Of a DNA stretch of 30,019 bases, positions 1 through 30,019 are shown in pieces. Location: NCBI GenBank assembly GCA_031281925.1, contig JAITES010000058.1, forward strand, positions 1-30,019, written 5' to 3'. The number at the start of each line of letters is the position of its first letter. Position 1 is the first letter of the stretch. The translations under genes and the position numbers were made by a program. The notes under the pieces are model-generated. The model had not been told where the DNA came from. It saw only the letters and a program-made list of their open reading frames with translations, and did no database searches. Origin of the DNA: Treponema sp. (GTDB lineage: Bacteria > Spirochaetota > Spirochaetia > Treponematales > Breznakiellaceae).

Positions 1-112
1 GATGGGAAGGGGCGGGCTATTCTGGGGTACCTTTTGAGGAAGAGTGATGAGGTAGGGTATGAAGTGAGCAGCTACGGGAACCTGTTAGCGAGGTACTTGC
101 AGAATAACATAG

Positions 113-219
113 GATTACACGGATTTTTGTCTGAAAATCCCCTCTTGAATCTGTGAAAATCTGCGTAATCAGCGGACAAAATTTCTTAACTTCTTCGATT
201 TGGAGGTTAAAAATCCGTG
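113..219. repeat. Structured intergenic repeat with degenerate AATC(T/C/A)G(T/C)G units and inverted repeats
   Basis: CACGGATTTTT (118-128) and AAAAATCCGTG (209-219) form a perfect 11-bp inverted repeat. 113-127 can alternatively pair with 156-170 (one mismatch, one G-U). Tandem units AATCTGTG, AATCTGCG and AATCAGCG lie at 148-174. Confidence 0.55.
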
Positions 220-232
220 GGTTAAATTCAGG

Positions 233-847
233 TTACCAGTCCCGGGGCGTAAAACCTTCGGGTACGTTTATCTTCATCGTGTCGCCGGACTGTTCGATTA
301 CATAAAGACCCGCCTCAAGGGCCGCGGCTTTTTCGTCTTCCGGAAAAACCGCACCGGCTATCGCTCCCCGGATCTTCCGCCTGTCGTTCCGACGGTTCTT
401 GTGTTCCCGCAGAATCTTCAGCCGGTTCTCGTGGTGGGTAACATCCTTTTCCGTGGGCCTGCTTTTTACCTCTACCGCGATGGAATATTCCCCGTTTTCA
501 AGCAGCAGGTCTATTTCCGTCAGGATCTTCTGCCCGGTACTGTCAAGGAGCCTGACCCGTTCGGCAATCGTATCGTCAAAATGGTAGCCCAGTTCGTTAA
601 AGCGCCTGATGATTCCGGGCGCCACAAGATGCTCGGCCAACTCGCCGAAGCGGTTGTGAAGATCTCCCATTTGCCTGCCTACGCGATCAACTACCTTTTC
701 CGTTTTCCTGTGGGCAGCCCGCAATTCCGCCATGCCGCGTTCCCATTCCTCTCGCCGCCGGGCTTCCTCTTCCTGGGACTTTGTAAAGGTAGCCCAGAAC
801 TCTTCCAGCGTCGGTACGTTTTCTAGTAAATCCGCGGGTAAAGGCAT
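233..847 (-). CDS. Coiled-coil protein with C-terminal PD-(D/E)XK nuclease-like domain (DUF3782-like)
   Basis: Glu/Arg-rich N-terminal coiled coil (EEEARRREEWERGMAELRAAHRKTEK), then EIDLLLENG...AVEVKS, matching the D...(D/E)xK core. Start moved from 913 to the ATG at 847, which has AAGGGAG upstream; this also removes the overlap with the gene ending at 888. Confidence 0.75.
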   Translation of the reverse strand: MPLPADLLENVPTLEEFWATFTKSQEEEARRREEWERGMAELRAAHRKTEKVVDRVGRQMGDLHNRFGELAEHLVAPGIIRRFNELGYHFDDTIAERVRLLDSTGQKILTEIDLLLENGEYSIAVEVKSRPTEKDVTHHENRLKILREHKNRRNDRRKIRGAIAGAVFPEDEKAAALEAGLYVIEQSGDTMKINVPEGFTPRDW

Positions 848-887
848 AATTTTCTCCCTTAAAACAATAGTAGCGGACACCGGCTCA

Positions 888-2810
888 TTACAGATAGAGC
901 CCAACACCGACACTTAAATAGAAGGCCGTTGATTTGGGATACTCAGGCGTATCGATAAGCGACCAGGAATATTCGGCGCCGGAATTGGGTTTCCCGTCGA
1001 TATTGGTGTAGAAAGAGTAAACAAGCCCCACATTTCCAAAGATCCGCAGAGGCACCGGCAGGCTTGCCAGGGTATGATCCGCGCCGATCTGGAAGATGTG
1101 CTGCCACCGGTAGGCTCCGTCCTTGAGAAAGAATTTTCTCAACTCCGGTTTATTGGACCGGTTGCCTCCATCGGCATCCAGTTCGGAAAACCAGGAACTC
1201 CCGTCCACCTGGCCGGAACCGTGTTCCGCTCCGTGGCGTACCATCTGGTACTGGAAATGAGCCCTGGTGTTTACCATGGGCATTGCCTCTACACGAAAGA
1301 GAAGTTCATCGGAATTGGGGTTGAGGTAGTAACCCAGAGGTGTACCCATACTGGTGTACTTGCTCTCCATCGGCATGGGCTCATTCTCGTAACCTGAGTT
1401 GTACCAGGGGACAAAGAGACGATGATGGGTATAGGTATAGGGTTCAATCTTTGTGTATAAGAGGGAAGCCGAGGCAAAGGGCAGCCAGGGGATAATAATT
1501 TTGCTTCCCGCCTGCAAGGCAAAGGTCTGGCGGTCATATTTAAATATATCCGTTATCAGGCCGGGATCTATATCATCGCCAAAAAAGGAAAACCAGAAGC
1601 TTCCGATTCCGGGACTCTGGACTCTGAGATTTGCAAAGATTCCCATATTATCGAAATCCCCGATGCTGTCCTGGTAGAGAAAGCTATTTATTACCGGGAA
1701 AATATAACCCAGTTCAAAACGTTTGGCATAGACAACATTGGTACCGATGCTGGCATGGAAGAAGTTGCGGAAGTTATACTCTACCATTTCCATGGAAAAG
1801 AGATTCTGCGAAGCCCAGGCTGAAGTCTTTAGATCATCCCGGAAATCGTACTCCAGCGCTCCTGTTATGGCGGAGGCGCTGAACCAGTAGACCGGATTGA
1901 AACTTGTTTCGATTGCCACAAAAGGCTGGGCCGTCCCGTTAAAAACGATGCTGCGGCCTTCCGCCATGGAGGCCCATTCCCGGCGCATTCTGCCGAAACG
2001 CCACGTGATTACATCGGAGAAGAGGCCTCCCGACATTTCACCCAGAAAGTGGGGGGCTATGGAAAATTTATCGGGCCAGTGCTGAAAGCCGCCGGCGTCA
2101 ATTTCGAGGGGGAAGAAAACGGCGCCGTCCCAGTATTTGCGGTATGTATAGGGAATGTACGCGTCGGGTTCGTCCCAGATTTCCATCTTCCGGTTGAAGT
2201 GGCCCTTGACAGGATCGTCGGTAAAGCCCTCATAAAAGGTGTTGTAGTCATCTCCCAGAAGCTGCCGGGGAGCCAGGGTAAGGTGTCCCAAAAAAATAAA
2301 ACCGTAGGAAAAAGATTTTCCCACGTCCCCTGTTGTATAAACGGTAATAAGATTGTCGGTGGCTACGGCATTATCCCTGTCACCCGAATAAATGCCGCTT
2401 GCCAGGGAAAAACGTCCGCCCGCGCCTATATCCGCATTCCACGGTATATTGAGAGGACTTACAAGCCGGTCAATCGTATAGGCGCCCCTCTGCCAGTCAA
2501 GGCCCGCTTCGGAATGGGAGTACTTCTTCCTGGTGTTTTCGAGAATCCGCCTTTCCGTATCGCTTAAAAGGCCCGGATCTGACGCAGTAATACTGTCGAT
2601 TGCGGCAAGAACCTGGTTTCGGGTATAGGGCTTTACCGCCGGCAGGGGGAGGAGAAGCCCCCGGATCTGGGCATTTTCAAGAATTGCATAGACAGGATCT
2701 TCCAGTGAAACTGAAATATGGGACTGGGCATACAAATGCGTGTTCAGGACAGGAACCATAAAAAACATGATTATTAGGAAAATAAAGGCCTGTGTTTTGT
2801 TAATATTCAA
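888..2810 (-). CDS. Predicted outer-membrane beta-barrel, capsule-assembly Wzi-like family
   Basis: 640 aa. TTG start with GGAGGA Shine-Dalgarno. Signal peptide ending LYA-Q. N-terminal helical segment DPVYAILE..RG....KPYTRNQV. Later LGYYLNPNSDEL motif. C-terminal amphipathic strand FYLSVGVGLYL. Confidence 0.65.
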   Translation of the reverse strand: MNINKTQAFIFLIIMFFMVPVLNTHLYAQSHISVSLEDPVYAILENAQIRGLLLPLPAVKPYTRNQVLAAIDSITASDPGLLSDTERRILENTRKKYSHSEAGLDWQRGAYTIDRLVSPLNIPWNADIGAGGRFSLASGIYSGDRDNAVATDNLITVYTTGDVGKSFSYGFIFLGHLTLAPRQLLGDDYNTFYEGFTDDPVKGHFNRKMEIWDEPDAYIPYTYRKYWDGAVFFPLEIDAGGFQHWPDKFSIAPHFLGEMSGGLFSDVITWRFGRMRREWASMAEGRSIVFNGTAQPFVAIETSFNPVYWFSASAITGALEYDFRDDLKTSAWASQNLFSMEMVEYNFRNFFHASIGTNVVYAKRFELGYIFPVINSFLYQDSIGDFDNMGIFANLRVQSPGIGSFWFSFFGDDIDPGLITDIFKYDRQTFALQAGSKIIIPWLPFASASLLYTKIEPYTYTHHRLFVPWYNSGYENEPMPMESKYTSMGTPLGYYLNPNSDELLFRVEAMPMVNTRAHFQYQMVRHGAEHGSGQVDGSSWFSELDADGGNRSNKPELRKFFLKDGAYRWQHIFQIGADHTLASLPVPLRIFGNVGLVYSFYTNIDGKPNSGAEYSWSLIDTPEYPKSTAFYLSVGVGLYL

Positions 2811-2854
2811 TTAAGTCCTCCGTCATTTTCGGCAATGCCGCTTCCTCCAGGTTA

Positions 2855-2884
2855 TTGACATAAAACCTGTTTTTTTGATATTAA
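2855..2884 (+). promoter_or_regulatory. Candidate sigma70-type promoter for the 2893 gene
   Basis: Perfect TTGACA at 2855-2860. The -10 is either GATATT (2877-2882, 16-nt spacer) or TGn-TATTAA (2879-2884, 18-nt spacer). ATG at 2893 has no Shine-Dalgarno. Confidence 0.5.
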
Positions 2885-2892
2885 TTAAAAAA

Positions 2893-4554
2893 ATGAGAAA
2901 ATGCAACATACTTGTTTTTTTGTCCCTTTTTTATACAGCATTGCTCGGCGCTCTGCCTGCCCAGAAGCTTGTCTATCCGGGGGAATGGCCCTACGAGGCC
3001 CTTAAAACCCTCTCCATGGAACAGCATACCCTGTTTTTTTCAAGCTATACCCTTTCCGTTGCCCAGTTCCGGGCCATGCTGGCGGATCTTGATGAGGAAA
3101 CCCTCTCGGAAAGCGGCAGGGAGCTTTACGAAAAACTCCGCTCCTGGCTTGAAGGCCCTTCCCTGGTGTCCTTTGAATACGGGCCTCTGTCTATTGACGG
3201 CTGGCCGGCCGTTCAGACTGAATTCTATGTCCGCAGCAACAAAAACATCGACTGGATCACCACAAACCGGGATCGTAATCCTTTCATTGTAATTCCCGCA
3301 GCCATATCGGTTTCCCCCTGGGTAACGCTGGAACTGGATTTTGAAGCCGCCCAGAACTATAATACAATTTATAAAGATGATAACTACACCAACTTCCCCC
3401 TGCCGGATACCAACTACAATACGCCCCGCCGGGCCTACCTTGCCCTGGGCTATCCTTTTACGGAAAAGATCGGCGTCCAGTTCAGGATGGGAATCGGGGA
3501 GGAATTTTACGGGGACACCCATACAGGGAGCATCATCCTGTCGGATTACATGAAGGACATCAGTTACGGCAAGTTCAGTTTCTACTCCCCTGTCATCGCC
3601 TGGACTTCCAATATAATGCAGCTTTCCGTGGACAAGTACTTTTACTACCACACGCTGGAGGCCAGACTCCTGCGGCGTTTTACCATCTCCTATCTTGAAG
3701 GCATCATGGTAAACGCTCCCCTGGAACTCCGTTTCCTCAATCCGGTGATGATCTATCACAGTCTTGCTGCGTATTCGGAATACGGGGAGTACAACCGCGG
3801 CGATCCGGATCAGTTTATTGATGATGAAGATTCCCGCGTGGCAAGTTTTTTTGCGGCCAAGGCCGAATTTGAACCGGTGAGCAATATCCGTCTCTACGCG
3901 CTGTGGGCCCTGAATGAACTGCAGACCCCCCAGGAGAGAAAGGATAATCCTGACGTGCTCCGTGCGGACAGCATGGGTTTTCAGCTCGGTACGGAAGTAC
4001 AGTTTCCCTATGACGGCGGATACTGGCTCCTCGGCGCCGAAGGAGTGTACAATTCACCCTTCTTCTATGTTTCCAAAGACAGCCGCTGGTCTTTCTATAA
4101 ACCCGGAACCGCAAAAAGCGGCTCGATCCGCAACTGGACGGGAAGTCCCTTCGGCCCCGACTCTGCGGCCGCCGCCCTCTGGGGAGGCTACAAAACCACT
4201 TCATGGTCTCTTACAGGCAACTTTCTGTTCAGCGCAAGCGGGGAGCGTTCCGGTCTTGATATTTTTGATACCGACACCTACCATCCCTGGCGCAGCAAAA
4301 ACCACGACGAGGTGTTTCTCTTCAGCCCCACAGGGATTGTGTACTACACATGGCAGCCGAGCCTGAAGGCGGCATGGTCTCCCAGGGACTGGCTCAGCCT
4401 CCATCTGATGCTGGGCTATTCGGTGGTGCAGAACTATGGCCACCGGCAAGACAGGCTGGAACACGGTTTTGAGGGAACCCTGTCGGTGAAGATTGCCCCG
4501 AACATCATTCATGCCCGTTACGGAAAGGAAGAGGGCCTTAAGGTCTGGAGATAA
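2893..4554 (+). CDS. Predicted outer-membrane beta-barrel, Wzi-like (paralog 1 of a tandem pair)
   Basis: Signal peptide followed by LPAQK. Motifs TGSIILSD, EGIMVNAPLELRFLNP, WTGSPFGPDS and QNYGH..RLEHGFE are shared with the 4557 gene. Aromatic-rich amphipathic strands. ATG 2893 preferred over TTG 2875, which lies inside the promoter. Confidence 0.65.
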   Translation: MRKCNILVFLSLFYTALLGALPAQKLVYPGEWPYEALKTLSMEQHTLFFSSYTLSVAQFRAMLADLDEETLSESGRELYEKLRSWLEGPSLVSFEYGPLSIDGWPAVQTEFYVRSNKNIDWITTNRDRNPFIVIPAAISVSPWVTLELDFEAAQNYNTIYKDDNYTNFPLPDTNYNTPRRAYLALGYPFTEKIGVQFRMGIGEEFYGDTHTGSIILSDYMKDISYGKFSFYSPVIAWTSNIMQLSVDKYFYYHTLEARLLRRFTISYLEGIMVNAPLELRFLNPVMIYHSLAAYSEYGEYNRGDPDQFIDDEDSRVASFFAAKAEFEPVSNIRLYALWALNELQTPQERKDNPDVLRADSMGFQLGTEVQFPYDGGYWLLGAEGVYNSPFFYVSKDSRWSFYKPGTAKSGSIRNWTGSPFGPDSAAAALWGGYKTTSWSLTGNFLFSASGERSGLDIFDTDTYHPWRSKNHDEVFLFSPTGIVYYTWQPSLKAAWSPRDWLSLHLMLGYSVVQNYGHRQDRLEHGFEGTLSVKIAPNIIHARYGKEEGLKVWR

Positions 4555-4556
4555 AC

Positions 4557-6230
4557 ATGGTAGTAATTCTGCGGAAACACGTGCTGTTTTTTTTGTTTTT
4601 TTTGATTGCAACAATCGGGGGGAATCTTTACTCGCTTCCCGCCCAGAAGATTCTCCGGAGCGGAGACCCGGTTTACGATGCCCTCACTTCCCTCAGCATG
4701 GAAGAGGCAAAGGTCTTCGGCGACGGTTCCCTTATTACCGTGGCGCAGGCCCTTCAGATTCTTGACTCTCTCGACAGAGACAGTCTTTCTGTTCAGGGCA
4801 GCGCACTCTACGACAGTACCCTTGAGTACCTGAACGGGGACGGTTCCTTTTCCCTCAAAAACGATGTTTTAAGTTTTGCCGTTGATCCGGCCCTGCAGCC
4901 CGAGATCTACTACAAAACCAACGAGGCCCTGCCCTGGATCTACGACCGTTACGAAAGAGAGCCCTTTATCAGTCTGCCGCTGCGTTTCGGTCTTGCCTCT
5001 TATGTCGCGCTGGAAACGGATGTGTACTTTGGCGAAAACCGCATGCTTTCCAATGCCCATGACAACTACTTCAACTTCCCCCTGGACAAGACTATTGACG
5101 GTGTTCAGCCCATAGACACCAACATGCCCAAGTTTGCCTATATCAGCGCGGGTTTCCCTTTCAGCAAAAAATTTGGCGTCAACTTCAGGCTGGGACTGGG
5201 GGATAACCGGGCAGGACGCACGGAAACGGGGAGCATCATCCTTTCGGATACCATGAAGGGTACGAGTTTTGCCGCTCTCAGTTTCTATTCTCCCTGGATT
5301 GACTACTCCGCAGAGGTTCTGCAGCTTGAGGTACTAAAGTATCTCTATCTCCACCATTTTCAAATTCAACTATTCAACAGGGTTAATGTTTCCCTTATCG
5401 AAGGGGTAATGGTAAACGCCCCGCTTGAACTGCGCTACTTTAATCCTGCCGCTATCTATCACGGCTTTACCGCATGGGAAAGTTACGACGCCTACAATGA
5501 GCAGATTGAAGGTTCCAATGACAACTACCATGAGCGTAATTCCAGAATCGGTTCCCTGCTGGGGCTTTACTTTGACCTCAGGCCCTGGAAGTACGGCAGG
5601 TTCTACGGTCTTTATGCCATGAATCAGTTCGAGATACCCAGCGAACGTGAAAACGGCGATTCTACGGTTCCCGACGGGATGGCTTTTCAGGCAGGGTATG
5701 AGGGGAGGTTTCCTCTGGGATCGGGTTACCTCAGCTTCGGCCTTGAGGGGATCTATACCTATCCCTATATGTACATCCTGGCAGGCCGCGGCTGGTCTTA
5801 CTACCGGGAATCCCTGGAGGTGAGTAACCCGCCGGTACGGGAATGGGTTGGTTCTCCCTTCGGGCCCGACAGCATTGCCGGTACAGTCTGGGGAGGCTAT
5901 GAAACGGAACTGTGGTTCGTAAAGCTTTCCTACCTCTGTCTTGCACAGGGGGAAAATTCCAGTCCCTCGATCTTTGAACTGCCGGGAAACGAATTCTATT
6001 CCAACAGCAGGGAAGAGATGGAGAAGACAAGCCCTTCGGGAACAGCGGCGCTCAGCCACAGAATCACTGTTGAAGGCTCCTGGACTCCCGAAAAATGGCT
6101 CAGGGTGTATATCAGGCCCGCGTATCAGGCGGTGCAGAACTATGCCCACCAGGACGGCAGGATGGAACAGGGCTTTGAGCTGAGTCTGGGAGCCTGTTTC
6201 AAACCCATGTACCTTGTCAAAAAACGGTGA
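4557..6230 (+). CDS. Predicted outer-membrane beta-barrel, Wzi-like (paralog 2 of a tandem pair)
   Basis: 557 aa. GGAG Shine-Dalgarno, with the start 2 nt after the previous stop. Signal peptide plus LPAQK. Motifs TGSIILSD, EGVMVNAPLELRYFNP, WVGSPFGPDS and QNYAH..RMEQGFE. Confidence 0.65.
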   Translation: MVVILRKHVLFFLFFLIATIGGNLYSLPAQKILRSGDPVYDALTSLSMEEAKVFGDGSLITVAQALQILDSLDRDSLSVQGSALYDSTLEYLNGDGSFSLKNDVLSFAVDPALQPEIYYKTNEALPWIYDRYEREPFISLPLRFGLASYVALETDVYFGENRMLSNAHDNYFNFPLDKTIDGVQPIDTNMPKFAYISAGFPFSKKFGVNFRLGLGDNRAGRTETGSIILSDTMKGTSFAALSFYSPWIDYSAEVLQLEVLKYLYLHHFQIQLFNRVNVSLIEGVMVNAPLELRYFNPAAIYHGFTAWESYDAYNEQIEGSNDNYHERNSRIGSLLGLYFDLRPWKYGRFYGLYAMNQFEIPSERENGDSTVPDGMAFQAGYEGRFPLGSGYLSFGLEGIYTYPYMYILAGRGWSYYRESLEVSNPPVREWVGSPFGPDSIAGTVWGGYETELWFVKLSYLCLAQGENSSPSIFELPGNEFYSNSREEMEKTSPSGTAALSHRITVEGSWTPEKWLRVYIRPAYQAVQNYAHQDGRMEQGFELSLGACFKPMYLVKKR

Positions 6231-6255
6231 CAGCCGCCGGATTTTCTGCTATGCT
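6227..6255 (+). promoter_or_regulatory. Candidate sigma70 promoter, probably leaderless
   Basis: GTGACA (6227-6232), 17-nt spacer, extended -10 TGn-TATGCT (6250-6255), then 6 nt, then ATG 6262. No Shine-Dalgarno. Confidence 0.6.
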
Positions 6256-6261
6256 TTTTCC

Positions 6262-7206
6262 ATGAGGAATTTACTCAGGGCGGGCATTGTTGTTTTTGGG
6301 CTGCTCTCCGCGGCGGCTTTTCTGCTTTCTTTTTCAATAGTCCGCAATCTCTATATCCGCTCTTCGCCCGAGCCTCTCCTGAGTTACCATTTTTCGCTTT
6401 ACCTTCCCGACAACCGGAATTCTTTTTTTACCGGCATCATTGCCGGAGCCGAAAGGGCGGCTGCTGAATTTAACGCGGCCATTTCGGTTCATTCCATCGC
6501 TCCTGAAAAATATGAACTTGAAATGGCCCTCTATACCGGCATAGACGGAGCCGTCGTATGCCCCTACATTGACGATGATCTGGCGCGGCGTCAGCTGGAC
6601 AGACTCGGCAGCCGTCAGATCCCCACGGTGATCATCAATCATAATATTCCCAACGATCAGCCCTGGCCCTTTATCGGAAGCAATAATTTTGACTCAGGAA
6701 GGAGGCTCGGTCTTGCCGCCGCAAGAATAAACGAAGAGCCCGTGCGCCTTGCCATTGTGTACAGCGACAAGTCGCCGGGAATCTACGGCGAACGGGAACT
6801 GGTGGAGATGGGGATTAATTCGGCGCTGGGCGACAGACTTGTTTCCCCGATTGCCGGGTTCAAAACCAATCTCAATCCCCTGGACGCCGAGGTTCTGCTT
6901 GCACAGCTTTTTCGCGGCGCCAGTTTCAATACGATTATCTTTACCGATGCCAATGATACTGTTGCCGCGGCTCAGGCGCTTGTGGATATGAACCTGGTAG
7001 GCCATGTTCAAATTATCGGTTTCGGCGGGGATCCGGGGGTACAGGAATATATCCGCAAGGGCGTTATCGCATGCAGTATGGTTATCGATCCTGAGCGCAT
7101 AGGGTATGAGGCGGTGAGATCCCTGGCCTCGCTGCGTCTTACCGGCTATACCTCAACATCCATTGATACGGGTATTGAGATCATTAACGCAGCGAATCTG
7201 CGCTGA
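6262..7206 (+). CDS. Membrane-anchored sugar-binding protein (type I periplasmic-binding fold), probable sensor partner of the kinase
   Basis: N-terminal hydrophobic anchor. NSFFTGIIAGAERAA, FIGSNNFDSG and IIGFGG segments are typical of the RbsB/LacI-type binding fold. Directly upstream of the kinase. Start moved from 6214 to ATG 6262. Confidence 0.8.
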   Translation: MRNLLRAGIVVFGLLSAAAFLLSFSIVRNLYIRSSPEPLLSYHFSLYLPDNRNSFFTGIIAGAERAAAEFNAAISVHSIAPEKYELEMALYTGIDGAVVCPYIDDDLARRQLDRLGSRQIPTVIINHNIPNDQPWPFIGSNNFDSGRRLGLAAARINEEPVRLAIVYSDKSPGIYGERELVEMGINSALGDRLVSPIAGFKTNLNPLDAEVLLAQLFRGASFNTIIFTDANDTVAAAQALVDMNLVGHVQIIGFGGDPGVQEYIRKGVIACSMVIDPERIGYEAVRSLASLRLTGYTSTSIDTGIEIINAANLR

Positions 7207-7220
7207 CAGATGGGGAATAC

Positions 7221-8747
7221 ATGTTAAAGCCGCCGCAGTGGTTAAAAAAACGGTTTCCGCGTTCTTTCAGGCTGCAGATGCTCCTCAGCATTCTTGGAAC
7301 TTTTTTGATTTTTGCTTTTTCCACAGGCTATATTTTGTTATCCGCCAAAAATTTGCAGGCCAGATCCGATACCATCTTTGAACAGGAACGCTTCATTAAA
7401 TCCGTTCAGGAAGATTTGAACCGGTATCAGGGTTCCCTTCTGGAGTATCTTTCGACACGTTCCTCCAACGCCCTTGCCAGGATTCTTATCGAAGCCCAAA
7501 CGCTGCGGGGAAAGATCCCCGCGTATATTTCCATTACAACCAATGCCGTGGAACTGAGGGAGAGGGAACTGTACTCGCTTATCCGCGCCTATCTTAACCT
7601 TGCGGATACCGCCATGGAGGAAAAGCGCGGCAGAAACATTGCGGCCTATACCCGCATCTATGACGAAATGGCAGGGCTGCTTGAGTATATCAACCGGGAA
7701 ATAGAAGCCGTCAGTACCGGACGTTTCCGCAGCCAGATGGATGCCTATGGACTTTTCATTGCCCGGGCGGGGGATCTCCAGCTCTGGAATCTTCTGTTTA
7801 TTATTTTTATCTATCTTTTTGCGATTCTGATTCTCCTCTATTCGATGGGACAGATTACCGATCCCATGACCCGGCTTTCCGCCATGGCTGCAAAACTTTC
7901 CGCGGGAAATTTTTCGATAGACGACATCGAAGGCTCTCCGGTGCATGAAATGGATCAGATGGTGGACGCGTTCAATAAAATGAAAAACGAGATACGCAAC
8001 TATATCGAAGAGATGCGCTGGCAGGAAAGCATGAAGCAGGAATACATGCAGGAAAAGATGCGCAATATGAAGATGGAAGGACTCGTGCGCCACATGGAGA
8101 TCTATACCCTCCAGGCGCAGATGAATCCGCATTTTCTTTTTAATACGATCAACACCGGCATGCAGCTTGCGATCGTGGAAGGCGCCGACCGCACGAGCGA
8201 ATATATGGAATACATGGCAAAGCTCTTCCGGCATATAATCCGCAACAAGGAAATAATAGTTCCGCTGCGCCACGAGATTGAAGGCCTGCAATACTATTTC
8301 TACATACTCAAGGTGCGCTTTCCCCACAATCTCGATCTGGTTCTCGATTATGATGAGGCTCTCCTGGATGCGGTCAGGGCGCCGGCTTCGGTTTTGCAGC
8401 CCCTCGTGGAAAACTGCGTGATACACGCCTTTAAGGATGAAGCCGCTGAGGGCGGCCGCAGATCGCTTATCAATGTACGCGCGGAAAAGGAAGGACGGCA
8501 TCTTGTACTTTCCGTACGGGACAACGGCGGCGGCATGGACAGTGAAACTGCACAGAGGCTTCTCCATCCCCAGTCCATTGAGGAATCTTCTGTTTCTAGG
8601 GTGATGGGCCTTGAAAATGTTATCCAGAGACTTTATTTCTTTTACCCCGACGATCCTGATGTGGTAAAAATTGAAACCGCGCCGGGGCGGGGAACCGCGG
8701 TAATTATCCGCATTGATACAGGAAGGGAACCGTGTATCGTGTTTTAA
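7221..8747 (+). CDS. YesM/LytS-type sensor histidine kinase (2 TM, HAMP, His_kinase, HATPase)
   Basis: LQAQMNPHFLFNTIN phospho-His box. LQPLVENCVIHAF N-box. VRDNGGGM and GRGT G-boxes. HAMP region before the H-box. Confidence 0.92.
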   Translation: MLKPPQWLKKRFPRSFRLQMLLSILGTFLIFAFSTGYILLSAKNLQARSDTIFEQERFIKSVQEDLNRYQGSLLEYLSTRSSNALARILIEAQTLRGKIPAYISITTNAVELRERELYSLIRAYLNLADTAMEEKRGRNIAAYTRIYDEMAGLLEYINREIEAVSTGRFRSQMDAYGLFIARAGDLQLWNLLFIIFIYLFAILILLYSMGQITDPMTRLSAMAAKLSAGNFSIDDIEGSPVHEMDQMVDAFNKMKNEIRNYIEEMRWQESMKQEYMQEKMRNMKMEGLVRHMEIYTLQAQMNPHFLFNTINTGMQLAIVEGADRTSEYMEYMAKLFRHIIRNKEIIVPLRHEIEGLQYYFYILKVRFPHNLDLVLDYDEALLDAVRAPASVLQPLVENCVIHAFKDEAAEGGRRSLINVRAEKEGRHLVLSVRDNGGGMDSETAQRLLHPQSIEESSVSRVMGLENVIQRLYFFYPDDPDVVKIETAPGRGTAVIIRIDTGREPCIVF

Positions 8748-10207
8748 TTGTTGATGATGAAGAGCCTGTCCTTGACAGCTATGAATACATGCTTGCCAAT
8801 CATCCGGACAATGATGCCGGGGGCGGCTTTTCTCTGGCCGGCAAGGCCCGTACCGGCTACGAAGCGCTCAGTCTGATCGGCGAGACAGAACCGGATTTGG
8901 TTTTTATGGATATCAACATTCCCGGCATGAGCGGCCTTGAGGTAATTTCCCAGCTGCATGAAAAATTCCCCCGCATGGTTTTTGTTCTTTCCACCGCCTA
9001 TGAGCGTTTCGATCTTGCCCAGCGCGCGATCCCCCTGGGGGTGTTTGAGTATCTTGTAAAACCCGTGTCAAAGAGAACGTTTTTCTCCACCCTCGACAGG
9101 GTCAGGGAATATTTTGGAAAGAGGGAACGGGAAGAAGGCTCCGCTCCTGCCGATGCCTCCGTCTTTTTGAATGAAACAATCACGGAACCTTTGAGCGAAA
9201 CGGAATGGGAAAACTGCCGGGAACGCTTCGGCCTTCCTTCGGACAAGGGCTTAATCGGTATTCTTGAAATTGATGAAGAAGGCCGGAGCCTCTCTCCCGT
9301 TCTTGAAAAGCTGCTTCTCAGATACAGCATCTTAAGCGATACGGGAGAGAACAGAAGTGTCTTCCTGGTTTCAGGCGAGACGGGGAGGGAGACTCTTGCC
9401 GATCAGGTTGAGGCCGCCGGGGATTCTCTTGCGGGCCTTTCCTGGCGCTTCGGCATAGGAGGCCTCTACCGGGGAACGGAACTGTACCGTTCGCGGGAGG
9501 AGGCTCTGGAGGAACTGCGTTCAAAGGCGGCAGGGCCGGACGCAAGTCTTACCGCGCGTTTACGCATTGCCCGTCTCAGGCGCAGGATAGGCATAGCCGA
9601 TGAAGGCGAAATGAAAAAACTCTTTGCCCTTATCGAGGAGGATGCCTTTGCCGCGGCAGGCGGTTTTATCCGGACAAAAGCCGAAATGACAGGCCTCTTT
9701 ACACTCCTTGTTGACGACATCTACGGCGCCTGGAGCGGCGGCGCGGAAACTTTCTGTCCCCTTAATCCAGCGGCGGAGATCTCCGCGCTTGAGGATCCTG
9801 CGGCCTGGAAAGCCTGGTCAAAACCTGCGTTTGAAAAACTCCTTGCCGAAGCCTCCCGCCGCCGCTCCGGCAATTTTCCCCTGCCCCTGCTCAAGGCGAT
9901 TGCCTTTATTCAGGAACACTATGCGGAACCCCTGCAGCTCGGTTCGGCGGCGGAAGCCGCCCAGGTTACGCCCGCGTATCTAAGCCGCCTCTTTTCGGAT
10001 CAGATCAAGACGAGCTTTGTCGATTACCTTACCGAATACCGGATCGAGCAGAGCGAAAAACTCATCCGCGAATCGGGCATGAGCATCAAGGAAATTTCCT
10101 TTGCGGTCGGGTATCAGGATCCCAATTATTTCAGCAAGATCTACAGAAAGGTCAGAGGCACAAGCCCCTCCGAATTTTCTGAACGCGCAAGCAGGCAACT
10201 GCACTGA
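8732..10207 (+). CDS. YesN-type response regulator (receiver plus AraC HTH)
   Basis: LIVDDE, VFMDINIPGMSG (phospho-Asp) and LVKP receiver motifs. C-terminal YLSRLF...ISFAVGYQDPNYFSKIYRK AraC HTH. GTG start overlaps the kinase 3' end by 16 nt. Confidence 0.93.
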   Translation: MYRVLIVDDEEPVLDSYEYMLANHPDNDAGGGFSLAGKARTGYEALSLIGETEPDLVFMDINIPGMSGLEVISQLHEKFPRMVFVLSTAYERFDLAQRAIPLGVFEYLVKPVSKRTFFSTLDRVREYFGKREREEGSAPADASVFLNETITEPLSETEWENCRERFGLPSDKGLIGILEIDEEGRSLSPVLEKLLLRYSILSDTGENRSVFLVSGETGRETLADQVEAAGDSLAGLSWRFGIGGLYRGTELYRSREEALEELRSKAAGPDASLTARLRIARLRRRIGIADEGEMKKLFALIEEDAFAAAGGFIRTKAEMTGLFTLLVDDIYGAWSGGAETFCPLNPAAEISALEDPAAWKAWSKPAFEKLLAEASRRRSGNFPLPLLKAIAFIQEHYAEPLQLGSAAEAAQVTPAYLSRLFSDQIKTSFVDYLTEYRIEQSEKLIRESGMSIKEISFAVGYQDPNYFSKIYRKVRGTSPSEFSERASRQLH

Positions 10208-10209
10208 GT

Positions 10210-10246
10210 GCAGCCGCAATGGGCGCTTTGCACCGATTGCGGCTGC
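10210..10246. other. GC-rich inverted repeat just after the regulator stop codon
   Basis: GCAGCCGCAAT (10210-10220) and ATTGCGGCTGC (10236-10246) form a perfect 11-bp stem. No U-tract on either strand, so it may be a transcript-stabilising or REP-like hairpin rather than a classical terminator. Confidence 0.55.
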
Positions 10247-10254
10247 GGTCATTG

Positions 10255-10283
10255 TTGACCTGAGACTCTCTTGAGAGTAGGAT
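10255..10283 (+). promoter_or_regulatory. Candidate sigma70 promoter for the XylF-like lipoprotein
   Basis: TTGACC (10255-10260), 17-nt spacer, TAGGAT (10278-10283). The spacer contains the palindrome ACTCTC-TT-GAGAGT. Confidence 0.45.
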
Positions 10284-10305
10284 CGTAATATATAGGAAAA
10301 CTGAA

Positions 10306-11463
10306 TTGAACTATCCGCTTTGTGTTTTGTTGCGTAGAGGCTTCTCAAAAAATCCCGCCTGGATTTTTCTTGTGCTGCTGCTCTTGTTTTCTTCCTGCAA
10401 TCCTTCTCCCCGGAGCCGGGAGGAAAACTCAGGAACGGCGGGAACCGCGGGGGCCGGAAGCAGGTCTTTGGCCGGTCAGGACACGGACAGTTTTCAGACG
10501 GACGGGGCAAAGGCGCCTTCCAGGCCGGTAATCGGTTTTTCAATCGCCACAGCTACTTTTATCATTGAACGCTGGAACAAGGATCTCAAGGTGTTTTCCG
10601 GAGCGGCCCAGGAACTCGGAGCCGATGTGATTCCCTATCTTACCGCGGGGGGAACACGGGAACAGGTGGCGCAGATAAACTATCTTGTAAACCGGAACAT
10701 CGATCTCCTGGTGGTGATAGCCCATGACACCGAGGCAATCGCCGGAGCCATTAAACAGGTTCGGGATGCGGGGATACCGGTAATCGCGTACGACAGGCTG
10801 ATCAGCGGAACGCCGGTAGACGCATATATTTCCTTTGACAGCAGGGAAGTAGGCAGGGCTTACGGCAGAGCCCTGCGGGAGGCCGCGCCCAGGGGGAGGT
10901 ATCTGGTGGTGAACGGCTCCCTTCATGATTTTAACAGTTTTGAAATTTCAGGAGGGCTTCACGAGATCCTCGATCCCCATATCGCTTCCGGCGATATTAT
11001 CCTTGGAAAGGAAATCTGGCTTGAGGAATGGAGCTTTGATGAAGCCCTGGAGAAGATCGACGGCATCTTCAGCGAGGATCTCCGCTGGGACGCTATCGCC
11101 TGCGGCAATGACGCCATCGCGGGGGCGGCAATCCAGCTTCTTGCGGAACGCCGGAAAGCCGGAGAGGTAGCCATTGTAGGCCAGGATGCGGAACTGATAA
11201 ACTGCCAGCGGATTGTCGAGGGTCTTCAGTTGATGACCGTGTACAAGCCCATAGGAAAACTTGGCTCCCGTGCGGCGCGGCTGGCCCTGGCGATTATCCG
11301 CAAGGAGAACTATCCCCCCGATCTGATGCTGGAGAACGGAAGCGGTGTACTGATCCCCTCCTACATAGAAAAACCCGTTGCGGTTTTCAAGGATAATGTC
11401 GATGTGGTTATACGGGACGGGTTTCATTCCAGGGAAGACGTGTACCGTAACATCGCTCCATAG
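10306..11463 (+). CDS. XylF-like sugar-binding lipoprotein
   Basis: Lipobox LLLFSSC. IERWNKD resembles XylF ERWQKD. Also VIAYDRLI, YISFD and IVGQDAE. Substrate not established. Confidence 0.82.
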   Translation: MNYPLCVLLRRGFSKNPAWIFLVLLLLFSSCNPSPRSREENSGTAGTAGAGSRSLAGQDTDSFQTDGAKAPSRPVIGFSIATATFIIERWNKDLKVFSGAAQELGADVIPYLTAGGTREQVAQINYLVNRNIDLLVVIAHDTEAIAGAIKQVRDAGIPVIAYDRLISGTPVDAYISFDSREVGRAYGRALREAAPRGRYLVVNGSLHDFNSFEISGGLHEILDPHIASGDIILGKEIWLEEWSFDEALEKIDGIFSEDLRWDAIACGNDAIAGAAIQLLAERRKAGEVAIVGQDAELINCQRIVEGLQLMTVYKPIGKLGSRAARLALAIIRKENYPPDLMLENGSGVLIPSYIEKPVAVFKDNVDVVIRDGFHSREDVYRNIAP

Positions 11464-11607
11464 CGTACAGGTAAAATCTTGCATCAAAATATTCCCCCTT
11501 TACGGCCCGAAAAAAGTATTTTTCCCCTTTTTTGCCAAAATTTTACGATTCCCGTAATACGTCCGCGGGTATATCCTTAAAGCAAATTTATGTCCAGGAG
11601 GATTATT

Positions 11608-12732
11608 ATGAAAAAACTATTGGCGGCTTTATTGGTGCTGTTGGTAGCCGGTTCCTTTGCCTTTGCAAGCGGCAAATCGCAGAGCGGTGCGTCCGGATCG
11701 TCTCTCATCGGTATTGCAATGCCCGAAACCCACGTTTTGCGCTGGGTAAAGGACGGCAACTCCCTTAAGGCAGAGGCCGAGAAACGTGGCTACCGTGCCG
11801 AGGTTCAGTGGGGCAACGCGGATCAGACCCAGCAGAATCAGCAGATCCAGAGTTTCCTGACCCAGGGCGCAAAGGCCCTCGTGGTTGGATGCATCAATGA
11901 CGGTGTCGGTTCGGTTATTTCCGAAGCCGCCAGGGACAAGGTTGCGGTTATTGCCTATGACCGTATCATCCCCAATTCCGCCGACTATGACTATTTCATT
12001 ACCTTCAACAACTTCAAGGTCGGTCAGCTCCAGGCCCAGAGCATTGAGACTGCGCTTGGCCTCAAGTCGGCTTCAGCCTCTTCTCCCAAGTATATCACCC
12101 TGTTCGCCGGTTCACCCACCGACGGCAACGCCTTCTTCTTCTACGACGGCGCCATGAGCATACTCAATCCCTACATTGACTCCGGCGTTCTTAAGGTCGT
12201 GGGCCCCTATCCCCGGACATCCGCGGACAGCGGTAACTTCCAGAGGATTGCGACCGAGAACTGGCAGGCTCCCATCGCCAAGACAAGGATGGAAAACCTT
12301 CTCAACAACGACGCGCGTGACGTAGTCCTCGACGCGGTTCTGGCCCCCAACGACACCCTGGGCCGGGCCATCATCGAAGCCTGCAAAGCCGATGCCAAAT
12401 ACCGGACAAAGCTCCCCACCGTTACCGGTCAGGATGCCGAATTTGATTCCGCTCTTTCTATCAAGAACGGCGATCAGTACAGCACGGTATTCAAAGATAC
12501 GGCCAAGCTTGCCGAAGCGGCGATCCTTCTTGCCGATCAGGTTCTTAAAGGCCAGAGCGTAAGTATTCCCGGCGCGGTTCTTGCGTCAGGCGATCTTGCC
12601 AAGATTGGAGACACCGGCAGGAAAGTGGTCAAGACCTATCTTCTCGATCCTATTCTTGTTACAAAGAGTAATCTCAATGTACCGGTAGACGCGGGCTTCT
12701 ATGAGGCCGATCAGGCTTCCCAGCTTAAATAG
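11608..12732 (+). CDS. chvE: Multiple-monosaccharide ABC transporter substrate-binding protein (ChvE family)
   Basis: GGAGG Shine-Dalgarno before ATG 11608. Signal peptide AFA-SG. Motifs IGIAMP...RWVKDG, VIAYDRII, FAGSPTDGNA, VTGQDAE and TVFKDT. Confidence 0.88.
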   Translation: MKKLLAALLVLLVAGSFAFASGKSQSGASGSSLIGIAMPETHVLRWVKDGNSLKAEAEKRGYRAEVQWGNADQTQQNQQIQSFLTQGAKALVVGCINDGVGSVISEAARDKVAVIAYDRIIPNSADYDYFITFNNFKVGQLQAQSIETALGLKSASASSPKYITLFAGSPTDGNAFFFYDGAMSILNPYIDSGVLKVVGPYPRTSADSGNFQRIATENWQAPIAKTRMENLLNNDARDVVLDAVLAPNDTLGRAIIEACKADAKYRTKLPTVTGQDAEFDSALSIKNGDQYSTVFKDTAKLAEAAILLADQVLKGQSVSIPGAVLASGDLAKIGDTGRKVVKTYLLDPILVTKSNLNVPVDAGFYEADQASQLK

Positions 12733-12741
12733 TTTGTCCAT

Positions 12742-12776
12742 AATCCGGAAGGGGCCTTGCGCTCTTTCCGGATTTT
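12742..12776 (+). terminator. Intercistronic stem-loop between chvE and gguA
   Basis: AATCCGGAAGGGGC-CTTGC-GCTCTTTCCGGATT, a 14-bp stem with 2 G-U pairs followed by a short T run. This is the typical position for a partial terminator or stabiliser after an ABC binding-protein gene. Confidence 0.65.
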
Positions 12777-12807
12777 GAATTGCATTTCATACATACCAGA
12801 GGCGGAC

Positions 12808-14334
12808 ATGAGCGGTGAATATATACTTGAGATCGAGAATTTAACAAAAGATTTTCCCGGCGTCAGGGCTCTGGACAATGTTAATCTGAAAGTCAAAAAA
12901 GGGGAAATACATTCGCTCTGCGGGGAAAACGGCGCTGGCAAATCCACCCTTATGAGCGTTATCAGCGGGGTGTATCCCAAAGGCTCCTACGAAGGCAGGG
13001 TTTTCTATAAAGGGAAGGAAACCGCCTACCACAACGTCAAGGACAGTGAAAAAGAGCGGCTTGCCATCATTCATCAGGAACTGGCCCTGAGTCCCTATCT
13101 TTCCATTTATGAAAACATATTTCTCGGACACATGAAAACCAGTTTTGGGATCATAAACTGGGATTATTATATAAAAGAATCGCAAAAATATCTCGCCCGT
13201 GTCGGGCTCAAAGAGAATCCGGCTACCATTGTCAGCAGGCTGGGCGTCGGTAAACAACAGCTTGTTGAAATTGCCCGCGCCCTTTCCAAACAGGTGGAGC
13301 TTCTCATTCTTGATGAACCTACATCTTCCCTGAACGACGATGAAAGCGCAAAGCTTCTCGACCTCATTCTTGAATTCAAGAAGCAGGGAATTACCTCGGT
13401 GATGATTTCCCATAAACTCAACGAGATACTCAAGATTGCCGACACGGTTACTGTTCTGCGGGACGGAAAATCAATTTCGAGTTTTGACGTAAAGAAGGAA
13501 AATCTTACCGAAGAGATGCTCATCAGGGACATGGTCGGCCGGAACATTACACACCGTTTCCCGGAACGGAATTCCGTGCCGGGCGACACGGTCATGGAAG
13601 TAAAAAACTGGACCGTGTACCATCCCGAATATCACGCCATCAAGGTGGTAGACAATGTTTCTTTTAATTTGCGCAAGGGTGAAATTCTTGCATTTTGCGG
13701 GCCGATGGGAGCCGGGCGCACGGAATTGATGATGAGCCTTTACGGGGGTTCCTACGGTTCTCGGAGCGAAGGCGAACTCTATATCAACGGGAAGAAAATT
13801 CAGCTTGATTCCGCAAAGAAGGCCCTGGATGCCGGCCTCGGTTACATTTCCGAGGATCGCAAAAACCTGGGGCTGATCCTTATTCAGGATATTAAAACCA
13901 ATATTTCCAGTTCCAGCCTTGGAAAGCTTTCGAGCTTCGGCATTGTGAACAAGGCAAAGGAAATCGCCGAGGCGGAAAGATACCGGGATGAACTCCAGAT
14001 AAAGACGCCCTCCGTATTCCAGCTTGCCCGCAATCTTTCCGGAGGGAATCAGCAGAAGGTAGTGGTAAGCCGTACTCTCCTGGCAAACCCCGATATTTTT
14101 ATTGTCGATGAACCAACCAGGGGGATTGATATCGGCGCAAAAACAGAGATATATAACATCCTTAACGATCTGGTTAAGCAGGGCAAGAGCGTCATCATGA
14201 TAAGTTCGGAACTTCCCGAGGCGCTCGGTATGGCCGACAGAATCTATGTAATGAACGAAGGCAGAATAAAAGGCATGCTGCGGCATGACGAGGCAACCCA
14301 GGAAAAGATCATGCACATGGCATTGGTCGGATAA
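12808..14334 (+). CDS. gguA: Sugar ABC transporter ATP-binding protein with two ABC domains (GguA/MmsA)
   Basis: Walker A GENGAGKST, ILDEPT, second-domain LSGGNQQKV and DEPTRGID. Start ATG 12808 follows GAGGCGG. Confidence 0.93.
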   Translation: MSGEYILEIENLTKDFPGVRALDNVNLKVKKGEIHSLCGENGAGKSTLMSVISGVYPKGSYEGRVFYKGKETAYHNVKDSEKERLAIIHQELALSPYLSIYENIFLGHMKTSFGIINWDYYIKESQKYLARVGLKENPATIVSRLGVGKQQLVEIARALSKQVELLILDEPTSSLNDDESAKLLDLILEFKKQGITSVMISHKLNEILKIADTVTVLRDGKSISSFDVKKENLTEEMLIRDMVGRNITHRFPERNSVPGDTVMEVKNWTVYHPEYHAIKVVDNVSFNLRKGEILAFCGPMGAGRTELMMSLYGGSYGSRSEGELYINGKKIQLDSAKKALDAGLGYISEDRKNLGLILIQDIKTNISSSSLGKLSSFGIVNKAKEIAEAERYRDELQIKTPSVFQLARNLSGGNQQKVVVSRTLLANPDIFIVDEPTRGIDIGAKTEIYNILNDLVKQGKSVIMISSELPEALGMADRIYVMNEGRIKGMLRHDEATQEKIMHMALVG

Positions 14335-14344
14335 AGGAGCAATT

Positions 14345-15541
14345 ATGAGCGACAAGGTTATTCATACGGCGGACACCAAAACCCTGATCAAGAACAACTT
14401 GAGAAACTATTCCATGTTTATCATGCTGGTTTTGATCATGCTTATCTTTGCGCGTTTGACCAACGGGATCAACCTAAACCCCCGGAACTTTACCAATATT
14501 TTCTTTCAGTACAGCTATGTTCTGATCCTCGCAGTCGGCATGGTTCAATGTATAATTATTCTGGGAATAGATCTTTCCGTCGGTTCCGTCTGCGCCTTTG
14601 TCGGGGCCTTAAGCGCAATGCTTTACAATACGGGAATCGGCATGCCCCTGACACTGATTCTGTCGCTTGTCATGGGTCTTGCCATCGGCGCCTTCCAGGG
14701 CGTATGGATAGCCTACGCAAAGATCCCCGCCTTTATTGTTACCCTCGCCGGGATGATGCTTTTCCGGGGACTTACCTACATTGTTACCAAGGTGAACCCC
14801 ATCAGCTTCAAGAATGAAGGCTATGCCCATCTTTCCACGGGAACACTGGACGAGGTTCTGGGCATGGGCCGTGTCGGCATCTGGTATCCTTCACCCTTTA
14901 TCGTGGCGTTTGTGCTCCTGGTGGTTTTTTACATCACCGAAGCCATGGGCAGAAAAAGGAAAATAGAAAACGGCCTTGAAGTAACAACGATCCCCATTTT
15001 TATCGGGAAACTCGTGCTTATCAGTGTGCTGGTACTCGGACTTGCGGAACGCTTTGCCGAATACCGCGGACTTCCGGTAGTGGTCATCGTTCTGGGGATT
15101 ACGATTTTTATTTTTAATTTTATCATGAAGAACACGGTTCTGGGCCGCTACATATATGCGGTGGGCGGCAATTCCCGTTCGGCAAAACTTTCCGGCATCA
15201 ATTCCGAATTTGTTACGTTTATTGTTTTCTGCATCATGGGCATCCTCTCGGGTCTTGCGGCCGTCGTCTCAACAGGCTACATGAACAGCGCCCTTCCCCA
15301 GGCAGGCAACATGTTTGAAATGGACGCTATTGCCGCCTGCTACATCGGCGGCGTGTCTGCTTCGGGCGGCATCGGCAGCATAATCGGGGTTATCGTCGGA
15401 GGCCTTGTGATGTCGGCCATCAACAACGGCATGTCCCTGATGAACCTCGGCACCCACCACCAGTATGTGGTCAAGGCGCTGATTCTGCTTCTGGCAGTCT
15501 TTTACGATGTGTACAACAGACGCAAGGCCGGATTGGGCTGA
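14345..15541 (+). CDS. gguB: Sugar ABC transporter permease (GguB/MmsB)
   Basis: AAGGAG Shine-Dalgarno. IDLSVGS, IPAFIVTLAGM, GRYIYAVGGN..SA.LSGI and EMDAIAAC.IGG.S..GG.G motifs. Confidence 0.93.
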   Translation: MSDKVIHTADTKTLIKNNLRNYSMFIMLVLIMLIFARLTNGINLNPRNFTNIFFQYSYVLILAVGMVQCIIILGIDLSVGSVCAFVGALSAMLYNTGIGMPLTLILSLVMGLAIGAFQGVWIAYAKIPAFIVTLAGMMLFRGLTYIVTKVNPISFKNEGYAHLSTGTLDEVLGMGRVGIWYPSPFIVAFVLLVVFYITEAMGRKRKIENGLEVTTIPIFIGKLVLISVLVLGLAERFAEYRGLPVVVIVLGITIFIFNFIMKNTVLGRYIYAVGGNSRSAKLSGINSEFVTFIVFCIMGILSGLAAVVSTGYMNSALPQAGNMFEMDAIAACYIGGVSASGGIGSIIGVIVGGLVMSAINNGMSLMNLGTHHQYVVKALILLLAVFYDVYNRRKAGLG

Positions 15542-15558
15542 TACTTCCATTTCTCCAT

Positions 15559-15591
15559 TTTATCGGGGAGGGTGTATTTTTCCCTGATAAA
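15559..15591 (+). terminator. Stem-loop after gguB, probable end of the ABC operon
   Basis: TTTATCGGGGA (15559-15569) pairs with TCCCTGATAAA (15581-15591), 11 bp with one G-U. No downstream U-tract. Confidence 0.4.
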
Positions 15592-15634
15592 TACCCTGGG
15601 GTGAAATTGCCGCTGGTTAACGATATGCGGATGC

Positions 15635-15663
15635 TTGCTTTTTTCTCTTTGCCGGGGTATATT
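15635..15663 (+). promoter_or_regulatory. Candidate sigma70 promoter for hemerythrin
   Basis: TTGCTT (15635-15640), 17-nt spacer, TATATT (15658-15663). AGGAG Shine-Dalgarno before ATG 15687. Confidence 0.55.
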
Positions 15664-15686
15664 ACGGAAAGTGAGAGGAGCTAACT

Positions 15687-16097
15687 ATGGAATATCTGTG
15701 GGATGCCAGCCTGGAAACGGGCAACGCGACGATAGACGAACAGCATAAACAGCTGTTCAAAGCTGTCAATGAATTGATCAAGACCTGCGATCAGGGAAAG
15801 GGAACCGAGGAACTGAAAAAAAGCCTGGACTTTTTGACAAATTATACGATACAACATTTTTTTGACGAAGAAAAGATCCAGCAAAAATACAAATACCCCG
15901 ATTATGAGAACCACAGACAACTGCATGAAAAATTCAAAAAAGATGTTCGGGATCTGTCCGTTAAAATGATTATGAAAGGCGCTTCCCCCGAACTGCTCGG
16001 CGAGGTTCAAAGCAAAATCGGGGACTGGCTGCTAACGCACATCAGGGTGCAGGATCTCAAGCTCGCCGCCCACCTTAAAGCCCATCCCCAGGCTTGA
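15687..16097 (+). CDS. Stand-alone bacteriohemerythrin (di-iron O2-binding protein)
   Basis: W..SLETG...IDEQHK.LF, YT..HF.DEE, YP...H...H..F and WL..HI...D. All expected His/Glu/Asp di-iron ligands are present. Confidence 0.92.
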   Translation: MEYLWDASLETGNATIDEQHKQLFKAVNELIKTCDQGKGTEELKKSLDFLTNYTIQHFFDEEKIQQKYKYPDYENHRQLHEKFKKDVRDLSVKMIMKGASPELLGEVQSKIGDWLLTHIRVQDLKLAAHLKAHPQA

Positions 16098-16137
16098 TTC
16101 GCAGGCCTGGGTTTATACCCGGCAGAACGAAGATACC

Positions 16138-16166
16138 CAGCAAGCTCCGCGGAGTTTGCTGTTTTT
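16138..16166 (+). terminator. Rho-independent terminator between the convergent hemerythrin and priA genes
   Basis: CAGCAAGCTC-CGCG-GAGTTTGCTG stem (one G-U) followed by TTTTT (16162-16166). Confidence 0.7.
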
Positions 16167-16194
16167 AGGGCGCTATACGCATGCCGGGCAGCCG

Positions 16195-18261
16195 CTACAA
16201 TAGATTCACCGGGTCTACGTCTACTTCCAGATAAACCCGGGAGTCCTTCTGTTTACTGTACACTTCCATAACCCTCCGGGCCAGCGCGTGCAGCGCCCCC
16301 ATGGCAGGCCCTCTCAAGAGAAACTGTTTGCGGTAATAGCCTCCCCGGAGGCTGATGGGGCACTCCGCAGGGCCCAGAACTTCGGCTCCCCTGGGCAGGG
16401 ACTGCATGGCCGTATGTGCGGCAAGACCGATGGCCTTTTCGGCGCGCTCTTCGTCCCTGGAACGGGCGGTAAACCTGATAAGCCGGGAATAAGGGGGGAA
16501 GCCCAGAAGCTTCCGCTGGGCAAGTTCGGCCTTAAAAAAGCCGTCCACATCCAGGGCGCAGGCCCGCAGTATTGCAGGATCCTTTGGCCGGAAAGTTTGA
16601 ACAATCACCTTGCCGTCGGGGAAATAACGGCCTGCCCTGCCGGAAACCTGTACCAGAAGTGAAAAAGTCCTCTCGGCGGCCCGGAAATCGGGGAGCTGGA
16701 GTCCTGTATCCGCAAGAATCACCCCCACAAGCCGTACTCCGGGAAAGTTAAGGCCCTTGGCAACCATCTGGGTGCCCAGCAGAATATCGAATGCCCCTGA
16801 GCGGAAGAGATCCAGGGTTTCTTCAAGGCTGCCCTTGCGGCTTGTGGTATCCGAATCGGCCCGGCGGATGCGGAGATCGGGAAAAGTCCGGCTCACCTCT
16901 TCCTCGATAAGTTCCGTACCGAAACCGGTAAAACCGGCCTCAAGAGAACCGCAGTTTGGGCAGGCCTGCGGGGGAACCTCCGAGTAGCCGCAGTAGTGGC
17001 ATATAGCCCTGCCCAGTTTCTTGTGCCAGGTAAGGCTTACCGAACAGTGTTTGCAGGAGAGTTCAAAGCCGCAGTGCCTGCAATGGTAGAAGTAGGCGAA
17101 GCCCCTCCTGTTGAGGAAGAGTATGCTCTGCCGGCCCATCCGGGCGGTTTTCCGTATCTCGTTTTTCAGTTCATCGCTCAGGCAGCCCTCGCTGTGTTCC
17201 AGGCTGACAGGGTATATTTCCGGAGGGCTGCCGCCCGAAAGCCTCCGGGTAAGATCCAGCCGCAGTATGGACGGGGATGCGCTCCTGCCTCCCTCAGGAC
17301 GCCGGGCATGGGGAACTTGAGCTGCAGGCGGCGGGGCTGCTTGATTGTACGGCTCCGCCTGCGGCCCTTTGCACATTATTTCCCAGGCTTCCGCAGAGGG
17401 GGTGGCGGAGCCCATCACGAGACGGGCGCCTTCGATCCTGGAACGGTGCATGGCTACCTGCCGTGCGTGATAGCGGGGGGTGTTTTCCGACTTGTAGGAG
17501 CCGTCGTGTTCTTCATCAATGATGATAAGAGAGAGATCCCTGATAGGCGCAAACACGGCGCTTCGCGGGCCCACCACAATCCGTACCTCACCCCGGCGTA
17601 TGCGCATCCATTCGGTAAAACGGGCCGCCGGGCTCATGCGGGAGTGGAAGGTGGCGGCAACGGAACCGAAACGCTGTCCTATGGCCTCCGCAGTCTGGTG
17701 CGTCAGGGAAATTTCCGGTACAAGGTATATTACGCCTTTGCCCTGCCTCATAAAGTATTCCGCGGAGCGGAGAAAGACCTCGGTTTTTCCCGAACCGGTG
17801 ATCCCGAAGAGGTAGAAGCTGGAGGCCGCCGGGTTTTCCTCCGTGATGGCTTCCATGGCTTTCCGCTGCTCTGCGGACATTTCCAAAGGAGCGGGGGGGA
17901 TCTCTTCTTCCCCGGCAAAGGCCGAATACGAGGCTTCCCGGCGGCCCGAGGGGATCATGGCGGAGAGCGCCTGGCCAAAGCCGCAGAGGTAGTAGCCGGC
18001 CACCCATTGAGCCAGGGCCATGTCCCGTTCATCAAAGATCGCTTCCTTGTCCACTACCCGGCGGATATCCTTGATCTCTTTTATGCCTTCGGGAGGGCTT
18101 TCCCGGCTTGCCGTGATGTAACCGGTACTTTCCCGCCGGCCCAGGGGTACGACAGCCCTCTTGCCTACAGCGGCTTCTCCTTTGGGATCTATATGGTAAC
18201 TGAAACGCAGATCGCCGGGGATATCAAAGACAATATCGAAGTAGGCCGGAGGAGCTTTCAA
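16195..18261 (-). CDS. priA: Primosomal protein N' (replication-restart helicase)
   Basis: N-terminal 3'-binding domain, GITGSGKT, IIIDEEH, LFLNRRG, Cys-rich CRHC..CKHC..CHYC..CPNC, GTQMVAKG and QVSGRAGR. TTG start overlaps the udg stop (TTGA). Confidence 0.97.
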   Translation of the reverse strand: MKAPPAYFDIVFDIPGDLRFSYHIDPKGEAAVGKRAVVPLGRRESTGYITASRESPPEGIKEIKDIRRVVDKEAIFDERDMALAQWVAGYYLCGFGQALSAMIPSGRREASYSAFAGEEEIPPAPLEMSAEQRKAMEAITEENPAASSFYLFGITGSGKTEVFLRSAEYFMRQGKGVIYLVPEISLTHQTAEAIGQRFGSVAATFHSRMSPAARFTEWMRIRRGEVRIVVGPRSAVFAPIRDLSLIIIDEEHDGSYKSENTPRYHARQVAMHRSRIEGARLVMGSATPSAEAWEIMCKGPQAEPYNQAAPPPAAQVPHARRPEGGRSASPSILRLDLTRRLSGGSPPEIYPVSLEHSEGCLSDELKNEIRKTARMGRQSILFLNRRGFAYFYHCRHCGFELSCKHCSVSLTWHKKLGRAICHYCGYSEVPPQACPNCGSLEAGFTGFGTELIEEEVSRTFPDLRIRRADSDTTSRKGSLEETLDLFRSGAFDILLGTQMVAKGLNFPGVRLVGVILADTGLQLPDFRAAERTFSLLVQVSGRAGRYFPDGKVIVQTFRPKDPAILRACALDVDGFFKAELAQRKLLGFPPYSRLIRFTARSRDEERAEKAIGLAAHTAMQSLPRGAEVLGPAECPISLRGGYYRKQFLLRGPAMGALHALARRVMEVYSKQKDSRVYLEVDVDPVNLL

Positions 18262-19130
18262 GAGAGAAATTCCTCTGCTCCGGCAGCAAAAACCGGATCT
18301 TTGGCGGCATATTTTGCCATAAGGGCCCTGGATTCCTGCCGGTATCCTTCATCCAGAGCGGCGAGACGGAGCATAAGTTTTTTAAGATCCTCAAAGACCG
18401 GTATTTTCAGACTGTCGTCCCGGAGCAGGGCGCTGGGATGGTAGGTTGCCAGGATCCGGATACCGGAATCCCCCGCCGAAGACAGAGGATAAGAATCCCC
18501 CCGGGAACCGGGAAAAGCGAAGTCGAAGAAACGCCCCCTCAGGCGGCCGATTGGTTCCGGAGGGGATTCTTCATCCCCGTTTTGCCCCGGCCCCGCATGG
18601 AGGAGACGGTTTGCGGCCACCTTGCCCACGGCAAGGATGAGGCGCGGCTTTAGGACTTCAATCTGACGGATAAGAAAGGGGGCGCAGGCGCGGATCTCCT
18701 GAAATTCCGGATCACGGTTGCCCGGAGGCCGGCACTTCACCGTATTGGCAATAAAGCAGTTTTTTTCCCTGAAGAGGCATATTGAGGCTAACATCCTGTC
18801 GAGCAGTTGGCCTGCGGGCCCCACAAACGGCCTCCCTGTGGCATCTTCCTCGGCCCCGGGGCCTTCTCCCAGCACCAGAACCAGGGGATGTTCGGAGCCT
18901 TCTCCGGGAACAGCCCTGTTTCTCGTTTTTCCCAGCCGGCAGCCGCTGCAGGACACTATCTCCGCCGCAATATCTGCCGCCGAACAGCCTGTTTTTTTGC
19001 CTGCGGCAGAAGAAGGCGCAGGATCATCACTAAAATGATAGTCGTACAGGGCGTTACGGTAACCGGATTTTAGTGCAGCGATACCCAGATCCAGAAACCG
19101 GGCTACCTTTATTTTTTGTTCCGCATTCAC
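18258..19130 (-). CDS. udg: Family-4 uracil-DNA glycosylase with [4Fe-4S] cluster
   Basis: CSGCRL, GEGPGAEED..GRPFVG.AG.LL, NTVKCRPPGNRDP and TYHPSALLR. Start placed at GTG 19130 (VNAEQK) rather than 19241. This is inferred: the extension covers the divergent promoter region. Confidence 0.9.
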   Translation of the reverse strand: MNAEQKIKVARFLDLGIAALKSGYRNALYDYHFSDDPAPSSAAGKKTGCSAADIAAEIVSCSGCRLGKTRNRAVPGEGSEHPLVLVLGEGPGAEEDATGRPFVGPAGQLLDRMLASICLFREKNCFIANTVKCRPPGNRDPEFQEIRACAPFLIRQIEVLKPRLILAVGKVAANRLLHAGPGQNGDEESPPEPIGRLRGRFFDFAFPGSRGDSYPLSSAGDSGIRILATYHPSALLRDDSLKIPVFEDLKKLMLRLAALDEGYRQESRALMAKYAAKDPVFAAGAEEFLS

Positions 19131-19136
19131 ATGCTC

Positions 19137-19165
19137 ATTCAACCGAAGAGTTTCCGCAATGGCAA
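19137..19165 (-). promoter_or_regulatory. Weak candidate promoter for udg-priA
   Basis: On the minus strand: TTGCCA, 17 nt, TTGAAT, 6 nt, then GTG 19130. The -10 lacks the usually conserved A at its second position. Confidence 0.3.
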
Positions 19166-19244
19166 GCCCTTTGCCAAGGACACCCTTCTCAAGGGGCGCC
19201 ATCGGCACAGGTCGCCGAACAGGGCATCGTGATGAGGCCATCTA

Positions 19245-19272
19245 TTGACAAAGCCCCCCTCCATGATAAATT
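19245..19272 (+). promoter_or_regulatory. Candidate sigma70 promoter for the PAP2 / Rnf-like operon
   Basis: Perfect TTGACA (19245-19250), 16-nt spacer, TGn-TAAATT (19267-19272). ATG 19282 follows 9 nt later with no Shine-Dalgarno. Confidence 0.6.
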
Positions 19273-19281
19273 CTGTATCTA

Positions 19282-19770
19282 ATGTCTTTCCCTATGACCA
19301 TACGAGCGGCTTCGATTAAATCTTTTTTTGAGAACCCCGTCTTTCTGTCCGCCGTTACAAGCTGGTTTAGCGCCCAGCTGATGAAAGCGGTGGTCATTCT
19401 GTTGCGTTCACGGCACCGGAAGCCCAGGGAAATACTGGCGATAATCATCTGGCGTACCGGCGGCATGCCTTCCAGCCACGCTGCGCTTGTCGTTTCCATG
19501 GCTACGGCGGTGGCTTTTGCCGAGGGAATAAATTCCAATCTCTTTGTAGTTTCCGTGTTTTTTGCCCTGGTTGTCATGAGGGACGCCATGGGTGTACGCC
19601 GTTCTTCCGGTCTGCAGGGCAGGGTATTGAATTCCCTGGGGCGGCAGACCGCGGAGAAACTGGGTATTGAATTCCATTCCATCAAAGAAGTTCTGGGCCA
19701 TGCTCCCCTGGAAGTTGTTGTCGGCGGCCTTTTCGGGTTTTTTATCGCAGCAGCCTTTGCCTTGCTCTAG
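19282..19770 (+). CDS. Divergent PAP2-family membrane protein (DUF212 / YuiD-like)
   Basis: TGGMPSSHAA, VMRDAMGVRR..G.Q and LGHAPLEV..G motifs. Confidence 0.9.
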   Translation: MSFPMTIRAASIKSFFENPVFLSAVTSWFSAQLMKAVVILLRSRHRKPREILAIIIWRTGGMPSSHAALVVSMATAVAFAEGINSNLFVVSVFFALVVMRDAMGVRRSSGLQGRVLNSLGRQTAEKLGIEFHSIKEVLGHAPLEVVVGGLFGFFIAAAFALL

Positions 19771-19782
19771 GATTCATCCGGC

Positions 19783-21249
19783 ATGCCCCTTCGTCTGTTA
19801 ACATTAAAAATCGGCTCGAATGTGAAACGAAGTTTTATGCAGGGCCTCCTGTTGACAGGCGTCTCCCTCCTTTCGGGGCTTCTCTCCCTGTTTCTGATTT
19901 TGAAGCTCTATACAGCGCCGGTTTCGGCTTCCTGGGCCGTCGTCACGGTGGATCAGGCGCTGCCGGACAGGGAAACCGCAGAGGCTCTCTCTTCCCTCGG
20001 CCCGGGCATCATAAGCGAATCCACCCAGTGGGTTTTCCTGGATAATTTTGGGAGTCTTGAACGTGTCAACCTTGAGGAACTGCCCGGACGCCTTGAAAGT
20101 TTTGATCCCCGGAGGGATCCCTATGCGGAAAAGCTCCATGATTTTTTTGTTCGGGACGGAATGCGCTACTTCTTCATCCCCCTGGAAAGGAGTCTTTCGC
20201 CCTGGGCCATGAGAGGTTTTGAAAAGAAGATTGCCCTGTGCCTGGCGGGAATTCCCTTCCGTGTGTCCTATACCGGCGCTTCCCGGCCCCTTCTTCTCTA
20301 TGCCCTTGTCTTTGCAGCTGCCGCCCTGGCAGGCCTTTTTTTTTCAGGCTCTCCGCTCTGTTTTTTGTTCCTCCTGCCCCTGCTTCCCTCCCTTGCCCTG
20401 GAAGGCCCTGCCGGGCTCTCCGCCTGCGCCTTCCTTTCAGGTTCTGCGGCCTTCCTGCTTGAACCACTGCGGGAGATTTTTGTATCCCGCCGTTATCAAA
20501 ATCATTTTTCCGTCCTGGAGATAATCAAGGATAACCGCTTTCACTGGCTCTTTTCCCTGCTTTTCCTCATACCGGCCCTGGCAATCATCCTTGTGTATCT
20601 TTCGCCGCTTGTTATTCCGGCAGTACCCCTGTTTTATTTTTTGTGGATTCAGGCTCTGCGTCTTGAATCCTGCCGCGGCATGAACGTGTCCCATGTCCGT
20701 TTTATTCCGGTAAGCATTCTTCCCTTTCCCGGGAGGGGAAGTTTTGCCCGCAGTTCCCTTCGGAACATGTTCCACCGGCGTCTCGCCTTTCCCCGTGCCG
20801 GCCTTCCCTTTGCCCTGGCGGCGATCTTTGCCTTTCTGTTCCTCCTTTCGGGCGTCAGGCTGGGAGAACCGGCTTCCCTTCTCGCCGAGGGGGGCTTGAG
20901 CGAAGAGGATTATAAGGCTCATGTCCTCTTTCAGTCTTCTTTTTCATATAGATCTCTCTGGGAAACAGAAGAATTTTTCCCGATGAATCACTATACTTTA
21001 GGAGAAGACGGGCTCATTGCCGGCATGATTAACGAAAATATCGCTGTTCCGGCGATTCCCCCCTTCCCTCTAAAAAACCTGTTGGAAGGTTTGTCCGGCC
21101 CGGTGAGCAAAGAGGATCTCCGTTCCCTTCCTGTCGTTTGCCTTGCCCTGCTGTGTTCCCTGCCGGGTTTTATTTTTTCTCCGGGATTCCGGAGGGGTGG
21201 AAGAAAGAGAAAGATGGTATCATACGATGAAAAATGGATAGCCGCATGA
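19783..21249 (+). CDS. Unknown polytopic membrane protein
   Basis: Intact 488-aa ORF with an N-terminal anchor, a soluble domain, a central bundle of hydrophobic segments, a second soluble domain, a final TM and a basic tail. Its stop overlaps the rnfC start (ATGA). The start could also be GTG 19822 or ATG 19837. Confidence 0.75.
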   Translation: MPLRLLTLKIGSNVKRSFMQGLLLTGVSLLSGLLSLFLILKLYTAPVSASWAVVTVDQALPDRETAEALSSLGPGIISESTQWVFLDNFGSLERVNLEELPGRLESFDPRRDPYAEKLHDFFVRDGMRYFFIPLERSLSPWAMRGFEKKIALCLAGIPFRVSYTGASRPLLLYALVFAAAALAGLFFSGSPLCFLFLLPLLPSLALEGPAGLSACAFLSGSAAFLLEPLREIFVSRRYQNHFSVLEIIKDNRFHWLFSLLFLIPALAIILVYLSPLVIPAVPLFYFLWIQALRLESCRGMNVSHVRFIPVSILPFPGRGSFARSSLRNMFHRRLAFPRAGLPFALAAIFAFLFLLSGVRLGEPASLLAEGGLSEEDYKAHVLFQSSFSYRSLWETEEFFPMNHYTLGEDGLIAGMINENIAVPAIPPFPLKNLLEGLSGPVSKEDLRSLPVVCLALLCSLPGFIFSPGFRRGGRKRKMVSYDEKWIAA

Positions 21250-22547
21250 AAGTTTACTCCTTCCCGCGGGGCGGTATCACGATAAACGATCCGGCGGTCC
21301 CGCAGAATAGTTCCAGTGTGGTAGCTTTTTTACCCGCCATCTCGGTTATCCCCATGGTGCAGCATCCGGGCGGCCGGGCCTATCCCATCGTTTCCGTGGG
21401 GGATCTGGTCCGGGAAGGCATGCTTATCGGCAGGGGGCAGGGGCCCCTTTCCGCCAATGTCCATGCCTCCGTACCGGGCCGGGTGATCAGAATGGTATCC
21501 TGGAAAGCAGCCGGCGGTCAGAACAACGATGCGCTGATAATCCGTATGGAAGGGAGTTTTGAGAAGCTGGGCAAGAGAGAGGAATTCTTCCCCTGGCTCG
21601 GCATGTCAGCCTTCGATCTCCACCGGACTATTGCGGAATTCGGCATTGTAGAAATGGAAGGCTCAGGCCGCCCCGTTGCGGATATGCTCAATTCATTGAG
21701 GAATCAACAGGGGACTATCAGCCTGGTAGTCCGCTGTGTTTTTGATGATCCCTGGCTGGCGGCCGACCGTCTGCTCTGCAGGGAACGTACCCAGGCTATT
21801 GCCGAAGGGGCTCATATCATGTGCCGGGCGGGGAGGATGGGCAGGATTGTCTTTGCCCTGTCCCAGGGAGAAACCGAATTGGGCAGCCGGCTCATGGAGG
21901 AAGCTTCCCGCTGGGATATTCCTGTCTCCCTGGTGTATACAGGCTCCCGTTACCCCCAGCGGAATCAGAGGGAACTGGAACTGGTGCTCCGCTCTTTCGG
22001 TAAAAAAGAAAATGTTGAACTGGGCGCCCTTCTCATGCTGGGGCCCGCCACTCTGGCCGCAATCCATGACGCTGTGGCATACAGAAAGCCCATCCTTGAC
22101 CGCTATGTAGCCGTGGGAGGCTCCGCGGTACGCAAGCCCCAGGTGATGAAGGTACGGATCGGTACCAGAATAGGCGAAATTTTTGCCGAATGCGGCGGTT
22201 TTGTAGACAAGCCCAGGAAGATAGCAAGCGGTTCTCCCGTATTGGGAAGGGCGGTGGTTGATCTGGATGAACCGGTAATAAAAACCAGTTACGCGGTTTT
22301 TGCCCTTCTGGAAGCCCAGGCCCAGCCCCGGCGGAACTGCATAAGCTGCGGCGAGTGCCGGACGGTGTGTCCTGTCGGCCTCGATCCCGAAGAACTCTAT
22401 AAAAACGCCAGGGCGGCAGGACGAAACGGAACTGCCTCCAGGAAACCCGGAATTTCCGGCAATGACAGCTGTCATGGCTGCGGCTGCTGCGATGTGGTAT
22501 GCCCTTCCCGTTTGGCCCTGTCTCAGACTATTCTGGGGATGGCGTAA
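21246..22547 (+). CDS. rnfC: RnfC-like subunit with degenerate NADH/FMN-binding motifs and two intact [4Fe-4S] motifs
   Basis: SFPRGGI N-terminus, GGRAYP.V..GD.V.EG..IG, SANVHASV.G.V, RYPQ, SLBB-like VRIGT.I.E...ECGG, CISCGECRTVCP and CHGCGCCDVVCPS. Start ATG 21246 overlaps the upstream stop. Confidence 0.85.
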   Translation: MKVYSFPRGGITINDPAVPQNSSSVVAFLPAISVIPMVQHPGGRAYPIVSVGDLVREGMLIGRGQGPLSANVHASVPGRVIRMVSWKAAGGQNNDALIIRMEGSFEKLGKREEFFPWLGMSAFDLHRTIAEFGIVEMEGSGRPVADMLNSLRNQQGTISLVVRCVFDDPWLAADRLLCRERTQAIAEGAHIMCRAGRMGRIVFALSQGETELGSRLMEEASRWDIPVSLVYTGSRYPQRNQRELELVLRSFGKKENVELGALLMLGPATLAAIHDAVAYRKPILDRYVAVGGSAVRKPQVMKVRIGTRIGEIFAECGGFVDKPRKIASGSPVLGRAVVDLDEPVIKTSYAVFALLEAQAQPRRNCISCGECRTVCPVGLDPEELYKNARAAGRNGTASRKPGISGNDSCHGCGCCDVVCPSRLALSQTILGMA

Positions 22548-22549
22548 AT

Positions 22550-23641
22550 ATGGCTGCGGAAACATGGAAACAGGAAAAACGAATAAACCTCTCTCCCCAG
22601 GTGAATTTTGCCCGCTCTACCACCAGCAGGATGGTTCTGGTGGCTTGCTGCGCCCTTATGGCAATCATTCAGTCTGCCATTTCGGATGGAGGCGCTTCAC
22701 TGTTCGTGGCCTTCTCTGCCCTTGCCGGAGCGGTGCTTACGGAACTTCTTGTCACCTGGCGCCGGGACGGATACAGGACGCTTCTTGACGGGAGTGCCGT
22801 GGTTTCGGCCCTGGTATTGACATTGCTTCTGCCCAACCGGATCAATCTCTTCTGCGCCTTCTTTGCGGCTGTCTTTGCCATGGCGGTGATAAAGCACAGT
22901 TTCGGCGGTCTCGGTTCCAACTGGGTAAATCCTGCCCTCGGCGGCTGGCTGTTCATGCGAATCTCCTTTCCCCAGGCCTTTGAAAAGGCGCTGGAAGGTT
23001 CAAGCCTCTCGATCCTTTTCCGGAGCCTGGCTTCCGGTTTCAGCAATCCCCAGGGCTCTCCTCTGGCAATCCTCAAAATTTCGGGAACATGGCAGTACAG
23101 TGCAGGCAGTTCTCTTGATCAGACTTTCAGGAATTTTCTCAATTCTACGATTTTTGCGATACCCGGAGCGGAACTGCCCGCCGGTTATATAGACCTTTTC
23201 AATTCCAGATCTCCGGGGATCATTGCGGATCGGGGAATTCTCGGCCTGCTTGTGGGCAGCATCCTGATATGCGCCTCTCAGGTGAACCGGGCCTGGATAT
23301 CGGCTCTTTTCCTCCTGGTGTACGGTTTTCTTGTCCGTACTTTCGGCGCTCTGCCCTTTGGCGGGGCGGCAGGGCAGGGGGATGTGCTTTTCTCCTTCCT
23401 CAGCGGAGGCACCCTTGTGGCGGCCTTTCTGCTGATCACCGATCCTGCCACCGGGGCAAAGTCCAATACGGGAATCATTGTTCTTACGGTATTGGGGGCC
23501 ATCTTTACCTTTATCTTCCGGGAGCAGGGGAGAGAGATGTACGGCGCCTTCTTTGCCACGGCCCTGATCAATGCTCTTCTGCCCCTGTTCCGCTACACCG
23601 AACGCTGTTTTCTTTTTAACCTGGGGAAGAGGAGAGGGTGA
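22550..23641 (+). CDS. rnfD: RnfD-like membrane subunit
   Basis: SPQV....STTSRM, DGSAVVSAL.L.LLLP, KH.FGGLG.N..NPAL.G, LITDPAT and GAFFA.AL.N...PL. No [S/T]GA[S/T] FMNylation motif. Confidence 0.85.
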   Translation: MAAETWKQEKRINLSPQVNFARSTTSRMVLVACCALMAIIQSAISDGGASLFVAFSALAGAVLTELLVTWRRDGYRTLLDGSAVVSALVLTLLLPNRINLFCAFFAAVFAMAVIKHSFGGLGSNWVNPALGGWLFMRISFPQAFEKALEGSSLSILFRSLASGFSNPQGSPLAILKISGTWQYSAGSSLDQTFRNFLNSTIFAIPGAELPAGYIDLFNSRSPGIIADRGILGLLVGSILICASQVNRAWISALFLLVYGFLVRTFGALPFGGAAGQGDVLFSFLSGGTLVAAFLLITDPATGAKSNTGIIVLTVLGAIFTFIFREQGREMYGAFFATALINALLPLFRYTERCFLFNLGKRRG

Positions 23642-24108
23642 TGTCGGCAAGGGCAAAAAAAAGTTTTAATCCGTTTCAGGATACCCTGATCCTGACCGGC
23701 TGGCTGGCCGGCCTCCTTTTGCTTGCAAGCCTTATATGGCTTTTGTCCGGCTCTTTAAGGGAAGGAATTTTGTTGAAACGAATAAACCGCCTGCTCAAGA
23801 CCCAGGGTTATTCCTGGGTACTCTCATCCCCGATTCCTTCGCGGCCTGCCGCCGGGGGGATACAGGTTCTGGGAAGCTGGTACAGGATCTCAAGTCCCGA
23901 TCAGGATGCTTCCGCATGTGTGTTTCCCCTTTTCACCGACGGAATCGGCGTACTCTGCCTTGCCCGGCTCAACCGGGATGCAAAAGTGGAGGAACTTGTG
24001 GCCCTTACCGTTCATGGTGAAAAAGTATTTTCCCGTATCCCGGAGGCGCAGAAAGATATCTACAGGAGACGTATCGAAAGAGCCAATCCGGAAAAGGCAT
24101 CGCCGTGA
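23638..24108 (+). CDS. RnfG-position protein: single TM plus short soluble domain, lacking the FMN-Thr motif
   Basis: Lies between rnfD and rnfE with GTGA overlaps on both sides. DGIGVLCLARLNRD..V..LVAL..HGE resembles the RnfG GY.G.I...VG...G.I.GV....H.ET segment. It ends before any SGAT-like site. Confidence 0.65.
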   Translation: MMSARAKKSFNPFQDTLILTGWLAGLLLLASLIWLLSGSLREGILLKRINRLLKTQGYSWVLSSPIPSRPAAGGIQVLGSWYRISSPDQDASACVFPLFTDGIGVLCLARLNRDAKVEELVALTVHGEKVFSRIPEAQKDIYRRRIERANPEKASP

Positions 24109-24731
24109 ACAATACCTATCATTCTCATCCATTCTGGGGGAACAGAAGTCCCCTCTCTTCTTTGGCCGGTTTAGCCCTTATCCTCATCTGTTCAAGCCGT
24201 TTGGCCTATGCCCTTACCGTAAGCGTCGGTCTCCTCTGGCTCTACCTTCTTACCGGCCTTTCCCTGTGGTTTGCCCGGCGCATCCTGCCTGAAAGGGGCA
24301 GATCCCTGGTTATTCTGGCTGTTTCCTGCTTCATTGGGGCTCTGTACCTCTGGGTTCACCTGCTGATCAATCCCTTTCTGGGAATGGAATGTTTCTTCCC
24401 CATCCTTCTGGGGCCTCTGATATACACAGGTTCCGGTACGGCGGAAAGAATACAGACCATGGATCTCAGTGAGGGACTGGCCGCAAGTTTCTTCGATGCT
24501 CTGGTTTACTGCGGCCTCTCCATTGCCTTGGCCCTTATCCGGGAACCTCTGGGCTTCCTTTCCCTTTCCTTTCCCGGCGGCAGCAGGGGAATGATCTTCT
24601 TTTTTGCAGGCAAAACTTCTCTTCTCTATCCGGTTTCCCTCAGTTCCGGAGCCTTTCTCCTCCTTGGTTATGGGATCGTCATCTACAATTTTTTAAGAGG
24701 CCGGGACAATTCCGGGGAGGAAGATGAATGA
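24105..24731 (+). CDS. rnfE: RnfE-like membrane subunit with altered Cys motifs
   Basis: Six hydrophobic segments. LIREPLG...L and SGAFLLLGY correspond to RnfE IRE.LG.G.L and PGAF..LG. Operon position fits. Confidence 0.72.
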   Translation: MNNTYHSHPFWGNRSPLSSLAGLALILICSSRLAYALTVSVGLLWLYLLTGLSLWFARRILPERGRSLVILAVSCFIGALYLWVHLLINPFLGMECFFPILLGPLIYTGSGTAERIQTMDLSEGLAASFFDALVYCGLSIALALIREPLGFLSLSFPGGSRGMIFFFAGKTSLLYPVSLSSGAFLLLGYGIVIYNFLRGRDNSGEEDE

Positions 24732-25342
24732 TAAAATTCCTTATTCTAATCATTTTTTCAAGCTGTTCGGCAAACCTGGTTTTCCAGTACGGTCTGGGGC
24801 TAAAGGGAGTAAGCCGCCGGCCGGGAGGGGAGGGAAAGAGCTTCCCCTGGTATAGCGTGCTTTTTCTCTTTATCAGCGTAATCTTCCTCTGGCTCTTCTA
24901 TACCCTGATCCTTTCCCTGTTTTCTCTGGGTATCTTTGCCTATATTCTCCTCTTCCCGCTGAGCGCCGTCATGCCCCGCGCCGTGGAGAAGGTTCTTGGC
25001 CGGCTTTTTCATCTTCCTCCGCAGGAAGAACGGGCTTACAGTCCCCTGGACGCGTATGAAGGGCTCTGCCCCGCGGCAAGCCTTCTTACCCTTCACCTGG
25101 CATCTTCTTTTGCAGAGGCTCTCTCTCTTGCTCTGGGTTTTTCCCTTGGCATCCTGTTCTCTCTGGTACTAATCCGGGAAGTCGCCCGCCGTTCATCCAT
25201 GGAACAGGTAAACCGTTTCTTCAGGGGAAATGCCCTTACCCTGGTATCGCTGGGCCTTGCCTCCCTCATTTTAAGCGCCGCCTCCGCTATTTTGATCGGC
25301 GCGCTGAGCGGTTCCATGCTCCCCGCCTTTTTTTCGCCATGA
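24728..25342 (+). CDS. rnfA: RnfA-like membrane subunit with altered Cys motifs
   Basis: ANLVFQYGLGL corresponds to NN.V....LGLC. GFSLG....LVLIRE...R and FRGNALTLVSLGLASL correspond to GF.LA......IRER and F.G..IALI.AGLMS. ATGA overlap with rnfE. Confidence 0.72.
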   Translation: MIKFLILIIFSSCSANLVFQYGLGLKGVSRRPGGEGKSFPWYSVLFLFISVIFLWLFYTLILSLFSLGIFAYILLFPLSAVMPRAVEKVLGRLFHLPPQEERAYSPLDAYEGLCPAASLLTLHLASSFAEALSLALGFSLGILFSLVLIREVARRSSMEQVNRFFRGNALTLVSLGLASLILSAASAILIGALSGSMLPAFFSP

Positions 25343-25387
25343 TTAGAGGAAGATTATTCCTTATTTTCCATTCTGCCAACAAATAGC

Positions 25388-25416
25388 TTTTCAGAATGCA
25401 GGTTATAAGGTAAAAT
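25388..25416 (+). promoter_or_regulatory. Candidate promoter for the GH57-metG-fem operon
   Basis: TTTTCA (25388-25393), 17-nt spacer, TAAAAT (25411-25416). ATG 25425 follows 8 nt later with no Shine-Dalgarno. Confidence 0.5.
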
Positions 25417-25424
25417 TATAGTAA

Positions 25425-27272
25425 ATGGATGGCAGGATAAAATTGATACTGGGTTCTCACAGGCATGTGGCATGGGGAGCCCCGGAAGAAGATTTCCAGG
25501 ATCTCTACGAAAAAGAACTCAAACCGATGTTGACTGCCCTCTGCAAATTTCCCCGGATCAACATGACGCTCCACTATTCCGGGGTTCTGCTCCAGTGGGT
25601 CACGAGAAACCGTCCTGAATTTTCCATGCTGATCAAGGATCTGCTCCGCCACAAGCAGGTAGAGCTTCTTGGCGGCGGCTTCTATGAACCTCTGCTGCCT
25701 CTGCTGCCCCTTACCGACAAAATCGGCCAGATTGAGATGCTTACGGCAAGTCTCCGCAGGCAGTTTGGGAAAAGACCCCTCGGCTGCTGGATTCCTGCCT
25801 TTGCCTGGGAGCAGAATCTGGCCGGCCCCTTAAATAATTCGGGGATGCTCTATACCTTCCTTGATGAGTCCCAGTTTACCGCAGCAAGGGGTGAGGCGGG
25901 CCCGGGGAAGACCGGTTATGTTCCCTGTTTTACAGAGGATCAGGGGAAGCTTATTACCGTTTTTCCCGTAGCAAGCCGTTTTCATGCTTCCTTTGGTACC
26001 GGCCTTATCTCTCCGGCCCTGGAGAAGATGCAGGATACCCTGAGCGGCGGCGGAAATGATACGGTAGTGAGCCTCTTTCCCGCCATGGTACCGGGAGACG
26101 GCGAATCCCCTGAGCTTTTCTATCACCGGATCTTTGAAGAATTCTCCCGGGCCGGGGATAATATCGAATACACCAGCCCGGCGAAGCAGCTGAAAACCGC
26201 CGCCTGCTATGAAAAACTCTACTTTCCCAGTTCCATCGCTTCGGAAAAGGGTGGAAATGCCTATCTCCCCCGGCAGGCTCTTCTCGATTATCCTGAAACC
26301 AACTCCATCTATACCAGGATGATGTTTACCCATGTATTGATCAGCCAGCTTCGCGGAGACAAGTCCCGCAAGCGTACCGCACGGGAAGAATTCTGGAAGG
26401 CCCAGGGCTGCGATGTATTCTACAACGGGAAAGACGGAGGCGGAATTTCCCGCAAAACTGTACGGCAGGCGGCCTACAGGGCCCTCCTTGAAGCGGAAAA
26501 GATCACCCGCGAAAAGGGCACTTTTGTCCCTTCTCTTTCCATATTCGATTTGGACATGGACGGCCGCGGGGAGTGCCTCTTCCAGGGGGAGAAGATCAAC
26601 TGCTATATCCACAGCAGGGGAGCCGCTATCTTTGAACTTGATTACCTCCCCAGGCCCTGGAACTATCTGGATACCTTTGACGCTCAGGAAAAGGGGAAAA
26701 AGGCTCTCTTCAAGGGCGCCGCCTTCAGGGATTTTATTGTCCCGGATTCGGCTTCACTTGAAAGTCTTGAGACAGGCCGGGTTCCCGGCGGAAGGGCCTT
26801 TGGAGACGAACTCTTTGAAATTGCCGAAATTGACCGTTCCCATGACCGAATCCGTTTTGTCAGGGGCAGGGAGGAAGGGCTCCCCTTTGGCGGACTCAAA
26901 ATTGAAAAGACCTTTCAGTTTAAAAAAGATACCATGCGGCTTCTCTATTCCATCAGGAACGAAGGGGAAAAAAAAGCCGAATTTCACTTTGTCCCGCGGC
27001 TGGATCTTTCCCTGGAAGGGGAGGGGAGCGCGTCGGGCCTTGCCCAGAACAGCAGCACTGATACTGTAGAGTTCAGGGAACAAAAAAACGAATCAAACCT
27101 TCTTATACGGGCCGGCAAGGTTTTCAATCTGAACTTTAAGGCCGTCTATTCTCCGGGAAAGGCCGGGGAATACCAGTACCATGCACTCTTTCCCCGTTTT
27201 CCTGTTTCTCTGGAAGCGGGGGCGGTTTGGGAACTTGAATTTACCCTTAAAATATCCAATAGTGGGAAATAA
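25425..27272 (+). CDS. GH57-family protein (4-alpha-glucanotransferase-like architecture), probably catalytically inactive
   Basis: LHYSG.LL.W, VELLGGGFYEPLL.LLP..D..GQI and FG..P.G.WIP..AW are the GH57 N-terminal core. C-terminal beta domain begins with DLDMDG. The nucleophile position holds Ala (WIPAFAW). Confidence 0.85.
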   Translation: MDGRIKLILGSHRHVAWGAPEEDFQDLYEKELKPMLTALCKFPRINMTLHYSGVLLQWVTRNRPEFSMLIKDLLRHKQVELLGGGFYEPLLPLLPLTDKIGQIEMLTASLRRQFGKRPLGCWIPAFAWEQNLAGPLNNSGMLYTFLDESQFTAARGEAGPGKTGYVPCFTEDQGKLITVFPVASRFHASFGTGLISPALEKMQDTLSGGGNDTVVSLFPAMVPGDGESPELFYHRIFEEFSRAGDNIEYTSPAKQLKTAACYEKLYFPSSIASEKGGNAYLPRQALLDYPETNSIYTRMMFTHVLISQLRGDKSRKRTAREEFWKAQGCDVFYNGKDGGGISRKTVRQAAYRALLEAEKITREKGTFVPSLSIFDLDMDGRGECLFQGEKINCYIHSRGAAIFELDYLPRPWNYLDTFDAQEKGKKALFKGAAFRDFIVPDSASLESLETGRVPGGRAFGDELFEIAEIDRSHDRIRFVRGREEGLPFGGLKIEKTFQFKKDTMRLLYSIRNEGEKKAEFHFVPRLDLSLEGEGSASGLAQNSSTDTVEFREQKNESNLLIRAGKVFNLNFKAVYSPGKAGEYQYHALFPRFPVSLEAGAVWELEFTLKISNSGK

Positions 27273-29677
27273 TGAAACGCAGACTAATAACTTCCGCTCT
27301 TCCCTACGTGAACAACGTGCCTCATCTGGGGAATCTTATTCAGGTGCTCTCCGCCGACTGTTTTGCCCGGTTCTGCCGGCTCCGCTCCTACGAAACGCTC
27401 TATATTTGCGGTACCGATGAATATGGAACCGCCACGGAAACCAGGGCCGCCGAAGAGGGGATAAGCCCCCGCGAACTCTGTGACCGCTATCATGCCATTC
27501 ATGCGGATATTTACCGCTGGTTCAATATCGCCTTTGACAAATTCGGCCGTACCTCAACTCCCATTCAGACCGAAGTGACCCAGGGAATCTTCAGGAAACT
27601 GGATGAAGCAGGTTACATACTGGAACATCAGCTTGAGCAGCTCCACTGCGGACACTGCGGCCGTTTTCTTGCGGACCGTTTTATCCGGGGTGTCTGCCCC
27701 TACTGCGGTTCTTCCGAAGCCAGAGGGGATCAGTGTGAGTCCTGCGGCAAGCTTCTCGATCCTACGGAACTTAAGGAGCCCAAATGCTCGGTGTGTGGTT
27801 CTACTCCGGCACTTAAATCAACCAAACATCTCTACATCGATCTGCCCAAGATCCGGCCCCTGCTGGAAGAGTGGATCAAGGAGGCTTCGGTAAAAGGCTT
27901 CTGGGCCAACAACGCTATCCGCATGACGGAGGCATGGATCAGGGACGGTCTCAAGGAAAGGGCAATTACCCGGGATCTCAGATGGGGCATCCCCGTGCCC
28001 AGGGCGGGTTTTGAGGACAAGGTATTCTATGTGTGGTTTGACGCGCCTATCGGTTACATTTCCATAACGGGAAACCTGGGGGACGAGATCACGGCGGACT
28101 GGCGCGGCTTTGTCGATTACTGGTGGAAGAGCCCGGACAATACGGAACTATATCAGTTCATCGGCAAGGATAACATCCCCTTTCACACGGTGATCTTCCC
28201 TTCAAGCCTCCTGGGTTCTTCTTCCAATCCCAAAAAACCCGATTGGACCATGCTCCACCACATGAGCAGTACCGAGTACCTCAACTACGAAGGAGGCAAG
28301 TTCTCCAAGTCGCGGGGCATCGGCATCTTTGGTACCGATGTGATGGAGACAGGGATTCCCGCGGATGTGTGGCGTTTCTACATCTTCTATAACCGGCCGG
28401 AAAAGGCCGATTCTCTCTTTACCTGGAAGGATTTTCAGGAGAAGGTCAACGGGGAACTCATCGGCAACCTGGGGAACCTCGTGAACCGTACCCTGTCCTT
28501 TGTCATCCGCTACTACGGCGGCCTCATCCCCGCGGAAGAGAGGACGGATCCCGCTGAAACTGAATATTCAATCGAACAGGAAACGAAGTCTCCTGCTTTC
28601 TGGGAGAAGATCCGTAAATACGAGGGGGACATTGCCGCCCTGCTGGAAAAGGCTGAATTGAGGGACGCCTTCAAGATGATTTTTGAACTTTCAAGTTTTG
28701 CCAATAAAAGCTTCCAGGATGGCGAACCCTGGCGGAGGCGCAAGGGTGAGGCAGGAGATCCGGAAGGGCCTGAAGCTGCCGCGGCGTTGATTCGCTCCCT
28801 CTGCCATGTAGTGAGGGATATTGCCGTGATGATAGAGCCCTACATGCCCGCTGCAGCGGAAAGGATAGCCGGTTTTTTCGGACTCTCCTTTGGCAGGGAT
28901 CTTGACATCGGCAAGAATCCTGAATGCCTCTCCTGGAAGGATCTGGGTACGGAACGCGGCCTTAAAGAGGTAGTTAAGTGCGAAGTTCTCTTTTCCAAAC
29001 TTGAGGAAGAAAACATAGAAGCCCTGCGGATCCGGTATTCGGGGAGTCAGCAGGAAAGAGAGGCCGAACCGAAAGAAGCTGAGGCGCCGGAACCGGGTGC
29101 CGCTAACCTTAAAAATTCAAATTCATCAAATCCAATCGAACAGAAGGCGAAGCTTCCTGAATTTTCCAATACCCTGGATCTCCGGGTTGCAAAGATCGTC
29201 AAGATTGAAAGGCACCCCAAGGCGGACAAACTCTACATTGAGACACTGGAAATTGGAAAAGCCGACGGAACCATCGAAGAAAGGATCATTGTTTCCGGCC
29301 TTGTGCCTTTCTATAAAGAAGAAGAACTTCTGGGAAAGCATATCATCGTGGCCTACAACCTCAAGGCCGCAAAACTGCGGGGCGTGGAGAGTAGGGGCAT
29401 GCTTCTGGCGGCCTCCGACATGAATGGCGCTCCCGGTGAAGACGGAAAGCCCACGGAAAGATGCGAAGTCCTGGATGCGTCGGGGATCCCAACCGGAACG
29501 CGAGTTATACCGGAAGGCATGGAGAGCGGTAATCCGCCTGATGAAATTGACATTGATACCTTCTTCTCCATCCCCATGCTGGTAAAAGACAACACCGTTA
29601 CTGTGGGCGGTAAGGCCCTCTGTCTTGACGGGAAGCCTGTAAAGACGGCGATCATCGGCGAAGGTGAAGTGCATTAA
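27272..29677 (+). CDS. metG: Methionyl-tRNA synthetase with C-terminal tRNA-binding domain
   Basis: TSALPYVNNVPHLGN (HIGH), zinc knuckles CGHC, CPYC, CESC and CSVC, YVWFDAPIGY, GKDNIPFH, KFSKS, and C-terminal HPKADKLY...SRGMLLAA. TAATG overlap with the GH57 stop. Confidence 0.98.
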   Translation: MKRRLITSALPYVNNVPHLGNLIQVLSADCFARFCRLRSYETLYICGTDEYGTATETRAAEEGISPRELCDRYHAIHADIYRWFNIAFDKFGRTSTPIQTEVTQGIFRKLDEAGYILEHQLEQLHCGHCGRFLADRFIRGVCPYCGSSEARGDQCESCGKLLDPTELKEPKCSVCGSTPALKSTKHLYIDLPKIRPLLEEWIKEASVKGFWANNAIRMTEAWIRDGLKERAITRDLRWGIPVPRAGFEDKVFYVWFDAPIGYISITGNLGDEITADWRGFVDYWWKSPDNTELYQFIGKDNIPFHTVIFPSSLLGSSSNPKKPDWTMLHHMSSTEYLNYEGGKFSKSRGIGIFGTDVMETGIPADVWRFYIFYNRPEKADSLFTWKDFQEKVNGELIGNLGNLVNRTLSFVIRYYGGLIPAEERTDPAETEYSIEQETKSPAFWEKIRKYEGDIAALLEKAELRDAFKMIFELSSFANKSFQDGEPWRRRKGEAGDPEGPEAAAALIRSLCHVVRDIAVMIEPYMPAAAERIAGFFGLSFGRDLDIGKNPECLSWKDLGTERGLKEVVKCEVLFSKLEEENIEALRIRYSGSQQEREAEPKEAEAPEPGAANLKNSNSSNPIEQKAKLPEFSNTLDLRVAKIVKIERHPKADKLYIETLEIGKADGTIEERIIVSGLVPFYKEEELLGKHIIVAYNLKAAKLRGVESRGMLLAASDMNGAPGEDGKPTERCEVLDASGIPTGTRVIPEGMESGNPPDEIDIDTFFSIPMLVKDNTVTVGGKALCLDGKPVKTAIIGEGEVH

Positions 29678-29684
29678 CCGTGAA

Positions 29685-30019
29685 ATGAAGCTTGCCGGCA
29701 TAGAAAGCGCCGATCTTTCGGTCTGCAACAGCGCGGCAACGTTTCTGCAGTCCGCCTTCTGGGGGAGTTTCAAGGCCCGCTTCGGCTGGAGCGCCGGAGC
29801 CTTCAAGGTACACTGGGAAAACCTGGAAGCCGAACCCATGCTTCTCATCAGCCGCAGAATCTGCAGGGGCCTTTCCTTTGCCTATGTACCCTGGTATGGC
29901 TGCGGCCTCTCTTCCGGCCCCCTTGCGGAACTTGCCGCGGCCCTGCGCAGGCGGCTGCCCCGTGACACCGCCTTTATCCGTTTTGATCCTCCCTGGTATA
30001 CCGAAGCCGATGAAGAGCC
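29685..30019 (+). CDS. FemAB/FemX-family peptidoglycan-bridge aminoacyltransferase, 5' part, truncated by the window end
   Basis: Absent from the ORF track. Translated by hand from ATG 29685, 7 nt after the metG stop: MKLAGIESADLSVCNSAATFLQSAFWGSFKARFGW...AYVPW...AFIRFDPPW. FLQS..WG.FK..FGW and FIRFDP are FemAB/FemX signatures. Confidence 0.8.
   Translation, partial: MKLAGIESADLSVCNSAATFLQSAFWGSFKARFGWSAGAFKVHWENLEAEPMLLISRRICRGLSFAYVPWYGCGLSSGPLAELAAALRRRLPRDTAFIRFDPPWYTEADEE

Follow-up and report, generated by a model that had tools for sequence, protein, structure and literature searches.

Gene content of the locus

Between positions 19282 and 25342 of the window, by which we mean the whole 30,019-nucleotide stretch that was analysed, lie seven co-directional and translationally coupled genes on the forward strand. 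The cluster is confirmed to consist of a DUF212/PAP2-like phosphatase, a 488-aa membrane protein, and proteins resembling RnfC, RnfD, RnfG, RnfE and RnfA, and inspection of the open reading frames finds no rnfB. Start and stop codons overlap at four junctions (ATGA at 21246, GTGA at 23638, GTGA at 24105 and ATGA at 24728), the intergenic gaps span 12 nt (19771–19782) and 2 nt (22548–22549), and none of the seven frames contains an internal stop, all as a first-pass annotation of this DNA had described. The Rnf-like proteins all score under the cut-offs of their NCBIfam families. The same annotation placed a TTGACA promoter ahead of the cluster, and a sigma-70-like match (TTGACA-16-TAAATT with an extended -10 TG, 10 of 12 positions) does lie at 19245–19272 on the forward strand, 10 nt 5′ of the first gene. 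Such sites are nevertheless no commoner in the region than chance predicts (4 versus 4.5 expected in shuffled sequence), and thus this candidate promoter is a well-placed consensus match for which placement, rather than any statistical signal, is the sole support.

The first gene (19282–19770, +) encodes a 162-aa DUF212 protein, a divergent PAP2-family membrane phosphatase (PF02681, E 1.1e-41). Across 77 orthologs 46 of its columns are at least 90 per cent conserved, including those of GGMPSSH (His66) and GH140xPxE, and the dN/dS of the gene is 0.06–0.24. The polytopic 488-aa membrane protein that follows (19783–21249, +; dN/dS 0.25–0.36) has no match in Pfam or NCBIfam searches, and among its 121 homologs all those with an organism name come from Treponema, Spirochaetaceae or Spirochaetia; its extreme C-terminus, KRIAA, is conserved. 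In the AF2 model (pLDDT 74) the chain is predicted to run from TM1 through a periplasmic alpha/beta domain and a TM bundle to a second, small domain and a TM at the C-terminus, an architecture like half of an RND/MMPL transporter. The topology of TM1, periplasmic alpha/beta domain and TM bundle is shared with RND/MMPL/SSD transporters (MmpL3/5, HpnN, AcrB, SecDF), and it is this superfamily that consistently heads the structural matches of the predicted model: MmpL3, MexY, AcrD and HpnN are the best PDB matches (E ∼0.01, probability at least 0.9), VIA ranks MmpL5 (Z 8.4) first, ahead of Patched, CusA and AcrB, and the matching AFDB clusters carry the names RND exporter, SSD and MMPL. The protein is, however, only about half the size of these transporters, lacks any sequence-family match and reaches middling Z scores (8.4 at most), and no conserved RND proton-relay residues were identified in it.

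A further gene begins 82 nt downstream of the cluster (25425–27272, +) and encodes a 615-aa GH57-like protein (PF03065, E 7e-28). In an alignment with 1K1W the catalytic nucleophile Glu123 is replaced by Ala125 and HNHQP by HRHVA, and 51 of 65 orthologs carry A or G where the nucleophile would stand. Of the 66 termite-gut loci with the RnfA-like gene, 62 have the GH57-like gene after the cluster, as do 21 of the 23 order-wide loci, the other two of which end or are cut before that point.

Loss of the electron relay

The gene order C-D-G-E-A is that of canonical Rnf (C. tetanomorphum 7ZC6, A. woodii 9ERI, A. vinelandii 8AHX, and the host's own rnfCDGEAB, discussed below), and C, D, A and E have recognizable folds. 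The first-pass annotation had reported altered cofactor sites in these subunits, and alignment to solved Rnf/NQR structures and to the host's canonical paralogs upholds this reading. In contrast to canonical Rnf, the cluster lacks RnfB and has no equivalents of RnfA Cys25 and Cys113, RnfE Cys26 and Cys109, RnfD Thr153 or RnfG Thr164, and its RnfC FMN/NADH loops are replaced.

The RnfC-like protein (21246–22547, +; 433 aa) aligns to PDB 7zc6_C at E 4.5e-53 and to the canonical RnfC of its own genome at hhalign 99.8%, and it falls under the TIGR01945 cut-off (233.6 versus 245.95 bits). An alternative ATG lies at 21234, and the family consensus, which begins MKVYSFPRGG, favours the start at 21246. 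Across 71 orthologs 144 columns are at least 90 per cent conserved, and dN/dS is 0.08–0.15. Both [4Fe-4S] motifs of canonical RnfC are kept, with all eight Fe-S cysteines present in at least 98 per cent of these orthologs, and both survive in T. pallidum as well. The FMN/NADH loops have been swapped for conserved GIVEMEGSGRP and VRCVFDDPWLxAD, such that EGSGRP stands in place of GGAGFP and RCVFDDPWL in place of NxxECEPYL; these replacement motifs are themselves invariant among orthologs.

The 363-aa RnfD-like protein (22550–23641, +; PF03116, E 1.5e-51) scores 124 bits against a TIGR01946 cut-off of 207, and matches the host's canonical RnfD at hhalign 99.5%. Its flavinylated threonine has become a serine within a vestigial GSPLAILK loop, and of 65 orthologs about half still carry the loop (GSPLxILK), whereas the others have deleted it. 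The residues of the canonical cation/riboflavin site are retained: N127 and D/E298 occur in 65 of 65 orthologs and position 227 is D in 63 and E in two, matching in the alignment the site residues Asn124, Asp248 and Glu185 of C. tetanomorphum. Equivalents of Asp248 and Asn124, which flank riboflavin, remain, and the protein could yet accommodate riboflavin or noncovalent FMN.

The 156-aa protein in the RnfG slot (23638–24108, +), assigned by position and predicted fold, consists of an N-terminal TM helix and a small beta/alpha domain. It is shorter than canonical RnfG (204 aa) and is missing the FMN-bearing C-terminal helix and flavinylation motif. Sequence searches of Pfam, NCBIfam and PDB give no match, and its profile matches that of canonical RnfG weakly (E 0.006); only 13 columns are at least 90 per cent conserved. 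The top PDB matches of its AF2 model (pLDDT 87) are nevertheless all RnfG chains, at Foldseek ranks 1–4 (E 0.07–0.15) and VIA ranks 1–5 (Z 4.5–5.6 over ∼140 residues).

The RnfE-like protein (24105–24731, +; 208 aa; PF02508, E 3e-6) matches canonical RnfE at hhalign 91% and E 1e-6 and lacks the conserved [2Fe-2S] ligand pair. Among 67 orthologs the first ligand position is A in 52, S in 13 and C only in the window's own protein (C29), and the second is C in 38, F in 17 and Y, as in the window, in six. In the RnfA-like protein (24728–25342, +; 204 aa; TIGR01943, E 3e-7) both [2Fe-2S] cysteines are absent, the first aligning with K, R or G and the second with an invariant G112; the family profile matches NqrE (7xk3_E, E 1.2e-10) and RnfA (9eri_A, 2.1e-8; 7zc6_A, 3.5e-7). 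Single residues can be misplaced in alignments of membrane proteins at such low identity, but no Cys column exceeds 57 per cent in the RnfE-like family or 49 per cent in the RnfA-like family, and the missing conserved Cys column is independent of any alignment to canonical sequences.

A second, order-wide rnf block

A search for a second, canonical rnf operon, which the first-pass annotation had proposed, finds one in the same genome, that of a termite-gut Treponema: rnfC (482 aa), D, G, E, A and B lie on another contig (C269:3813–9027), with RnfA (235.5 bits) and rnfB over their cut-offs. In the window's family the RnfE-like profile is found in 33 of 36 genomes and canonical rnfA likewise in 33 of 36, with both in at least 30. 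For twelve genomes the presence of both operons is established, and three closed chromosomes carry both; the two operons were fetched for 10 of the 12, from five families, and in the other two (closed, window's family) the second operon is represented by a strong E-like match only. In a tree of RnfD, in which branches are long, a single branch (SH-aLRT 100) separates 13 canonical from 28 DUF212-linked sequences. All six of the Treponematales families sampled contain the block DUF212-p488-rnfCDGEA(B)-GH57, which is shown to be an order-wide paralog distinct from canonical rnfCDGEAB.

Less degenerate members of the block (families f63, f3 and f62; loci L114, L116, L117, L122, L123 and L131) fall in the same RnfD clade as the window and share its DUF212, 488-aa and GH57-like genes and a non-canonical RnfC glycine loop, e.g. 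GVVEMDEPGRP. Unlike the window they still possess RnfB, the full set of four [2Fe-2S] cysteines, the RnfD motif SGAT(P)L and the RnfG motif DxxSGAT, and are probably still redox-active, judging from these features. Both the window's family and Treponema sensu stricto have lost rnfB, the four cysteines, the FMN-bearing part of RnfG, the flavinylated threonine of RnfD and the FMN/NADH glycine loop of RnfC. The correlated, frame-preserving loss along the whole chain that had been proposed is therefore real in its extent and in its intact frames, but it proceeded stepwise and more than once rather than as a single event. The DUF212, 488-aa (a homolog is also found in f2 clusters, hhalign 97.5%) and GH57-like genes are ancestral members of the block; the first two, which the first-pass annotation counted as extra partners, are indeed present but are not additions to a stripped complex.

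The cluster had also been linked to a non-canonical Rnf-like cluster of T. pallidum, and exact-sequence look-ups (TP_0148, TP_0149, RnfD and 'divergent PAP2' O83188) together with identical gene order show that the two are orthologous. The T. pallidum series runs DUF212 TP0153, RnfC TP0152, RnfD TP0151, G-slot TP0150, RnfE-like TP0149, RnfA-like TP0148 and GH57 TP0147, likewise without flavinylation motifs or RnfB. It differs in having lost the 488-aa RND-like gene that stands between DUF212 and rnfC in the window, and the protein is therefore dispensable. Canonical rnfA was not found in T. pallidum, whereas the window's host has canonical rnfCDGEAB. It had been supposed that the cluster might be known and its systematic cofactor loss might not; the absence of flavinylation motifs in T. 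pallidum was in fact published in 2015 (Deka et al. 2015, mBio, PMC4436053). That paper tentatively placed TP0153 at the RnfB position, but TP0153 (O83188) is named a 'divergent PAP2 family protein' and is a PAP2-type protein; the [2Fe-2S] ligands and the RnfC site were not addressed there. The canonical rnf of the same genome, the T. pallidum orthology, the order-wide paralog block, the stepwise recurrent loss and the dN/dS values are new here.

Function of the degenerate complex

The cluster is, as shown above, a degenerate member of the second rnf operon of the order, intact and under purifying selection, and we infer with reasonable confidence that it is not a ferredoxin:NAD+ oxidoreductase. 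No carrier appears to be left that could move an electron across the membrane and back, which argues against such a role or that of a redox-driven ion pump, and the transfer of electrons between ferredoxin and NAD+ is very probably no longer among its activities. Cofactor loss has a precedent within the Rnf/NQR superfamily: NqrA of Na+-NQR, a homolog of RnfC, is an obligatory subunit despite its lost redox cofactors (PMC12174285). In NQR, however, NqrA is the one subunit without cofactors and the relay through the membrane has been preserved, whereas here the relay is gone and the RnfC Fe-S clusters stay.

That the operon is a decaying relic of a duplication is highly improbable and already largely refuted. 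Such a fate would fit the progressive loss of cofactor ligands, the strong divergence of the A-, E- and G-like proteins and the long branches of the RnfD tree, but at least 66 syntenic orthologs are free of frameshifts and stops, the overlapping junctions are retained and the replacement motifs are invariant. The dN/dS comparison that the first-pass annotation proposed gives 0.06–0.51 over all seven genes, and purifying selection of this kind means that they are not decaying; moreover T. pallidum keeps the cluster in a 1.14-Mb genome from which canonical Rnf has been discarded. The published reading of the orthologous tp0147–tp0153 operon, a still working 'noncanonical' Rnf redox pump with noncovalent or cryptic flavins and direct donation by flavodoxin or ferredoxin (PMC4436053; PMC7512555), is unlikely, though less so than decay. 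The RnfC [4Fe-4S] motifs and the riboflavin-flanking residues of RnfD are conserved, about half of the RnfD-like orthologs keep a serine at the flavinylation position, and ApbE, which can use serine, occurs in 37 of 40 related genomes. That serine loop, however, is without the DxxSGA context and has disappeared from the other half, and the four [2Fe-2S] cysteines as a conserved set, the FMN-bearing end of RnfG, the RnfC loops and RnfB are all missing; nothing demands this copy for that job in genomes that keep a fully canonical Rnf.

Somewhat better placed, if still doubtful, is a redox sensor or redox-gated channel, in which the sole surviving path, short and on the cytoplasmic side, would lead from the Fe-S clusters of RnfC to the riboflavin of RnfD, and its redox state would gate cation flow through RnfD without net transmembrane electron transfer. 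The near-invariance of the eight cysteines, including both motifs in T. pallidum, and the invariant riboflavin/Na+-site residues would suit it, as would the 11.7 Å that separate riboflavin from an RnfC cluster in canonical Rnf (PMC9588780). A donor site is not evident, however, with the FMN/NADH site gone and RnfB missing; riboflavin binding is putative, and the constant linkage to the DUF212, RND-like and GH57-like genes is left unexplained.

What selection has kept is the membrane scaffold, Asn127, Asp227 and Asp/Glu298 of RnfD, and the two RnfC [4Fe-4S] clusters. Most likely, as far as sequence and predicted folds can indicate, the product is a membrane complex that has shed its redox relay, retains a cation path and acts with PAP2-like and RND-like partners. 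The RnfD/A/E core may conduct cations, using or gating ion flow, the RnfC Fe-S module may serve as a cytoplasmic redox input or sensor, and the core may act with the PAP2-type phosphatase and the RND/MMPL-like 488-aa protein on a lipid-linked substrate of the membrane or envelope. This mechanism as a whole is tentative, and would more readily be wrong in some part than right in all. The new job that the first-pass annotation had imagined for the scaffold, whether as redox-gated conduit, sensor or lipid-handling machine, gains modest support from the cation-site residues of RnfD and the RND-like fold of the 488-aa protein. The question matters beyond the present genome, in that T. pallidum, the syphilis spirochete, has only the noncanonical version.

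The DUF212-linked operon and its canonical paralog

The seven open reading frames at 19282–25342 of the window all lie on the plus strand, contain no internal stops and begin with a DUF212 (divergent PAP2) protein of 162 aa (PF02681, E 1e-41) and a 488-aa membrane protein that matches no sequence family. These are followed by an RnfC-like protein of 433–437 aa (TIGR01945, 233.6 bits, slightly below the cut-off of 245.95), an RnfD-like protein of 363 aa (PF03116, E 1.5e-51), a 156-aa product in the RnfG position that has no match (here the G-slot or G-like protein), an RnfE-like protein of 208 aa (PF02508, E 3e-6) and an RnfA-like protein of 204 aa (TIGR01943, E 3e-7). All NCBIfam scores fall below their cut-offs, with 124.3 against 207 for RnfD, 21.1 against 213 for RnfE and 31.1 against 229 for RnfA, and the G-slot protein receives none. 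Adjacent genes are joined by gaps of 12 nt (19771–19782) and 2 nt (22548–22549) or by overlaps of the ATGA (21246 and 24728) and GTGA (23638 and 24105) type, which reproduces every junction listed in the first-pass annotation. That annotation also placed the cluster behind a TTGACA promoter; a TTGACA-16-TAAATT site is indeed present and well placed at 19245–19272, but shuffled sequence gives such matches as often, so only its position argues for it. The divergent minus-strand gene at 18258–19241 encodes a family-4 uracil-DNA glycosylase extended at its N-terminus by ~90 aa; this gene starts 40 nt from the DUF212 start, and the promoter-like site falls within their common intergenic region.

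The contig (C63) belongs to a metagenome-assembled genome of 2.45 Mb that is 79% complete. Sequencing runs containing the stretch are termite-gut DNA metagenomes only, and wherever a homolog carries an organism name, this is termite-gut Treponema, Spirochaetaceae or Spirochaetia. As had been noted from the sequence, rnfB is absent in and beside the cluster. The sole above-cut-off rnfB of the genome lies on another contig of equal G+C, C269, and a search for a second, canonical operon was answered at the same place: positions 3813–9027 of C269 (fetched loci L001, L007 and L008) hold a complete rnfCDGEAB in the usual coupled order, encoding proteins of 482, 358, 204, 223, 191 and 282 aa, respectively, with all cofactor motifs (GMGGAGFP, ECEPYL, the LCP and NC cysteines, SGVTPL). 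Canonical RnfD and RnfG should require an ApbE/Ftp flavin transferase. The search for one (PF02424) that the first-pass annotation had proposed found none in this 79%-complete assembly, but ApbE was detected in 37/40 genomes of the same family and in 19/19 of the high-quality ones, so a gap in the assembly is the likeliest reason for its absence here.

Among 80 loci from termite-gut Treponema, Breznakiella and Spirochaetaceae, the order DUF212–488-aa–C–D–G–E–A–GH57 returns in each one whose contig extends far enough, apart from a few without a detected RnfC-like gene, and 66 loci have all five Rnf-like genes. Among 151 sampled Treponematales genomes, strong matches to the E-like profile occur in 33/36 genomes of the window's family and canonical rnfA likewise in 33/36, at least 30 having both. 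The same block was recovered at 23/23 loci fetched from six Treponematales families. Of the twelve genomes whose canonical operons were fetched, ten also had their DUF212-linked block fetched, the second operon being seen in the other two as a strong E-like match only. In a maximum-likelihood RnfD tree a single branch (SH-aLRT 100) divides the 13 canonical from the 28 DUF212-linked sequences, with family structure repeated on each side and long branches in the window's family and T. pallidum. The window operon is thus a paralog of canonical Rnf, and almost all Treponematales other than T. pallidum carry both.

In the sister family, which includes T. pallidum, one genome consisting of a single 1,139,633-bp contig has a block whose reading frames are letter-for-letter identical to the T. 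pallidum proteins TP_0148, TP_0149, RnfD (TP0151) and 'divergent PAP2 family protein' O83188. The T. pallidum cluster is thus the ortholog of the window operon; its block lacks the 488-aa gene, and the search of that species turned up no canonical rnfA.

Loss of cofactor ligands

The first-pass annotation described altered cofactor motifs in the A/E, G, D and C subunits and surviving 2x[4Fe-4S] motifs in RnfC, and alignment bears out each of these points. The RnfC-like protein aligns over its full length with chain C of the C. tetanomorphum Rnf structure (7ZC6_C, E 4.5e-53) and lacks the FMN/NADH site, that is, the GxGGAGFP loop and the NxxECEPYLTxD motif. The glycine loop reads GIVEMEGSGRP in place of the canonical GIVGMGGATFP, and the second site reads VRCVFDDPWLAAD in place of NAAECEPYLTCD, each replacement being conserved as such in 71 orthologs. 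The C-terminal 2x[4Fe-4S] ferredoxin domain is kept, with both CxxCxxCxxxCP motifs (CISCGECRTVCP and CHGCGCCDVVCP) present and all 8 cysteines conserved at 98–100% in the same 71 orthologs. Three further cysteines in the NuoF-like part are invariant within the window's family (437-aa numbering): Cys168 (21735–21737), Cys182 (21777–21779) and Cys320 (22191–22193). A new metal site in place of FMN, formed by these residues, was considered and dropped as a general feature, as Cys168 and Cys182 are conserved only inside the window's family; Cys320 (ECGGF) is kept in five aligned loci of other lineages, T. pallidum included.

In C. tetanomorphum the [2Fe-2S] ligands are Cys25 and Cys113 of RnfA and Cys26 and Cys109 of RnfE, and the covalent flavins are carried on RnfD Thr153 and RnfG Thr164 (PMC9588780). 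End-to-end alignments of the RnfA-like family profile with NqrE and RnfA (E 1e-10 to 1e-5) place K, R or G at the first cysteine and an invariant Gly at the second (K and G in the window). In the RnfE-like protein, which aligns to the canonical RnfE of its own genome (hhalign, 91%), the first ligand position is Ala or Ser in 65/67 orthologs and the second is Cys in 38/67 and Tyr in the window. An alignment-independent check of cysteine columns found none conserved, the maximum being 57% in the E-like and 49% in the A-like family. Of the 67 RnfE-like orthologs only that of the window has a cysteine at the first position (Cys29, 24189–24191), against Ala or Ser in those most closely related to it; this cysteine may be a reversion or a product of chance.

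At the RnfD flavin site the window has SNPQGSPLAILK in place of the canonical paralog's DGISGVTPLGILK, with Ser for the flavinylated Thr of the SGAT-P-L motif and the D/SGA context absent; the loop reads SNPQGSPL, and about half of 65 orthologs lack it altogether. Three residues, N127 (65/65), D227 (63/65, with E in the other 2) and D/E298 (65/65), correspond as a set to C. tetanomorphum Asn124, Asp248 and Glu185, of which Asn124 and Asp248 border riboflavin and the Na+ site (PMC9588780). The RnfG flavinylation motif, D-x-x-[ST]-G-A-[ST] (PMC12052999), is absent from the G-slot protein and its 68 orthologs, and the window protein stops short of the FMN-bearing helix. A Ser/Thr at position 37 of the G-like protein (99% conserved) was rejected as an alternative flavin acceptor, as it lies where the TM helix ends and lacks an SGA context. 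In the AF2 model of the G-slot protein (pLDDT 87), a TM helix is joined by a sheet of five strands and by short helices at the C-terminus; RnfG chains are its top-ranking structural counterparts in the PDB, though weak ones (Foldseek E 0.07–0.15; VIA Z 4.5–5.6 over about 140 residues). Searched by sequence, neither the G-slot protein nor the profile of its family matched the PDB or the genome's own canonical RnfG, and the E-like profile had no match in the PDB; homology of these two subunits is therefore shown through hhalign, predicted structure and gene position.

Stepwise and recurrent loss of the relay

A single correlated loss along the whole chain, as proposed in the first-pass annotation, does not describe the wider family, in which the relay has been lost stepwise and more than once. 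Most members of three families (f63, f3 and f62) have rnfB between rnfA and the GH57-like gene, and the least degenerate of them retain all four [2Fe-2S] cysteines, SGAT(P)L in RnfD and D-x-x-SGAT in an RnfG that aligns to canonical RnfG (hhalign, 91.5%). In L114, the sole locus scanned, both RnfC and RnfD exceed the NCBIfam cut-offs. At other loci of the same families (L118, L119, L121 and L125) part or the whole of the cysteine set is missing. Treponema sensu stricto and the window's family retain no RnfB and hardly any of the ligands. The canonical RnfC glycine loop occurs in none of the paralogs with a locatable loop. Six loci (L114, L116, L117, L122, L123 and L131) are complete in cofactor motifs and RnfB and have a non-canonical loop (e.g. 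GVVEMDEPGRP), which suggests that the RnfC acceptor site was altered ahead of the loss of the relay.

Partner proteins

The DUF212 and 488-aa genes had been read as two extra partners added to the cluster. Given that the block is order-wide (23/23 loci in six families) and includes cofactor-complete members, they are instead ancestral parts of the second operon. The DUF212 protein (PF02681 at 142 bits against a cut-off of 26.5) has the PSxH and GH...E/D histidine motifs, and the PAP2 histidines H66 and H140 are 100% conserved in 77 orthologs; the literature searched offered no characterised member of DUF212.

The AF2 model of the 488-aa protein (pLDDT 74) consists of TM1, a periplasmic alpha/beta domain, a TM bundle, a small second domain and a last TM. 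Its top PDB and AFDB matches, at modest scores, are members of the RND superfamily (MmpL3/5, HpnN, AcrB/D, Patched and SecDF), the likeness to the RND fold being weak to intermediate (VIA Z <=8.4, Foldseek E about 0.01; E 2.6e-4 to a named RND exporter in AFDB). A phylum-wide profile search matched in the window's family and one other family only; the profile misses the divergent homologs detected by hhalign in the sister family (97.5%, between DUF212 and rnfC), so this search says little about true distribution. The C-terminus (21190–21246) carries a basic stretch followed by Y-x-[DE]-K-[RW]-I-A-A, is kept in nearly all homologs and stops at the rnfC-like start; it looks like a candidate docking tail. 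Co-folding of the RnfC-like and 488-aa proteins scored 0.01, which is evidence neither for nor against binding.

The GH57-like gene (25425–27272) lies 82 nt downstream of the cluster, with a weak promoter-like match ahead of it at 25388–25416. Its Ala125 aligns to Glu123 of the T. litoralis 4-alpha-glucanotransferase (1K1W), the catalytic nucleophile of that enzyme, and A or G occupies this position in 51/65 orthologs, so that the protein looks like a non-catalytic GH57 relative. It reads HRHVA at HxHQP.

Possible functions of the stripped complex

The window cluster is a conserved, rnf-derived operon under selection that has none of the ligands an electron would need to reach the periplasmic face from the cytoplasm and return. 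Comparison with four orthologs of 86–97% protein identity gave dN/dS of 0.08–0.15 for RnfC-like, 0.06–0.24 for DUF212, 0.17–0.37 for RnfD-like, 0.17–0.28 for RnfE-like, 0.15–0.30 for RnfA-like, 0.25–0.36 for the 488-aa protein and 0.27–0.51 for G-like. The first-pass annotation had named values near 1 as the sign of simple decay; with a range of 0.06–0.51 across all seven genes, and with the RnfC-like replacement motifs themselves invariant, simple decay is excluded, and a functionless relic is a reading to which we give almost no weight.

From the ligand losses we infer that the complex is probably neither a ferredoxin:NAD+ oxidoreductase nor a redox-driven pump. The models for T. pallidum treat tp0148–tp0153 as a flavin-based redox pump powering ATP synthase and flagella (PMC4436053, PMC7512555), and a noncanonical pump of this sort that still works seems improbable. 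A purely redox-gated channel or sensor is a somewhat better prospect, yet an unlikely one. The features retained are the scaffold, the cation-site residues of RnfD and the Fe-S clusters of RnfC, and together with the constant PAP2-type and RND-like linkage they favour, as the likeliest interpretation, a membrane module that conducts or is driven by cations and acts on a lipid-linked envelope substrate. We advance this tentatively as a hypothesis; Fe-S-based redox input to such a module would be possible. A bolder form, in which a former redox-driven ion pump has given up transmembrane electron transfer and now exploits or gates the passage of cations at the retained RnfD site, thereby driving or controlling the handling of a lipid-linked envelope substrate with the PAP2-type and RND-like partners, is speculative and more likely wrong than right.

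Implications for T. pallidum and the Treponematales

The T. pallidum cluster and the absence of flavinylation motifs from it are already known: Deka et al. (2015) described a noncanonical Rnf without a flavinylation motif, co-transcribed as tp0147–tp0153 (PMC4436053), and later work built a flavin-based chemiosmotic model on that operon (PMC7512555). The first-pass annotation was thus right in supposing the cluster known, but its supposition that the cofactor loss was new holds, as far as our search goes, for the [2Fe-2S] ligands and not for flavinylation. Our literature search found no description of the paralogy of the DUF212-linked operon with canonical Rnf, of their coexistence in other treponemes, of the [2Fe-2S] ligand loss, of cofactor-complete intermediates with RnfB, or of the ancestral DUF212/RND-like/GH57-like linkage.

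For the Rnf/NQR field the operon provides a natural gradation of complexes, cofactor-complete at one end and cofactor-free at the other, and an unusual instance of an entire multi-subunit 'pseudo-oxidoreductase' maintained by purifying selection. The comparison shows that it repeatedly shed its transmembrane electron carriers and that T. pallidum retained the stripped copy only. If RnfD cation flow does serve lipid-linked substrate handling in a former pump, T. pallidum, having this version alone, would have no Rnf-type redox pump, and its proposed flavin-based chemiosmotic energy conservation would need another basis. The long-standing question of how the syphilis spirochete generates its ion gradient becomes testable in cultivable relatives that carry the two operons, T. 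denticola-like oral treponemes, T. primitia and Breznakiella among them.
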